From an uncultured Chlamydiae bacterium (GTDB lineage: Bacteria > Chlamydiota > Chlamydiia > Chlamydiales > JAJFMA01), in NCBI GenBank assembly GCA_963713615.1, contig CAVQMM010000001.1:3264001-3328000 (forward strand): a stretch of 64,000 nucleotides of DNA, read 5' to 3'. The notes below the pieces were generated by a model. The model saw nothing but the letters and a program-made list of their open reading frames with translations. It did no database searches and was not told the origin of the DNA. A program made the translations under genes and the position numbers. Below, piece by piece: positions 1 through 64,000 of this stretch. The stretch's first letter is position 1. The number at the start of each line of letters is the position of its first letter.

Positions 1-31
1 CGAAATTCTGACCGTAAAGGTGAACAAGGCC
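1..31. mobile_element. Right end of 160-bp MITE-A, truncated by the window edge
   Basis: CGAAATTCTGACCGTAAAGGTGAACAAGGCC is identical to the 3' ends of the full copies at 40962-41121 and 54340-54499. Confidence 0.9.
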
Positions 32-60
32 AGCTTTCGCGTGGGTCCAAATCCAAATTT

Positions 61-912
61 ATGACCGAGTGTGGTTCTATGTCTTCGCAAGTATTGTCAA
101 CATCTGCCAAAGTCGCAGCCATTTTACAATTATGTTTGGTATTTTCTGTAATCTTATGGGTGATGGTAGGGCCTTTTATGGGTAGTTACTTCACCACGAA
201 ATCGTCGCAATTACTTTATAAGGCTGTCATTGGAGCTCCGGCCCCAGAGGGCAATATTAAGGAAGCACGTGCTTCTGAGCTCTTTGCTGCTCTACCTGAA
301 AAGCAACGCGAACGTATCGCATTAGGCTATCAGCAGGTACAGCAGCAAACAGAAAAGACTTTTTTGGGCAAAAGCGCCGATGCTATCCGTACATTATTTT
401 TGGGTTTGCCTTCCTTTACCCAGGCATGGCTGTTTTTTTCATTTGTGATCTCGCTGATGTTACTACTCCGTATTGAAGGTGCCGCCACAGCCGCTTGGGT
501 GTTGCCTTTGGTGGCCTTGGCTTATGGTTACGATAATCGTTTCAATGGAGTTTCCTCAGGGACAGCACCAGATGCCGTGTTCTTCCCTTCAGAGCAATAT
601 CTGGAGTCGACCTATCTTTCCGAGCCACTACAGGGCAGCTTTGCTGAACAAAATGCTCAGTTGACAGATGCGTGGCGGCGTTTTCTGATTGCTGAGTGGC
701 TTCATGAAACGCCCAATAGCGATGTCACAGCCTTCGCTGATCAGGTAGAACGCGGCGAGCATGCGTTCCATCTAGCACGTATTGAAAAGCGTCTAGAAGC
801 CTCTGACAGCATGCTCAATAATTCGTCGTTTACCAAAAAGCCCATTCCCTTGCTGGTAGTCTATGTGTTGGCTAATCTGGGTTTTGCTATTGTCGTCAAC
901 CGCAGGAGATAG
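61..912 (+). CDS. Hypothetical membrane protein
   Basis: 283-aa ORF with about 4 hydrophobic segments; 3 bp upstream of the next gene; start may be the ATG at 79. Confidence 0.75.
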   Translation: MTECGSMSSQVLSTSAKVAAILQLCLVFSVILWVMVGPFMGSYFTTKSSQLLYKAVIGAPAPEGNIKEARASELFAALPEKQRERIALGYQQVQQQTEKTFLGKSADAIRTLFLGLPSFTQAWLFFSFVISLMLLLRIEGAATAAWVLPLVALAYGYDNRFNGVSSGTAPDAVFFPSEQYLESTYLSEPLQGSFAEQNAQLTDAWRRFLIAEWLHETPNSDVTAFADQVERGEHAFHLARIEKRLEASDSMLNNSSFTKKPIPLLVVYVLANLGFAIVVNRRR

Positions 913-915
913 CTC

Positions 916-1665
916 ATGCGCTTTGTGCCTTTGGATGAACCTCCACATCAGTGTGGTTACCTGCCTGATCGCAATGCTACTTATGAGTCTTACCTCGTTC
1001 TGGAGGCCACTCCGGAAGAAAGAGAGGCTCTCCTTAATGCTGGTTATCGCTCGTTTGGCAAATACTACTTTCGTCCAAAGTGTGTAGGGTGTCATCAGTG
1101 TGTTCCCTTACGTATTCCAGTAGATAAATTCGTGGCTACAAAATCACAAAGACGCGTTTGGAGACGTTGTCAGCAGATTGATGTGATGATCGATACGCCT
1201 CGTTATACCGATGAGAAGTTTGAGATCTACAGGGACCACCTACAGCGATTTAAGCATAAGTCAGGGGGTTCCTCTGTGGAAGACTTTGCCTTTTCTTTCT
1301 ATGATTCAACGATTCCCGCATTGGAATTTTGTTATTACCTGGAAGGCACCTTGGTGGCTGTTGGAATCGTTAATGTGTCTCCATCGGCATTGTCTTCGGT
1401 ATACTTTACCTACCGGTTGGCTTATGCCAAGTTGTCCTTAGGGACGTTTTCAGTGATGGCTGAGATAGATTATGCGCGTTGTTCAGGCAAACCCTACGTC
1501 TATCTAGGGTATTACGTGCAACACAATCACTTCATGGCCTATAAGGCGCGTTACTGTCCTAACGAGATCTTGACCTCCAGAGGGCAATGGATTCCCTTCT
1601 ACGATGCTATGGGGAATCTCTTGGAGGCTCCTCCGCATACCTTCGTGCCCTTCAAGTTCGTGTAG
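916..1665 (+). CDS. Arginyl-tRNA-protein transferase family (ATE/Bpt-like, N-degron pathway)
   Basis: CGYLPDR, GYRSFGKYYFRPKC..C..C.PLR, SVYFTY, LSLGTFSV and YVYLGYYV..MAYKARY motifs typical of ATE_N/ATE_C. Confidence 0.9.
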   Translation: MRFVPLDEPPHQCGYLPDRNATYESYLVLEATPEEREALLNAGYRSFGKYYFRPKCVGCHQCVPLRIPVDKFVATKSQRRVWRRCQQIDVMIDTPRYTDEKFEIYRDHLQRFKHKSGGSSVEDFAFSFYDSTIPALEFCYYLEGTLVAVGIVNVSPSALSSVYFTYRLAYAKLSLGTFSVMAEIDYARCSGKPYVYLGYYVQHNHFMAYKARYCPNEILTSRGQWIPFYDAMGNLLEAPPHTFVPFKFV

Positions 1666-1670
1666 GAGAG

Positions 1671-1734
1671 GAGGAGGCAGGGAAGGGAGGAGGCAGGGAA
1701 GGGAGGAGGCAGGGAAGGGAGGAGGCAGGGAAGG
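1671..1734 (+). repeat. Purine-rich tandem repeat, 4 x GAGGAGGCAGGGAAGG (16 bp)
   Basis: Read directly; a related tract lies on the opposite strand at about 3645-3690. Confidence 0.95.
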
Positions 1735-1747
1735 GAGGAGGAGAGGA

Positions 1748-1918
1748 AAGAGGATTAGGAATTTTACCACAGAGGACACAGAGACGCCGAGATAGGAGAG
1801 AGAGGAATGAGGAAAGGTAGGATAGATTTTTTTGTTTTATTTATTTAATAAATAAAACAAGAAAATCTATCCTCTCTCTCCTATCTCGGCGTCTCTGTGG
1901 TAAAATTCCTAATCCTCT
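1748..1918. repeat. Repeat family C inverted pair (AGGATTAGGAATTTTACCACAGAG...ACGCCGAGATAGGAGAGAGAGG) with an AT-rich palindromic centre
   Basis: Arms at about 1748-1830 and 1862-1918 are reverse complements apart from indels; lies between convergent genes. Confidence 0.9.
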
Positions 1919-1926
1919 CCTACCTC

Positions 1927-2421
1927 CTACCCCTCTCCTTCTCTTTCCTCTTGCAGGGTGGTGTAGGCATGGCGTCCAAAGCAGGGAAGAAAGAGGTCGC
2001 TGCCATAGCGCTTTTGATTTTTGGCTATGTAGGCAGCATTCAAGGTGCCTGGGGTAAGCCATAGGGCGATTCCATGGCATCTGTCTTCGCGATAGGCAAG
2101 GCGTTCAATGTTTTGCATGGGAACGGAGAAGAGCTTCTTTCCTTTACGCGATAGAGTTAAGGATTTGTCGACGACAAGGTGGTAGGGGTGTGCTTCAAGG
2201 TGTGTGAGCCGCCGGTAGGGGACCATGCCCAGACAGATCAGAGCTCCCCCGACTATAAAGACCCAAATCCCCCATTGTGATAGTGTTTCAGGGGGCATGG
2301 TGACGCCACAGACCAACCACAATAAGATTCCTGCAGCAGCAAATATACCGCCTTTGGCAAGCACAGCGCGTTTGTCAGCGCTACGAACACCGCTATATAG
2401 ATGGATGGGTGTCGTAGTCAA
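1927..2421 (-). CDS. Hypothetical two-TM membrane protein
   Basis: 164 aa with two hydrophobic helices; start overlaps the kdsD stop. Confidence 0.75.
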   Translation of the reverse strand: MTTTPIHLYSGVRSADKRAVLAKGGIFAAAGILLWLVCGVTMPPETLSQWGIWVFIVGGALICLGMVPYRRLTHLEAHPYHLVVDKSLTLSRKGKKLFSVPMQNIERLAYREDRCHGIALWLTPGTLNAAYIAKNQKRYGSDLFLPCFGRHAYTTLQEEREGEG

Positions 2422-3377
2422 AGTCCAGACTGCAAGATGTCATGCATTTTGATGACGCCGAGAAGACGCCTTTTTTCATCGACGACGGGCATCGCTGTGA
2501 TGGCCTGGCTTTGGTCTGCTTCCATGCTCTTCATGGCATCCCAAGCAAGGACATCGCTTGTAATACAGCGAGGGGTTTTTGTCATGAGTTCTTCAAGGGG
2601 TTTTTCTAGAGCAGCGATGCCAAACTGCTGCAAAGCGCGGCGAAGGTCGCCATCGGTGAAAATGCCGCTGAGGATGCCATCATCGTCGACGACCAGGATG
2701 CAACCGCATCCTTTGCTGGAGAGTTCTCCCAGAATATTGAGTGCGACGTCACTGCCGCGGCAGGTAGGTATGCGCTTATCCGTGATCATGAGGTCACTGA
2801 CGCGTAAGGAAATGCGTTTGCCAATACGCCCTCCAGGGTGATTGAGGGCGTAGGCATCCAGGGTGAAACGCTTCTCGCGCATTAAGCCGACGGTAAGGAC
2901 GTCGCCGAAGATCATCTGAATAGCTGTAGAGGTTGTCGGAGCAAGGTTGAAAGGACAAAGTTCCTGCTTGAGCGGCAAGACGATGTTGTAGTGGCAGGCT
3001 TTTGCCAAGCGGCTGTTAGGTTGGGATACTATCGCTACCAGCTTAGCGCCTTTGTTGCGGATAAAGGGTGCTAGGCTCAGCAGCTCGTCGCTTTCTCCGC
3101 TCTTACTAAACATAATAAAAATGTCTTTGTCAGTCACCATGCCGAGGTCCCCGTGAAGGGCGTCAGTAGCTGAAATATAGAGAGCTCGCGTCCCCGTAGA
3201 CACCATAGTGACAGCAACTTTATTGGCGACGAGACCGCTCTTACCTATGCCAGTAAAACATAGGGCACCCTGACATTCTTTTAAAATGGTGAAAATATGC
3301 TCGGCAGCCTCGATGTCAATTTTGTTAAAGAAATAATCGATGTAGGAACGATTCAGTTCAAAAAGCTCGCGCAACAT
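2418..3377 (-). CDS. kdsD: KpsF/GutQ family arabinose-5-phosphate isomerase (SIS + 2 CBS)
   Basis: TGIGKSG, ALHGDLG, SKSGESDE, LAPTTST, HPGGRIG and GIFTDGDLRR motifs. Confidence 0.95.
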   Translation of the reverse strand: MLRELFELNRSYIDYFFNKIDIEAAEHIFTILKECQGALCFTGIGKSGLVANKVAVTMVSTGTRALYISATDALHGDLGMVTDKDIFIMFSKSGESDELLSLAPFIRNKGAKLVAIVSQPNSRLAKACHYNIVLPLKQELCPFNLAPTTSTAIQMIFGDVLTVGLMREKRFTLDAYALNHPGGRIGKRISLRVSDLMITDKRIPTCRGSDVALNILGELSSKGCGCILVVDDDGILSGIFTDGDLRRALQQFGIAALEKPLEELMTKTPRCITSDVLAWDAMKSMEADQSQAITAMPVVDEKRRLLGVIKMHDILQSGL

Positions 3378-3477
3378 AAGTTCTCCCTGTCCAATCCACT
3401 TGCGGTCCCCCGATTCTAAAGTAGGCCTGCATTCCGGGCAAGACCTAGGAGACGAGCGGGGCGGGATAGAAGGTGTG

Positions 3478-3690
3478 GGAGAGAAGAGAGGATTGGGAAT
3501 TTGACCACAGGACAGGTGCTCAATCTAACCTTTTTTATTAAATTGGGGATCTGTTCAGAGCCAGCAGTAACTGAACATTCTTTCCTCTTCCTCTCTCTCC
3601 TACCTCGGCGTCTCTGTGTCCTCTGCGGTAAAATTCCTAATCCTCTTTCCTCTCCCCTCTCCTCCCCCCTCCCTTGCCTCCTCCTCTCCA
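3478..3690. repeat. Repeat family C inverted pair plus pyrimidine tract
   Basis: GAGAGGATTGGGAATTTGACCACAG at about 3486-3510 is complementary to CTGCGGTAAAATTCCTAATCCTCT at about 3623-3646; homologous to 1748-1918. Confidence 0.85.
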
Positions 3691-3753
3691 TTGTAAAAAA
3701 TTCGCTAGCAGGGCACGATTCATAAAGTTAACAAAACCTAAGGTGATAGCATT

Positions 3754-5247
3754 ATGGCAGCAAATAAGGCTTCAATCGCTGTAGCGCGCGGTGACGGAAT
3801 TGGTCCAGAGATCATGGAAGCGACCCTTCATATCCTGGCTGAGAGTGGTGCGGTTCTCGATATCCAAGAGGTTGAGATTGGCGAAAAGGTTTACCTTAAG
3901 GGACATCGGTTCGGTATCGAACCCAAAACCTGGGAAATTCTTCGCAACACCGACGCCTTCCTCAAGGCACCGATCACTACTCCACAGGGTGGAGGTTTTA
4001 AAAGTATCAATGTCACCGTCCGGGTTTTGTTGGGGCTATACGCTAATATTCGTCCTTGTACGGCTTACTATCCGTTTGTAGAAACGAAGCATCCTAAGAT
4101 GGATGTGGTGATTGTTCGAGAAAATGTGGAAGACCTCTACATCGGATTGGAGTATCGTCAGACGCCCGACGCTGTGCAGGCTATCAAGCTCATTACACGC
4201 ACGGGTTGTGAGAAGATTATCCGGTATGCCTTCAACTATGCTGAGCTAAACGAACGCAAGAAGGTGACTTGTTTCACCAAAGACAACATTTTGAAGTTGT
4301 CGGATGGTCTTTTTCATAAAGTCTTTGATGAGATTGGTGAGGAGTACCCCAAGATCGAAAAGGAACACTGGATCGTCGATATCGGAGCCGCTAAGCTGGC
4401 GGATCGTCCAGATACCTTTGATGTGATTGTGATGCCCAACCTTTATGGCGATATCCTATCTGATGTGGCAGCACAAATCGCTGGGTCTGTAGGCTTGGCA
4501 GGTTCGGCTAATGTCGGCGATAATGGTGCTATGTTCGAAGCGATTCATGGATCAGCTCCCCGTCGTGCAAACCAAAATCTTGCTAATCCTTCTGGGCTCT
4601 TGCTGGCTTCAGTGATGATGTTAGTGCACTTGGGTCAGCCCGAGGCCGCTATGCGTATTCATAATGCGTGGTTGAAGACGCTAGAAGATGGTATCCATAC
4701 CTACGATATCTTTAGGGAAGGGACCAGTCGTCAAAAAGTGGGAACCAAAGAGTTTGCTCAAGCTGTGGTGGATCGCCTCGGCCAAAAACCTGAAACGCTT
4801 AAGGAAGCAGTCTATGCGCTGCATCCAGCAGATGTCATTTCTCACAAGCATGAGCTATCTATTTCGGCTGCAGGTCGTGAGAAGGAACTTGTCGGTGTGG
4901 ACGTCTTTGTTCAAGCGATAGCAACAGTAGAAGAATTTCATGAACGTCTCGCTAAGATGGGTGACGACCGGCTGCAGCTCACCTTGATCGGCAATCGCGG
5001 CGCGAAGGCATGGCCAGACCCTACGCCTGGCTTGGCTGTGATCGATCACTGGCGCTGCCGCTTTATGGCGGCCAGTCCAGAGGTTGTCATCAACCACCAC
5101 GATATTGCGGCTCTATTACGGCGTCTTGCTGATGCCAAGATTGACTTTGTTCAGACGGAGCATCTGCATCTATTTGGCGGTGAAGTGGGCTATTCTGTTG
5201 CTCAAGGTGAAGGTCAGCCACAGATGCTTCGGACCACTCCTGATTAG
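3754..5247 (+). CDS. icd: NADP-dependent isocitrate dehydrogenase (with C-terminal extension domain)
   Basis: GDGIGPEI, KAPITTP, IVRENVED, NLYGDILSD and MFEAIHGSAP motifs. Confidence 0.95.
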   Translation: MAANKASIAVARGDGIGPEIMEATLHILAESGAVLDIQEVEIGEKVYLKGHRFGIEPKTWEILRNTDAFLKAPITTPQGGGFKSINVTVRVLLGLYANIRPCTAYYPFVETKHPKMDVVIVRENVEDLYIGLEYRQTPDAVQAIKLITRTGCEKIIRYAFNYAELNERKKVTCFTKDNILKLSDGLFHKVFDEIGEEYPKIEKEHWIVDIGAAKLADRPDTFDVIVMPNLYGDILSDVAAQIAGSVGLAGSANVGDNGAMFEAIHGSAPRRANQNLANPSGLLLASVMMLVHLGQPEAAMRIHNAWLKTLEDGIHTYDIFREGTSRQKVGTKEFAQAVVDRLGQKPETLKEAVYALHPADVISHKHELSISAAGREKELVGVDVFVQAIATVEEFHERLAKMGDDRLQLTLIGNRGAKAWPDPTPGLAVIDHWRCRFMAASPEVVINHHDIAALLRRLADAKIDFVQTEHLHLFGGEVGYSVAQGEGQPQMLRTTPD

Positions 5248-5297
5248 CGTCTGTGGGTGGGCAGGAACACAGGCAATGTCCCTAGCGTAAATGTGAT

Positions 5298-6539
5298 TTA
5301 GATATCGCTGCCTTCAAGTTCGATGCGCTCTGCGTGGTAGTATTGCCGTTCGTCCAGCTCGCCTTCGCGCTTGGCAACATACACACATGTGACCGCATCA
5401 CCGGTAATGTTAAGTGCTGTTGAGAACATTTCGCGTAGTCGATCAACTCCTAGAAGAATCGTCAATCCTTCCAATGGCAACGGTACTGCACCCAGAACAA
5501 CGGATAGCATCAGATAGCCAGTTCCAGGAATACCGGCAGCTCCGACGGCTGACATAACGGCAGCGACGACGATGGTGAGGACTTGTGTCCACTGGAGTTC
5601 GATGCCATAGGCCTGCGCGACGAACAGGGCTGCCATGCCTTGAAAGATAGCCGCGCCATTCATATTGAAAGCTGTCCCTAAGGGTAGAGAGAAACTGGCG
5701 ATATTTTTAGATACCCCAAGATTTTCCTGACAGCAATGTAGCGCCACAGGCAAGGCAGCAGAGCTGCTACAGGTTGAAAAGCCTACCATGATGGCGTCGC
5801 TCATCCCACGTAGAAATGGGAGAGGGTTAAGACGCGCTAAGAAGTAGAGAATGCCCATATGCACCAACACAAAGTGCAACACACAGGCTAATAGGTAAAC
5901 GAGGAAAAATTTTAGCATCGTCCCCAAGACACCTATGCCAAGTGTGCCTGTCACCGACGCCATGATGGCGAAGACACCAATAGGGGTAAATTCCATTACG
6001 ATAGACGTCAGGCGGTACATTACGTCGGCTAGGGATTCCATGAATTCCAAGAGGCCCCTTCCACGCTCGCCAGCAAAATTGATGGAAATACCTAGGAAAA
6101 TGGAAAAGACGATGATTTGCAGAATATTCTCATTAGCTAATGCTGCAAATGGGTTACTTGGGATAACGCCCAAGAGCATGTCTGCGATCGAGGGCGCTTG
6201 CGGTACTGTTTCCTGCTGCGCAGCAAGGTCCGCGGTTAGACTCAGAGAGCTCCCCGGTTCAAACAAAAAACCTAGGGATATGCCCCAGGTAATGGCAATA
6301 ATCGTGGTGAACAAATAGAGCGTCATCAGCGTCAACCCGACTCGCCCAAGCTTTTTGGGGTCATGGATATTGGTGATCCCTACGGTCATCGAAGAGAGCA
6401 CTAAGGGCACGACGATCATCTTGATCAAGCGCAGAAAAGCTTCACCAATAGGTTTTAGAGAGGCGGCACTCTCACCAAAGGTCAGACCGGCAAGCACTCC
6501 TAGAGCCATTGCTACGAGAATTTTCATCCAAAGTTTCAT
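5298..6539 (-). CDS. Dicarboxylate/amino acid:cation symporter (GltT/GltP family)
   Basis: FLRLIKMIVVPLV, FSTCSSSAALP, NMNGAAIF, GAAGIPG and DRLREMFST motifs. Confidence 0.93.
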   Translation of the reverse strand: MKLWMKILVAMALGVLAGLTFGESAASLKPIGEAFLRLIKMIVVPLVLSSMTVGITNIHDPKKLGRVGLTLMTLYLFTTIIAITWGISLGFLFEPGSSLSLTADLAAQQETVPQAPSIADMLLGVIPSNPFAALANENILQIIVFSIFLGISINFAGERGRGLLEFMESLADVMYRLTSIVMEFTPIGVFAIMASVTGTLGIGVLGTMLKFFLVYLLACVLHFVLVHMGILYFLARLNPLPFLRGMSDAIMVGFSTCSSSAALPVALHCCQENLGVSKNIASFSLPLGTAFNMNGAAIFQGMAALFVAQAYGIELQWTQVLTIVVAAVMSAVGAAGIPGTGYLMLSVVLGAVPLPLEGLTILLGVDRLREMFSTALNITGDAVTCVYVAKREGELDERQYYHAERIELEGSDI

Positions 6540-6862
6540 TATACAATCCTGTAGTGGAGTCCCTAAGATCTTACTCAATCGCGGCTTTTTTGCCCAACCT
6601 CTGAACCCGAAACGCTAGTGTAAACCGGACTGCTTGTCCAGTTGTAAATTTCCCCAAGTGAAATTTTTATTCACCGAGACCCTCTATCCTCAAACTCAAA
6701 AAAAAATAACATAAATGACTATATCTTCGCAATCAGAATGATGATACGAACTTAAAATTAAACGTTGATTGAAATATAAATAGTTTGATTTAATAGTATT
6801 GTGGTTACAAAAGATTGTATGATAGGGGATATAGTAATTTAAAAAGATTGAGTGGGACGCCC

Positions 6863-7744
6863 ATGAACGGATTTTTCAAGCGAGTGGGCGTGTGTGTGTT
6901 AGTACAGTGGATGATGATCATTGCGGTATCGGCTACTCAGCCAGTGCTTGGGTTTGTGCTTGAGAAACCCAGTCCAAAATGGGGTCCTTCTCCTCAAGTT
7001 GGTACAACGGGAGGGACTGTCGACTGGACAATTCTTCCAGCAGGTGAAACTTTTAACGTCGGCGGGAGCACATTCATCAGCACGGCTCTCGATGTTCAGC
7101 CAAGAGCAGGGCTACTGACTCCCGCGCAGATAGATCATCAGATCAACAGGGCATTCGATACTTATCAGGCTGCAGCGAACATTAATTTTGAGGAAGTGGC
7201 CTATGTTCCCAAGGCTCCTGCCTTGCACGTCGGCGAAATTACCCTTGGAGCTCATTCTTTTGGTGCGTCCAATAAAAGTGAACTAGCCTATACCTTATAT
7301 TCGATAGGGCCTAATGATGCCATTTCAGCCGATATTCAATTTAACAGTGACTGGCTATGGGAAAGTGGTAATGCATTGGGTAACCTAGCAGTGGACCTAT
7401 ACTCTGTGGCTTTGCATGAAATAGGTCATGCTCTGGGGCTCGCTCACGATACGACTAATGTTGCGGTAATGAACCCCATCATCAGTACAAGTACGGTTTA
7501 TACGGGTTTATTTGCCGACGATCTTGCAGGGATCCAATACCTTTATGGTAAGCGTGGCAATTCCACGGGACCAGTAACGCCGCCACCACCGGTTTATAAG
7601 CAGACCGGCAGTGCCGATGTGAGGTTGCCTGAACCCAGTACCTATCTGTTATTAGGAGCTTTTCTGTTGGTTGCTGTGATGAAAGGACCAAAGGGACATA
7701 AAAGACATAAAGGACGAAAGGACCAAAGGGACGAAAAGAGGTAA
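6863..7744 (+). CDS. Secreted matrixin (M10) metalloprotease with C-terminal PEP-CTERM-like sorting signal
   Basis: Signal peptide; VALHEIGHALGLAH zinc motif; AVMNP Met-turn; LPEPSTYLLLG followed by a TM helix and a basic tail. Confidence 0.88.
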   Translation: MNGFFKRVGVCVLVQWMMIIAVSATQPVLGFVLEKPSPKWGPSPQVGTTGGTVDWTILPAGETFNVGGSTFISTALDVQPRAGLLTPAQIDHQINRAFDTYQAAANINFEEVAYVPKAPALHVGEITLGAHSFGASNKSELAYTLYSIGPNDAISADIQFNSDWLWESGNALGNLAVDLYSVALHEIGHALGLAHDTTNVAVMNPIISTSTVYTGLFADDLAGIQYLYGKRGNSTGPVTPPPPVYKQTGSADVRLPEPSTYLLLGAFLLVAVMKGPKGHKRHKGRKDQRDEKR

Positions 7745-8352
7745 TTGCAGAAGTCCGATTTTCCGAAATCAATTTCCTGAAAATCGGATGCCGGTGAAGA
7801 GAGAGTCATTCCCTTCCCAGGCCCGAAGGGTCGATATTGCAACAGGCCATGGCATCGCCACATAGGCCTCAACCTAACAGGTCTTTTGAGCTTATATCTC
7901 AATGACTTAGGACTTCACAATCGTATCTCGGCGCGCAGCGCTTTGGAGTGCGGTCGCTTGCGACCGCTTTTCGTTCCTTGGGACGGCAATGCTAAACGGC
8001 ATTGTATGGATTCGTCGAAGGCTGTATGTACTAACTATTTTACCCTTAGGGAATTATAGTGATGCCGTTGCACACGACCGTCGCAAGGAACCCAAAGCGG
8101 TCGCAAGCGACCGCACTCCAAAGCGCTGCGCGCCGAGATACGATTGTTAGGCTTAGGTTGAGGCCTATGTGGCGATGCCATGGCCTGTTGCAATATCGAC
8201 CCTTCGGGCCTGGGAAGGGAGAAAAGCCTGTCTTTCCAGACTGGATAGTGCCATACCACTTAAGCTCTCCAGAATCGCCTTCTCACAAAAAAAAGTGATT
8301 TTTTTTCCCAAGAATCGATCCATGAGAGCCCAAATACTTCTGAAGTCACTTT
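7738..8352. mobile_element. Nested inverted-repeat element B, copy 1 (615 bp)
   Basis: Outer ends GAGGTAATTGCAGAAGT with a degenerate complement; perfect 68-bp IR 7810-7877/8153-8220; perfect 54-bp IR 7917-7970/8094-8147; near-identical copies elsewhere in the window. Confidence 0.9.
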
Positions 8353-9446
8353 GGTCCTTTTGTCCAAAAATCCCTACGAACGCCTTGCCAGACATCGTGG
8401 CCGTAGGCGATTGTCAAATCGACTTTCACCCAGGCGATTGGAAGGCTAGTATCAACGCTATCTGGAAGCTTCACCTTGTCCTTTTCGGTGCATAGGAGCA
8501 TCTCAGCGCCTCTCTGACGGCTTCTTTCGGAAAAAGCGACCAAGGCCTTGGGAGGTAAAAGGTGGTGGTCGGCGGTGGCAAGTTCATCGATAATGAGAGC
8601 ACCTTGATCTTCGACTGTGGCGCGGAATTTTTCTGGCTTGGCAATGCCGCAAAAGAGGGCAACTTTTTTGCCGCGGAGATTTTTCACAGGTTGTCCATGT
8701 AGAGTTTGAATTGCGGTCACCTGGACTTGTGTGCCGACTACCTGTGCATCGGTGTATTGGCGTAATTGGTGCTGAAGCAATGCAAAGGATTCGTCGTTTT
8801 TCACATGGTTGAGAACGACCATATGTGCTCGTTGCAGACCTTTAAGGCCTTCGCGTAGAAAACCGCGCGGAAGTAGGTAGTTCAGACCAAAAGGGTCGTT
8901 AGCATCGACTACGACAATTTCAAGATCACGTTTTAGACGTCTGTGTTGCATGCCATCATCTAGTAAGATGAGTTTGGCGCCGGCTTCGGCAGCCATATGG
9001 GCGGCTTGAATGCGATCACGTCCGACTATGACAAGGACCTTTGGTAGTCGCGATGAGATCAAAAAGGGTTCATCGCCACACTGTTCAGGGCCATAGAGAG
9101 GTCCATGACCACGACTAAGGAAAATAGGTGCTTTGCTGCGTTCAGCAGCGGAACGATATCCGCGCGACAGTACAGCCACTGGCTGATCTGAGAAGTGTTC
9201 TGCTAGTTTTAGAATGAGAGGGGTTTTGCCGGTGCCACCAGCTACAATATTGCCTACGCTGATGATGGGGATTTCTACGGTGTGGGAAGAGAAGATTCCA
9301 CGGTCATAAGCAGCATTGCGTACTGAGGTGACTAGCTGATAGGGCCAGCTTAAAGCTTGCAGAAAACCACGGGTTAGACTGGACAGTCGCCCCTGATTGT
9401 TTCCGAGCACAACATCTCGCCAGTGCTTTTCTAGCCCCTTCAGCAC
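8346..9446 (-). CDS. lpxK: Tetraacyldisaccharide 4'-kinase
   Basis: ISVGNIVAGGTGKTP, LSRGY, GDEP, LLDDGMQH, LLPRGFLRE and TEKDKVK motifs. Confidence 0.96.
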   Translation of the reverse strand: MLKGLEKHWRDVVLGNNQGRLSSLTRGFLQALSWPYQLVTSVRNAAYDRGIFSSHTVEIPIISVGNIVAGGTGKTPLILKLAEHFSDQPVAVLSRGYRSAAERSKAPIFLSRGHGPLYGPEQCGDEPFLISSRLPKVLVIVGRDRIQAAHMAAEAGAKLILLDDGMQHRRLKRDLEIVVVDANDPFGLNYLLPRGFLREGLKGLQRAHMVVLNHVKNDESFALLQHQLRQYTDAQVVGTQVQVTAIQTLHGQPVKNLRGKKVALFCGIAKPEKFRATVEDQGALIIDELATADHHLLPPKALVAFSERSRQRGAEMLLCTEKDKVKLPDSVDTSLPIAWVKVDLTIAYGHDVWQGVRRDFWTKGPK

Positions 9447-9453
9447 AACCAGC

Positions 9454-10053
9454 CTATGTCTTGCTTGCAGTGGCTAGCATAGGGCTTTCGAGCAAGTGCT
9501 CCGCCATTTCGATGACGATGTGAATGGCAGCCATATGAGCTTCTTGAATGCGGTCGGAGGTTTCGAGATCTGTGATAATCAGTTCTAGATCGGCAACGCC
9601 CTTCAGCTTACCGCCATTTTTTCCCAGGAAGGTTACGGTGGTAAGCCCGCGTTTTTGGGCGGTTTCGACGGCCCGAACGATGTTAGGGGAATTACCGCTC
9701 GTTGTCAGGCCCACAAAGATATCACCAGGCTTTCCAAGCGCTTCTACACCGCGTGAAAAGACTTGGTCGAAGCTTGTGTCATTCGCCGTGCAGGTGATGT
9801 GGCCTGCATCATTTAGAGCAATGGCTGGCAGCGCCGCTCGCGGTTTGCGGAAATATCCCGTCAGTTCCTCGGCGAAGTGAGCCGCATCGCAGAGGCTTCC
9901 TCCGTTGCCAGCTATAATGACTTTGTTGCCAGCCTGGAAGCATTGTGCCAATACCTCGGCAAATCGTTCGATAAAGGTGATCGCATGGGGTTCCGACAGT
10001 TGACGCACTGCATTGATGCTATCTTCAACAGAAATCAAAATCTTTTCTCGCAT
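9454..10053 (-). CDS. gmhA: Sedoheptulose-7-phosphate isomerase
   Basis: GNGGSLCDAAHFAEEL, TTSGNSPN and DRIQEAH motifs. Confidence 0.95.
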   Translation of the reverse strand: MREKILISVEDSINAVRQLSEPHAITFIERFAEVLAQCFQAGNKVIIAGNGGSLCDAAHFAEELTGYFRKPRAALPAIALNDAGHITCTANDTSFDQVFSRGVEALGKPGDIFVGLTTSGNSPNIVRAVETAQKRGLTTVTFLGKNGGKLKGVADLELIITDLETSDRIQEAHMAAIHIVIEMAEHLLESPMLATASKT

Positions 10054-10133
10054 AACCTCTTCCCCTCCGGAACTTTATAAGCTCTTCATTTGTACATCCC
10101 CATGCGATAAAGACGCAATACACAAAAAAAAGG

Positions 10134-10724
10134 TTAGCTCTTTGGAACAAGGTCACAAGCTTCAACCGGCATCCAATGCGCATCCTTTCCGTCCCATTTG
10201 ACGTTGCAGCCGATGGGGTTGGTCAGAGGGACGGAAATGGGCTTGCCAGCCAGATGCTCTTCCAACGCTCGATCTAGATCATGTACTTTAGCCTTACTAG
10301 AATCCTTGGGACTGTCAATAGCGCGTCCGCAATAGATCAACTTACGGTCTTTGTCAAAGACATAGAAATGCGGGGTTCGCAAGGCTCCATAGGCTTTGGC
10401 TATGTCTTGAGTGGCATCATACAGATAGTACCAGGGAAAATGATGTTTTTGCATGCGCTTGACCATATGCTCGAAAGAGTCTTCCTCATAGGTGTGAGGG
10501 CTATTTGAGTTAATACCCACGAAGGTGACGCCTTGCCCGGCAAAACGGTCAGCCGTCTGGCGGGTGGCTTCGTCCGAGCCGGTGACATAGGGACAGTGAT
10601 TACACGTAAAGAAGACGACTAAAACGGGTGACTTATCAAAGTCTTGAAGCGAGTGCGTTTTGCCGTCCGTACCCGCTAAGCTGAAGTTTGGAGCCTTGGC
10701 TCCTAAAGGAAGTGTAAAAACCAT
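10134..10724 (-). CDS. Thioredoxin/AhpC-TSA family protein
   Basis: FTCNHCPYV, AKAYGALRTPHFYVFD and IGCNVKW motifs. Confidence 0.92.
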   Translation of the reverse strand: MVFTLPLGAKAPNFSLAGTDGKTHSLQDFDKSPVLVVFFTCNHCPYVTGSDEATRQTADRFAGQGVTFVGINSNSPHTYEEDSFEHMVKRMQKHHFPWYYLYDATQDIAKAYGALRTPHFYVFDKDRKLIYCGRAIDSPKDSSKAKVHDLDRALEEHLAGKPISVPLTNPIGCNVKWDGKDAHWMPVEACDLVPKS

Positions 10725-10789
10725 GACTTGCTAGCCTCTGTAAAAAATGATGTTTATCCAATCATGCGTGATGAAGCCCTTTTTTAGGA

Positions 10790-10884
10790 ATTAGGATTTA
10801 GGAGCTAGGATTTTTATCACAGAGAGCGCCGAGACGCAGAGGTAGGACTGAGAGGAAAGGAAGAGTCGATATTGCAACAGGCCA
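10790..10884 (+). repeat. Degenerate family C copy fused to a REP fragment of element B (GTCGATATTGCAACAGGCCA)
   Basis: Similar to 1750-1810; exact 20-mer from the 68-bp arm of element B at 10865-10884. Confidence 0.75.
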
Positions 10885-10951
10885 AGCTCTCACCCCTTTC
10901 CTTCTCGCCTCGCGTGCTGTCTCCTTCCTCAGAAATGGCACTTGGGTTACA

Positions 10952-12271
10952 ATGGCCGATTTGGAAGAAAGCACGCGGAGGTTTAAGATGATGGCAACTA
11001 TAGTTTCATTAATGATTGCCGGAGCCGTGTGGTTTCTGGATATTGTCCCAGCGGCTTCGACGATACCCTGGTTGGCTGCTGGTGTCGGTGGACTGTTCTT
11101 ACTGTTACTGGTGTTGGCTAACTTGATGTATGTTCAGCCCCTCCAGTGGGCTGAAGTCAGGGCCACTCCACGGGTTGTCCTACTCATGCGAGCGGACTCT
11201 TCATTGCGCTGGTTAGGCGGTTTTTTAACGATTTTGCCCGTGATATCGTTTGCTATTGCTGCAGGTGCAATTTCAGAGCTTTGGGCGAGTACTGCGACTA
11301 TATTCTCTGCTTGGCTGGTCCTTGTGGGTTTATCAATCGATCTTCTCAGAATTTATTATACGCGTATCGGCAGCTATCTGATTCCCAGCACGGTTGTTCA
11401 GAACATCGTTGTGCGTGCGCAAGCCGATATTGCGCAAGGCCGTGACCTAGAGCTGTGCGACTGGATGGCTACTCTCACCGAAGTTGCTTTGATGTCACTC
11501 AGCCGCCAAGGGTCTTCGCTTGCTGAACGTTCCGTTAGTGGTATTTCAGCTTTATTGCAGCGCTTTCTAGAGGTTCACCGTAGGAGCCTTCAGACAGAAA
11601 CTTCCGATGCTAAGGTGCATCAGCGTGCCAGTTACGTGTTGTTCTATGGGATGGAGCGTCTTCAGCTGATCCATCATCGCGCGTTGGCGGATGATTTGGA
11701 ATCTGTGTGTAGCCACGTTGTTACTTCGCTTGGCAAGGTAGCGGTAGCTGCGGCTCACGGAGATATCTCCAAGGTCAGTTATCCAATCCACTATATGGGG
11801 TCATTGGCTTTAACGGCCTTGAGCAGTGGCCTTTCTGAAGTGCCAGTCAAGGCTAATCTGACCCTTGTTGAAGTGGGCAAACTTATCCTTACCGAAGTGG
11901 ATCTATCAAAGGCTGTCGTGCGCGATCCGATGGTCAATTTAGTGACCCAGCTAGAGGAGATTGCTAAGGCTACCTTCCGAAGGGATAAGGATAGCAATAT
12001 CAGCGTTCTGACACAGCCCTTGCGCGATCTAAAAGCGTCCTTGCAGTCACACGCTTTGGCGGACCGTTCTGATGTCAAGGCTGTGGTAGCGGCTATTGAT
12101 GCCGTATTGTCAGACTTTGATAATTTACAGTTAGTCTTGCGAACTCTTCCCACAATTCCAGATGTTCCCGTAACAGATGAAGGCCTACCTGAAATTCCAG
12201 AGTTGGCTAAAGCTGCAAGGGCCAATGCTCCGGCAGCGGCGCCGTCAGCACCAGCGGCTCCTTCGAAATAG
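10952..12271 (+). CDS. Hypothetical membrane protein (4 N-terminal TM helices plus helical domain)
   Basis: 439-aa ORF; overlaps the convergent RluA gene by 65 bp. Confidence 0.8.
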   Translation: MADLEESTRRFKMMATIVSLMIAGAVWFLDIVPAASTIPWLAAGVGGLFLLLLVLANLMYVQPLQWAEVRATPRVVLLMRADSSLRWLGGFLTILPVISFAIAAGAISELWASTATIFSAWLVLVGLSIDLLRIYYTRIGSYLIPSTVVQNIVVRAQADIAQGRDLELCDWMATLTEVALMSLSRQGSSLAERSVSGISALLQRFLEVHRRSLQTETSDAKVHQRASYVLFYGMERLQLIHHRALADDLESVCSHVVTSLGKVAVAAAHGDISKVSYPIHYMGSLALTALSSGLSEVPVKANLTLVEVGKLILTEVDLSKAVVRDPMVNLVTQLEEIAKATFRRDKDSNISVLTQPLRDLKASLQSHALADRSDVKAVVAAIDAVLSDFDNLQLVLRTLPTIPDVPVTDEGLPEIPELAKAARANAPAAAPSAPAAPSK

Positions 12272-12860
12272 GATGCGGAATCTCCAGCTGGTAATGGTGT
12301 AGAGCTATTCGGTCCGGAAAATTCCACGAGCGACCGCCATAGCGTTCATCGCCTAGAATGGGATGGCCTATGGCTGCCAATTGGCTGCGTATTTGGTGGT
12401 AGCGTCCCGTCTCTAATTCGATGTCTAGAAGAGCCAGCGTCCCAGAAGTCGCTGCGACAACATAATGCAAACGCGCCAGCACTGCCCCAGGTGTTGCGGA
12501 GGTGGCAATATCTGAGCGATGGTCGCCGTGAGTCATATAATGTTCTAGGGTTTGCTCCGAAGTGTCTGGAACGCCAATGACGATAGCCCGGTAGTGTTTA
12601 CGTGTTTCTTTGGCGCGCATGGAGGCGTTTAGGCGCGATAATGCTTTGCTGGTTCGCGCGAACAAAACGATCCCGCTGGCCGGTTTGTCTAATCGGTGTA
12701 CGGCATGCAGGAATACATTGCCAGGTTTGGAATACTTATCTTTGAGCCATGTTTTGCAGAGGTCTTCTAGATTGGACTGCTGTGTGCCGCTGGCTTGTGT
12801 CAGCAGGCCTGCTGGCTTGTTTGCGGCTAGGATATGGTTGTCGTCGTAGAGGATGTTCAT
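12207..12860 (-). CDS. RluA family pseudouridine synthase
   Basis: NKPAGLL, VHRLDKPASG, LETGRYHQIR and GHPILGDERYG motifs. Confidence 0.95.
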   Translation of the reverse strand: MNILYDDNHILAANKPAGLLTQASGTQQSNLEDLCKTWLKDKYSKPGNVFLHAVHRLDKPASGIVLFARTSKALSRLNASMRAKETRKHYRAIVIGVPDTSEQTLEHYMTHGDHRSDIATSATPGAVLARLHYVVAATSGTLALLDIELETGRYHQIRSQLAAIGHPILGDERYGGRSWNFPDRIALHHYQLEIPHPISKEPLVLTAPLPEHWPLQL

Positions 12861-13681
12861 AGACCTTTCTTGCGCTGCCTTAAAACTTCATAAAGCAGCA
12901 GCGTTGTGGCCATAGCGACATTCAAAGAGTCTGCAATACCACACATCGGGATGCGCACCTGGATGTCAGCGCCTTCCATCCAGAGCTTCGATAAACCCAG
13001 CTGTTCGGTTCCCACAGCGATGGCGATCGGGCCAGTGAGATCGATGTCGGTATAGACCTTCTCAGCCTGTGGGGTGGCCGCCAGGATGCTCACACGATGG
13101 TCTCGGAGCCACTGCAAGGCCTCGACACCGCCGCACTCGATGACAGGAACGCTGAAGAGTGTTCCTACGCTAGCACGCACGACGTTGGGGTTAAAGACAT
13201 CTGTACAGCGATCGCATACCAAAAGACTATCAAGCCCTACGGCATCGCTAGAACGCAGAATAGTCCCCAAGTTTCCAGGCTTTTCAATAGCTTCGGCGAC
13301 AACCAAAAACGGCGCATGAGTCGATGAGGTGAGATTTTTAAGGTCATCAAGAGAGCGATGCTGTTGGTGAGCGATAGCTAGCAGGCCATCGGGGCGATCG
13401 CGATAGGATAATTTGCGAAAGACTTCAGGCGTACAAGACAGGACCTGAGCACCAGTGTGATGGATGCTTTCAATGAGAGCGCTTTCATTGGTGCCGAGAA
13501 ATAGCTCTGAACAGGTAAAGAGTGTTTCGATAGGCGCCGAACCTTGCTTAGCACGATACAGTTCGCGGTAGCCTTCGATCAAAAAGAGTTGTGTGGTATC
13601 GCGGTCGCGTCGGTCGCGCAAGCGTACGGCTAACTTAACTTTAGGATTTTGCAGGCTGGTGATGTCGGCGCTACTGACCAT
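12857..13681 (-). CDS. TrmH/SpoU family RNA 2'-O-methyltransferase
   Basis: EKPGNLGTILRS, VGTEQLGLS and IPMCGIADSLNVA motifs. Confidence 0.95.
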   Translation of the reverse strand: MVSSADITSLQNPKVKLAVRLRDRRDRDTTQLFLIEGYRELYRAKQGSAPIETLFTCSELFLGTNESALIESIHHTGAQVLSCTPEVFRKLSYRDRPDGLLAIAHQQHRSLDDLKNLTSSTHAPFLVVAEAIEKPGNLGTILRSSDAVGLDSLLVCDRCTDVFNPNVVRASVGTLFSVPVIECGGVEALQWLRDHRVSILAATPQAEKVYTDIDLTGPIAIAVGTEQLGLSKLWMEGADIQVRIPMCGIADSLNVAMATTLLLYEVLRQRKKGL

Positions 13682-14531
13682 TGCTCCACCGTGCATAGGT
13701 ACCACTGGGCAGGGCGGGGACGGTTGCGTCGCCCTCTAAGAGCATTTCGCCTTGTGTTAGGTGGCCACCTAAGCCTTTCATCATTTGGTCTAGCAGGTGT
13801 TTCATACACACAGGAGTGATTCCGGGTGTGTGACAAGATAGCAGCACAAACAAAGGTTTGTCGCTCAGAAGCTGGCGACAGGAATCCAATAACGGGACAA
13901 GGTGTTCTTCGATTTTGAATAATTCACCTTTGTTGCCGCGTCCGAAGGTAGGTGGATCCAGGATGATGGCGTCATAGCGGCGGTCGCGGCGTAGCTCGCG
14001 TTGTAGGAACTTGGTGACATCATCGACGATCCAGCGAATGGGTGCTTTGCCCAGGTCGTTGAGCCGGGCGTTATCTCCAGCCCAAGAGACCATTCCCTGA
14101 GAGGCATCAAGGTGACAAACATGAGCTCCAGCCTGTGCTGCTGCTAGAGTGGCTCCTCCGGAATAGGCAAAGAGGTTTAAAACCTGGATCTCGCGATTCT
14201 CTTGCGCTCTGCATTGTGTGATGCTTTTACGAATCCATTCCCACGCTGAACGTTGTTCCGGAAAGATCCCTAAGTGACCAAAGTCGGTTGTCTTCAGCCT
14301 AAAACGAATGCCAGAAACGGTGATGTCCCACGCTTCAGGGAGCGCTGACCTGTTATGCCAACGGTTATCTTCATCGCGACTGAAGAGAGCATGAGCCTGT
14401 TTCCAAGCTGATTCAGGCAGCTGGGGATGCCAGATGGCCTGGCTGGCTGGACGTACCAACACGTATGGACCGAAGCGCTCTAGCTTACGCCCATTGCCAC
14501 TATCAAGAAGTGAGTATTCTAGGTTATTCAT
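13671..14531 (-). CDS. Class I SAM-dependent methyltransferase (RlmI/RlmK-like)
   Basis: LLDSGNGRKLERFG, VLNLFAYSGG and IILDPPTFGRG motifs. Confidence 0.9.
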   Translation of the reverse strand: MNNLEYSLLDSGNGRKLERFGPYVLVRPASQAIWHPQLPESAWKQAHALFSRDEDNRWHNRSALPEAWDITVSGIRFRLKTTDFGHLGIFPEQRSAWEWIRKSITQCRAQENREIQVLNLFAYSGGATLAAAQAGAHVCHLDASQGMVSWAGDNARLNDLGKAPIRWIVDDVTKFLQRELRRDRRYDAIILDPPTFGRGNKGELFKIEEHLVPLLDSCRQLLSDKPLFVLLSCHTPGITPVCMKHLLDQMMKGLGGHLTQGEMLLEGDATVPALPSGTYARWSNGQ

Positions 14532-14604
14532 ATCGAAAACAGTATAGCTCTTTCGCCTGTAATATGGCTACTCTATACACCGCGCGTGGTCCATCTAATC
14601 CTTT

Positions 14605-14659
14605 GGCCTTGTTCACCTTTGCAGTCAGTTTTCGGTCGACTGCAAAGGTGAACAAGGCC
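14605..14659. repeat. 55-bp hairpin derivative of MITE-A
   Basis: GGCCTTGTTCACCTTTGCAGTC, an 11-nt loop, then its exact reverse complement. Confidence 0.92.
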
Positions 14660-14794
14660 CTTTTCATGTGGTTGCTGTTGATGTGCTTTTATGCGCTTGT
14701 GCTTGTTTATAAGAGTCTTTGATTTTTATTGGAATGAATTGTTGGAAAGTGTATAAAATAGTCTATGTAAAATAAACTAACTTGAGAATTGATT

Positions 14795-16330
14795 ATGTTT
14801 AATTATTTCAGTATAGATGGCAATAGAGAAGGCAGGCAAATAATAATTGATGAACTGAAAGACAGTGCATTAAAGAATCTTTCCGTCAAATTGGATCAAA
14901 TGGTCTCTCTTTATCAAACATACTGTAAGAAGGCACTTGGCAATAAACAAGATGTGCAAATCGCGTCTATGTCGAAGCAGCAGCGGCATATTGATTGCCA
15001 CCATGCCGTAGACATACTTTGTGATGCGTTTGTAAAAAAAGTGGAAAAATTATCAGCGGAAATTTGCAAGTTTAGTTTATACAACCAAAAGTTGTTGATT
15101 AAGGAATTACTGTTAAGAGAGCCTGCTGATTTAATAAAGATCAGCACTTTGCTTCGAATCGGCCTCGATGAGGATGTTATCCAATTGCTTCGGAGAGAAT
15201 TAGAAGCCTTAGATCGTTGTGAAGCGAACGCTCAAAAAACACTTATCATCTTACAGGAATTGTTAAGTCCGGAAGAATTTTCTCAAATGTTAAACAAATT
15301 AATAAATTCCGGAGCGGAAGTTAGAGATTACATTCAGAACAATTATTTTTCAGATGCAATAACAGGGTTCACACGCCGATTTAAGTCATGTGACGTGAAA
15401 TCTCCTATGAGAGAACGACTGCTAGAACGAATTCAATCCATTTTAAATGTTGTGATGCCTAGCTTGGATAGAGATCTGATTGTGAAGCATTTTCTTGGAT
15501 GCTGCGCTTCGATTCAAAGCTATATGTGTTTGAGTGCAACACCTGATCAGTGGTCCGACATACTTTTTCCGTGGATTAAAGACCAAAGTGATTTGGCTAA
15601 TTTAGTAGGAGATATGCCTCAAACCCCGCAAAGCAAACAAAGAATTCAGGAGCTTTTCCTTGAAAGTTTGAACAGGATTAAGGACGAGCCAAACAAAACA
15701 CTACAGGAATTATTAGAGTTGACCAATCGACTCTACAGTAGTGCCAAGGATGATCAAGGAAGGGAGTGGGCAAAGAGGCTTTGGATCCAAGCATGCGAAA
15801 TCGTTATTCAGAGTGCTCAGGGGCCAGAGGATTATCGGAGGATCTTCGATCTACTGAATGTTCCTTATTGGCAAATTCAATGCTGGGTAGAACTTTTAGA
15901 GCCTCAAGATATTCTCGAACACTGCAAACAGAATGGGCTTGAGTCATACCTCAACACCTATTTTGTACTTGCTTGTCAACGCTCAGAGATCGACTTCCTG
16001 CATCTTTTTGATGAGGTGTTTCCGTTAAATGCTAATTCGGAACTGACTATCAAGATGAAGAAAAAGATTAGGGGAATGCTTACCATTCTGGTCGAACATG
16101 AGAAGGAGTTTGCTCATCTCAACGAGCCTCGGGTAGATCAAATTTTTTCACAAGTGGCCGAACGGTTATCGGTAGCGGATTATCAAAATTTTATCGGCTT
16201 GACATCGTCTTATGGATATGACTCTAGCAGTTTGGTAAATAGAAGATTATACAGAGCTGGTAGTGCTCACCAAAAAGAGCCGCTAATGGATATAGACGAT
16301 CTAATACTAAATCGATACGGTTGGAATTAG
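14795..16330 (+). CDS. Hypothetical AT-rich helical protein (possible host-directed effector)
   Basis: 511-aa ORF, more AT-rich than its neighbours, no recognisable motif. Confidence 0.75.
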   Translation: MFNYFSIDGNREGRQIIIDELKDSALKNLSVKLDQMVSLYQTYCKKALGNKQDVQIASMSKQQRHIDCHHAVDILCDAFVKKVEKLSAEICKFSLYNQKLLIKELLLREPADLIKISTLLRIGLDEDVIQLLRRELEALDRCEANAQKTLIILQELLSPEEFSQMLNKLINSGAEVRDYIQNNYFSDAITGFTRRFKSCDVKSPMRERLLERIQSILNVVMPSLDRDLIVKHFLGCCASIQSYMCLSATPDQWSDILFPWIKDQSDLANLVGDMPQTPQSKQRIQELFLESLNRIKDEPNKTLQELLELTNRLYSSAKDDQGREWAKRLWIQACEIVIQSAQGPEDYRRIFDLLNVPYWQIQCWVELLEPQDILEHCKQNGLESYLNTYFVLACQRSEIDFLHLFDEVFPLNANSELTIKMKKKIRGMLTILVEHEKEFAHLNEPRVDQIFSQVAERLSVADYQNFIGLTSSYGYDSSSLVNRRLYRAGSAHQKEPLMDIDDLILNRYGWN

Positions 16331-16410
16331 TTCTGTTCCTCCGATAAGCTTGAATTGGATGGACTAAAGGACGAAAAGGACTTATAGAATAATGTCCGCT
16401 GAGTCCTTTA

Positions 16411-17161
16411 GAGGTAATTGCAGGAGTCCGATTTCCGAAGTCAATTTCCTGAAAATCGGATGCCGGTGAAGAGAGAGTCATTCCCTTCCCAGGCCCGAAG
16501 GGTCGATATTGCAACAGGCCATGGCATCGCCACATAGGCCTCAACCTAACAGGTCTTTTGAGCTTATATCTCAATGACTTAGGACTTCACAATCGTATCT
16601 CGGCGCGCAGCGCTTTGGAGTGCGGTCGCTTGCGACCGCTTTTCGTTCCTTGGGACGGCAATGCTAAACGGCATTGTATGGATTCGTCGAAGGCTGCATG
16701 TACTAACTATTTTACCCTTAGGGAATTATAGTGATGCCGTTGCACACGACCGTCGCAAGGAACCCAAAGCGGTCGCAAGCGACCGCACTCCAAAGCGCTG
16801 CGCGCCGAGATACGATTGTTAGGCTTAGGTTGAGGCCTATGTGGCATCGCCATGGTATATGCCAAAACGGTTTTAACAGCCTGTAGGGCTGCCATAAAGC
16901 GCATGCATAAATGGTGTTTGTAAACTGGCGTCTTGTAGCAGTCCTTCAGACTGCGAAATCCCTTCCTGGCATATACCATGGCGATGCCATGGCCTGTTGC
17001 AATATCGACCCTTCGGGCCTGGGAGGGGAGAAAAGCCTGTCTTTCCAGACTGGATAGTGCCATACCACTTAAGCTCTCTAGAATCGCCTTCTCACAAAAA
17101 AAGGTAACCTTTTTTCCCGAGAATCGACTCTCAGGGGCTCAAATAATTTTGCAATTACCTC
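16411..17161. mobile_element. Nested inverted-repeat element B, copy 2 (751 bp), flanked by TTTA on both sides
   Basis: GAGGTAATTGCA...TGCAATTACCTC termini; near-identical to copy 1 plus an extra hairpin module at about 16842-16989. Confidence 0.92.
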
Positions 17162-17251
17162 TTTATGTCCTTTTCGTCGCTTTGGTCCTTTAGTCCATCC
17201 AAGAGAGACCATACACCAAAGCTTCACAAGAACCCAATTTTCATCTCTATC

Positions 17252-18484
17252 CTACAAGTAGTTCACGGCTAGCCAAAGGCGGCAAAGCGCAGCATTGACA
17301 CTAGATTCGATGATATTCGCTCGAGTTCCACGTGAGCGAAGTTTCCACGTCACAACTACGCCGTAACGATTTCCTATAGCTATCCAGACGGTTCCTACGG
17401 GTTTTTGAAGGCTTCCTCCCTTGGGGCCTGCAATGCCTGTTATTGCTAAGCTGTAGTCGCTGCCGGTGGCTTCTAGAGCCCCTTTAACCATTTCGATGGC
17501 TACATCTTCACTGACAGCTCCATGCTGAAGAAGAGTGTCTTCATGGACTCCTAAGAGCTTTCTCTTGAGGTCATTGGAATAGCTCACAACCGATCCGCGA
17601 AAATACTCCGAAGCTCCTGCTAGCGATGTCAAGCGTGCTGCGACAGCTCCGCCAGTACACGATTCAGCAGTGCCTAGGGTCAGCTTACGCTCAATAAACA
17701 GCTGATGAATGGCTTCTTCAATACGCTCTGTAGATGCCGGAATAGCGCAGTCGTGGAAGCGCTCGACAATCGTTCGCTTGGTCCTGGCCATGACCTCTGT
17801 AGCCTCGCCATTAGACTCCAATGCCGAAAGAATCACCGTAAGCACTCCGGGGCGAGGGTAGATTCCTACGGCTACATCGGGATTGCTTTTGACGACTTCT
17901 CGTAGGAATGGATCAACTTCTTCTTCACGGACACCTGTGAGGAGGACATGGTCCTTGCGATACATCGCCTTTTGAGGCAGGCGATCTTCCAGGTAGGGTT
18001 TCACAGAGGTCTGAAAAATGGCCTGCATCTCAATAGGGATGCCTGGTAGTAAGACGAGAGTGACTGTATTGGCTTCAAATAGCAACGCTGGGGCTGTTCC
18101 AACATCGTTGGGGATAACTTTGGCTTTGGATGGTACGGTGGCCTGGTTTTGCAATGTCGCCAAGTCATTTCCATAACGTTCTCGCAAGCTCGCTGCTATT
18201 CCATCATCGAAGCGAAACCCTGAGTTAAAAATCTCCGCTACCACTTGTCGCGTATTGTCATCTAGGGTGGGGCCCAGACCGCCAGTCGCAATGACTAGGG
18301 TATTTTCTTGCAAGATGCGTGTTAAACGACGCCGCAAGGCCTTTGGTTCGTCAGGAAGAGTGTGAGAGGCGCGAACAGTAAGGCCGAGATTGCCTAGTTC
18401 TCTACAGAGATAGGCGGCATTGGTGTTGACAACTAGGCCGCTCAATAACTCATCGCCAATGGTGACAATTTCTACACTGTCCAT
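17252..18484 (-). CDS. cinA: CinA family nicotinamide mononucleotide deamidase-related protein
   Basis: IGDELLSG..VNTN, TGGLGPTLDDNT, AESCTGG, HGAVSE and TGIAGPKGG motifs. Confidence 0.95.
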   Translation of the reverse strand: MDSVEIVTIGDELLSGLVVNTNAAYLCRELGNLGLTVRASHTLPDEPKALRRRLTRILQENTLVIATGGLGPTLDDNTRQVVAEIFNSGFRFDDGIAASLRERYGNDLATLQNQATVPSKAKVIPNDVGTAPALLFEANTVTLVLLPGIPIEMQAIFQTSVKPYLEDRLPQKAMYRKDHVLLTGVREEEVDPFLREVVKSNPDVAVGIYPRPGVLTVILSALESNGEATEVMARTKRTIVERFHDCAIPASTERIEEAIHQLFIERKLTLGTAESCTGGAVAARLTSLAGASEYFRGSVVSYSNDLKRKLLGVHEDTLLQHGAVSEDVAIEMVKGALEATGSDYSLAITGIAGPKGGSLQKPVGTVWIAIGNRYGVVVTWKLRSRGTRANIIESSVNAALCRLWLAVNYL

Positions 18485-18561
18485 GATTGTTCCTTAATAT
18501 TTTTTTGCATATAGTAACATGCCGGGACAAAAATTTAAAAGATAGCGGAGAGGTTATAGCT

Positions 18562-18795
18562 ATGGAAGGTGTAAGCCTATCTAATCAAAGACTAGGAGCT
18601 ATGATTAGCCCTTTTTTTTCGATTCCAAAAATCGTTTCCTTTCTCACCTTGCCGGCTTTAGCGGCTTTACAACAGACTCGAGTAGACATGGATATAGCCG
18701 ACGAGGACAATCTATATCTTGCAGTAGCCCTCACAACCGCTGTAGCAATTACAGCAGCGACGGTGTATTTCCTCTGTAAAAAAGAGCACCGATGA
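18562..18795 (+). CDS. Small hypothetical protein with a C-terminal TM anchor
   Basis: GGAGAGG RBS before the ATG; 77 aa; hydrophobic tail followed by KKEHR. Confidence 0.55.
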   Translation: MEGVSLSNQRLGAMISPFFSIPKIVSFLTLPALAALQQTRVDMDIADEDNLYLAVALTTAVAITAATVYFLCKKEHR

Positions 18796-18884
18796 AATAT
18801 ATCACGCGCGGTTAGATTTTGAACCATGTATCGTTCTTTGGGGCCTTCCAAGTAACTCCAAAGCGCTGTACGCTGCCTTCCGGT

Positions 18885-19586
18885 CTATTTTCGCACAACG
18901 TTTAGCCCATGCTGAGCTAGGCCAGGGTGCCGATTGATCCATTCAAACACATTTTTTCCTAATCTGATAGGGACATTAACGCGTTCTCCAGAAACCAGAA
19001 ATGGTGTGGGTAGCGTGTGATGGCGCACCCAACGCTGTAGGATGCGGAACAAGGCTGTATTGGGAAATTGGACACTGTCGTCTACAGATAAAATGCTCTT
19101 TGTAATGGGATCTTGGAATACCTGTGGGTAGGAAAACTGAATACCCCACGATAGACTATCTTTACCGAACACCATCGATCGAAATTTGTGGTCGATATGA
19201 GAGAAGCCCATCCGGTGCAGTTGCAACTGAATAACGGGGAGCGAAGGACGGATGATCACCTGGTCGTTGCCGGTCTCTAGCACATATAGAGCATCTAATG
19301 TTCTGGTGAAAACACTGGAAAATAGAGGTCTGAAGGATATGTCTGGAGGCTCCTGGCCATTTTTGATGTATTCGACATAACCATTATAAGCGGTTAAAAA
19401 GTCATTGTGGCTAGCCGCACCGCTGCCTTTAAGCTGTAAGGTGCCCGTGAGATAGATGAAAAAATCCCCTAAGGCTTGGAAGAAGACGCCCATCTCCGCA
19501 GTATCTAAAAGCACTTGCACCTGCAGCCATTTCGAAGCCTGAAGGGGCTGTTGGGTATCCACCGTGCAGTAGCGAGGGTATAGCAT
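18885..19586 (-). CDS. Hypothetical protein
   Basis: 233-aa ORF directly downstream of lspA on the same strand. Confidence 0.8.
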   Translation of the reverse strand: MLYPRYCTVDTQQPLQASKWLQVQVLLDTAEMGVFFQALGDFFIYLTGTLQLKGSGAASHNDFLTAYNGYVEYIKNGQEPPDISFRPLFSSVFTRTLDALYVLETGNDQVIIRPSLPVIQLQLHRMGFSHIDHKFRSMVFGKDSLSWGIQFSYPQVFQDPITKSILSVDDSVQFPNTALFRILQRWVRHHTLPTPFLVSGERVNVPIRLGKNVFEWINRHPGLAQHGLNVVRK

Positions 19587-19594
19587 GGCTGCCG

Positions 19595-20122
19595 CTACTT
19601 GGTATTACTGGTAGCCACTGCAGGTGCGGGCAGCAAGGCTGTGAGGGCGATCCATGCCACTCCAATGAAGACTGCGGAGTCCGCCAGATTAAAGACTGGG
19701 TAGTCATACCCCCAGAAGATAAAGTGGACCATGTCGATCACGTAGCCATAGGTGAAAAAATCAATCACATTACCAATGGCCCCTGCCATGACTAAAGCAA
19801 TGGGAAGTACCCAACGTGGCTGCGTGTTAAAGAACAGTAGATAAGCCAAGAGGCAGAAAATGAGGATGATACGCAGGCAGAGAAGATAGATATGAAAGTC
19901 AGCCAGAACACCCCAGGCGGCCCCGTAATTCGTGAGAAAGGTGATAGAAAATTCGATGCCCAGGAAATTCCGAAATATGCCAATTCCCCCATAAGGATAG
20001 ACCATCGGACTATCGATCATCAACGGGATATAGTGTTCCGTTAACCATTTGGTGATCTGGTCTACAATAAGAATAAAGGAAAATAGCAAGAAGGCTGCAC
20101 GGGCCTGTCCAAATAATCGCAT
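19595..20122 (-). CDS. lspA: Lipoprotein signal peptidase II
   Basis: DQITK, NYGAAWG, GAIGNVID, VIDM and PVFNLADS motifs. Confidence 0.96.
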   Translation of the reverse strand: MRLFGQARAAFLLFSFILIVDQITKWLTEHYIPLMIDSPMVYPYGGIGIFRNFLGIEFSITFLTNYGAAWGVLADFHIYLLCLRIILIFCLLAYLLFFNTQPRWVLPIALVMAGAIGNVIDFFTYGYVIDMVHFIFWGYDYPVFNLADSAVFIGVAWIALTALLPAPAVATSNTK

Positions 20123-20124
20123 TT

Positions 20125-20490
20125 CTATATCAAGCCCTTTTCGACTTTTTCCTGTGCTTTCACCGTCATCACTGCGTAGGGAACGGCTTCCAGCCTTAGC
20201 AAGGGAATTTCGTCGCCAGTAATATCGCAGATGCCGTAGGTACCTTCTTCGATCTTTTCCAATGCACGTTCAATCTGCCGCAATGTCCGGTATTCACTAG
20301 AGGTGACCTCTAGATTAATCGTGCGGTCGAAGTCATCGGTGCCTTGGTCAGCCTGATGCTGCGAATAGCCCGTTGCTTCATCGGGTGTCTTTACTTCCGC
20401 CGTAGTGCCTTTGAGAGATTGAGTGATCTGGTCACGCAGCTCCTCAAGCCTTTTCTTAAACTCGGCGATTTGTGCTTTTTTAAGTGCCAT
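20125..20490 (-). CDS. dksA: DksA/TraR family transcription factor
   Basis: HQADQGTD, ALEKIEEGTYGICD and RLEAVP motifs; chlamydial nrdR-dksA-lspA order. Confidence 0.93.
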   Translation of the reverse strand: MALKKAQIAEFKKRLEELRDQITQSLKGTTAEVKTPDEATGYSQHQADQGTDDFDRTINLEVTSSEYRTLRQIERALEKIEEGTYGICDITGDEIPLLRLEAVPYAVMTVKAQEKVEKGLI

Positions 20491-20504
20491 CTAAAACCTC
20501 CTCC

Positions 20505-20993
20505 CTACTTATTGAGGGGATCCAATCTTCTCGCTTTAGTATCATCCTTAGCAGGTATTGAGTTAATCGCTTCCATGAGCTCATCGATATTCTTTAATCT
20601 ACAATACACGCACGCAAAACGTATATAAGCGATAGGGTCAAGTCGCTGCAATGCCTGCATTGCTAGTTCGCCTAGCTCTGTTGTAGTGATCTCTCGTACC
20701 TGCCTTCGCATCAGTTCATCAGTAATCTCAGCAGCCATCTTGGTGACCTGATCTCGGCTCACACTAGTGTGACGGCATGCTGCATCTAATCCATTAACTA
20801 GTTTACTCTGCTGAAAATCCTCAAATCTACCATCTCGTTTATGCACTTGTAGGGTCAGTTCTAAGGTTTCAAAAGTCGTGAAGCGTTGCTGACACTTCAA
20901 ACATTCTCGCCTTCGACGAATCGCGTTATGTTCTACCGTCTCCCTTGAGTCTGTTACTCGAAGCTCGTCATGATGGCAATAAGGACATTTCAT
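20505..20993 (-). CDS. nrdR: Transcriptional repressor NrdR
   Basis: MKCPYC, IRRRREC..C..RFTTFE, ATP-cone and AYIRFACVY motifs. Confidence 0.97.
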   Translation of the reverse strand: MKCPYCHHDELRVTDSRETVEHNAIRRRRECLKCQQRFTTFETLELTLQVHKRDGRFEDFQQSKLVNGLDAACRHTSVSRDQVTKMAAEITDELMRRQVREITTTELGELAMQALQRLDPIAYIRFACVYCRLKNIDELMEAINSIPAKDDTKARRLDPLNK

Positions 20994-21224
20994 TGCTATG
21001 CGCTATTTCTACGGATCTTAAGCAAATATAATCTTTTTGCCCCTAATATTCAATCCTTTGCTACGTAGTATAGCATAACAAGCTCTGCGATTTCAAAGGA
21101 CTTTTATACCACACTTGGTATACCTCCACAGGGGGTGGGCACATCCTAGCCCACTCATACGAAATGTGTCGAGTATAAAAGCCATCTTCTTGCTTTTTCG
21201 TAGGGAGTTGTTGGGTGTGCATGT

Positions 21225-21317
21225 ATACCACGCGCGGGTAGGTTTGTACATTCGACTAGTGCGAAAGTTCGCGCTGTTGGCGCAATCGAATGTGCAAAAC
21301 CTACCCGCGCGTGGTAT
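21225..21317. repeat. 93-bp hairpin / mini-MITE with ATACCACGCGCGG termini
   Basis: Arms of about 31 bp complementary with one G-T pair and one bulge; the core CCGCGCGTGGT recurs at about 14580-14590 and 33884-33894. Confidence 0.8.
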
Positions 21318-21459
21318 CATAGATCTAAAAAGAGGCAATTCAATCTTTTTTTATTGAGTCTCTAAGGAGTTCGATCTAACATCGCGCCTTAAAGAATTGT
21401 TTACAGCGGCGACCTTTGTGAGCTTTGCCGCTGCGGTGACCCAAGGAGGTCTACGAATT

Positions 21460-22098
21460 ATGAGAGTCATTGAAGCCTTTTCACAGCTATGCGGGAAGGT
21501 TTTTGTAGCCTGTGTGTTTTTAGGAGTCTCATTCAATACTGCTAGTGCCGCGGATACGATAACCGAACGGTCATCTATGACCGAGTTCGATAAGACGATT
21601 ACTTTTACAAGTAAGGGTCAAACGTATACGTTGTCATGCACGGGGACCAGTCTTCGTCGTAAGTGGTTCATTAAAGGTTATGCTATAGCTCATTATATTG
21701 AAAACCCCGTTAAGGGTGATCAAGAAGCCGTTCTCAAAGATATCTTTTCTACCGACAAGGCTAAACAAGTCAGCATGATGTGGCTGCATAAGTTACCGTT
21801 GAGTCTCATCCGCGATGGCTTTAAAGAAAGTCTTCACAAAACCCTCAAAGACGCTGATTATTCAGCCATAGAACCGGAGATCAACAAGCTCCTGAACTTC
21901 TTCAAGGTAGATGCTGAGGTAGGGGATATGATCGTCATGCGTTGGTTGCCTGGAGGCTATGTGGAGTTGCTTATTAACGACCAAAGTATGGGTAGCCTGG
22001 TGAGTCTCGATCTTGCCAAAGCGCTATGGTCCATTTGGTTGGGCCCCGATGCTGTTGTAGATCGCAAACAATTGATCGCTTTGGTCTCGACTAGTTAA
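21460..22098 (+). CDS. Chalcone isomerase-like secreted protein
   Basis: AGGAGGT RBS; signal peptide; GTSLRRKWFIKGYAIAHY and ALWSIWLG motifs. Confidence 0.82.
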   Translation: MRVIEAFSQLCGKVFVACVFLGVSFNTASAADTITERSSMTEFDKTITFTSKGQTYTLSCTGTSLRRKWFIKGYAIAHYIENPVKGDQEAVLKDIFSTDKAKQVSMMWLHKLPLSLIRDGFKESLHKTLKDADYSAIEPEINKLLNFFKVDAEVGDMIVMRWLPGGYVELLINDQSMGSLVSLDLAKALWSIWLGPDAVVDRKQLIALVSTS

Positions 22099-22141
22099 TT
22101 ACGGCTTTCCATAAGCATCTTTTCGCGCACTGCCGTTTGGG

Positions 22142-22171
22142 GGCCTTGTTCACCTTTGCGGTCAGTTTTCG
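22142..22171. mobile_element. Isolated left end of MITE-A
   Basis: GGCCTTGTTCACCTTTGCGGTCAGTTTTCG; directly abuts the stop codon of the minus-strand ORF at 22172. Confidence 0.85.
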
Positions 22172-23686
22172 CTATACCGTTTGTAGTAGCCGCAGCTGCT
22201 CTTTCAAAGGTTTCTGGTCTGCTCGGTATTGAAGCGATTTCTTCAAGCAATGTATTGTTCTAGGAGGGGCGTCGCTTTGTTTTGCACGTATTCTCCACTT
22301 ATTTGCCTTGGATTGGGCATCCTTCATGACTACGACTGTATAGTGTTTTAAGGTCTCTGACGAAACAAGGTGATACTTTGGAACATATCCATAAGTCGTC
22401 AGGGTATTCAGGGCCATCAAGCGGATTTCCCAAGGAAGTTCCTCAAGGACGAATTGTTCCGTTTCCATGTTTAGATGAGATAGGTCATGAAGGGTGGCAT
22501 AGTCCTCAATGGCTTTTTTTAGATCTAATGTTTCAGATCGTTGCAAGCAGGCCAGAATCAATCGATGTGTGAGTCTGATGTAATCATCTACCATCCAATC
22601 ATCAATAAGGAAATGGCCCTCTGAGCATTTTAGGATGACTCTCCCTTCTTCCTCGACGAGGATCGGAGATGAATTTTTAGGTACACAGTTTCCAGGTTTT
22701 AAATGCTTAAGGAATTCCTTGTCCGCTAAGGCTAGGGTCACGAAGGTTTTGCGGATTTGCGGATAATAGAGTGATAGAGAGAAGTCGCGCACGAATATTT
22801 CAAGTGAGGGTAGTTTCCCCTTCAGGTTATTTTGTATTTGGTAAAGCAGATAAAAGGCTGTTTCTCTGTTTATAGCTGTATAAGATATTTGGCCGTTGTT
22901 GATCAGTTCTTCAGCTTCGTCAGAAAGCTGATAGCCACGTCTTTGTAGGGAATATAGCCCTGCAGGAACAGCCATTCTATTGGATTCTTCCTTGATGTCA
23001 GAGTGTAGCTCGATGAATAATTTCGTGAGGTCCGCGACATTCTCCTCAGACAGACAAGGAGGCAGGAGCGTAAGTGCTTCGCATATGTCTGTGCAGATCT
23101 TGTCGAAGTCCTCGTCATAATCCTTCTTAGCGCGTCGTATGATGATGGTGTGGTTTAGAGCTGTATGGGTAAAGTGCTTGCAGACAGTGCGGCATTCTTC
23201 ATAGCGGCCTTGCTTATAAAGAACCCTTGCAAAGGTTCCCCAAAGGTGCAATTTGACGGTTGAGCAAGAAATGGATTGGATAAGAGCTTCTATTCCTTCT
23301 ATATCTGCATCGCTGTGATGATCTCTGAGGTAGTTTGTGATGGTTCGGCAAACGGCTGAAGTGTGATGATTTCTACGCTGTTCCCAGAGGACTTCACTGC
23401 TTCGCATTCCCCTTGCTCCTGGCTCTATAATTCCAGCAACGAATGGCCTTGTGAGATAATACAACGTTGATGCGAATTCAAGGGCTGCCCTCCCCTGTTC
23501 ATGTGTTAAAGCAGTAGACTCCGGGTGTGGTTTTTTCTTGCGAGGTTCTTCAAGACCGTGAATGCAGGTTAGAAAAATTTTTCCAGTGAGGTAGCCTGTC
23601 AATACAGCGCTGGTCATTGCTAACGCCATTGTTTCTGCAGGGATAGGTAGATAGTCTTCAAAAGTTTGCATGGCGAGATAGGCCAC
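22172..23686 (-). CDS. Hypothetical protein with an N-terminal hydrophobic segment (possible effector)
   Basis: 504-aa ORF with no recognisable motif; start uncertain. Confidence 0.72.
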   Translation of the reverse strand: MAYLAMQTFEDYLPIPAETMALAMTSAVLTGYLTGKIFLTCIHGLEEPRKKKPHPESTALTHEQGRAALEFASTLYYLTRPFVAGIIEPGARGMRSSEVLWEQRRNHHTSAVCRTITNYLRDHHSDADIEGIEALIQSISCSTVKLHLWGTFARVLYKQGRYEECRTVCKHFTHTALNHTIIIRRAKKDYDEDFDKICTDICEALTLLPPCLSEENVADLTKLFIELHSDIKEESNRMAVPAGLYSLQRRGYQLSDEAEELINNGQISYTAINRETAFYLLYQIQNNLKGKLPSLEIFVRDFSLSLYYPQIRKTFVTLALADKEFLKHLKPGNCVPKNSSPILVEEEGRVILKCSEGHFLIDDWMVDDYIRLTHRLILACLQRSETLDLKKAIEDYATLHDLSHLNMETEQFVLEELPWEIRLMALNTLTTYGYVPKYHLVSSETLKHYTVVVMKDAQSKANKWRIRAKQSDAPPRTIHCLKKSLQYRADQKPLKEQLRLLQTV

Positions 23687-23994
23687 TACTGAGGAGGCTT
23701 CGCCAATGACCCGTGTATATTGAGAGGCATGAACCGTTGACTGAATACCTCAGTAACAAGCTTTGCTTAAATGAAGCATCTAACTACCATCTTTATAAAT
23801 CAATAAAAGAGATTATTTATCAGAGAGCATGCTATCGAAAAATGATTAATTATGCAACGAATAGTTCGTTATTTTAAAATGATGCGTGGGTGTTTGTTTG
23901 AAATTTCAAGGATTTTAGTTTATTGTGAATAATTGAACGGATTGTTTGAGATGATTCTGGGAGATCAGATTCCCTAGCGTCTTTATTCCGCCAT

Positions 23995-24363
23995 TTATGG
24001 CGCTATTATGGCTGCCAAGGCAGTGTCCACTGTGTCATAGATAGGGATTAGCCCCTTGAGGCTGACGATGGTTAGCAACTCGTCTACATTGCTGCAGACA
24101 CAGGCCAATGCCATGTGTCCCTCTTTGCCCAGGGTTTTATACAGTAATAGTAAAACGCCTATACCAGCGCTATCGATGAAGTCTACTGTTGAGAGATCAA
24201 CAACAAAATTTTTATGGCCTTGTTCGCATAGCTTGATGACTTCGAGCCTGAATGCCTTAGCTGTAAAAGCATCCAGAAACTTATTTGCGATTCGGACCAC
24301 TGCCGTATCATTGATGATTTTCACTTCACATTGCATAGTATCCAGTTGGCTAAGGTCTATCAT
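23995..24363 (-). CDS. STAS-domain anti-sigma factor antagonist
   Basis: VVDLSTVDFIDSAGIGVL phosphoacceptor motif. Confidence 0.92.
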   Translation of the reverse strand: MIDLSQLDTMQCEVKIINDTAVVRIANKFLDAFTAKAFRLEVIKLCEQGHKNFVVDLSTVDFIDSAGIGVLLLLYKTLGKEGHMALACVCSNVDELLTIVSLKGLIPIYDTVDTALAAIIAP

Positions 24364-24409
24364 TTTGAGCAGCCTGATACCAGGCTGCTCTCTGGGTTAT
24401 ACCATAGAC

Positions 24410-25363
24410 CTAACTTTTGACTTTAAGGACGATTTTGCCTCGAGTATGTCCTTGTAAGACCTTATCAATGGCTTTAGCGGCATCTTTTAAAGGCATCTCT
24501 TCCACTTGAGGTGGAACGACTTTTTTCTGCTTAATTAGATCGCTGATTTGCCTTAAATGGTCACCATTTGGGGATACGAAGACATACTCTGCGGTAATCT
24601 TCTTGCCTTTAGCATGGTCAGCGTTGGGTGGCTGTACGATGCCAGCCAGGCGTCCGCCATCCTTCACCACTTGGTAGCTTTTCTCCAATGTATTGCCTCC
24701 TACGGTGTCGAATACGGCGTCAACGCCTTTCGGAAGGTCCTTATGGATACGGTCTACGAAAGACTCTTGAGTGTAGTCAATAACGACGTCGGCACCGAGG
24801 TTTTTTACGTAGTCATGATTGCGAGCGGATGCGGTGGAATACACTTTGGCACCGGCCCAATGAGCAAATTGTACAGCGAAACCCCCGACACCTCCTGCTC
24901 CGGCATGGATGAGCACCGTTTCACCTTTTTTGAGTTTCAAAGCGTCAAAGAGGGCTTGCCAGGCTGTCAGTGCTGCCAAAGGAATTGCCGCGGCTTGCGC
25001 GAAGGTGAGGTTTTCAGGGATAGCTACAACGTGCTCGGCGGGGTAACATGCAAACTGGCAAAAAGTGCCCCATTGAACAGTTGGTTTGCGAAAATAGGCG
25101 TAGACTTTATCGCCGACTTTGAAATTTTTTACATTCTTGCCCACTGCGGCAATGGTTCCGGCACCGTCCCATCCTAGTATAATGGGCCAGTGGTGAGGCA
25201 GGCGATCTTTGAGAACTCCCTGGAGGATTTTGCCATCAACTGGGTTAACCCCGGCATACTGTATCTCTATTTGAACTTCATTGTCCTGGGGCTGAGGTGT
25301 TGGTAGATCGACCAGGTGAATTTGGTCTAATGCTCCAAACTTCTCTATCGTGACCGCTTTCAT
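24410..25363 (-). CDS. NADP-dependent quinone oxidoreductase (MDR family)
   Basis: AGVNPVD, ILGWDGAG, LIHAGAGGVG and GHTRGKIVL motifs. Confidence 0.93.
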   Translation of the reverse strand: MKAVTIEKFGALDQIHLVDLPTPQPQDNEVQIEIQYAGVNPVDGKILQGVLKDRLPHHWPIILGWDGAGTIAAVGKNVKNFKVGDKVYAYFRKPTVQWGTFCQFACYPAEHVVAIPENLTFAQAAAIPLAALTAWQALFDALKLKKGETVLIHAGAGGVGGFAVQFAHWAGAKVYSTASARNHDYVKNLGADVVIDYTQESFVDRIHKDLPKGVDAVFDTVGGNTLEKSYQVVKDGGRLAGIVQPPNADHAKGKKITAEYVFVSPNGDHLRQISDLIKQKKVVPPQVEEMPLKDAAKAIDKVLQGHTRGKIVLKVKS

Positions 25364-25460
25364 GCATTACCTCCTAATTAATTGGTGACTTGGCTCACCA
25401 TAAAAATTTTTACAATCTATGGCAAGTCTACAGGTTTCTATCGAGGGGTGGTGAAGTCCT

Positions 25461-26363
25461 TTAGTGGTTATTGACGTAGTAAACAGGAGTCCATCCCTGG
25501 GTGTCAACAATATTAGCGTCAGCACCACCCTCAATGAGCAACTGCACGATCTTCTCATTCTGCTTTTTAGCTGCGAAGTGCAGGGCTGTAGAACCGTGAA
25601 TATCCTGAGCGTCTAAGGGAGCCTCAGCCTTGACAAGCGTGCGGATAAGCGGAATGTCCTCAGCTTGAACTGCCCAATGCAGCGGGGTAAAGCCAATGCG
25701 ATTGGCGATATCCACCCTGGCGCCATTTTTTAGGAGTAGAGCCGAAATGTCACGAAGGCCATCTTTGGCCGCCCAGTGCAGTGGGGTTGCGTCAAAGCAG
25801 TTGACTGCGCTGACTTCCGCCCCATGGGAGATAAGGACTTGAACGCACCGCGTAAAACCCTCCGAGGCTGCCCAATGCAAAGGGGTGAAGCCTCGATCGT
25901 TTCGGGTATTCACGCGTGCACCGTTGCGTATAAGCACCTGCATGATCTCTTCATGTCCGAGGCGAGCTGCCCAATGAAGAGGAGTTTCTAGACGAGAATT
26001 TTGACAGTGTACCTCCGCTTTATGACGGATCAGAAGCTCAACAAGTGGTAAGTGACCACCAAGGACAGCGTAATGAAGAGGAGTCCATGCATTTTGGTCC
26101 CGTTCCGAGCTCTGATCGCCGCGCTTTAGCAGTTGGGTAGCGGGGGAAGCTGTTCCAAAGAATGCTGCTTTGTGAAGAGGTGATTGCTCTGACAATGCAC
26201 TCTCACTCTTCTCGGTGCACAGATTAAGAATCCAGGATGCGTCTTGATTGATGTCGGAGAGAGACATCCGTACGCCACGCTGTAATAGTTTGGGGACTTC
26301 ATTCCAATTATCTCTTTCCACGGCTTTCGCAATCTCTGAGTGTGCACTGGTAGTCATTTGCAT
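25461..26363 (-). CDS. Ankyrin repeat protein (about 7 repeats)
   Basis: Repeated TPLHWAA..G..L+..GA motifs at 33-aa spacing. Confidence 0.95.
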   Translation of the reverse strand: MQMTTSAHSEIAKAVERDNWNEVPKLLQRGVRMSLSDINQDASWILNLCTEKSESALSEQSPLHKAAFFGTASPATQLLKRGDQSSERDQNAWTPLHYAVLGGHLPLVELLIRHKAEVHCQNSRLETPLHWAARLGHEEIMQVLIRNGARVNTRNDRGFTPLHWAASEGFTRCVQVLISHGAEVSAVNCFDATPLHWAAKDGLRDISALLLKNGARVDIANRIGFTPLHWAVQAEDIPLIRTLVKAEAPLDAQDIHGSTALHFAAKKQNEKIVQLLIEGGADANIVDTQGWTPVYYVNNH

Positions 26364-26459
26364 ATTCCGCTCCTAACTTGGATGTGACAAACCGAATACT
26401 ATCAATTTTTGATTTATACATCAATCGATCGCAAAATTGGAATTTGGCTCATGCAAATG

Positions 26460-26518
26460 GCTTATCTTTCAATGTCTTAGGATTTCACGATCATCACTCC
26501 GCGCGCAGCGCTTTGGAG
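26460..26518 (+). repeat. Degenerate internal fragment of element B
   Basis: Aligns to about 7890-7948 (CAATG.CTTAGGA.TTCAC.ATC...GCGCGCAGCGCTTTGGAG). Confidence 0.75.
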
Positions 26519-26682
26519 CCCCAACCGACTGCGTCGCCAATATCCGAAAGTAACGCATACGGGCATGGGCAAGGGCACGAAAGGAGGGGAGGGAGCGGAA
26601 TTGTGCCACTATTACAAAAGACTTGTCTAACAGCGCTGGATTTGTTACAGATATTAAAAATTTCAATTGAATAGGAGTCGAT

Positions 26683-27132
26683 ATGGAACGACTGTTCTTG
26701 TGTGTGACAGTGTTGTGCCTGAGTTTCTTTAGCTTTGCTGAAGCTAAGGAGTGTATCAAATGCAAAACCATGGCGGCATGGGGATTGGCGGCCGAGCCCG
26801 CTAGCTTGTTCAACGCGGACAATGTCGCCAGGTATGAAGGAGATGTTGTTTCTGTGCAGGAGGTGGAGCCTAAAGATGGCCTGGTAGATGGGATTTATGT
26901 GCTGCTCAAGACACCTGATGGCAACACTGCTGTACGCCTAGGCCCAGCTTGGTATTTAAAGAAACAAGGGTTTGAAGTACAACCTCGTGATAAGCTAGAA
27001 ATTATGGCTTCCAAGGTGACAACAGAAAGTGACAAACCAGCGCTAATCGCCACTAAAGCCAAGAATGGTAACAAGACGATTGCCCTCCGTAGTTCTGCTG
27101 GAGCTGTGGTGTGGAATGGTTTAGATAGGTAA
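26683..27132 (+). CDS. Secreted OB-fold-like protein (resembles the VxLGPxWY family)
   Basis: RBS; signal peptide; VRLGPAWYL and LRSSAGAVVW motifs. Confidence 0.7.
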   Translation: MERLFLCVTVLCLSFFSFAEAKECIKCKTMAAWGLAAEPASLFNADNVARYEGDVVSVQEVEPKDGLVDGIYVLLKTPDGNTAVRLGPAWYLKKQGFEVQPRDKLEIMASKVTTESDKPALIATKAKNGNKTIALRSSAGAVVWNGLDR

Positions 27133-27161
27133 TCCCATTTCCCTTATCAGTTGAGTATTTC

Positions 27162-27929
27162 GTGTTGCGCTATTGTCAATGCTTTTTGAGACATGCCGTG
27201 ATGCTTCTGATGGCTATCTACGCCCCAACTACCGTTGGGGCGGACCTTTACGCCATGATCATCGCCGATACCGTATCACCGACTGGTCACGCCGCAGCAA
27301 TGGATTTGGAACGTGTCCGCATGGCCCTCAAGGCTTTGTCACGACATAGTGGCATTAAAGTCCACGTTCAGGCCTTTACGGGAGATCAGGTAACATCCAA
27401 CAACCTTTGCGCTGCGGTAATGGCTCTTCCTGTTACAAGCAATGATATAGCTGTCTTTTATTACCTCGGACATGGTTATCGGACATCTCACAAAGTTTCT
27501 GTTTGGCCCTATTTATATGTTTGCAATGATCGTACTGCTATAGATCTACAGTTGATTGTAGAGAGCTTCATCAGCAAGAAGCCACATATGGCGTTGATAG
27601 TGGCTGACTGTTGCAACAACGTGATGGATGACCAGACGGGGGTCCCTTGGGCAGGGCATCCGCATTTGAAGAAAGGGATTAAGAAGCCAGGGCCGGGTTA
27701 TCGAGCTCTCTTTCAGAACTTCGAGGGTATTGTGGTGGCATGCGCTTCACAAGCTGGCGACTACGCCTATTGTCACAGTAAGGGGCATTTTTATACAGAA
27801 GCCTTCCTGGAAGCCTTGCATGAAGAAATTTATGTTCGCAATCCACAGTGGTCCAACCTGCTGCATAGAGCTAGTTTGAAGGTTCAAAATATGCAGATTC
27901 CCTACCACGAAATCCTTCTCTATCCCTAG
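27162..27929 (+). CDS. Caspase-family (peptidase C14) protein with signal peptide
   Basis: FYYLGHG catalytic His, IVADCCN catalytic Cys, ASQAGDYAY...FYTEAF. Confidence 0.85.
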   Translation: MLRYCQCFLRHAVMLLMAIYAPTTVGADLYAMIIADTVSPTGHAAAMDLERVRMALKALSRHSGIKVHVQAFTGDQVTSNNLCAAVMALPVTSNDIAVFYYLGHGYRTSHKVSVWPYLYVCNDRTAIDLQLIVESFISKKPHMALIVADCCNNVMDDQTGVPWAGHPHLKKGIKKPGPGYRALFQNFEGIVVACASQAGDYAYCHSKGHFYTEAFLEALHEEIYVRNPQWSNLLHRASLKVQNMQIPYHEILLYP

Positions 27930-28029
27930 CTCCCATTGACGTCGAAGATGTCTTAACATCCCTTTAATGCCTCGTAAATGATTGCTCGCTAGACTTTCTT
28001 TAGGATGAATCAAGCGAGGAGCTCTGCAC

Positions 28030-28836
28030 ATGGCTTTTTGGAAAAAACTAGCGCTATTTGCTTACATGGCACTGTTTTTTTACGGTATGCCTGTAGCTCA
28101 TGCGGCGACGATTCATGCTGTTTTAATTGGGGATACCTTAGATCCGATCATCGGGGGTACTGTGCAGACTGACATAGACCGGATGAATAGGCTATTACAA
28201 GCTATAGCGAATTCGGGGGATCTGGATTTGTCACTGCACATATTTGATGGGGATGAGTACCAGCCAAGGCCTATATTTGATTATGTCAAAAATCTACAAG
28301 TAGATGATGACGATGTGGTCTTCTATTACCATTCTAGCCATGGTTTTCGTGGGCGTTCTATGAAAGAGGCCTGGCCAGCACTGTATTTTGGAGGGAATGA
28401 CGAACACCTTAGACTTCAAGATATCATAGACGTCATTGAGAAAAAGCCACATCGCTTATCAATCATACTGGCAGACTGCTGCAACCACTCGTGGTCCTAT
28501 GATCCGCCATTTTACAATCTTGAGTTAGGCTCTATGTTCGGCTTTTATTGGTTTAAAGAACATAATAGCCAGGCACTTTTTAGAGAGTTCAAAGGCTCTA
28601 TTATTGCTTGCGGAGCTCAGCCTGGCCAATCCTCTTATACTAATGCTCAATCAGGCGGTTACTTCACTCGCCATTTTATCGATGCCCTTGGGCGTGCTCT
28701 CCGCGGCTTCTTCACTCCTTCATGGAATGATATCCTGCAGGAAGCTTCCGATTACACCCATGGTAGCGTGAAATGGAGAAAAAAAAATGGTGAATTGGCG
28801 ATTCAAAAACCGCATTTTGATATCCGAGCCAATTGA
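28030..28836 (+). CDS. Caspase-family (peptidase C14) protein with signal peptide, paralog
   Basis: FYYHSSHG, ILADCCN and AQPGQSSY...GGYFTRHF motifs. Confidence 0.85.
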   Translation: MAFWKKLALFAYMALFFYGMPVAHAATIHAVLIGDTLDPIIGGTVQTDIDRMNRLLQAIANSGDLDLSLHIFDGDEYQPRPIFDYVKNLQVDDDDVVFYYHSSHGFRGRSMKEAWPALYFGGNDEHLRLQDIIDVIEKKPHRLSIILADCCNHSWSYDPPFYNLELGSMFGFYWFKEHNSQALFREFKGSIIACGAQPGQSSYTNAQSGGYFTRHFIDALGRALRGFFTPSWNDILQEASDYTHGSVKWRKKNGELAIQKPHFDIRAN

Positions 28837-28847
28837 GTAATTGCTCC

Positions 28848-31800
28848 TTAATCGTGTACGAGCTCATGGTCCTGTAGAATGAGTGGAAAAATTTCTACAA
28901 CCGAAGGCGTCCAATCGAGCCCTTTCTTGTAGATGAGTTGTGAGGCCAGATGACAGGCAATCATAGCCTTCTTGTGGTGTTCAGGAATTTGTGACATCAA
29001 ACGATCTTCAAATTCCTGCCTAAGCAGGGGCAGACAGTAGGCCAAGAAACAACGTATTAGCGACGAGTTGTGAGTGTTTTCGAGGGGGATGGTATCGAGA
29101 TAGTCGAGCAGCTGGTACGTGTAGTAATTGATGCGCTGGGAGATGCGATCTGATGCCTCACTCAACGCCATGCCTTCTTCGCTATGAGTGCGCAGAAGGA
29201 GCTGGGCTTCATTGAGCGCTGCCACCTGAAGGCGATCTAACACCTCGGCGACTAGCTGTTCCTTATGCATGATGAATTCATCATCAGTGAGGGCTAGGCT
29301 ACACATCACTTCGTAAGATGAACAAATTACGCCTCCCTTATTTGCAGAGCTATCCTTAACAATTAGGCACCCGAGTTCTTCTAGCTGGTGCCTCGCAACG
29401 TTTGTGAGATACAGGTTTGCCCCTTCTATAATAGCCCTGGAGGTGGGTTTTCCCGTTTCATCCAGAAAGTCCTTGTAATTGACGTCGTTGAGAGTTCTTG
29501 GACGCCCACCGCAGGGGAGAAATACGTCTGCTTTGATACTGTGAACATTATGCCGAAGGAGATAGTTCATATCACTGGTCGACAACCAATCTTTGACGAG
29601 CTGCTCCTCTTTCTTTCCCCAGCAGAGTGTTTGTTGTACTAGAGCTGTCTGATCCCTCTTGGTATTCTTATCCAGTAAGAAGCCGCCTTCGTGGAGTCTT
29701 TCGGGTGGATAAAAGCGGACGGGTTTTGCTTCGAGAAATAGATCTGCCAAGATAGTGAGGTCGAGGCCTTCAGGGTCATAGATGGTACCAGAAACGTCCG
29801 TTAGAGCGAGGAGTTTGGCGGTGTTGGCATAATGACGGTGCAGGTTAAGGATCTGATTTCCCGCTACATCGCCATCGGGTCCACCGGACATTTTCACGGT
29901 AAAGTGATCCTTATCGGGGTCAATGCCTAGATATCTGAGGACTTCTGCCATGTAGACATTTACACCGCGCGAGGTCACTCCATAGTGTTTGTGATTGATG
30001 CCCACTAGGGGTTTACTGGTAATAAAAGCGTTGCCAGGGATGTAATGATATTTTTGGGCGAAGGCAGCAATCCACTCGATCATGCTGTCGCTCATGTATT
30101 CGTCAGGCCCAAGATAGATATACTCAGGACGTTGCCAATAGTCTACGATGTATTTAGCGCTGATATTTCCTAAGGCATCGGTGTTGATAAGGGTCAAGAG
30201 GCTTTCGATGAAGGAACGCTGAGTGTGTAGAAGGTATTCCTCCTTTTGGTCTCGGCGAAAGAGGGCCAGTTTATTGTTGATATCGCTTTCGGAGACTTTA
30301 GCATCTTCAAGTTCATCGCTAAGGATTTTGGCTTCAGCCTCAAGCTGCTCAAAGGGTTTCAGGAAGATAACCGCTTTGGAGCCGCCTTCTGGAATATCTT
30401 TATTTTTGAGGTGCTGCGTATAGGCGAGGTTATAGCACTCTGTGAAGATATTGTTGCGCTCGAATGCCATGCGTTCTTCCTGCTCGGAATAGACAGTGCG
30501 AAGACCCCCACGCGATAGATCCTTGAAGCGAATATGGAAAGCAAAGTAGTGCAGGCCTCGCATGAAGAAAATGGCATAGGGCAGTTCGGGAAATTTGTTT
30601 TTTCTATCGAATGGGATTTCATCTAAATAGCGTGGATCTAAGCGAAAGCTAATTGCTGTATAGTTGCGGCGAAAGAAATTTGTCTTGAGAGTATAGTGGA
30701 TGAAGTTTACTGCCTGGATGAGTACGTTTCTTCGTCTGACATCGTTTTCTTCCTGGCCTGTGTCCAGCTTCATCATAAGCCCTAGAAGCTCTTGATGTAG
30801 GTTTTCGTATTTTTCAAGATCTAGAGCGTCAGGATCGAATTTATATGTAAAGAGGTCACAAATCTGCGCGGTTAGCTCAGGATGTCGACAGAGTGCCTCT
30901 TCAATGTTCTCAATACGGTAAAGATTGATGTCGATGTGCACGAGGGCTTGGTGAACGAAGTTGACCATGGCGCGTACCAAGTTACCCATGGTTCCTCTTA
31001 GAATACCTTTACTGACTAGACATCTATCGATTTCATCAAAATCATCGAAATATTTGATCGTTACGAGTTCTCGGAGGAAGTCGACGATATCGGCAACATC
31101 CCAGGCTGCTCTTCCATCGCTGCCATGTAGGCTGAGGACCATGACAAGTATACTGTGTTTGCTGAATGGGTCGATGTAGGTGGCGTTGACACGTTTCATA
31201 ATCAGCCCATGGCGATAAACCATGCGGGCAATACGGTATAGGAAGTTCTTCCTGGGAGTGTTGTGCCACGCTAAAATGACCTGCATGGAGGCATGGCCTG
31301 TACGTGCCCAATCTTCCTCATAACGCACCTCATATTGACAGTTGTCGCGTGAACGAGCTCGAAATAACATCTCAAAGGCTAATACGAGGCGATCTTTCGC
31401 CAAGGTGCGCATGAAATGGACATCCATACGTGCCATCGTGGCATCGAATTCGCTGTCTGTGATCTCTGGAGTTTGCTCTCGAACAAGTGCGCGCAGTTCT
31501 TCTAAAGAGGCTTTTGGAAACCCCTCTTCATGCGTCTCGTCGTATTGTGTAAAGAGGATCAAACCCACCCGCAAATGCTTGTTTATACCCGGAATTGGTA
31601 GGGGTGAGAGGGAGACATACACACGGTAGCTCTTGATGCCGTAATTGGCGCATGTCTGCAAAATACGCGGGTCGGCATCGGCACTATCCAGGCACAGGAC
31701 GATAGCCCCGCGCTTAATTTTGATCGTGGAGAAGTAATCTTGTAAGTGAAAACCCATTAGGTTGTGGGCGATAAGCATCATATGCTCTTGGCCCACCTCA

Positions 31801-31928
31801 GAGAGAAAAGCCTCGGGCATTTCGTGTTCTAGCCAGAGGTAATGCTGCTGAAATTTATGTCCTTCATCTTGAATGGCTGCCATCAGCCGTTGCTGTGAGG
31901 AAAGTCTCTCGTCGCGTGTTTGCATCAT
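28848..31928 (-). CDS. Large NAD-specific glutamate dehydrogenase
   Basis: SRGGLR, KNKDIPEGGSK, GGPDGDVAGN, IIEGANL and SANKGGVICSSYE motifs. Confidence 0.92.
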   Translation of the reverse strand: MMQTRDERLSSQQRLMAAIQDEGHKFQQHYLWLEHEMPEAFLSEVGQEHMMLIAHNLMGFHLQDYFSTIKIKRGAIVLCLDSADADPRILQTCANYGIKSYRVYVSLSPLPIPGINKHLRVGLILFTQYDETHEEGFPKASLEELRALVREQTPEITDSEFDATMARMDVHFMRTLAKDRLVLAFEMLFRARSRDNCQYEVRYEEDWARTGHASMQVILAWHNTPRKNFLYRIARMVYRHGLIMKRVNATYIDPFSKHSILVMVLSLHGSDGRAAWDVADIVDFLRELVTIKYFDDFDEIDRCLVSKGILRGTMGNLVRAMVNFVHQALVHIDINLYRIENIEEALCRHPELTAQICDLFTYKFDPDALDLEKYENLHQELLGLMMKLDTGQEENDVRRRNVLIQAVNFIHYTLKTNFFRRNYTAISFRLDPRYLDEIPFDRKNKFPELPYAIFFMRGLHYFAFHIRFKDLSRGGLRTVYSEQEERMAFERNNIFTECYNLAYTQHLKNKDIPEGGSKAVIFLKPFEQLEAEAKILSDELEDAKVSESDINNKLALFRRDQKEEYLLHTQRSFIESLLTLINTDALGNISAKYIVDYWQRPEYIYLGPDEYMSDSMIEWIAAFAQKYHYIPGNAFITSKPLVGINHKHYGVTSRGVNVYMAEVLRYLGIDPDKDHFTVKMSGGPDGDVAGNQILNLHRHYANTAKLLALTDVSGTIYDPEGLDLTILADLFLEAKPVRFYPPERLHEGGFLLDKNTKRDQTALVQQTLCWGKKEEQLVKDWLSTSDMNYLLRHNVHSIKADVFLPCGGRPRTLNDVNYKDFLDETGKPTSRAIIEGANLYLTNVARHQLEELGCLIVKDSSANKGGVICSSYEVMCSLALTDDEFIMHKEQLVAEVLDRLQVAALNEAQLLLRTHSEEGMALSEASDRISQRINYYTYQLLDYLDTIPLENTHNSSLIRCFLAYCLPLLRQEFEDRLMSQIPEHHKKAMIACHLASQLIYKKGLDWTPSVVEIFPLILQDHELVHD

Positions 31929-32190
31929 GAGTTCTCCCTGTCCCTTCTTAATAGGGAAAAGGGGAGCGTTAACGCAATGTTTTTCTTGGTATGAGCCATT
32001 CCCGCTGTGCTTCTTCGACGATACTCGGGATCTTTTTGGTGATTTTACCCCATAGCCTCCTCATACATATCACAGGGGATATGAATTTCGGAGGCAATGG
32101 GGTAAACTCATCCAAAAATATCTCAAGTCTCCTCGAAGAATTCACAGCGGGAATGGCTCGGTATTCCAAGTGAGGACGATAAGGGCCGAT

Positions 32191-32227
32191 ATGCCCTGGC
32201 CTGTTGCAATATCGACCCTTCGGGCCT
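32191..32227 (+). repeat. Solo REP-like arm of element B (empty IS110 target site)
   Basis: ATGCCCTGGCCTGTTGCAATATCGACCCTTCGGGCCT; overlaps the Fic stop codon. Confidence 0.9.
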
Positions 32228-33767
32228 AAAAAGGGGTAAAAACCTGTGTCTCTGGTCCCGCTAGGGGCTTTTGATTCGTCATAGTAGCAGCTACAAAACG
32301 AGTGAAGGGTAAGATGTCATTATCAACACTAGCAGCTTCTAGCGTTTTCAGATATTCATTGCGATGCGAGACCTCTATCACAGTCCAGGGATATCCGCCA
32401 GAAGCAAACATTACGTTCATTAAAAAACGGCCCAGGCGGCCATTGCCATCCATGTAGGGATGAATATACACAAAAATAAAATGACCCAATACTGCACGTA
32501 CACCAGCATGCGGTTCCTCTCTTAGGCATTTGAATAACGCATCCATGGTATCTGCAAGGTATTCTTTAGCTGGTGGTGTATGGCGCGAATGGCGGATGTA
32601 TACCTGATTTCGGCGATAGCCAAAAAGATCCGCGGCAGATAGCAGCCCCGCTTGCACTGAAGATCCAAATAACTTTTGGTACCATCTTGGAAGGTCATTC
32701 TCAGCAATATCACCGGGCGATGCACCTTGTAAGACTTGCTCTACAGATACTTTTACAGCTTGAAAAGCTTCGTAGTATCCGCGGGCAGCCAGCGCGTCAC
32801 GTAGCTGCCTGTCCTGAGGATTTTTATCGGGGTGCCATTTCGCTGCTTTCACCCTTTCTATAAGTTCTGGAGACACTTGATATCCTTCGATGGACAGGGA
32901 ATTGTAGGCATCTTGGACATACACTTCAGAAACCTGCCTTAGATATGCATTGGGGGATTCAGGTTGTCCTGGCGGCATAGGAAAGTTATGGAGGACAACG
33001 TCTCGAAATTGTTCCCACTTAACTTGAATACGTACAGCATAGGGTGACTTAAGAGTATTACCCGTCAAAATTGGGGTTTCGGTTGAAAAAGGGTTTTCTT
33101 CCTGTACTATGATCCCAATTTGTGCGAGCCCTTCTTTAAGATCATCCGCTATCTTGGTAAGTTTTAGAAACCTATATGCTCCAATGAGTCGTCCTGCAGC
33201 GTTTTTGAATTTGTTATGCTCTGCTATGATATGGAGCAGTTCCATGGCACTTATAGAGCGCAGAGCTATTTCTGCATCTTGCGGAGAGTTTCTAAAAAAG
33301 GTTGGTGAAACCCTACAAAGAGCGTAGTGCATGGGCATGACTTGCAAGCCTCTAACAGTTTGTTGAATCTTTGGCATGCGGCTGGGGTCTGCATAGACGA
33401 GTACTGATGTGTCGAAGGGTAGTGATTGGGGCGATCCGCTGCCCCTAGTTGCCAAAACGATGACTTGTCTTGGGATTGTGGTACCACCAAGATGTAAATC
33501 TATCGACGATTCTGCAGAAAGACAATAGTCAGAGCCGTAATGATATTCCAAATAGACTTTGAGGAAGTCCCAAAAGCTTGCATACCAGGCGGTGGATTCA
33601 CCGGGTGGTAAATCAGGACGAACAGCCAAATACCAGCCTCGCATGATTTCTTCTAGCCATCCTTGCCTGACTAACCACTGGCGGTCAGTGCGCTGAAGTT
33701 GACTAGTATGGATGACGTGGCATTGATTCTTTTCTATAAGGTTTTGCAGGTGGGCTAGCGCTTTCAC
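32226..33767 (-). CDS. Fic family protein with N-terminal extension
   Basis: HPYMDGNGRLGR Fic motif; YNSLSIEGY inhibitory-helix-like motif. Confidence 0.93.
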   Translation of the reverse strand: MKALAHLQNLIEKNQCHVIHTSQLQRTDRQWLVRQGWLEEIMRGWYLAVRPDLPPGESTAWYASFWDFLKVYLEYHYGSDYCLSAESSIDLHLGGTTIPRQVIVLATRGSGSPQSLPFDTSVLVYADPSRMPKIQQTVRGLQVMPMHYALCRVSPTFFRNSPQDAEIALRSISAMELLHIIAEHNKFKNAAGRLIGAYRFLKLTKIADDLKEGLAQIGIIVQEENPFSTETPILTGNTLKSPYAVRIQVKWEQFRDVVLHNFPMPPGQPESPNAYLRQVSEVYVQDAYNSLSIEGYQVSPELIERVKAAKWHPDKNPQDRQLRDALAARGYYEAFQAVKVSVEQVLQGASPGDIAENDLPRWYQKLFGSSVQAGLLSAADLFGYRRNQVYIRHSRHTPPAKEYLADTMDALFKCLREEPHAGVRAVLGHFIFVYIHPYMDGNGRLGRFLMNVMFASGGYPWTVIEVSHRNEYLKTLEAASVDNDILPFTRFVAATMTNQKPLAGPETQVFTPF

Positions 33768-33787
33768 TGGATTGCCTAGTTTTGACT

Positions 33788-33852
33788 TTCTCGTTTTTCA
33801 TGTTAGCAATCTTCTCGTTTTTCGTGTAAGCATCTTCTCGTTTTTCGTGTAA
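33788..33852. promoter_or_regulatory. Three direct repeats TTCTCGTTTTTCRTGT upstream of fic (possible operator)
   Basis: Copies start at 33788, 33812 and 33835; the regulatory role is inferred. Confidence 0.6.
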
Positions 33853-33911
33853 CTAGATGAAAAAATTGGGGGGTGCTTCTAGACCGCGCGTGGTATTATG
33901 CCTTTCTTGAT

Positions 33912-35972
33912 TCAACGTCTAAGGAGTCGCAGGGCATTGAGTCCCACAAGGACAGTGCCACCCTCATGCATGACAACAGCAAGCCAGAGAGGGATGAGTC
34001 CAGCCAACGCAGATAGGCTAGCCACAATAATTGCGCCTGTTGCGACACCGAGATTTTGTTTTACAATAATCTGGGTGTGCCGAGCTTTCGTCATTAGCCA
34101 ATCCAGAAGAGTGAGGTCGTCATGGAGAAGCACGACGTCCGAAGCATCGATCGCTGTGGAACTCCCCACCTTCCCCATGCAAATGCCTACCGTGGCCCTA
34201 GCTAAGGCCGGTGCATCATTGATTCCGTCACCGACCATGGCCAAGCCACAGGCACTGGCCAGCGTAGAGACATATTGCAGCTTATGCTCGGGTAATAAAT
34301 CGGCATAGTACTCATCGATACCTACTTCCTTAGCGATTTTACGTGCACTGGTGACGTGATCCCCAGTAAGCATAAGCAAACGCCATCGGCCCGTCTGACG
34401 CAGCTGTTGGATTGTTTCTTTCATCTTAGGTCGAATTGCATCGCTGAAGCGAAATAGAAAAATGGTGTGATCTACCAGCATAATTGTTAGTAACTCGCCG
34501 GTTTCTTTGAGTGTCTCAATTTTTTTTGAAAGGGCTTCAGCGGTTTGCAGTTCTATTCGGTCCCTGATGAACTCGAAACGGCCAATATAGGCCATTTTCG
34601 ATCCTACTTTAGCCTCTAGTCCATAGCCTGGTACGGACTTAAAATCGTCGATCGGGGTGATGGGAATATTTTTTTGTTCGCTGTAGTTGACGATTGCCTT
34701 AGCAATGGGATGTACGGCATTTTTCTCCATAGCGGCAGCAATGCCAAGGGCGAATTCAGTCTCGCCGGGACGTGTCGGGCCTAAAGCCTCCATTCCCAGA
34801 CACGTGAGGTTCCCTGTTGTTAGGGTGCCAGTCTTATCAAATGCTATCGCTGTGCAACTTGCTAGGGCATCTAGAGTGATCCCTCCCTTGAGCAGAATGC
34901 CCTTTTTTGCACATATGCTCACAGCGCTAAGGTAGGCAATCGGGATGGCTAGAATAAGCGCGCAGGGCGATGCTGCAATAAGAAAGGCCAGGGAGCGGTA
35001 GATAGAACCTTCGACCCCCAAAACGTTGAGCCCTAGAAGAAAGGGGAAGGTTGCTGCGAAAACGACGGACATTCCTATAATGCCTATGGCATAGCGTTCG
35101 CTGACTTTATCAAACCATCGTTGCAGCTTAGGTCTAGCTTCCTGGGCACTGGTCACGAGCTGGACAATTTTTGCCAGTGTGGAGTCCGCGCTCGTGTGCG
35201 TTACTCGAATGGTGAGTGCTCCGTCAAGATTGCGAGCTCCTGCAGCAACCTTGTCATCGAGACCTTTGGCCACGGGAGTGCTTTCACCCGTCAGGTGAAC
35301 TAAATTGACTGAAGAAGTTCCCTTGATCACAATGCCATCAAGGGGAACGACTTCTCCGGCCTTGACCAAAATAATGGCTCCTACCACAACATCGCTAACG
35401 GCGCGGTCGACAAGGGAGCCGTCATCCCGTACAATCACAGCTTTGCTGGGAGAGAGCTTTTTGAGGCTGCTGATGGATCCTTTGGCCTTGGATGTTACGG
35501 CATCCTCAATGGATGCCGAAAGGGCAAAGAGGACTAACAATAGTCCACCTTCGAATCCACTGCCGATGAGCACCGACGAAAAAGCCGCTAGCGTCATCAA
35601 GACGTCGATGTTGACCTGCAGATTGGCCAGTTCTTCGATCGATTCGATAAGTGAGGGTATTCCTGCCAAAAAATAGACACATACCAACAGTAGGTATGCT
35701 AAAGACAAGTATTCCGGAATCCATGACAAGGCAAACGAAGCCGTCAGCAACACTGCTGACAAGATAGATACTTTCAGTGGGATATTGACAGCCCATTTGC
35801 GCGAAACCGGTGTGAGGAAGGGGCTTGAACTCTCTAGTCCTAGTTCAAAGAATTCGTCGAAAATAATGACGTGATGTGCACGCTGAAGGCCGGAAGATCC
35901 ACTGCCCACGCCATCACCTCCACCATTCGAGTAAAAAATGGACACAGCTGAAAGCCAATCCTGCAATGCCAA
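33912..35972 (-). CDS. Heavy-metal P1B-type ATPase (ZntA/CadA-like); start uncertain
   Basis: LTGES, SPC, FDKTGTLT, HP, MLTGD, GDGINDAPAL and HEGGT motifs. Confidence 0.93.
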   Translation of the reverse strand: MALQDWLSAVSIFYSNGGGDGVGSGSSGLQRAHHVIIFDEFFELGLESSSPFLTPVSRKWAVNIPLKVSILSAVLLTASFALSWIPEYLSLAYLLLVCVYFLAGIPSLIESIEELANLQVNIDVLMTLAAFSSVLIGSGFEGGLLLVLFALSASIEDAVTSKAKGSISSLKKLSPSKAVIVRDDGSLVDRAVSDVVVGAIILVKAGEVVPLDGIVIKGTSSVNLVHLTGESTPVAKGLDDKVAAGARNLDGALTIRVTHTSADSTLAKIVQLVTSAQEARPKLQRWFDKVSERYAIGIIGMSVVFAATFPFLLGLNVLGVEGSIYRSLAFLIAASPCALILAIPIAYLSAVSICAKKGILLKGGITLDALASCTAIAFDKTGTLTTGNLTCLGMEALGPTRPGETEFALGIAAAMEKNAVHPIAKAIVNYSEQKNIPITPIDDFKSVPGYGLEAKVGSKMAYIGRFEFIRDRIELQTAEALSKKIETLKETGELLTIMLVDHTIFLFRFSDAIRPKMKETIQQLRQTGRWRLLMLTGDHVTSARKIAKEVGIDEYYADLLPEHKLQYVSTLASACGLAMVGDGINDAPALARATVGICMGKVGSSTAIDASDVVLLHDDLTLLDWLMTKARHTQIIVKQNLGVATGAIIVASLSALAGLIPLWLAVVMHEGGTVLVGLNALRLLRR

Positions 35973-36660
35973 TGTTCCAGACGACTGCTGGGATGATGCG
36001 GTTACGTTCTAGATACGCTGAAATGGCTGCTGCCAAGCCCAGAATGAGGCCAGCGCCTATAAAAATACCGTAGGATGGCATTAACCAGACCATTAAAACA
36101 CAGATTAAACCAGACAGCACAACACCAGCAGCGGCGCCTAGACCCTGCTTAAGCGGATGTTCATATACTTGCAGGGAGAGGCCAAGCTCCTCTTCTAGCA
36201 TGACCTTTAGGAGACGGTCTCCATCAGACATCAACACATCTACGACATCCTCGAGAAGTTGGCCATGAAAACCCTTGGCTTCGTAGAGGACCTTAAGTTC
36301 ATCGCGTTCTTGTTGCCGATGGTGTTCGATCTCCCAACGCTCCTCGGCAATGATGCGGTGAAGCCGTTCGAGTCGGATCCACTGCAGCCAGGCGCTACGC
36401 CCCATTTTCCACACCAGCCAGCCAATCGTGGTGATGATCAAAATGAGAGTGACATTGAACCCACCTTGGCCTAGGTGGGTTAGAATAGCCCAGAGAACGA
36501 GCAGCAATAGTGCTGTTTCACGGGCTGCATCGGCTGCAGCTGAAAAATGGCCAGGAGTTTCAGCGCCGTGTGATTCAGATGATGCGATGATGCCTTGGGC
36601 TTGCGCCTCGATGATATGTTCTAGAGGACCTTTTCCCTTAATATGTGTGGGTTCTGCCAT
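35914..36660 (-). CDS. VIT1/CCC1 family metal transporter
   Basis: EERWEIEHHRQQERDELKVLYEAKGF...MLEEELGL Glu-rich domain between TM helices. Confidence 0.85.
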   Translation of the reverse strand: MAEPTHIKGKGPLEHIIEAQAQGIIASSESHGAETPGHFSAAADAARETALLLLVLWAILTHLGQGGFNVTLILIITTIGWLVWKMGRSAWLQWIRLERLHRIIAEERWEIEHHRQQERDELKVLYEAKGFHGQLLEDVVDVLMSDGDRLLKVMLEEELGLSLQVYEHPLKQGLGAAAGVVLSGLICVLMVWLMPSYGIFIGAGLILGLAAAISAYLERNRIIPAVVWNIGIAGLAFSCVHFLLEWWR

Positions 36661-36739
36661 TCTCAACTCGCAGCACTAATTTTACATGAAAAGTTACCCG
36701 AATTTGCCTTTCTTGTCCCCTAAGGACTTCGGGCTAGCT

Positions 36740-36930
36740 ACGTTTTGGTCCTTTAGTCCATGAGGTAATTGCAGAAGTGCGATTCTTCCACTTCCTTGAT
36801 TTGGTTCTTAGCTTGAAATTGCTTTACACCAAAAAAACAATAAATAATAAAACGAAAACTATTTAATTTTTTTCCTCTTTCCTTTCTTCTCTCTCCTATC
36901 TCGGCGTCTCTGTGATTAAATCCTCTCCTC
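36740..36930. repeat. Cluster of repeat remnants: GTCCTTTAGTCCAT, a solo element-B end (36762-36778) and a family C arm
   Basis: Direct matches to motifs at 17186-17198, 7738-7754 and 1870-1918. Confidence 0.75.
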
Positions 36931-37042
36931 TAACAAAATAAATATAAATATGATATAATTGTGCTGTGGGGATTAGAATTAATGGCTAAAATTTATTGAA
37001 TTTGAGATCTAATCTCCTGAAGAATGATGAATTACATGGAGG

Positions 37043-38287
37043 ATGGAGATGCAATTCGACACACCCATGCAGAATTACGATGCTCAGGCAGGTGATATTG
37101 GGACTAAGGCGGCATCGCAGCTGGCACAAGGCGCTGATGAAGTGTATGCGCGTTTGCGGGATGACGACAAGAAGGACTCGATAAAAGAAAGCAATGAGAA
37201 AACCAAGCCTGAAGATGTTGCAGGGTTTATCAATCCTGCGGTACCCATGCTAATCCCCCCGCAAAACAATGCCGCTGATATTACTGCCATAGATCAGGGG
37301 AAAAACCAAGGGGTGAGACAAGCCGGAGCTACAGGTTCGGGTGCAGCGAGTGGAACAGCCTATTCTACACAACTTAACGATGCCGTTGAAGGTACAATGC
37401 GCAGCGTCTTGGACAATTGGCAGGCTGCCACAGCAAAATTTGTGGCGAGTTCCAAGGCAAGTAACATCCAGGAAGAGAACAACTATCAAAATAAGGTGTC
37501 TGAGCGATGGGCTCAAGATGTCTATCAGCTAGGCACAGCTCAAGCACCTCATTCAACCGTCGTCTCGGCAATTATGGGGGCGGGTTTAACAGGTGTTATG
37601 GCGGGACACAAAATCGACCCTACAGATCCACAGCACATCAGTTTTTCCTTGAATCAAGATGGAATCCAGGCTGCGACGCCCATGATACCAAGCGACATGC
37701 GTGCTGAATTGGGGTTACTTGGAGCTCTGCTGATGACTCCCGCACAGTATCAGGCGACAGCTTTGACGATTGGAAAAACCAATAAAACAAGTCAACAACC
37801 TGTTGACCAGCAGTTCGCCAGAAACTATGGTGCGCGAGTGGTCAAGATGGTAAATGATCAGGGCTTTAACTCATGGTTAAAGACAATTATTCAAGCCAAA
37901 GCACCGGGTAATGGCCAGCTGAGTCAACAGCAGATGGGGGAATGGACGGCGAATTTTAAATTGGGCATGCTGATGTCGGCCTATGCGATGTCATATAAAG
38001 CAGCCTATGGTGGGGTTACCGGTGCTGAAGTTGCTGGACAGGTTAAAAATCTCGATCTTGCTAAGGCCGGTGGTGATGCTCCATTAATGGATGCCATTCG
38101 CCAGCAACTACAGTCGATGCCACCAGCTCAGCAAACGGCGGCTTTGAGCCGCATCACCAATTGGTTGAATAGACCCGAGACCACCCAGAAGATCGATTCT
38201 TTGATGGATCCTATGAAGGTCTTCCAAGGCATTTCGGGCCCTGGAGATGGTGTTCAGGAAAGAAAAGCTACTGACCAGCCCGTATGA
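37043..38287 (+). CDS. Hypothetical A/Q/G-rich protein, type III secretion substrate-like
   Basis: GGAGG RBS; 414 aa; low-complexity N-terminus and two weakly hydrophobic segments; function is inferred. Confidence 0.75.
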   Translation: MEMQFDTPMQNYDAQAGDIGTKAASQLAQGADEVYARLRDDDKKDSIKESNEKTKPEDVAGFINPAVPMLIPPQNNAADITAIDQGKNQGVRQAGATGSGAASGTAYSTQLNDAVEGTMRSVLDNWQAATAKFVASSKASNIQEENNYQNKVSERWAQDVYQLGTAQAPHSTVVSAIMGAGLTGVMAGHKIDPTDPQHISFSLNQDGIQAATPMIPSDMRAELGLLGALLMTPAQYQATALTIGKTNKTSQQPVDQQFARNYGARVVKMVNDQGFNSWLKTIIQAKAPGNGQLSQQQMGEWTANFKLGMLMSAYAMSYKAAYGGVTGAEVAGQVKNLDLAKAGGDAPLMDAIRQQLQSMPPAQQTAALSRITNWLNRPETTQKIDSLMDPMKVFQGISGPGDGVQERKATDQPV

Positions 38288-39287
38288 GGTAATCTGCCCA
38301 AGACTCTCTGGAGAGCCCCTCGCCGGTCAAGACTATAGGTTGAGAGGCTCTGCGCTTGAGCGCCTGTTGGTAGGTTTCATCATAGTAGTTCAGCACTGCA
38401 TCAATCCAGTCAACCATGCGTCTTTCGGCTAGTGCAGCAAGAGCTTGTTGCGCTCGTTCCCCGCCCAGGCGTCGATGCAGCCTTCGCGTAGCCTCCATGA
38501 GAAGCTGACTATCTAGCTGTCCATATACTTCCAGCAGAGAAGCAATGCGTTCTTCTCTAGGTGGCTGTACGACAATTACTGGTGCTGCAAGCATAGCCTG
38601 AAAGAGGCTTAGCGGCAGGCGTAGTTTACCGATTTGACGACTTTCATCTTCTATCCATACGCGGCGTGAGGGATCAAACTCCCTCCACAAACGGGCGATT
38701 TCGTTCTCAAGGTGTTCGTTGGATGGCTGAGCAGGCAGTCCCAGGCCCCCATAGGTACTTCCACGGTGATTTGCTAAAGCTTCGAGATCCAAGACTTGCT
38801 CTCCACGTAGCCTAAGAGCTTGCAGGATAGCCGTTTTTCCGCTTCCTGTCATGCCGCCCAAAACAACAATAGCGGGACCTGCGGTGATTGCATCCAAGGT
38901 CTTGAGAGCTCTTCTGCGATATTCCTTATAGCCCCCTTGTAGGGTGATGGCCTGCAGGCCTGCAATTCCCAGAAGCCAAGCCACAGCGCCAGAGCGCATG
39001 CCTCCGCGCCAGCAATACACCTTGGCGCAAGCACCTTTGGTAAGCCCTTTGGCGCTTACCACCAAGTCAGCAAATCGTGGACCAGCTAACCGCAGCCCAA
39101 GTTCTACAGCTGCATTACGGCCCACTTGCTTGTACGTAGTGCCTACCTGGGCACGTTCCGCATCGGAAAAAAGAGGAAGACTGTGCGCCCCTGAGATGGG
39201 AGCATGCAAAAACTCGCTAGGACTGCGCACATCCAGGGCTGCTCCAGGGGTGGCTAGAAACGATTCGATGTCCAGAACATCAACCAC
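38268..39287 (-). CDS. selU: tRNA 2-selenouridine(34) synthase
   Basis: DVRSPSEF, rhodanese YCWRGGMRS, GGYK, P-loop GMTGSGKT, DLEALANHRGS and EDESRQIG motifs. Confidence 0.95.
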   Translation of the reverse strand: MVDVLDIESFLATPGAALDVRSPSEFLHAPISGAHSLPLFSDAERAQVGTTYKQVGRNAAVELGLRLAGPRFADLVVSAKGLTKGACAKVYCWRGGMRSGAVAWLLGIAGLQAITLQGGYKEYRRRALKTLDAITAGPAIVVLGGMTGSGKTAILQALRLRGEQVLDLEALANHRGSTYGGLGLPAQPSNEHLENEIARLWREFDPSRRVWIEDESRQIGKLRLPLSLFQAMLAAPVIVVQPPREERIASLLEVYGQLDSQLLMEATRRLHRRLGGERAQQALAALAERRMVDWIDAVLNYYDETYQQALKRRASQPIVLTGEGLSRESWADYLIRAGQ

Positions 39288-40566
39288 GTGATTTAGGCTC
39301 GATCTTAGAGATTCCCCCTAAATACGGCTGTAGTGCTGCCGGAATGTCTATTGTGCCATCTTCGTGTTGATTGTTTTCCAATAACGATACCATCAAGCGA
39401 GACGTGGCCAAGCCCGATCCATTTAAGGTGTGTACGAACTCTGGCTTATCCTGCTTGTGACGGAAGCGAATGGAAGAACGTCTTGCTTGGTAATCCGTGC
39501 AATTAGATATGGACGACACCTCATAGTAGCGATCCTGACCTGGCAGCCATACCTCTACATCTAGAGTACGGGCTGATCCATACGACATGTCACCAGTCAC
39601 CAACAATACGTTGCGATAATGCAATCCGAGCCCTTGTAGGATCTGCTCAGCACTAGCAATCATAAGATCGAACATTTTCATGCTCTCTTCAGGACGGCAG
39701 AAAATGAACATTTCGACTTTATTAAATTGGTGAACGCGAATCAAGCCGCGCTCCTTTTCACCAGCGGCGCCAGCTTCGCGTCGAAAGCAAGGTGTGTAGG
39801 CAATATATTTGAGGGGCAGTTCTTCTTCCGGAATGATCTCGTCCATATGTAGACCATTCAGAGAGACTTCAGCAGTAGGAATCAAGAACAGAGGAAAGTC
39901 TGTGTCGTCAAGTTTGAACTGTTGATTTCGGAATTTAGGCAGTTGACCAGATCCAAACAAGACCTCTTCCCGCACCATAACGGGAGGAATCCACTGTTCA
40001 AAACCATTCTTAATGTGAATGTCGATCATGTAGTTAATCAAAGCCCATTCCAAGCGAGCTCCAAGACCACAGTACACGGGCCATCCTCCGCCGGTGATTT
40101 TGGCACCGCGTTTGAAGTCAAAGAGCTTCAGGGATTCACCCAGCTCCATATGATTCTTGGGTGCAAAGGCCCACTCACGCTTTTTGCCCCACTCCTTTAC
40201 GACTACGTTATCGGCTGCATTTGGAGATACTTTAACATCATCCATTGGGATGTTTGGCAGCTTGGAGAGTTCGTCATGGAATTGCTTCTCTAAATCATGC
40301 ATTTGGTGATCTAAAGCATGGATCTCATCAGCACAGCTAGACATCTCCTTTAAGAGATCACTGACATCTTCACCATGTCTCTTCTTTTCGCCAATACGCT
40401 TAGAAAACTCATTGCGGTTAGCTTTGAGACTTTCCACGCGAGTCTTGACTTCACGCAATTTTTGGTCCAGTTGGCATACAAGGTCCAAGGATAGACCCGG
40501 CTCTTTGGTCCTGATCTTGCGTTCAATTTGCTCTTTGTTCTCGCGTATTTCTTTGATGTCTAACAT
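39280..40566 (-). CDS. serS: Serine-tRNA ligase
   Basis: LIPTAEV, CFRREAG, GLIRVHQFNKVE, EVSSISNCTDYQARR and HTLNGSGLA motifs. Confidence 0.98.
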   Translation of the reverse strand: MLDIKEIRENKEQIERKIRTKEPGLSLDLVCQLDQKLREVKTRVESLKANRNEFSKRIGEKKRHGEDVSDLLKEMSSCADEIHALDHQMHDLEKQFHDELSKLPNIPMDDVKVSPNAADNVVVKEWGKKREWAFAPKNHMELGESLKLFDFKRGAKITGGGWPVYCGLGARLEWALINYMIDIHIKNGFEQWIPPVMVREEVLFGSGQLPKFRNQQFKLDDTDFPLFLIPTAEVSLNGLHMDEIIPEEELPLKYIAYTPCFRREAGAAGEKERGLIRVHQFNKVEMFIFCRPEESMKMFDLMIASAEQILQGLGLHYRNVLLVTGDMSYGSARTLDVEVWLPGQDRYYEVSSISNCTDYQARRSSIRFRHKQDKPEFVHTLNGSGLATSRLMVSLLENNQHEDGTIDIPAALQPYLGGISKIEPKSRG

Positions 40567-40755
40567 GGCGGTTTTATTCCTAACTGCGGTTTTTTTAACA
40601 CTAGTATAGGTCTCAAAGGACCTTTTGTCAAATCATGGACCAAAGGAGGCTTTCCCGCTGTGCGGGAATTTTGAGAACTTTTACAGAGCTCCATTTAAAG
40701 ACGCCTGTACCCCCCTAGAGCTTTAATGAAACTATTGCTTGTTTAACTCGTTAAA

Positions 40756-40873
40756 GAGGTGATTGCAAAATTATTTAATCTTTCGAGAATCGATTCTTGG
40801 GAAAAAGAGTTCTCTTTTTTTGAGAGAAGACGACTCTGGAGGGGCTCAGATGGCTTGGCACTATCTGGCCTGG
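40756..40873 (-). repeat. Inverted, diverged right arm of element B
   Basis: GAGGTGATTGCAAAATTATTT...TGGCACTATC is the reverse complement of about 17045-17161. Confidence 0.8.
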
Positions 40874-40961
40874 CTTTAAGGCTTCATAATCGTGTTGAAT
40901 CATTTTCTTCGTTTTGTAAATGTCCATTTCTGTCCATAAAGTCCATTTATACCCTTACAAG

Positions 40962-41121
40962 GGCCTTATTCACCTTTGCGGTCAGTTTTCGGTCGACTGC
41001 AAAAGGATCGTCTGTCGCGTTTTGCTCCTCGGACATAGCTGGCGCTATGCCCTAGTCACAAACCACGACATCCGACCTTTTTCGTCCGACCGAAATTCTG
41101 ACCGTAAAGGTGAACAAGGCC
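40962..41121. mobile_element. MITE-A, 160 bp, with 8-bp target duplication CTTACAAG/CTTACGAG (1 mismatch)
   Basis: Imperfect TIRs GGCCTTATTCACCTTTGCGGTCAG / CTGACCGTAAAGGTGAACAAGGCC; no coding capacity. Confidence 0.92.
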
Positions 41122-41525
41122 CTTACGAGAATGGACATAATGAGGTAATTTCAGAAGTCCGATTTCCCGAAGTCAATTTCCTGAAAATCGGATGCTGGTG
41201 AAGAGAAAGCCATTCCCTTACCAGGCCCGAAGGGTCGATATTGCAACAGGCCAGGGCATCGCCCCATAGGCCTCAACCTAACAGGTCTTTTGAGCTTATA
41301 TCTCAATGACTTAGGACTTCACAATCGTATCTCGGCGCGCAGCGCTTTGGAGTGCGGTCGCTTGCGACCGCTTTTCGTTCCTTGGGACGGCAATGCTAAA
41401 CGGCATTGTATGGATTCGTCGAAGGCTGCATGTACTAACTATTTTACCCTTAGGGAATTATAGTAATGCCGTTGCACACGACCGTCGCAAGGAACCCAAA
41501 GCGGTCGCAAGCGACCGCACTCCAA

Positions 41526-43403
41526 CGGAAGTTCACCCCTAATTTCCCCACTACTTTGATCGTATTGTGATGAATATAAATGCTTTGCATCACTATTTTT
41601 CCGAAAAAATGTAGTCACTAAAATAATTATTCAAATATCATCTAAAATATATTGTAGATATATTTATTATGCGTATAATGTAGTCCAGTTATATGATGGA
41701 AACTGTATGTACATTGCAAAATCAACGTCCAAGTCTAAGTCTGGAAAGGTTTACGAGTCTATTTTGCTTCGTGAATCATATAGAGAGGGCACAAAGGTTA
41801 AAAACCGCACACTGGCTAATCTTTCAGGGTGTTCTAAGAGTGATATTGAGGCTATTAGGCTAGGTCTGAAACATAAGGACAATCCTACAATCTTGTCCAA
41901 GGACAGTTTTAGCATTGTTCAGGGCAGATCAGTTGGAGGAGTGTTCGTTCTAAAGCAATTGGCAGACAGTCTTGGGATCACAAAAGCCCTAGGTGATAGT
42001 TTCCACGCTAAACTTATCCTTTGGCTTGTCTTCGCAAGGATTCTTGAGCAAGGCTCTCGCCTGTCGGCGGCAAGACTGGTCCTAATCTATGATATTGCCT
42101 CCATAATCAACCTCAACCGAGGTTTTGATGAAAATGACTTTTATCAAAGCCTGCATTGGGTAGCCAAAAATCAAAGTTCCATTGAGAATTCGCTTTTCAG
42201 GCTTAGGCGTTATTCTGGGCAATTTTACTGGTACGATGTAACAAGCTCATACTTTGAGGGCACGCAAAATGCCTTGGCTGCCTATGGACACAACCGCGAC
42301 AAGAAGAAAAGAAAGAAGCAGGTCGTTATAGGGCTGTTAAGCATCAATAATGGAATGCCAGTCTCCGTCGAGGCCTTTGCAGGCAATACCCAGGACACTC
42401 TGACTTTTCAAAATCAGTTAGACAAAATTAAAGCCAGATTTGGCTGCAAGAACGTTGTCCTAGTTGGTGATAGAGGAATGATTCGGAACAAGCAGAAGCT
42501 ATTGCTAAAGGAATACGGGTTTGGATATGTCACAGCCTTGACTCTTCCTGAGATGAAATCGCTAATAGGCGCAGAGATTCTTTGTCTGGATACATTCACG
42601 AAAGATCTTCAATCGATTTGTCTTGAAGGCAAGAGATACATCTATCGGCGCAATCCTGGACGTGCTTTAGAAACCCAATCACAAAGAGAAGAACGCCTAT
42701 CTACCGCTCAAAGGCGCGTGGATCAAGAAAACAAAAAACTTGAGTCTAAGCCTACAATGTCAGCGGTGTTGGCAAAGAATCGAATACGACAATATCTAAA
42801 AAAACTATGCATTGCAGAGTGGGTCAGTGTTTCCGTCGAAAAAAGGCAATTACGTTTAGAGATCGACCAGGAGCGGCTAAAAGAAAAATCTAAGTTTGAC
42901 GGTTGTTACGTATGGACAACGGAATTAGGTAAGGAAGAAGCTTCTGACCTAGAAATTTTCGAACGATACAAAGACCTAAAATACGTTGAGGATGATTTCA
43001 GAACCTTCAAGAGCAATTTTTTGGAAATCAGGCCGATTTATGTAAGAACAGTAGAGAGCACCAAGGGGCACATATTTATCACTATGCTGGCTCATATGAT
43101 TGTAAGAGAGCTGCGTTCAAGGTTAGCTGAAGTAAATATGACTGCAGAAGAGGCCCTGCGAGTGTTAGGCCTTATATGTCAAAATTCAATAAAGTGCTCA
43201 GATGCGGTGACCATTGAAATGATCCCTGCCCCCTCCAAGGAGGCCACTAACATTTTGAGCGCTCTACAAATTACCATGCCAAAGCAAATCCAGGTGGCCA
43301 CAAGTAATGTAGTCACTAAACACAGGACAAGAAAAGGCCTCTAAAAGTCGAAAAATCAACACTTTAGGTAGGTGTTTTTTTCAAAAACAGGGGTGAACTT
43401 CCG
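41526..43403 (+). mobile_element. IS1634-family insertion sequence (1878 bp)
   Basis: 15-bp perfect TIR CGGAAGTTCACCCCT; 6-bp target duplication CTCCAA at 41520-41525 and 43404-43409. Confidence 0.93.
41707..43344 (+). CDS. IS1634-family DDE transposase
   Basis: LLRESYREG.KVKNRTLANLS, YDVTSSYFEG, GHNRD, VGDRGM, DG.YVW.T, YKDL..VE.DFR.FK and IRPIY motifs. Confidence 0.93.
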   Translation: MYIAKSTSKSKSGKVYESILLRESYREGTKVKNRTLANLSGCSKSDIEAIRLGLKHKDNPTILSKDSFSIVQGRSVGGVFVLKQLADSLGITKALGDSFHAKLILWLVFARILEQGSRLSAARLVLIYDIASIINLNRGFDENDFYQSLHWVAKNQSSIENSLFRLRRYSGQFYWYDVTSSYFEGTQNALAAYGHNRDKKKRKKQVVIGLLSINNGMPVSVEAFAGNTQDTLTFQNQLDKIKARFGCKNVVLVGDRGMIRNKQKLLLKEYGFGYVTALTLPEMKSLIGAEILCLDTFTKDLQSICLEGKRYIYRRNPGRALETQSQREERLSTAQRRVDQENKKLESKPTMSAVLAKNRIRQYLKKLCIAEWVSVSVEKRQLRLEIDQERLKEKSKFDGCYVWTTELGKEEASDLEIFERYKDLKYVEDDFRTFKSNFLEIRPIYVRTVESTKGHIFITMLAHMIVRELRSRLAEVNMTAEEALRVLGLICQNSIKCSDAVTIEMIPAPSKEATNILSALQITMPKQIQVATSNVVTKHRTRKGL

Positions 43404-43642
43404 CTCCAAAGCGCTGCGCGCCGAGATACGATTGTTAGGCTTAGGTTGAGGCCTATGGGGCGTCGCCCTGGTATATTCCAGGAAGGGATTTCGCAGTCTG
43501 AAAGACTGCCATAAGGCACTTGTATAAATAGCGTGTGAATACAGACGTCTTGTGGCAGTCTTTCAGACTGCGAAATCCCCCTTGGCATATACCAGGGCGA
43601 TGCCCTGGCCTGTTGCAACATCGACCCTTCTACCATAGGATT

Positions 43643-43885
43643 TTGCAAACGATTATCGACGGTAATAGGAAAAGACAAAAAACATTTCTCTAAGGTATCA
43701 TTTTGGCCGACGAAGGTGTGGCCGTGTGCCCTTAGCGAATGTTTGTTCGCCTGGCCCGATATGCCGCCTTCGTCGTTTGCATCATCCAATAATTCCGTTC
43801 GGGATGGTGCCAATCTTCTGATTGTGGCTCTGTAAGTAGAAGTGGAATTTGGGTGAAATTTAACGCTCACAAACACTTAACAGGG
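43643..43885 (+). ncRNA. Predicted bridge RNA in the IS110 left end (boundaries approximate)
   Basis: Two stem/internal-loop/hairpin modules (43708-43775 and 43791-43849) containing segments that match the target and donor flanks. Confidence 0.8.
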
Positions 43886-43893
43886 CATTTATC

Positions 43894-45090
43894 ATGCAAA
43901 ATCAGTCCGAACTTCGTATTTGTCTAGATATCGGTAGCGTTCGACACTATGTAGCCATAGGCTTGTCCACAGGAGAACGCATCGATGGATTTTATCTAAA
44001 CCACACTTCTGAAGACATTGAGCAGTTTTTTGAGAAAATTGAGAAGCTTAGAATTTCCTATAACATGCCTGTTGTCATGGCTATGGAGGGGTTTAATGGC
44101 TATGCTAGACCCATCGATAGATATGCTCTTGATCACGGATATTCTTTGTATAGTGTCAACAACATGAAATTGGCTAGATTTAAGGAAGTTTTTCCTGGTC
44201 CAGCCAAAACAGATCCAATTGACGCTTGGGCTATTTTTAGCTTGTTTCAAGTTCAAGAGACCTTACCGTTGGCAAAAAATATTCTGCAGAAAGTAGAGCC
44301 TCCACCGGTATGCAACGAGCAACTTAAACATATTTCAAGGCGTCGTAGAGAGTTGGTAAAAGAAAAGACAAGAATCATAAATCGACTTCAAGGGGATCTA
44401 CAGGCTGTTTGCCCCGGTCTACTGTCTATTACAAAAAATCCAGCAAATCTTTGGTTTCTACGATTTCTTGCTTCGAAGGAAGACATGACCATGTTGCTTC
44501 GAATGCAAAAAAGAAGCCTGTTGCAAATCAAGGGCGTTGGAGAGGTTTATGCAGAGGAAATTCAGAAATGGCAAAAGACGGCTAAGTTCTCTTCAAAGGT
44601 TGAGTGGATAGGAAAATTAATAGTACGAGATGTCAGAAGGCTACTCGAGATGCTAGATGAAATAGCGCAGTTGGAGGTATTGATAGAGGGTTTGATCCCA
44701 CAATCCAAGATAGCATCTCGGATTGAATCTATTCCTGGATATGGTTCCATTTGTGCCGCAGAACTCGCTGGAGAGATTGGTAGTATCGATCGGTTTAAGT
44801 CGGAGGCTAGTCTAGCGCTCTACTTGGGAATAGGAATTCTGAACAAGAGTTCTGGCCAATATGAGGGGTCTCGATCGCCTCGAAATATTAACTGGAGGGG
44901 AAAGGGAGCTATGATGACCGGAGCTGCTCGACATATACAACTATGTGATGAGGCTGCACAGTACTACAAGAAGAAGAGAGCAGAGGGAAAAAAACATAAC
45001 CAAGCAGTACGAGCATTTGCCCGTCATATGATAAGAGTAATATGGTCGATACTCATACATGACAGGGATTACCGTCAGAAGGAAGACTGA
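43894..45090 (+). CDS. IS110-family DEDD recombinase
   Basis: CLDIG, AMEG and KTDPIDA RuvC-like DEDD residues; C-terminal IPGYG...AGEIGSIDRF..LALYLG..SSG and KKHNQAVRAFARH motifs. Confidence 0.96.
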   Translation: MQNQSELRICLDIGSVRHYVAIGLSTGERIDGFYLNHTSEDIEQFFEKIEKLRISYNMPVVMAMEGFNGYARPIDRYALDHGYSLYSVNNMKLARFKEVFPGPAKTDPIDAWAIFSLFQVQETLPLAKNILQKVEPPPVCNEQLKHISRRRRELVKEKTRIINRLQGDLQAVCPGLLSITKNPANLWFLRFLASKEDMTMLLRMQKRSLLQIKGVGEVYAEEIQKWQKTAKFSSKVEWIGKLIVRDVRRLLEMLDEIAQLEVLIEGLIPQSKIASRIESIPGYGSICAAELAGEIGSIDRFKSEASLALYLGIGILNKSSGQYEGSRSPRNINWRGKGAMMTGAARHIQLCDEAAQYYKKKRAEGKKHNQAVRAFARHMIRVIWSILIHDRDYRQKED

Positions 45091-45169
45091 GTTAGTTTAG
45101 CAAACGGGCTTTGTTCTGTTTGGCCTGAATGAACAAGGTCAGCAAATTCGGCGATGTTAGCTGAGCAGA

Positions 45170-45283
45170 AAAGGAGCACGGCTACTCTGCTTCGGCAACC
45201 CCATAGGAGTTGTATACAACCTTCCTAAGTAAATTCACCGTGTCCCTTCGCAGTTGAAAGGAGCACGGCTACTCTACTTCGGC
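45170..45283 (+). repeat. 27-bp direct repeat AAAGGAGCACGGCTACTCTRCTTCGGC x2 in the IS110 right end
   Basis: Copies at 45170-45196 and 45257-45283, one mismatch, 60-bp spacer. Confidence 0.9.
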
Positions 45284-45373
45284 TCTATAAATTTAGCAAA
45301 ATTAGAAAATAATTAAAAGTTTCAAAACCGAAGGAATTGGCATCGAAAAATCGCCTGAAAGCTACGAAAAATC

Positions 45374-45396
45374 TTGAAAAATTCTAGCGGGATGTC
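45374..45396 (+). promoter_or_regulatory. Outward-facing -35 box (TTGAAA) that combines with -10 TACCAT (43631-43636) in the circular IS form
   Basis: Exactly 17 bp from TTGAAA to TACCAT across the reconstructed junction. Confidence 0.82.
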
Positions 45397-45703
45397 GGGC
45401 CTGGGAAGTGATATAAGCCTGTGTCTCCAGAACCCGATAGTGTCACGCCATTTGAGCTCTCCAGAATCGCCGTCTCGCAAAAAAAGTAACCTTTTTTCTA
45501 AGAATCGATCCTTAAAGACTCAAATAATTTTGCATTTACCCCCTTAGGTCTTTTGGTCCATCCAAGAGCGACCGCTCCCTGCATTTCTCAACAACCCAAG
45601 CGAACAGCAATCTTGGATTATTTTGTTAAATCCTCTAACATTGATTTTTTTAAAATGACAATAATTAGACATCATTATATAATTTAATTAAAAGGGGGTT
45701 ACT

Positions 45704-45910
45704 ATGGAAGAATACAATGTCCGTGTGCCCGGGCTACCTCCTGGTCAGGAGTTCCAGAAAGTTAAAGTGCGAACAAATAAAGCTACTGCGGCAGGTTCTC
45801 CCGCCAAAAAAGACAAAAAACCTCGCAAAGTGGAAAACGATGAGAATGTTGCTAAAAATATCACCAATATAGCTAGTGCGGCATTTGACCCTAATCACTT
45901 CAAGAAGTAA
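45704..45910 (+). CDS. Small basic hypothetical protein
   Basis: 68 aa with a GGGGG RBS-like motif and an AT-rich upstream region. Confidence 0.55.
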   Translation: MEEYNVRVPGLPPGQEFQKVKVRTNKATAAGSPAKKDKKPRKVENDENVAKNITNIASAAFDPNHFKK

Positions 45911-45919
45911 GTCCGGTGC

Positions 45920-46195
45920 CTACTCTTCATAAATATCTTTGCGATGACGAATAGCCACGATGATCACTGTATTTTCATTAATTCGATAGACGATCCTGTA
46001 GTCTCCCACACGCAAACGCCGATGCCCTTTTAGGCTATAACGTAAGGGCTTTCCGTAGCTAACGGGATCAACCATTAGCCGATCGGTGATCGCGCTGATG
46101 ATTCTCTTTCTGGATGAAGCGTCTAGATCTGGAATGTGTTCTTTGACAACAACAGACAGATATTCAATGACATACTTGTTCCTATTTCCAGGCAT
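45920..46195 (-). CDS. RelE/ParE family type II toxin
   Basis: GKPLRYSLKGHRRLRVGDYRIVY and IRHRKDIY motifs; ATG overlaps the antitoxin 3' end. Confidence 0.92.
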   Translation of the reverse strand: MPGNRNKYVIEYLSVVVKEHIPDLDASSRKRIISAITDRLMVDPVSYGKPLRYSLKGHRRLRVGDYRIVYRINENTVIIVAIRHRKDIYEE

Positions 46196-46409
46196 CTTCG
46201 TGAGAAACCGTCTTGCGGCGCTTGGATCGTTTTTCGGAATCCTCGGCAATCTTCGACAAAGCGATATCTTCTCGGAGTTCGAGCGCTTCACAAATCAATT
46301 CTTTTGCAATGCTAGAGATCGATTTCTGTTCTTTTTTAGAGAGAGAACCCAAAATCTCAAGTATGGGGCTATCAAAGGTTACACTGATTCGAGGGTTTTT
46401 GGTAGTCAT
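46182..46409 (-). CDS. RHH/CopG-type antitoxin
   Basis: NPRISVT...SISSIAKELI.EALE.RED...VSHEDAW; lies upstream of the toxin. Confidence 0.88.
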   Translation of the reverse strand: MTTKNPRISVTFDSPILEILGSLSKKEQKSISSIAKELICEALELREDIALSKIAEDSEKRSKRRKTVSHEDAWK

Positions 46410-46604
46410 GGTAACACCTCACTTTCTATCCATATTGTATCACTTATGCATCACTATGTCAAAGAGTCATGCAGCACGAAGAGGGACAAAATACAGGCAA
46501 GTCACGCGGTTGCATTAAAAGCGTGCTGTCCCCATTTGCCTTACGTCTTCCCGTGATTCGGCCTTTTGATGTAGAATATTGCCGCATCCCCGATTACCTA
46601 AGGA

Positions 46605-49600
46605 ATGGCTATGCGCCTTAAGAGACTAAAAATTTATGGATTTAAGTCATTTGCTGACCACAGCAACATCGAATTCATCGATGGCATCACCGCTGTTGTT
46701 GGTCCCAATGGCTGTGGTAAATCCAATATTGCCGATGCGTTTCGATGGGTTTTGGGTGAGCAATCGGCCAAATCCTTGCGTGGGCGCAGCATGCCTGATG
46801 TTATCTTTGCCGGTACTACCACACGAAAGCCATTGAATTATGCCGAGGTTAGCCTCACGCTGACTGAGGTGAATGGTCAGCTACCAATAGACTACGACGA
46901 GGTGACGGTAACACGGCGTTTACACCGGAGCGGTGATTCGGAATATTTCATCAATGGGCATGTGGTGAGGTATCGCGAAATTCAGAGTCTCTTCATGGAC
47001 TCCGGGATAGGAAGAAGCGCTTTTTCCATCTTTGAACAAGGCAAAATTGACCAGGTCATCAACCTCTCTCCTTTGGAAAGGCGTTATCTTTTTGAAGAAG
47101 CTGCTGGCATCTTGCGCTTTTTGCAACGCAAACGTGAAGCTCTCAAGAAGCTGGAAGAAACTGAACAAAATATGGTGCGCCTTGAAGATGTTCAGCGTGA
47201 GGTAGTGCGGCAGGTCGAAGTTCTCGGCCGGCAAGCTGAACAGGCGCGATACTATAAAGTCAAAAAATGTGAGCTTGAAAGTCTCCAAACAGCCCTGCTA
47301 TGCGCTCGTTGGAAGGCATTGGATCTTTCCATGCGCCAACTTTCGGAAAAGGAACGCTCTAAAACAGAGAGCGCTACTGTCACTCAAGAGCTTTTGGCGG
47401 AGAAACAGAGAGAATCGCGACAGGTTAAAGAAGCCCTCACGTTGTTGGAGCACCGTTTTGGTTTGCAACGGGAAGAGATTGTCAAAGTACAGACTACCAT
47501 CGAACATAACGTTGAGAGTCGTCGTAAGAACCAGGAGCGTCTTGAAGAGGCTATTGCGTCTCAAGAACTGAAGCAGAAGGAACTGGTGGATTTGCTTGCC
47601 TCTCGGGCAAATCGCAAGCAAGAGATGGCAGACTATGAGGGACGGTTGGAGGAGTTGCGAGACCGTCTTGCTTCTGCTACAGAGGCTTTAGAGAGTCGTC
47701 GAAGGCAATATGCTGCCAATGAAGAGAAGATGGCAGCCCTTTGGCAACAGCAGCAGCAGGCGCAGCAAGAACAGCTCAAAAAAGTTCAGGCGGAAGGCAA
47801 GGTTGAGGGGGATCTCAACCAGTCCCTTGCCCTCTTAGATAGTTATAACCAACGTTTAGCACATGCTGAAGAAGAGAAAGCTGGCTTAAAAGGTAGGCTA
47901 GAGGGAATTGAAGATTTAGTTGCTCAGAGGGCCGACTCAAAAGAAGAAATCTCGGCACGCTTAGAGCAAACCAGTGAAAAGCTGGAATTGCTGACTGAAG
48001 GGTTGGATCATATTCAACAGCGTATTGTAGCCAAAGAACAAGAGTTATTGGGCATAAACCGAAAACTCACCGAGCTCCAAGCACGTCAGAAGATTCTGCA
48101 GCAATTGCGCGATGCTGGTGAAGGTCTAGGGAATGGTACAAAACGTCTTTTGCAGGAATCATTCAGAGTTGGTAGCGAGCTGCACGGAAAGCTTAAACCC
48201 CTCTATGAGCAGTTATGCCCCAGTTCCGGTTCCGAAGGCCTTGTCGCTGCCGCTCTATCGAATTACAGCGATACATTGACCGTTGACTCTCTTGCCGACC
48301 TCAATCGCGTTTTAGCCTTTGCCTTTAAGGAGGGTCTACAGGGATTTTCATTGCTATGCCATGAGCTTGCATCGTCCAGGGAATCTCCTGGGCCCACTCA
48401 TATTTGTCTTGCACAGTTGTGCGGAGGTCCTATTGGCGCCTTGCTACTAGGCAGTGTGATTGTTGCAGATGACCTTCAGCAAGCATTGGAGTTGGCGAGA
48501 TCGCATCCTGAGTTAACTATCTGCATGCAGGATGGTTTGATGATTGATGCTCAGCGAGTGATTTCGCGTACCGATGGTTCTTCCGGTAGTGTGTTTATTC
48601 GTGAGGCGGAATTACGAGCTTTTGAGATTCAAGAATCAGCACTCAATAAGTCCATAGGTGATGTTTCTCGTACGCGTGATGAACTGATTGAAAAACGCCT
48701 TATCATGGAACAGGAGCAGGCCGAGCAAAAGGCGCAGCTCCGTAGGGCTGAGGTAGACCTTATGGAGGTGACATACGCTTGGCGGCAGAGTGTAAGTGAT
48801 CGCGATAAGGCCACAGGGGAGCTGGAGCGTTTGGACCAAACAGCCACCTCACTAAATGTAACCATTAAACAATTAGTGGCTACTGTGGAACAGCTCCAGG
48901 CACACTTTACACAGGCGCGTGAAGGAGCGGCCGGTATCGAAGAGGCTCTTTCGCATATTGTTGACGAATTAGAACAGCTTAAAACGCGTTTGCGCGCCGA
49001 TAAGCAGCTTCTTCAAGCCGAAGAAACAGCTCATGAACGCCTCACGGATGAAGATCGTAGACTATCTCATACCTTAAGTCTCTTGGCCGTTAAAGATCAC
49101 GAATCTCAAATCCAGGAAAAGCGTTTTGAATCCGATATTAGGCTGGCTCGCGAGGTTCAGGAGCGCCTGCAGAACGAGGAACAGGATCATGGCTTTAATT
49201 TGGAATCTGTCCATACTCGCTTAGAACGTCTGCTTGATGCACATTCCCAAACGGAGCAAGAGGTAACGGGAAATAAACAGCGCCTTCAGGATTCGGAAGA
49301 GGACATACAGGCCGAAACAAGTCGACTGCGCCGTTGTGAAAAGGAAATTCATGAACTGGGCATTCAGAAGACTCACCAACAAACCTTGTTGGAAGCATTG
49401 AAAATCGAGCTTTCTGATAATCATCGTATTGATGTTGATCTTCAACGTGACAGTCTACCCCCTTTAGAGATGCCGCTCGAGCAGGCTGAAAAGACCGTAA
49501 GAGCTCTTAAAGAAGAGGTCGATAAGTCGGCCAACGTCAATATGACTTCTATCGAAGAGTTTGAGTCGCAGCAACAACGTGCCCAGAGTTTAGGGCAGCA

Positions 49601-50141
49601 GCTGGAGGATTTGACTTCTTCGCGGCAAGAGCTACAGCAGATCATTGGGGATTTAGATGACGAAAGCCGCCGTTTGTTCACTGCAACCTTTGCGACAATA
49701 CGCACAAAATTTCAGGAAATCTTTCAGATTCTCTTTCGCGGTGGAGAAGCCGATTTGTGTCTTACCGACGAGGGAGATGTCTTAGCAGCGGGCATTGAGA
49801 TTGTCGCGAAGCCTCCCGGTAAGCAGATGCGATCGATTCAGTTGATGTCTGGTGGCGAGAAATGCCTGACGGCATTAGCTCTTTTGTTTGCCCTTTTTGA
49901 AGTTAAGCCTGCGCCCTTTTGTCTTTTGGACGAAATCGATGCTCCGCTGGATGACAGCAACGTTGACCGCTTTTCAGCTATGCTTAAGCACTTTGTCGAC
50001 CGTTGTCAGTTTATTGTGATCACGCATAACAAGGCTACCATGGCTGTAGCCGATGTTCTTGTGGGCGTATCGATGCAGGAGAAAGGTGTCTCTAAGGTGC
50101 TTACCTTCGACTTCGCGAAGCATGCTGTCGGCGTCTCCTAG
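46605..50141 (+). CDS. smc: Chromosome segregation protein SMC
   Basis: GFKSF, GPNGCGKSN, long coiled coils with hinge, MSGGEK, LLDEIDAPLD and FIVITH motifs. Confidence 0.97.
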   Translation: MAMRLKRLKIYGFKSFADHSNIEFIDGITAVVGPNGCGKSNIADAFRWVLGEQSAKSLRGRSMPDVIFAGTTTRKPLNYAEVSLTLTEVNGQLPIDYDEVTVTRRLHRSGDSEYFINGHVVRYREIQSLFMDSGIGRSAFSIFEQGKIDQVINLSPLERRYLFEEAAGILRFLQRKREALKKLEETEQNMVRLEDVQREVVRQVEVLGRQAEQARYYKVKKCELESLQTALLCARWKALDLSMRQLSEKERSKTESATVTQELLAEKQRESRQVKEALTLLEHRFGLQREEIVKVQTTIEHNVESRRKNQERLEEAIASQELKQKELVDLLASRANRKQEMADYEGRLEELRDRLASATEALESRRRQYAANEEKMAALWQQQQQAQQEQLKKVQAEGKVEGDLNQSLALLDSYNQRLAHAEEEKAGLKGRLEGIEDLVAQRADSKEEISARLEQTSEKLELLTEGLDHIQQRIVAKEQELLGINRKLTELQARQKILQQLRDAGEGLGNGTKRLLQESFRVGSELHGKLKPLYEQLCPSSGSEGLVAAALSNYSDTLTVDSLADLNRVLAFAFKEGLQGFSLLCHELASSRESPGPTHICLAQLCGGPIGALLLGSVIVADDLQQALELARSHPELTICMQDGLMIDAQRVISRTDGSSGSVFIREAELRAFEIQESALNKSIGDVSRTRDELIEKRLIMEQEQAEQKAQLRRAEVDLMEVTYAWRQSVSDRDKATGELERLDQTATSLNVTIKQLVATVEQLQAHFTQAREGAAGIEEALSHIVDELEQLKTRLRADKQLLQAEETAHERLTDEDRRLSHTLSLLAVKDHESQIQEKRFESDIRLAREVQERLQNEEQDHGFNLESVHTRLERLLDAHSQTEQEVTGNKQRLQDSEEDIQAETSRLRRCEKEIHELGIQKTHQQTLLEALKIELSDNHRIDVDLQRDSLPPLEMPLEQAEKTVRALKEEVDKSANVNMTSIEEFESQQQRAQSLGQQLEDLTSSRQELQQIIGDLDDESRRLFTATFATIRTKFQEIFQILFRGGEADLCLTDEGDVLAAGIEIVAKPPGKQMRSIQLMSGGEKCLTALALLFALFEVKPAPFCLLDEIDAPLDDSNVDRFSAMLKHFVDRCQFIVITHNKATMAVADVLVGVSMQEKGVSKVLTFDFAKHAVGVS

Positions 50142-50153
50142 GTGATGATGAAG

Positions 50154-50336
50154 TTCGTGCCGTTTTTTAGGAGTAACACGAACCATAATTGCCATCCTAT
50201 CCTCCTAAATCCTCCTAGATCCGTGTGCATCCGTGTTACTCCTAAAAAGCGGCACGAATCGTTGCTACGGCCTAAATCCGTGTGCATCCGTGATAAGGTC
50301 ACACAAACGTGAGCTCTTCTTTGCGTCTTTGCGTTA
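50154..50336. repeat. 27-bp inverted repeat (50154-50180/50232-50258), ATCCGTGTGCATCCGTG repeats and a CTTTGCG.CTTTGCGTTA arm
   Basis: Read directly; the last arm matches 59879-59906. Confidence 0.85.
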
Positions 50337-50380
50337 AAAAGAGGTATACTGTGTCTTTGCCTAAAACTAGGAGTCTTTCA

Positions 50381-51505
50381 ATGCGTATTGGTGTTATCAA
50401 AGAGGTCAAAATTCAGGAAAACCGCGTAGCGGCAACTCCTGATCTGGTTCGTACACTAGTGGCTGACGGTCACGATATCTGGGTTCAGACGAAGGCTGGA
50501 CATCTCATAGGGTACCCTGATGAGACCTATCAAGCTGCGGGCGCCAAGATCGTAGATACCGCAGCTGAGGCATACAGTTGCGAATTAGTCATCAAAGTCA
50601 AAGAACCTCAACCTAGCGAATTTCAGTATTTACGGGAAAATCAGATACTCTTTTGCTTCCTGCATCTAGCGGCAGAAAACGAGCTTGCCAAGGAACTCAT
50701 TGCTCGTAAATGCATTGGTATTGCTGGAGATACTGTAACTGACCAAGAGGGGCGATTGCCTATTTTGACGCCAATGAGCGAGATTGCTGGACGTGTAGCT
50801 ATTCAGGTAGGTGCCACAGCTTTGCAAATGAATAATGGTGGTCGTGGCATCTTGTTGGGTGGTGTGCCAGGTACTCCGAGGGCTAAGGTAGTCATCATTG
50901 GTGGCGGTGCCTGCGGCACCGAAGCGGCGCGTATGGCCATTGGGCTTGGTGCTGCGGTCACCTTAATAGACAGAAATCTGGTGCGGCTGCGTCAGCTTGA
51001 TGTTCTCTTCCACAATTCCTTGACAACCCGTCATTCTAGCTTACAAACGATTAGCGAAGCACTTAATGGTGCTGATCTTGTTGTGGGAGCCGTGCTCCTG
51101 CCAGGTAAAAAGACGCCCAAACTTGTCACTCGCGCGATGATTTCGAAAATGCCTCAAGGTTCGGTTATTGTAGACGTCTCTATCGACCAAGGTGGCTGTT
51201 TCGAGACGTCTCGTCCCACCACTCACGATCACCCCACCTATGTCGTAGATGGCGTTATCCATTATTGCGTGACAAATATACCCGGCACCTGCCCGCTAAC
51301 AGCCACGCAGGCCTACACCAATGCTACAGGTGAATATGTCCGTGCATTGGCCAGTAAAGGTTATCATGCTGCCTTGATGGAGGATCCTGGTTTGCGCATG
51401 GGCCTAAATGTGTGTGCCGGCAAGGTCACTAATCGCTCGGTCGCCGAAGATCTCGGCTACGATTACACCCCACCTGAAGAACTGCTATTAGAATGTCGTC
51501 GGTAA
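50381..51505 (+). CDS. ald: Alanine dehydrogenase
   Basis: KEVKIQENRVA, KVKEP, PMSEIAGR, GILLGGVPG, IDQGGCFETS and HYCVTNIPG motifs. Confidence 0.96.
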   Translation: MRIGVIKEVKIQENRVAATPDLVRTLVADGHDIWVQTKAGHLIGYPDETYQAAGAKIVDTAAEAYSCELVIKVKEPQPSEFQYLRENQILFCFLHLAAENELAKELIARKCIGIAGDTVTDQEGRLPILTPMSEIAGRVAIQVGATALQMNNGGRGILLGGVPGTPRAKVVIIGGGACGTEAARMAIGLGAAVTLIDRNLVRLRQLDVLFHNSLTTRHSSLQTISEALNGADLVVGAVLLPGKKTPKLVTRAMISKMPQGSVIVDVSIDQGGCFETSRPTTHDHPTYVVDGVIHYCVTNIPGTCPLTATQAYTNATGEYVRALASKGYHAALMEDPGLRMGLNVCAGKVTNRSVAEDLGYDYTPPEELLLECRR

Positions 51506-54282
51506 GTATAATGGAAGGTCAGTCTCGCTATCTCGTCGGCATCGATCTGGGTACCACTAACAGTGCGCTATCTTATGTAGACACTCATGAGGATGTTCCT
51601 ACAGTACGGTTATTGGCGATACCACAGCTGACCGACCGCGGATTTGTTGAGGCTAGAAGCGCTCTGCCTTCCTTTTGTTACCTGACGATAGCGAGAGAGT
51701 GGCCACCGGAAGACAATAGGCTGCCGTGGGCTCATTCTACAGATCATGTGGTCGGTGAGCTGGCTAAAGAACAGGGGGCCTTAGTGCCGACTAGGCTAGT
51801 GGCTTCAGCCAAGAGCTGGTTATGCAATGCCGCAGCTGACCGCAAAGAGCGTATCCTACCACCTTCTGCGGAGGAATTTTTACGCATCAGTCCTGTTGAG
51901 GCTACACGGCGTTATTTGTCGCATCTTCGTGATGCGTGGAACTATGCTATGGCAAAAGGTGACCCTCTGGCCGACCTGGAGCAGCAAGAGATCGTCCTGA
52001 CCGTTCCTGCATCTTTCGACGAGGTTGCGCGTTCTTTGACAGCTCTAGCAGCTCAGCAGGCGGGTTTTACACGCGTCACCTTGCTCGAGGAGCCACAGGC
52101 AGCTTTTTATGAGTGGATTCGTGTTCACGAGAAAACCTGGAGTGCTGAGCTTACCGACGGTCAACTCATCCTTGTGTGTGATGTAGGTGGTGGCACAACA
52201 GATTTTAGTCTCATTGAGGTGACAACCCGCGACGGTATGTTAGGGTTTCAGCGACTGGCTGTGGGCGACCACCTACTGCTAGGTGGTGATAATATGGATG
52301 CTTATATTGCCCATTTCATCGCTAGTAGGCTAAAGGTTCTTGGCACTGAAGAGCTTACCCCTCTGCAGTGGCAACAGCTGCGGCATGAAGCGCGAAAGGC
52401 CAAGGAGGCGTTACTGTCCGATCAAAATCCTTTGGCGTCCTATATAGTACGTTTGCAGGCTGCCGGATCTCGCGTCGTTGCTGGAAGTGCCTCGCTAGAG
52501 CTTCATGCTGATGAAGTCAGATCTTTGCTGGTAGAAGGGTTCTTTGGCGCCTATGAGCGCCAGGATGCCATTTCTCTGCGTCAGCGCTCAGGTATGCGCT
52601 CGATGGGATTGCCCTATGAAGATGAGCCTTCCGTCACCAAGCATCTTGCTCATTTTCTTTTCTGTCAGGGCAGTGGTGCAGAAGGACGAGCGCCGGGCTA
52701 TGTCCTGTTTAATGGCGGAAGCATGAAGCCCCAAGTATTTCAAGGGGCTATTGTAGAGTCCATTGCCCGGTGGTATGGGGCCGCAGCTCCTAAAGTACTC
52801 AAAAATGCTAGCCTGGATCTCAGTGTCTCCAAAGGCGCCGCCTATTATGGCAGATCACGTCGCGGGCAGGGTGTGAGGATTGGTGGGGGCATTCCGCGCA
52901 GTTACTATCTTAAGGTAGAAGTGCAAGGATCATCAACGCCAAAGGCCTTAACGCTCCTTCCTAGAGGTAGCGAAGAAGGTGCTTCTTTTGAGCCTACGCA
53001 AGTATTTTCTCTTCTGCCAAATGTACCGGTATCCTTTCAGCTGCTCACTTCGCATGTTCGTCTGCACGATCATCAAGGCGAACTCATCGACATTATTGAA
53101 GAAGAGATGCAACCTTTACCGCCTTTGAACACGGTTATTCGCTTTGGTAAAGGTGCCGTGGATGCCGAGCGTCTTCCCGTGCGATTAGGGCTCTCCCTTA
53201 CCCCAGTAGGAACTCTGGCGATCTGGTTGAGCAGCACCAAGACGGCTCATCGTTGGAATCTGGATTTTCAGGTGCGCCACGCCAGTGGGCAAGAGGATAG
53301 TCTCTCAATATTAGCGAAGGCTAGACAGGATGAGTCGCACGATATCGCTTATGTCAAAGAGACCCAAAATATCGTTGAGTCCGTATTCGACGGTGTGAGC
53401 GCTGTGTTGCCAGATAAGATGATGGATGTTTTGGAGCAGACCCTGCAGCGCTCCCGCAAAGAATGGCCCCCCAGTGTTTTAAGAGCTCTTGCTGACACCC
53501 TTTTGGACCTAGCACCTAAACGAAAACGCTCCTTGACCTTGGAGCAACGTTGGTGGAATTTGTTAGGCTTTTGCCTTAGACCAGGGCTAGGCTATCCTCT
53601 CGATGACTTTCGCATCGAACGAGTCTGGAAGCTATTGCTAGCCGAGCCTAAAAATGGGGGTGATGCAGACGTCGAGATTCAGCGTCTGATCTGCCTGCGA
53701 CGTCTTGCTGGTGGATTGAGCAAGGGACAACAGATGCAGTTGGCTGGAGCCTTGATGCTTGTGTTGTTCGACAAACCTAAAGTTATTCGTGGAGCTGATC
53801 GCAACCGTTATGTCGAACAAATCCGCGTTTTGGCCGCTATGGAAAAAATCGAAAACAAGAGCAAGCAACGTTTGGCGGAACTTCTATTGGACCGCATAAC
53901 TTCAGCACAAGCCGTTGATGCCGATTACTGGGCTTTAGGCCGCCTTGGAGCGCGCCAGTTGCTGTTCGGGACCATCGCTAATGTAATTCCGGCTGAGCTT
54001 TGTAAGCGTTGGTTAGAGCGGCTCTTGGCTCTCCCAAATGTAAATCTTGAGTGGTTGGCCTTTCCCATGGCGCAGATGGCAAGACGGACAAATCATCCGG
54101 AGCTTAATGTTCCTGAAAGCGTGGCCAGTCTTGTGAGCGAAAAATTCGCCGGATCTTCCGCAGCCACGCGCTTTCATAATCTTATGACTAAGACCTTCGA
54201 CGACAGGGCTCAGCAGGAAGCTGCTTTTGGAGAAAGCTTGCCTTCTGGACTCTTTCTGGAAATTCAAAGTAACAGTGATTAA
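51493..54282 (+). CDS. Hsp70-family protein with C-terminal DUF3731-like domain
   Basis: GIDLGTTNS, LTVPASFD, EEPQAA, DVGGGTTDFS, LLGGDNMD; C-terminal WWNLLGFCLRPG.GYPLDDFR and WALGRLGAR motifs. Confidence 0.9.
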   Translation: MSSVSIMEGQSRYLVGIDLGTTNSALSYVDTHEDVPTVRLLAIPQLTDRGFVEARSALPSFCYLTIAREWPPEDNRLPWAHSTDHVVGELAKEQGALVPTRLVASAKSWLCNAAADRKERILPPSAEEFLRISPVEATRRYLSHLRDAWNYAMAKGDPLADLEQQEIVLTVPASFDEVARSLTALAAQQAGFTRVTLLEEPQAAFYEWIRVHEKTWSAELTDGQLILVCDVGGGTTDFSLIEVTTRDGMLGFQRLAVGDHLLLGGDNMDAYIAHFIASRLKVLGTEELTPLQWQQLRHEARKAKEALLSDQNPLASYIVRLQAAGSRVVAGSASLELHADEVRSLLVEGFFGAYERQDAISLRQRSGMRSMGLPYEDEPSVTKHLAHFLFCQGSGAEGRAPGYVLFNGGSMKPQVFQGAIVESIARWYGAAAPKVLKNASLDLSVSKGAAYYGRSRRGQGVRIGGGIPRSYYLKVEVQGSSTPKALTLLPRGSEEGASFEPTQVFSLLPNVPVSFQLLTSHVRLHDHQGELIDIIEEEMQPLPPLNTVIRFGKGAVDAERLPVRLGLSLTPVGTLAIWLSSTKTAHRWNLDFQVRHASGQEDSLSILAKARQDESHDIAYVKETQNIVESVFDGVSAVLPDKMMDVLEQTLQRSRKEWPPSVLRALADTLLDLAPKRKRSLTLEQRWWNLLGFCLRPGLGYPLDDFRIERVWKLLLAEPKNGGDADVEIQRLICLRRLAGGLSKGQQMQLAGALMLVLFDKPKVIRGADRNRYVEQIRVLAAMEKIENKSKQRLAELLLDRITSAQAVDADYWALGRLGARQLLFGTIANVIPAELCKRWLERLLALPNVNLEWLAFPMAQMARRTNHPELNVPESVASLVSEKFAGSSAATRFHNLMTKTFDDRAQQEAAFGESLPSGLFLEIQSNSD

Positions 54283-54339
54283 TTTGGCTATACATGATAT
54301 TAACATCAAATGTTAAGCGCGCGCCGAGATACGATTGTG

Positions 54340-54499
54340 GGCCTTATTCACCTTTGCGGTCAGTTTTCGGTCGACTGCAAAAGGATCGTCTGTCGCGTTT
54401 TGCTCCTCGGACATAGCTGGCGCTATGCCCTCGTCACAAACCACGACATCCGACCTTTTTCGTCCGACCGAAATTCTGACCGTAAAGGTGAACAAGGCC
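54340..54499. mobile_element. MITE-A, 160 bp, with perfect 8-bp target duplication CGATTGTG
   Basis: TSD at 54332-54339 and 54500-54507; near-identical to 40962-41121. Confidence 0.95.
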
Positions 54500-54720
54500 C
54501 GATTGTGAGTCAAGAAAAAGATGTGTGCAACATCATGCATTCCATGACTGCACTTCTGCAATTACCCCTCCTTTTTTCATCGTCCTATTGCAAAAAAAGT
54601 AGATGACAGTTAATTTCATATTTGATAGTATGTAATTTATTTCATAATTAAATATATGTTAAGTTTGATGGAGTATGTCATCCTTTGATATAATAAATCG
54701 GGTCAAATACTTCGGAGTCT

Positions 54721-57700
54721 ATGACTAGGCTGCCTAGATTGTTAAAATCCTATCTTCAAGCCGGCAAGCGCCTTATTAAGGCGGGAGCCGTCAGGGATGT
54801 CGAATTTTCTGGTTCGACGTACCAGGTTTTGGTCCAAAGCGCTAAGGACGAAGAGGGGGTATGGGCTTTTCTACAGCTTGATGAAGCGGGGACCATTCGT
54901 GATTGTTTTTGCGGATGTGACCAGAGCGATGAAGAGGGTGGTTGTAGTCATTTGGCTGCAGCCTATCTAAAGATTTTTAATGATCATGAAACTCCATTGC
55001 ACATACGATTTGAGCATTCCCTTTGGCACAAGCTATGTAGTCATTATGCCGAAAAGGTCGGCTACGATGCCGATTTGTTAAAAACTGACGCGGGAAGTGA
55101 ATATCAATTCCATTCCGTCTCTGGAAAGCGGCTCTTTTCCGTTAAAGGTCTGGGCGAGGAAGGGAAACAGCAGCTCTATCACCTCATGGAAGTGCGGGTA
55201 CAGGAGACTGAGGAAACTTCTTTAAAATTTTCCAACCTACCGCAAAATGAAATTCAGCTTTGGCGTGAAGGGCGTCCTAGTTTGCGTCTATTATACCATC
55301 TCTCGTTCTGGAACGATTTGGCAAAATGGATGATGGTGATGCAGGATCAGGATCCGGCCTATCAAATCACCTTTGGCTATTCTTCTAAAGGGATACCCAA
55401 TGCCCTTTATGTGACTTTTTCGGTTCTGAAGGCGGAGTTTTATGTTCCGGAAGCTCTGCTTCCGTCAATTATTTCATCTTTGGCAGATGCGCGGTCTACA
55501 ATACCCGTTCGTGACTTTGCCAAAGAGGCCATTTCAAAAATCACTTATGATGAAGAGCAAGGATGCTTGAAGATTCATCGTTCAGGGACCCGAGGCGATA
55601 AGCCCGACCTTCCCGCCCTGGATGGTGTCGTATGGCGTTTTGGAGAATGGCGTTATACCAGTGCAGTAGGTTTTTTTCATACTGAGGAAGGTAGCCTTTT
55701 AGCTAATCAGACCGTACGCGGTGCAGAAATCTCAGAGGTTTTGCGCGATCATTATCTGTTTATTAAAGGCGAGCTTGAGGGGGTAGCCATTCACGAGGAG
55801 CCGGTAGATGTTTCCTACCACCTTTCCTTCGATGCTCAATGGAACCTACATGTGAATTGCTATTTGTTCGAGCCACGAGATCTGCAAAGGCCCTTGTCGC
55901 GAGCTTTCAGAGAGTGGGCTTATTTGGAAGGTCTCGGTTTTTATCGCTTGCGGAATATGCGCAGCGAGCAGATTGAGGAAGTCATTCCTAGCAAAGAGGT
56001 GTCGGATTTTGTCACTCAAAACCGCGTTTGGCTTAGTTCACAAGATGGCTTTAGCCCCCATCTAGCCAACGTCGAGGCAGAGCTGACCTATCAGATTGAC
56101 AGCGATAAAAATTTGAGCTTTTCCAGCTACACATCACCAGATGAGAGTAGTGAGGGGCAGAAGGATTTTGGGCGCTGGGTGTACATTGCCGGCCAAGGTT
56201 TCTTCTCTAAGGTAGGCTCTAATATCGGCTTACCTGTTCGGCCAGGGGTGGCTGTACATGCCGAGGCGATCAGTGTCTTTATTCACATGAACCGTGAGGA
56301 GTTACAGCTGGTTCCTGGCTTCTTTAGCCGTATTTGCCCTGTCATTCGATCGGAGTTGAGTATCGAACTTGATGATAACAACGACATTCGTGTGACGCCC
56401 AAATATGAATTGCTTCCTCAGTACCGCCAGCGGGCCTTAAATTTCTTTGGTGATTTTGTCTATACCCCCAATGAGGGCTTTTATAGTCTACCTGAGGAGA
56501 GTCGTCTTCCCGAGGCCTACCGTCAACCTGTTCAGGTGGCTCCTGAGAATATGGCCCTGTTTCTCAACTATGACTTGGAGGCTCTTAAGCCTTATATTTT
56601 TTATCTGGATCCCTGCTTAACACGCCCTTCGGTAATGACACTGACCGTAGATGATATTGAAGAAGGTAAGCAGGGTAAGGGGTGGTATGACTTGCAGCTG
56701 TCCTATGTTACCGAACGAGGGTCTATTCCTGTCTCCCAGTTATGGCAGGCAATCGCCGAAAAGGAACGCTTTGTCTTTTCGGCGGCGGGCTTGATTGATT
56801 TGCAGGACGCGCGGTTTGCATGGGTACATAGCTTGAGAAAGGCTCGTTTCGACTTAGCTCGGAATGGAGTAACCTTGTCAACCATGGAGCTAATTCGTCT
56901 TAATGTATTCGACGAAATACACCCTCCTACGGCTGAGGATGCTAAATCTGAGACTGCTGCTGAAATCCTCCGGGGATTGACGACTTTTGAAGATCCTAGT
57001 CCCCCGAACCTTGAAGGGCTGCGCAGCAACTTACGCCCCTACCAGCTAAAAGGGATTCAGTGGCTCTGGTTTCTCTATCACCATGGCCTTTCGGGGTTGC
57101 TGTGTGATGACATGGGGTTAGGAAAGACTCACCAATCCATGGCGTTAATGGTTTCCATATTAAATGACTTCAAGGAACGTGGTGTTTCGCGGCTGCCGAA
57201 AATTTTGATTGTGTGCCCAACGTCGGTCATCTATCACTGGCAGGAAAAACTACAGGAGTATCTTGAGGGATTTCGCATTGTGACTTTCTATGGCCTAGAA
57301 CGTAGCCTGGATGACTTTGATGAATCCTGTCACGTTCTGCTTACTTCTTACGGTGTTTGTCGGCGAGAGGTAAAACGGCTTAAGGAAATGAAGTTTGATT
57401 TGGCCGTGCTAGATGAAGTGCAGGCCGCTAAGAGTCAGGCTAGTCGTCTCCATCATGCCCTTTTGCAGATTCAGGCATCTATGCGCGTGGGTTTGACGGG
57501 TACACCGATTGAGAATCACCTCATGGAACTGAAAGCGCTATTCGATGTTGTCTTACCCACTTATATGCCTTCTGAGCATGACTACAGAGAGTTTTTTATT
57601 AAGCCAATCGAAAAGGAGCAAAATCTTCAACGTCGACAGCTCTTATCTCGGCTGATTAAACCCTTTGTGCTGCGACGAAAGAAGGGAGATGTTCTTACCG

Positions 57701-58479
57701 ACCTTCCAGAAAAGACTGAAGAAGTATTTCACTGTGAGCTATCCGAGGAACAACGACACCTTTATCGCGAAGTTCTGGAACAAACACGCAGCCAGGTCAT
57801 GGATGACCTTAAGGATCCCAATAAGGTCGTGCCTTATGTGCATATCTTCGCTATCCTGACGCAACTCAAACGCGTGTGTAACCATCCTGCTGTATATCTG
57901 AAGCAGCCTGAAAAATTTCGTAAACATGAATCAGGCAAATGGGATCTGTTTGTAGAACTGCTTAGTGAGGCCCGTGCTAGTGGTCAAAAGGTGGTTGTCT
58001 TCACTCAGTATCTCGCTATGCTAGATATCTTTGAGGACTATCTCAAGAGCGAGGGAATCGCTTTTGCTTCCATTCGCGGTGCCACCATCAACAGAGGTGA
58101 GCAGCTGCGTCTCTTTAACCAAGATCCCAGCTGCGAGGTCTTTTTGGGCTCGCTGCAGGCTGTGGGCCTTGGTGTTGACCTCACAGCTGCCTCAGTAGTC
58201 ATTCACTATGACCGGTGGTGGAATGCTGCTCGCGAAAACCAAGCGACGGACCGCGTTCACCGTATCGGACAAACGCGTGGTGTGCAGGTATTCAAGTTAG
58301 TCACTAAAGGGACTTTTGAGGAGCGCATTGATGCTCTTATTAGTGCCAAGGGCAGGCTCATGGAAGAGGTTGTTGGTGTGGATGATCAGGATGTCATTAA
58401 GCGCCTTGACCGCACTGAGCTTATTCAGCTCTTACAATACGTCGATGATGCATCTACGAGTCATCCCACAGACAAGTAA
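54721..58479 (+). CDS. SWIM zinc finger plus SNF2/SWI2 family helicase
   Basis: CFCGC...CSH, LRPYQ, LCDDMGLGKT, LDEVQ, LTGTPIEN and WWNAARENQATDRVHRIGQ motifs. Confidence 0.95.
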   Translation: MTRLPRLLKSYLQAGKRLIKAGAVRDVEFSGSTYQVLVQSAKDEEGVWAFLQLDEAGTIRDCFCGCDQSDEEGGCSHLAAAYLKIFNDHETPLHIRFEHSLWHKLCSHYAEKVGYDADLLKTDAGSEYQFHSVSGKRLFSVKGLGEEGKQQLYHLMEVRVQETEETSLKFSNLPQNEIQLWREGRPSLRLLYHLSFWNDLAKWMMVMQDQDPAYQITFGYSSKGIPNALYVTFSVLKAEFYVPEALLPSIISSLADARSTIPVRDFAKEAISKITYDEEQGCLKIHRSGTRGDKPDLPALDGVVWRFGEWRYTSAVGFFHTEEGSLLANQTVRGAEISEVLRDHYLFIKGELEGVAIHEEPVDVSYHLSFDAQWNLHVNCYLFEPRDLQRPLSRAFREWAYLEGLGFYRLRNMRSEQIEEVIPSKEVSDFVTQNRVWLSSQDGFSPHLANVEAELTYQIDSDKNLSFSSYTSPDESSEGQKDFGRWVYIAGQGFFSKVGSNIGLPVRPGVAVHAEAISVFIHMNREELQLVPGFFSRICPVIRSELSIELDDNNDIRVTPKYELLPQYRQRALNFFGDFVYTPNEGFYSLPEESRLPEAYRQPVQVAPENMALFLNYDLEALKPYIFYLDPCLTRPSVMTLTVDDIEEGKQGKGWYDLQLSYVTERGSIPVSQLWQAIAEKERFVFSAAGLIDLQDARFAWVHSLRKARFDLARNGVTLSTMELIRLNVFDEIHPPTAEDAKSETAAEILRGLTTFEDPSPPNLEGLRSNLRPYQLKGIQWLWFLYHHGLSGLLCDDMGLGKTHQSMALMVSILNDFKERGVSRLPKILIVCPTSVIYHWQEKLQEYLEGFRIVTFYGLERSLDDFDESCHVLLTSYGVCRREVKRLKEMKFDLAVLDEVQAAKSQASRLHHALLQIQASMRVGLTGTPIENHLMELKALFDVVLPTYMPSEHDYREFFIKPIEKEQNLQRRQLLSRLIKPFVLRRKKGDVLTDLPEKTEEVFHCELSEEQRHLYREVLEQTRSQVMDDLKDPNKVVPYVHIFAILTQLKRVCNHPAVYLKQPEKFRKHESGKWDLFVELLSEARASGQKVVVFTQYLAMLDIFEDYLKSEGIAFASIRGATINRGEQLRLFNQDPSCEVFLGSLQAVGLGVDLTAASVVIHYDRWWNAARENQATDRVHRIGQTRGVQVFKLVTKGTFEERIDALISAKGRLMEEVVGVDDQDVIKRLDRTELIQLLQYVDDASTSHPTDK

Positions 58480-58483
58480 TTCC

Positions 58484-59906
58484 TAACGCAAAGGCGCAAA
58501 GAGGAGCTTACGTAGATGGACTAAAGGACCTGTAAAGTGAACCTCCTAAGTCCTTTAGTCCCTAACCATTGGTCCAGAGCGCACTAATCGGAGCCGCGCA
58601 GAAGCCCTCTCCAAGTGGTATTATGCGGTCGCCACCAAAAAGAATCACTCCTCTGTGAAACGCCTTTCCAGCTGTCTGCCGTAAAGATTTCAGACCTTTA
58701 AGGTCATCCGGCCGGATGACAGAGCTCAATTTGATTTCTATCCCAACGACCTTACCTTCCGACTCGAGCACCAAATCAACCTCATCCTTCTCATGACGAT
58801 AATGATAAAGTGTAGGATTGGATTCACTCCATGTGGCCTGCTTCGCACATTCCATTACTACGAAATTTTCCAGTACATGTCCTACAATGCTCGGGTTGGA
58901 GCTCAATTGAGATGGGGTGAGATTAAGTGTATGAAGGAGAAGAGCGGTGTCCGAAAAGTGGATTTTTGGAGACTTTGCAAGGCGCTTATCATGATTTGGA
59001 CTCCACGCTGGTAAACGGTAAAGTAAGAATAGACTTTCTAGAAGCTGAATATATCGTCTGACAGAGGTGCTTCCCGTCTTTGCAAGACGCGATAATTCTT
59101 CAATATTCAGCGTAGACCCTACTCTGGAAGCCAGCCCATAAAGCAACGCCGGTAGATGAGCAAACCCCTCTATCTTAGAGAGTTCGTGGATATCTTTCTG
59201 CAGCGTTAACGATAGATAGCTGTTACACCAAAATTTTCGTTCTTCGTCACTGGACGCTTGTTGCATTGCAGGAAATCCACCTAAAAATAATTTCTTTACC
59301 AAAGCGGTGTGATCCAAAGACGGGAATTTTTCTCCAAGGCCCCCTTCTTGGAATAGCAAATCAAGGAATTGGTTAGGCTCTCCATAGATTTCGCTCTGAG
59401 AGAGCGGCCACATATGGCAGATCGCCATGCGGCCCGTGAGGGCATCACCTAGTTTGGGCACGACTAGTGGATTCGCCGAACCCGTTAGAATATAACGACC
59501 TGGTAATCTGTGGTTATCTACATCGACCTTAATGGGCAGCAGTAGTTCTGGGGCTCGTTGAATTTCATCCAAAACAACTGGCTTTTTCAGTGAATCGAGG
59601 AAACCTATCGGATCGAGCTGAACACCCACTAGGTTATTGAGATCATCAAACGAGGAATAGCGCATCCCTTGTTCGTTCGCGATCTTCTTTGTAAGAGTCG
59701 TCTTGCCTGATTGGCGTGGGCCAACTAGCAGCGTTACAGGAAAAAAAACCATGCGACGGTTTAGCACATCCAATAGAAAACGGGGAAAAGTCATGAAAGT
59801 CTCCATTTGATGGCGATATTTCCACCATTAGATGGAGAGTAGGTAAATCCTCTATTTTTGACAAGGGTATCAACGAATGTGAGCTCTCCTTTGCGCCTTT
59901 GCGTTA
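58484..59906. repeat. Inverted-repeat pair TAACGCAAAGGCGCAAAG bracketing the ATPase gene
   Basis: Perfect 18-bp IR at 58484-58501/59889-59906, extending imperfectly to about 28 bp; inner hairpin at 58518-58561. Confidence 0.8.
58562..59806 (-). CDS. AAA+ ATPase (AAA_14) with DUF4143 domain
   Basis: GPRQSGKTT, LDEIQRAP, LTGS, GGFP, KSPKIHFSDT, ENFV and EVDLV..IEIK motifs. Confidence 0.92.
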   Translation of the reverse strand: METFMTFPRFLLDVLNRRMVFFPVTLLVGPRQSGKTTLTKKIANEQGMRYSSFDDLNNLVGVQLDPIGFLDSLKKPVVLDEIQRAPELLLPIKVDVDNHRLPGRYILTGSANPLVVPKLGDALTGRMAICHMWPLSQSEIYGEPNQFLDLLFQEGGLGEKFPSLDHTALVKKLFLGGFPAMQQASSDEERKFWCNSYLSLTLQKDIHELSKIEGFAHLPALLYGLASRVGSTLNIEELSRLAKTGSTSVRRYIQLLESLFLLYRLPAWSPNHDKRLAKSPKIHFSDTALLLHTLNLTPSQLSSNPSIVGHVLENFVVMECAKQATWSESNPTLYHYRHEKDEVDLVLESEGKVVGIEIKLSSVIRPDDLKGLKSLRQTAGKAFHRGVILFGGDRIIPLGEGFCAAPISALWTNG

Positions 59907-59929
59907 AAGGGTTAGCAGCTATACAATCG

Positions 59930-61396
59930 CTATTCAGGCTCGGCAGGGAACTTATCCCCTTCCCATACATCATTGTCGACTAGAAAAGAGGCGTCTGCGA
60001 CATCATCGATATCTTCGTCCATTTCCTCAGGAGCGTGGTGATAAAGTGGTGGCGTCTTATCGGGCCTTTCGCGTTTCTCCCGCTTCTTGGCTTTTAGGTG
60101 AAAGAGTGCTGGGGATCCGCTAAAGCCATATTTTTCCCTAAATTGATTATAGAGATAGCGTTTATAGCTGCGTAACATTAGGTCTGGGTAGTTGATAAAC
60201 AACACAAACGTGGGGGGGTAAACGCCTACCTGAGTGCTGTAGTAGACACGTAGACGCTTGCCTCCCATCATTGGCGGAGGCGTTACCTGCATGGCTTTTT
60301 GGACAAAACTATTGAGTTCGTGTGTGGTGATACGTTTGCCACAATTAGCATAGACCTCTAGTATCAAGGGAAAAATCTTTTCAATGTTGCGGCCCAACGT
60401 CACGGATGTGAAAATGACCGGACAGAATTTAAGAAATGGAACCTCTTCATATAGGGCCTTGAGGCAATGTTCCATCCGAAAGCCCTTAACCAGATCCCAT
60501 TTATTTAACAGGACGATGCATCCTTTTTTGGCCTCCTCGATCATCGCGGCGATTTTTTTGTCTTCTCTAGTCATGCCTTGCTGAGCATCTAACATCAACA
60601 GGCATACGTCGGAGCGGTCGATGGCTCTCTGAGTGCGTATTGCTGCGAACTTATCCACGACTTCATGTTCCGCTTTTTTGCGGCGCACACCAGCAGTATC
60701 GATGAGGGTGAGGGGATGGTTTTCGTACGAGACAAAGACATCGATGCTATCGCGTGTCGTTCCCGGAATGGGGCTGACGATACAGCGTTCTTCTTGGAGG
60801 ACATAATTCACTAGTGAAGACTTGCCAACATTAGGCCTACCTACGATGGCTACCTGGATAGATTTGGCTTCTTTTTCGATAGGCTCTTCAGGATATTTAT
60901 AGTCCGAAAAAGCCATTTCTAGCAATTCGGCTATGTGTCTAGCTTGTGTCGCAGATACAGGAACCATCTTGCGAATGCCCAGACAGAGAAAGTCGTGCAT
61001 CAGGTGGTCGTTGTCAGGATTGTCAAGTTTATTAACCGCTAAACACAAGGGCTTTTTGGTGCGATGAAGAATATCTGACAGCTCTTGATCGATGGGGGTC
61101 ACGCCCACCATAGCATCGACGACCATGATGATGACATCGGCTTCCCTAATGGCTAATTCAGCCTGAGCTTTGATTAATTCATTGTACATCGCCTTACTGT
61201 GAGAGTCTATCCCCCCAGTATCGATCACCTGAAAGGGACGCCCAAAGATCTCTGCATCTGCATAAAGGCGATCGCGGGTAATGCCTTCCGCCTCATCAAC
61301 GATGGCAATGCGTTGCTTACAAATGCAGTTGAATAATGCGGATTTGCCGACGTTTGGGCGGCCGACGATAGCAAGTTTGGGCAATGTTGTCATCAT
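59930..61396 (-). CDS. der: Ribosome biogenesis GTPase Der
   Basis: Two GRPNVGKS P-loops with DTGG/DTAG and NKLD/NKWD motifs. Confidence 0.98.
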   Translation of the reverse strand: MMTTLPKLAIVGRPNVGKSALFNCICKQRIAIVDEAEGITRDRLYADAEIFGRPFQVIDTGGIDSHSKAMYNELIKAQAELAIREADVIIMVVDAMVGVTPIDQELSDILHRTKKPLCLAVNKLDNPDNDHLMHDFLCLGIRKMVPVSATQARHIAELLEMAFSDYKYPEEPIEKEAKSIQVAIVGRPNVGKSSLVNYVLQEERCIVSPIPGTTRDSIDVFVSYENHPLTLIDTAGVRRKKAEHEVVDKFAAIRTQRAIDRSDVCLLMLDAQQGMTREDKKIAAMIEEAKKGCIVLLNKWDLVKGFRMEHCLKALYEEVPFLKFCPVIFTSVTLGRNIEKIFPLILEVYANCGKRITTHELNSFVQKAMQVTPPPMMGGKRLRVYYSTQVGVYPPTFVLFINYPDLMLRSYKRYLYNQFREKYGFSGSPALFHLKAKKREKRERPDKTPPLYHHAPEEMDEDIDDVADASFLVDNDVWEGDKFPAEPE

Positions 61397-61593
61397 AGTC
61401 TGCGTAAGATTAATTTGTCTGGTTATGGATGCATGTTAAATTAAATCGGAATAAAAATATATAAATTCAGGCATGCAATGGCGATTCGAGTCCTTGAAAA
61501 ATAAGGGGATAGTGTGGACAATTGGGAGATACCACTTTTCGTCTGCGTTTATCCCTAGGCAGCACGTCTTTATTATAGTAAATGGTGTATTAG

Positions 61594-63498
61594 ATGACTG
61601 GGCATTCCAGGTATGATGACATTTCTTTTCGGCCTCTCCTGCAGGAGGTGCGCTCCCTCTCCTGGCAAGGAATGTGGAAGGATCTTGGAGCTGGCCTGAC
61701 CGTAGCTTTATTGACTGTACCCCAAGTGATGGCCTATGCGCTGATTGCTGGTCTTCCTTTGACTTGCGGTTTATTTGGAGCCTTGTTTGCCACTGCACTT
61801 GCGGCCTTATTCGGTTCATCGCGGCACATGGTTGTGGGTCCAACTAATGCGATTGCTATCCTGGTACAGGCGGGTACAGCAGAGATTTTGTATACCTACT
61901 ACCGTGGTGTAACGGGGGATGAACGCGAGATCCTTGCGGTGCAAATTCTCGCGCAGCTGACTCTTTTAGTCGGCATCTTTCAACTTGTAGCAGCGGTTTT
62001 TCGTCTCGGACGCCTTACTCAGTTTGTTAGTCAAGCTGTGGTGGTGGGCTATATGACCGGTACAGCTATAGCATTGGTTGTTAGTCAGCTATTTATTTTC
62101 TTGGGAATGGAGACACCTGAAGGTGTCTTTTCATTATTTCAAAAGCTGACCTACATTGGTTCTCACTTGGATGCTATTCACTGGTCGACGGCTTCTATCG
62201 GAATCGCCGGGCTTATCTTTCTAATAGGAATGAAGCGTCTCAACGCTAATATTCCCGCTGCTGCATTGATGCTGTTGCTGTCAGGAGTGGCAGTATATTT
62301 CTTTCACTGGTCTTCCGCTCCGGGAGTTCCACCCATAGATCCCTTTGCCGAAGCTTATGTCACGCAGGTTCAATTAGTCGGAAATGCAGGTCAGATTTTT
62401 GGCGTGTTGCCACATGCTATTTTCCCCCAGTTTGACCCAATCATTCTCAATAAACTGGTTCCGATGGCATTTGCTATCGCTTTACTCGGAACGCTGGAGA
62501 CGGGATCAGTGGCTAAGTCTATGGCAAGTAAGTCTGGAGAGAGCATATCCATTAACCAAGAAGTCATGGCTTTGGGTTTAGGCAACCTGGCATCCGCTAT
62601 GATAGCGGGCATGCCGTCTGCTGGGAGTCCCTCCCGAACAGCGCTAAATTACGATAGCGGAGCTCGCACACGCCTGGCAGCGATATTTAGTTCAGGATTT
62701 GTGGGACTTATCGTGTTCGCTTTCGGATATTTCATCAGCTTTATCCCACTCGCCGCTTTAGCAGCTCTGCTTTTTGTGACTTCTTTTGGTTTGGTGCAAA
62801 CGCGCCAAGTGCTCTTATGTCTTAAAGCGACGCGCTCAGATGCCTTTGTCTTTGTCGCAACGCTCCTATCGTGCATTTTCTTCAGTGTAGACATCGCCTT
62901 TTATATTGGGATTGTTCTATCGGTTATTTTTTATCTGAATAAAGCTTCCACTCCCAATTTACGTGAGTATTCCGGGTTCAACAGCCCCTCTCTACAAAAT
63001 GGAGCTTCCCGGCAAGATGGCATAAAGGTTATCGATGTCCATGGAGAGCTATTCTTCGGCGCTGCCGATCTTTTTCAAGCAACGTTGCGCGCTTTAGCTA
63101 AAGGCGATAGTCAAACACGCGCTATTATTCTACGTTTGAAGCATGCTCGGGACCTAGATGCCACAGCTTGCCTAGCCCTGCTGCACCTTCATCGCTTCCT
63201 AAAGAGCAATAACATCTTGTTGCTGTTGTGTAGCATCCCCACTCCTGTGTGGAATATTCTGGAAAACTCCGGAGTCGCCGATGAGGTGGGACGTGAAAGG
63301 TTGCTTCTTTATAACTGGCGCCGTCCAGGCAGCTCAGAGCAGGAAGCCCTGGCCATGGCCCGTCGCCTCCTGCAGGCTGAAACCATCCAAGACGATACAG
63401 AACCAACAGTTGTTGGTGGGCCTTTGTTAGATACAGACTCAACTCAAGTTAATCGCTGGTTGGATGAAGGGGCTACATTGCCTGTTCTCAGGGAGTAG
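61594..63498 (+). CDS. SulP family anion transporter with STAS domain
   Basis: PQVMAYALIAGLP, FGSSRHMVVGPT, NQEVMALGLGN and GELFFGAA motifs. Confidence 0.94.
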   Translation: MTGHSRYDDISFRPLLQEVRSLSWQGMWKDLGAGLTVALLTVPQVMAYALIAGLPLTCGLFGALFATALAALFGSSRHMVVGPTNAIAILVQAGTAEILYTYYRGVTGDEREILAVQILAQLTLLVGIFQLVAAVFRLGRLTQFVSQAVVVGYMTGTAIALVVSQLFIFLGMETPEGVFSLFQKLTYIGSHLDAIHWSTASIGIAGLIFLIGMKRLNANIPAAALMLLLSGVAVYFFHWSSAPGVPPIDPFAEAYVTQVQLVGNAGQIFGVLPHAIFPQFDPIILNKLVPMAFAIALLGTLETGSVAKSMASKSGESISINQEVMALGLGNLASAMIAGMPSAGSPSRTALNYDSGARTRLAAIFSSGFVGLIVFAFGYFISFIPLAALAALLFVTSFGLVQTRQVLLCLKATRSDAFVFVATLLSCIFFSVDIAFYIGIVLSVIFYLNKASTPNLREYSGFNSPSLQNGASRQDGIKVIDVHGELFFGAADLFQATLRALAKGDSQTRAIILRLKHARDLDATACLALLHLHRFLKSNNILLLLCSIPTPVWNILENSGVADEVGRERLLLYNWRRPGSSEQEALAMARRLLQAETIQDDTEPTVVGGPLLDTDSTQVNRWLDEGATLPVLRE

Positions 63499-63891
63499 CT
63501 AACGTACTGGGTCCCACTTCGTGATCATATGATACTTGCTCTCGGTGGTGCGGTAGATCCATGGGTCTTTATTCTCTCGCATAAGCCTATCGCAGCCCAT
63601 GATATAGCCTTGCAGAAATCCATGTTTTTCTACGGCGTGCAACATATATTCTGAACTACTGGGTTTAAAGTGACTGCGCGGACCATCCGCTGGAGAAATC
63701 ACACCTTTGTGAAAGCGAATGACCGCTCGTGTCATTTTCACAAATGGATCATTGCGGCAGATCACGTTGCATGGCGTCTGATGGCGGCAGGTATAGAGCT
63801 CAGAATCCTTTCCCCAAGGTTCTTCGCAAGCTGCCCAATCAGGTAAGCATGCTAGACCAACAAGAGCGAAGAGACGAATAAAAATGATCAT
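63499..63891 (-). CDS. yidD: Membrane protein insertion efficiency factor YidD-like protein
   Basis: ISPADGPRSHFKPSSSEY..AVEKHG..G...DRLMREN..WDPV. Confidence 0.8.
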   Translation of the reverse strand: MIIFIRLFALVGLACLPDWAACEEPWGKDSELYTCRHQTPCNVICRNDPFVKMTRAVIRFHKGVISPADGPRSHFKPSSSEYMLHAVEKHGFLQGYIMGCDRLMRENKDPWIYRTTESKYHMITKWDPVR

Positions 63892-63940
63892 AGATTCTCC
63901 CAAAACGCTATTGTAGGAAAGTGGCTTATGATGCTCAAGC

Positions 63941-63976
63941 AAAAAAAAAGCCCCACACGCTGAGGCGTATGGAGCT
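63941..63976 (-). terminator. Intrinsic terminator of an upstream minus-strand gene
   Basis: Minus strand reads AGCTCCATACGC-CTCA-GCGTGTGGGGCT followed by a T run. Confidence 0.8.
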
Positions 63977-64000
63977 AATTGTCAAATGCACCTGCGTTTT

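Follow-up and report, generated by a model that had tools for sequence, protein, structure and literature searches.

An IS110-family insertion sequence from an uncultured chlamydia with a conserved left-end two-loop RNA predicted to act as a bridge RNA

Among insertion sequences of the IS110 group, IS621 of Escherichia coli combines a recombinase with a bridge RNA (Durrant et al. 2024, PMC11208160; Hiraizumi et al. 2024, PMC11208158; PDB 8wt6 and 8wt9). As described in PMC11208160, the target-binding loop of this RNA lies ahead of the donor-binding loop, left guides carry the top-strand sequence and right guides its reverse complement, and all four pair with the core; the consensus of IS621-type RNAs given there includes a 5′ stem-loop. 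The concept of handshake nucleotides is described by Hiraizumi et al. (2024, PMC11208158). For the IS1111 group (IS4321, IS5075, and IS1111), PMC11208160 predicts a guide RNA in the right end and describes subterminal inverted repeats of 7 to 17 bp and a longer right end. In the case of ISPpu10 of Pseudomonas putida, a stem-loop at the target is reported to add specificity, on experimental evidence (bioRxiv 10.64898/2026.03.19.712850). According to its PDB title, the ISCro4 structure (PDB 9t56) is a synaptic complex that contains both DNAs together with the donor and target loops.

Here, we describe an IS110-family insertion sequence in a 64,000-nucleotide stretch of the genome of an uncultured Chlamydiae bacterium (referred to as the window; all coordinates are those of the window). 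With high confidence, we read its left end as the gene of a conserved two-loop RNA with the predicted function of a bridge RNA. It is a sound further example of a known RNA-guided recombinase system, the family of which is already named in NCBIfam. The novelty implied by a preceding sequence-only reading was not borne out, as the element is one more natural ortholog of a system already described. A search of the literature on bridge RNA and chlamydia found no report from this phylum.

The element, its target repeat, and its recombinase

The insertion sequence occupies positions 43631 to 45396 of the forward strand (1,766 bp, including the right-hand core TC), with a left end of 263 bp and a right end of 306 bp. 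The left junction reads GACCCT-TC|TACCAT, with TC at 43629-43630 and the element starting at 43631, and the right junction reads CGGGATG-TC|GGGCCT, with TC at 45395-45396; both strings were rechecked, and all coordinates and strings proposed by the sequence-only reading for junctions, stems, and guides proved correct. Nine copies are present in the genome: seven full-length copies of ∼100% identity and two broken by other insertions. All nine have identical ends and occupy the same site of a host repeat. TC was the sole sequence common to both junctions in every copy, intact sites carried a single TC, and no longer duplication was seen; the TC core previously proposed for both junctions holds in 9/9 copies. 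Comparison of the junctions revealed no terminal inverted repeats, as had been stated; that statement missed a subterminal inverted repeat (43636-43648 versus 45374-45386), which matched at 11 of 13 positions, a value equaled or exceeded in 23 of 2,000 shuffles. In relatives, the three nucleotides of this repeat that adjoin the donor covaried (CCA/TGG, CTA/TAG, CGA/TCG, and CAA/TTG).

Once joined in an alignment, the flanks of the element rebuilt the repeat. The left half of the split target (43617-43630, forward strand) ended with CGACCCT and the core TC in eight of the nine copies and with TGCCCT-TC in one, while the right half (45397-45411, forward strand) began with GGGCCTGG and comprised the loop and 3′ arm of a small hairpin. 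The 14-mer GACCCTTCGGGCCT was found intact at all six other sites in the window where it had been reported (chance expectation, 0.45; 0/100 shuffles reached six), and the whole genome contains 258 intact copies of it, which bears out the idea that a host repeat is targeted. The parallel drawn with IS621, said also to target REPs, agrees with Durrant et al. (PMC11208160). At intact sites, the stem CCCTTC/GAAGGG encloses the loop GGGCCTGG, and the element therefore splits the border between stem and loop: the 5′ arm ends in the core TC, and the loop constitutes the right target. The earlier claim that a hairpin loop is split was thus right in that a hairpin exists at the split site, and wrong as to the position of the cut. 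The stability of this hairpin is ordinary (z = −0.85; 39/200 shuffles were as stable), and a GC-rich hairpin predicted 5′ of the insertion site is likewise no more stable than shuffles. We also considered whether the target might be the terminal repeat of the neighboring DDE element, and this was ruled out: the neighbor is an IS1634-family element (41526-43403; 7 to 8 copies) with its own 20-bp inverted repeats, itself nested within the high-copy repeat.

A chlamydial host had been suspected, and the best 120 relatives of the seryl-tRNA synthetase (SerRS) indeed included three named proteins, all from Chlamydiales or Chlamydiia (top identity, 81%). A 25-mer of the target was not found in the three genomes of the genus that were searched, and at an E value of 1e-30, the transposase was not found in 200 other genomes of the phylum, including these three; the genus genomes are drafts of 40 to 290 contigs, in which repeats may not have been assembled. 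When a plasmid collection was searched by tblastn, 11 of the 12 matches listed were annotated as IS110-family transposases, and the remaining one had no annotation under the match. The best identity among the matches listed was 27.4%, and no closer named element was thus found in this collection.

The recombinase gene (43894-45090, forward strand) encodes 398 amino acids. Both DEDD_Tnp_IS110 (PF01548; 70.9 bits) and Transposase_20 (PF02371; 49.7 bits) scored above their cutoffs, as did NCBIfam model NF033542, "IS110 family RNA-guided transposase" (173.7 bits; cutoff, 140), in agreement with the original call of an IS110 recombinase. Searched against the PDB with phmmer, the single protein gave no match at 0.001; a family profile was needed, and it retrieved ISCro4 (E = 3.1e-13) and IS621 (E = 5.8e-13). 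Residues D12, E65, D107, D110, and S320 aligned with IS621 D11, E60, D102, D105, and S241, the residues named by Hiraizumi et al. (PMC11208158), and each of the five was invariant or at least 90% conserved in the family alignment. An AlphaFold (AF2) model (mean pLDDT, 85.2; pTM, 0.75) was compared with solved structures by Foldseek, in which ranks 1 to 10 were all chains of the ISCro4 and IS621 synaptic complexes (E values of 2.4e-11 to 1.1e-9; 16 to 17% identity). TM scores were 0.64 to 0.65 on the target and 0.52 to 0.54 on the query, the latter being lower because the 398-residue protein is longer than the solved chains. These best matches indicate that the modeled fold is like that of the solved bridge recombinases.

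The predicted left-end RNA and its guide segments

The left end had been said to fold into two modules. This was true of the subregion 43704-43866, which displayed both modules at −58.2 kcal/mol (z = −3.55; 0/200 shuffles were equally stable), and of a comparative fold; the minimum free energy structure of the whole 263-nt left end was significant, yet it did not display the modules cleanly. Module 1, the predicted target-binding loop (43708-43775, forward strand), is closed by a stem of CGACGAAGGT (43708-43717) with GCCTTCGTCG (43766-43775) and contains an inner hairpin (43735-43740 with 43745-43750). Module 2, the predicted donor-binding loop (43782-43856 including its outer stems, forward strand), contains the stem AATTCC (43791-43796) with GGAATT (43844-43849) and an inner hairpin (43809-43815 with 43820-43828). 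The two-module RNA is kept in 54 relatives. RNAalifold, applied to 55 distinct left ends, predicted 33 pairs, 17 of which showed compensatory changes; such changes were found in 7 of the 11 stem pairs of module 1 (55 sequences) and in 8 of the 11 outer-stem pairs of module 2. Paired cells amounted to 95.6%, versus 34.6 to 54.2% with partners slid by 1 to 3 columns, and double changes occupied 130 cells versus 31.8 in shuffles (0/500 shuffles had as many). The donor loop is highly conserved in sequence across the family, and the target loop is the variable one. A search of positions 43000 to 46000 against Rfam with E values up to 10 gave eight matches, all far below gathering scores and none to a bridge RNA. 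No stable 5′ stem-loop was found in the leader (43640-43707, ∼65 nt), which folded at −4.4 kcal/mol (z = +1.10; 180/200 shuffles folded equally well).

Within these modules, four segments correspond to the DNA at the junctions, all on the forward strand. The predicted left target guide GCCCUU (43728-43733) has the sense of the target ACCCTT, comprising a G·T wobble, CCCT, and the first core base; at the variant insertion site TGCCCT-TC, UGCCCUU matches at 7/7 positions. The right target guide GGCCCGA (43753-43759), the reverse complement of the core plus GGGCC, is followed by a putative handshake UA, giving 43753-43761 in total. In module 2, the left donor guide CGGGAUG (43800-43806) is identical to the right-end terminus (45388-45394), which together with the core TC forms the left donor (45388-45396, forward strand). 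The right donor guide GUAGA (43836-43840), the reverse complement of the core plus TAC, is followed by a putative handshake AG (43836-43842 in total). The earlier proposal that order and strand polarity are as in the IS621 bridge RNA stood up well: the target loop comes first, and top-strand sense in the left guides is combined with reverse complementarity in the right ones. Of all 7-mers in the left end (251 nt), only GGCCCGA and CGGGATG matched any of the four 14-nt junction halves on either strand, both in the expected orientation, and the two occurred jointly in 1 of 20,000 left-end shuffles. Neither left guide pairs with the second core base: GCCCUU is followed by A (core C) and CGGGAUG by GU (core TC). 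Left-target pairing is offset by one base relative to most relatives.

Covariation of guide segments with flanks in homologs had been suggested as a check, and the outcome was positive for the right-target, left-target, and right-donor guides. Reverse-complemented right-target guides matched their own right flanks over a mean of 5.74 nt exactly (54 distinct pairs), compared with 3.77 ± 0.16 for permuted pairs, and left-target guides matched their left flanks over 6.15 versus 5.46 ± 0.12 nt (41 pairs); in each case, 0/10,000 permutations reached the observed value. The target loop of this element departs from the family consensus (GGGGUC ... CUGA) exactly where its target departs. The right-donor guide covaried with the opening bases of the left end at 41/41 loci, with AUAGA in all seven relatives that have TATCAT and GUAGA in all 34 that have TACCAT or TACCTT, and two of the three relatives whose left-donor guide reads GGAAUG carried GGAATG at the right end. 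Across the family, the donor loop hardly varies, so that its covariation depends on few events. The table covering both junctions omits 18 of 61 distinct upstream regions, 15 with the start of the left end unaligned and 3 without a right end on the contig.

Handshake nucleotides were identified behind the right guides of both loops. The donor-loop AG is complementary to CT, the last two bases of the left target. The base after GUAGA is A in this element, opposite a target T, and C in 42/42 relatives, 40 of which have a target G, so that this element alone provides the sole event of handshake covariation. In one relative (L083), the handshake base of the target loop does not track an altered right-end base.

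Predicted expression of the RNA and alternative readings

TACCAT, with which the element begins (43631-43636, forward strand), opens the right donor and also supplies the −10-like half of a putative junction promoter; left ends of relatives open with TACCAT or TATCAT. The −35-like hexamer TTGAAA (45374-45379) lies within the right arm of the subterminal inverted repeat (45374-45386, forward strand). All 38 distinct right ends carried a TTGAAA-like hexamer, in each case at exactly 17 nt from the terminus; in this element, an extra A in the spacer compensates for a T missing at the terminus. From this arrangement, the split promoter is predicted to become whole only on a circle junction. In the mechanism that we propose, the element would be excised as a circle, and joining of the right end to the left end would place the TTGAAA box 17 nt upstream of TACCAT. 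From the resulting junction promoter, the RNA would be expressed, and probably the recombinase as well. CGGGAUG and GUAGA of loop 2 would pair with the joined ends; after exchange of the top strands, UA and AG behind the right guides would "shake hands" with the other DNA, and a serine recombinase tetramer would finish the insertion at TC.

In public RNA libraries, two metatranscriptomes from two studies gave zero-mismatch contigs over 43741-44001 and 43749-44014; these contigs carry no information on ends or strand, and DNA carryover is possible. Two further metatranscriptomes yielded contigs over other parts of the element, for a total of four runs from four studies. Such contigs are only weak evidence of expression. 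No joint at the circle junction was present in the contigs of two DNA and four RNA runs, a form of data in which rare forms are lost. RNA contigs of two studies stop at 45271 and 45273; at best, this hints faintly at a 3′ end within the spacer of the right end. Besides the IS110 element, RNA contigs covered single-copy genes at 37108-38860, with none over the IS1634 element (41526-43403) or an SMC gene (46605-50000); these gaps carry no weight.

A variant of the mechanism, which would leave the bridge RNA itself in place, is that the RNA is made mainly from an internal left-end promoter, starts at the base of the target module without a 5′ stem-loop, and is also produced by integrated copies. 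The scan listed the candidate AAGACA-18-TATCAT just 5′ of module 1 (43672-43701, forward strand; 9/12 matches), and 51 of 56 relatives have a TAnnnT motif no more than 22 nt ahead of the module base, at a distance of 8 to 9 nt in 27 of these. A −35-like hexamer with four or more matches out of six lay at a spacing of 16 to 18 nt in 25 of these 51 relatives (ATGACA in 9), and the unstructured leader points in the same direction. However, promoter-like sites were in no excess in this region (4 versus 3.1 ± 2.0 in shuffles), the conserved TGAC(G/A) may instead belong to small leader hairpins in relatives, and the junction promoter is kept more strictly, at exactly 17 nt throughout. Since RNA contigs begin within module 1, they are uninformative on starts. 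On balance, we regard a mainly internal origin as possible, though the less favored course.

Two other readings would deny the left-end RNA its role, and we consider both highly improbable. If the protein alone picked the target, the left end would serve only as a 5′ leader or for regulation, and its matches would reflect chance or shared ancestry. The RNA itself is predicted from sequence, the left-target and right-donor matches are short (5 to 6 nt), and an almost invariant donor loop could resemble a protein-binding site; but chance would rarely yield both 7-mers together (the 1 in 20,000 shuffles above), the guides occupy the loops of a structure backed by covariation, target-loop segments track their flanks in the 54 and 41 distinct pairs beyond any of 10,000 permutations, and the protein shares fold and catalytic residues with RNA-guided relatives solved with bridge RNAs. 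Slightly more improbable still is a guide RNA in the long right end, a bridge or seek RNA 3′ of the gene as in the IS1111 group, which would make the left-end structure something else. The right end exceeds the left end in length and the element has a 13-bp subterminal inverted repeat, both traits of the IS1111 group according to PMC11208160, and RNA-library contigs also extend over 45047-45273. The unusually long right-end spacer (45091-45373, forward strand; 283 nt), which includes two 27-nt direct repeats (45170-45196 and 45257-45283), speaks against this reading, in that it contained no match to target or donor that adjoined the core in the orientation of a guide and was present only within copies of this element. 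Moreover, relatives typically have an estimated ∼36 nt from stop codon to right end, yet retain the two-loop RNA in the left end.

Comparison with described bridge-recombinase systems

The known mechanism is unchanged by these findings. What is gained is a cleanly delimited ortholog, far from the solved enzymes and present in nine copies; its ends are defined, and its guides and handshake bases can be read. Its ∼50 relatives form a natural reprogramming series, in which differing target loops and targets accompany a constant scaffold. We infer that the element is programmable. For the host genome, an RNA-guided element that targets a 260-copy repeat could plausibly drive rearrangement. Only tentatively do we go further and suggest a deeply diverged branch of bridge recombinases (16 to 17% identity to IS621 and ISCro4), visibly reprogrammed by nature from the GGGG-TC-AG sites of relatives to CCCT-TC-GGGCC, which lies in a chlamydial repeat. 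Its TC core would be paired in full only via the right guides, both loops would use two-base handshakes, and a second, internal promoter may yield a bridge RNA that lacks the 5′ stem-loop. If this were true, integrated copies would stay armed against ∼260 sites and could drive deletions and inversions between them.

Like members of the IS1111 group as described in PMC11208160, the element has a DEDD recombinase and subterminal inverted repeats, its right end is the longer one, and its targets are specific repeats. It differs in that the two-loop RNA is located in the left end and in that the right ends of relatives are very short; assignment to that group is opposed by the guide-bearing RNA of the left end and by a right end without a guide-like match. 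ISPpu10, as reported in the bioRxiv account, is likewise an IS110 element with every insertion in copies of one conserved intergenic sequence that can form stem-loops, whereas here the 6-bp hairpin and the GC-rich 5′ hairpin are predictions no stabler than shuffles. ISCro4, compared by protein alone, was the top match by both fold (E = 2.4e-11) and profile (E = 3.1e-13), at 16% identity.

IS621 offers the fullest comparison, and in the following, its RNA and DNA features are those described in PMC11208160 and PMC11208158. Identity is only 16 to 17%, and the protein has 398 residues compared with a chain of 328, with ∼77 extra residues between the domains; this insert gave a weak HhH-like match at residues 196 to 232. 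The core is TC instead of CT, the natural right-target guide has 7 nt versus 4 in wild-type IS621, and the right end measures 306 bp. The second core base is unpaired in the left guides and a stable 5′ stem-loop is absent, both of which we regard as small departures from IS621 rules. In contrast, the overall plan is shared: DEDD (RuvC-like) and serine Tnp domains with five aligned catalytic residues; an RNA in the left end with the variable target loop first, the conserved donor loop second, and the same guide polarity; a core of 2 nt, handshake nucleotides that follow the right guide in each loop, and a promoter whose halves meet at the circle junction; and a short subterminal inverted repeat beside the donor, with a high-copy host repeat as the target.

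The insertion sequence, its copies and its target repeat

The 1766-bp element (window 43631-45396) consists of a left end of 263 bp, an open reading frame (ORF) coding for a recombinase of 398 aa (43894-45090), and a right end of 306 bp. A domain search of the ORF yielded DEDD_Tnp_IS110 (70.9 bits) and Transposase_20 (49.7 bits), and with 173.7 bits it passed the cut-off (140) of NCBIfam NF033542, "IS110 family RNA-guided transposase." The sequence-only reading had described an IS110 recombinase with a bridge RNA, and both its observation and its interpretation were right. In the genome (3.97 Mb, 3 contigs), nine copies of the element were found, which made up 9 of the 12 PF01548 matches. Seven were full length and ∼100% identical, while two were broken by other insertions. 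These interrupted copies (1751077-1755709 and 3547221-3552257 of G000:C1, a contig of this genome) contained inserts of ∼2.9 and ∼3.3 kb, and their flanking pieces overlapped by 9 bp and 8 bp, overlaps that resemble the target-site duplications made by other elements.

All nine copies exhibited the same left junction (...CCCT-TC, then TACCAT) and right junction (CGGGATG-TC, then GGGC...). Eight of the insertion sites read ...CGACCCT-TC-GGGCCTG..., and the ninth read ...TGCCCT-TC-GGGCTTAG.... The intact target 14-mer was present six times in the window (0.45 expected) and 258 times in the whole genome; a 25-mer around the target gave 261 genome matches, compared to 0 for the reversed control. 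The target sits within a modular high-copy repeat, found as inverted pairs and tandem arrays. Arrays at G000:C1 476677-478756, 1173378-1175457, and 2273597-2277381 had a period of ∼473 bp, with two inverted target-site copies per unit. An IS1634-family DDE element (41526-43403; 545-aa transposase, own 20-bp inverted repeats, 7 to 8 genome copies) precedes the IS110 insertion by 227 bp. Since it is itself nested within the same high-copy repeat unit, the target could be ruled out as its terminal repeat. As single-stranded DNA, the target site may form a hairpin, CCCTTC/GAAGGG with the loop GGGCCTGG, in which the 5' arm ends with the core TC; its stability was not above that of shuffles. Directly left of the target, a near-perfect palindrome of ∼150 bp (43458-43605; arms 43485-43525 and 43539-43579, 88% complementary) is inserted in the repeat unit, a module that recurs at window 17007 and in hundreds of places in the genome. 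The only Rfam matches for it were subthreshold and microRNA-like, as expected for a long hairpin.

Predicted guides and structure of the left-end RNA

By the definition of Durrant et al. (PMC11208160), the left target and donor guides (LTG and LDG) pair with the bottom strand and hence have the sequence of the top strand, whereas the top strand is bound by the right guides (RTG and RDG), and each pairing takes in the core. In the element, the LTG GCCCUU (43728-33) reads like ACCCTT, the RTG GGCCCGA (43753-59) is the reverse complement of TC+GGGCC, the LDG CGGGAUG (43800-06) equals the right-end terminus, and the RDG GUAGA (43836-40) is the reverse complement of TC+TAC. GGCCCGA and CGGGATG were the sole 7-mer matches of the left end to any junction half, and they were matched jointly in 1 of 20,000 left-end shuffles.

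From 80 loci encoding relatives (46 to 60% identity, many phyla), 61 distinct upstream regions were aligned. Their junctions read ...GGGG-TC, then TACCAT (left) and CGGGATGT-TC, then AG... (right); the table of both junctions omits 18 of the 61 regions, 15 with an unaligned left-end start and 3 with the right end off the contig. In all 55 regions with a right end (54 distinct guide/flank pairs), the reverse-complemented RTG matched its own right flank over a mean of 5.74 nt versus 3.77 ± 0.16 in permuted pairs, a value reached in 0 of 10,000 permutations, and the result was unchanged without the window's element. For the LTG and left flank, the match was 6.15 versus 5.46 ± 0.12 (41 pairs; likewise 0 of 10,000). 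Clear individual cases were GCGGTC, GGTACC, and TCGGAGT (loci L022, L067, and L044). On the donor side, the RDG was AUAGA in 7/7 loci with a left end starting TATCAT and GUAGA in 34/34 starting TACCAT or TACCTT, while an LDG of GGAAUG occurred in three relatives, two of which had the right end GGAATG. Covariation with the flanks, the check proposed in the sequence-only reading, was positive for RTG and LTG, and for the RDG in 41/41 loci. In one subfamily of relatives (L067, L068, and L070), the core read CC at the left junction, in the LTG, and in the RDG, and TC at the right junction and in the RTG, so that the two core copies differ within one element.

RNAalifold on 55 distinct sequences from these loci, homologous to window 43700-43872, revealed two modules with 33 pairs, 17 of which showed compensatory changes. 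In this structure, 95.6% of cells pair, versus 34.6 to 54.2% with partners slid by 1 to 3 columns, and double changes numbered 130 versus 31.8 in shuffles (0/500 as high). Window 43704-43866 on its own folds to the same two modules (z, -3.55). Across relatives, loop 1 varies and loop 2 is almost invariant, in agreement with the variable loop 1 and conserved loop 2 described for IS110 left-end RNAs by Durrant et al. (PMC11208160).

Hiraizumi et al. (PMC11208158) show that, once strands have been exchanged, the dinucleotide following each right guide pairs with the final bases in the left half of the partner DNA. In the element, AG behind GUAGA is complementary to the target's CT, and UA behind GGCCCGA faces the donor TG (U.G, then A-T). 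In relatives, the base behind the RDG was C in 42/42, with a target G in 40 of these, and the position behind the RTG was A facing T; in locus L083, the donor base was altered without a matching change in the handshake base. Because this amounts to one covariation event, handshake covariation with the target, as read from these alignments, is suggestive only.

Promoter-like signals, right-end spacer and occurrence

In 38/38 distinct right ends, the distance between a -35-like hexamer (TTGAAA in 31) and the terminus is exactly 17 nt, so that on a circle this hexamer would be placed 17 nt upstream of TACCAT or TATCAT. The element's terminus has lost one T and its spacer has gained one A, which leaves the spacing at 17. 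On reading the sequence, no -35-like box was seen in the integrated left flank. A further promoter-like site lies internally at 43672-43701; many relatives have a counterpart of it, but it was statistically not distinguished. Around the donor, a subterminal inverted repeat matches at 11/13 positions, and its innermost 3 bp covary among relatives; a repeat with the same trait is reported for the IS110 group by Durrant et al. (PMC11208160).

Unlike the IS621 pattern, the right end contains a spacer of 283 nt (45091-45373), which is missing in typical relatives and was found in this element only. Within it, a 27-nt sequence occurs twice as a direct repeat (45170-96 and 45257-83). In two studies, RNA-library contigs extend over the spacer and end at 45271 and 45273; it may represent an additional small RNA or a terminator region. 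Contigs from four metatranscriptomes matched parts of the element with 0 mismatches, two of them spanning 43741-44014, which is weak evidence for its expression. In two peat metatranscriptome contig sets, the best-covered stretch was a 414-aa ORF that matched no NCBIfam model (37043-38287; depths 4.7 to 11.6, 0 mismatches). DNA near-identical to the element is present in peat and soil metagenomes. A search of 200 other genomes of the phylum did not recover the element's transposase, and the target repeat was not detected in 3 draft genomes of the genus. Named SerRS relatives were Chlamydiales or Chlamydiia. The window also codes for a 1252-aa SNF2-type helicase (54721-58479) with subthreshold matches to SCO1167-family, pilus-regulating Snf2, and Zorya ZorD models.

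The recombinase and comparison with known bridge systems

A single-sequence search of the PDB with the recombinase gave no match, whereas the family profile found ISCro4 and IS621, and five catalytic residues of IS621 face conserved residues in the element's protein. An AF2 model (mean pLDDT, 85.2) had ISCro4 and IS621 chains as its best structure matches. Compared to IS621, the protein has an interdomain linker that is ∼77 residues longer and shows a weak HhH-like match. The element further departs from the IS621 pattern in its TC core, in the second core base left unpaired by LTG and LDG, in an LTG/target pairing shifted by one base, and in that no stable 5' stem-loop was found. The system is of a known kind, already named so by NCBIfam, and the element is a further member.
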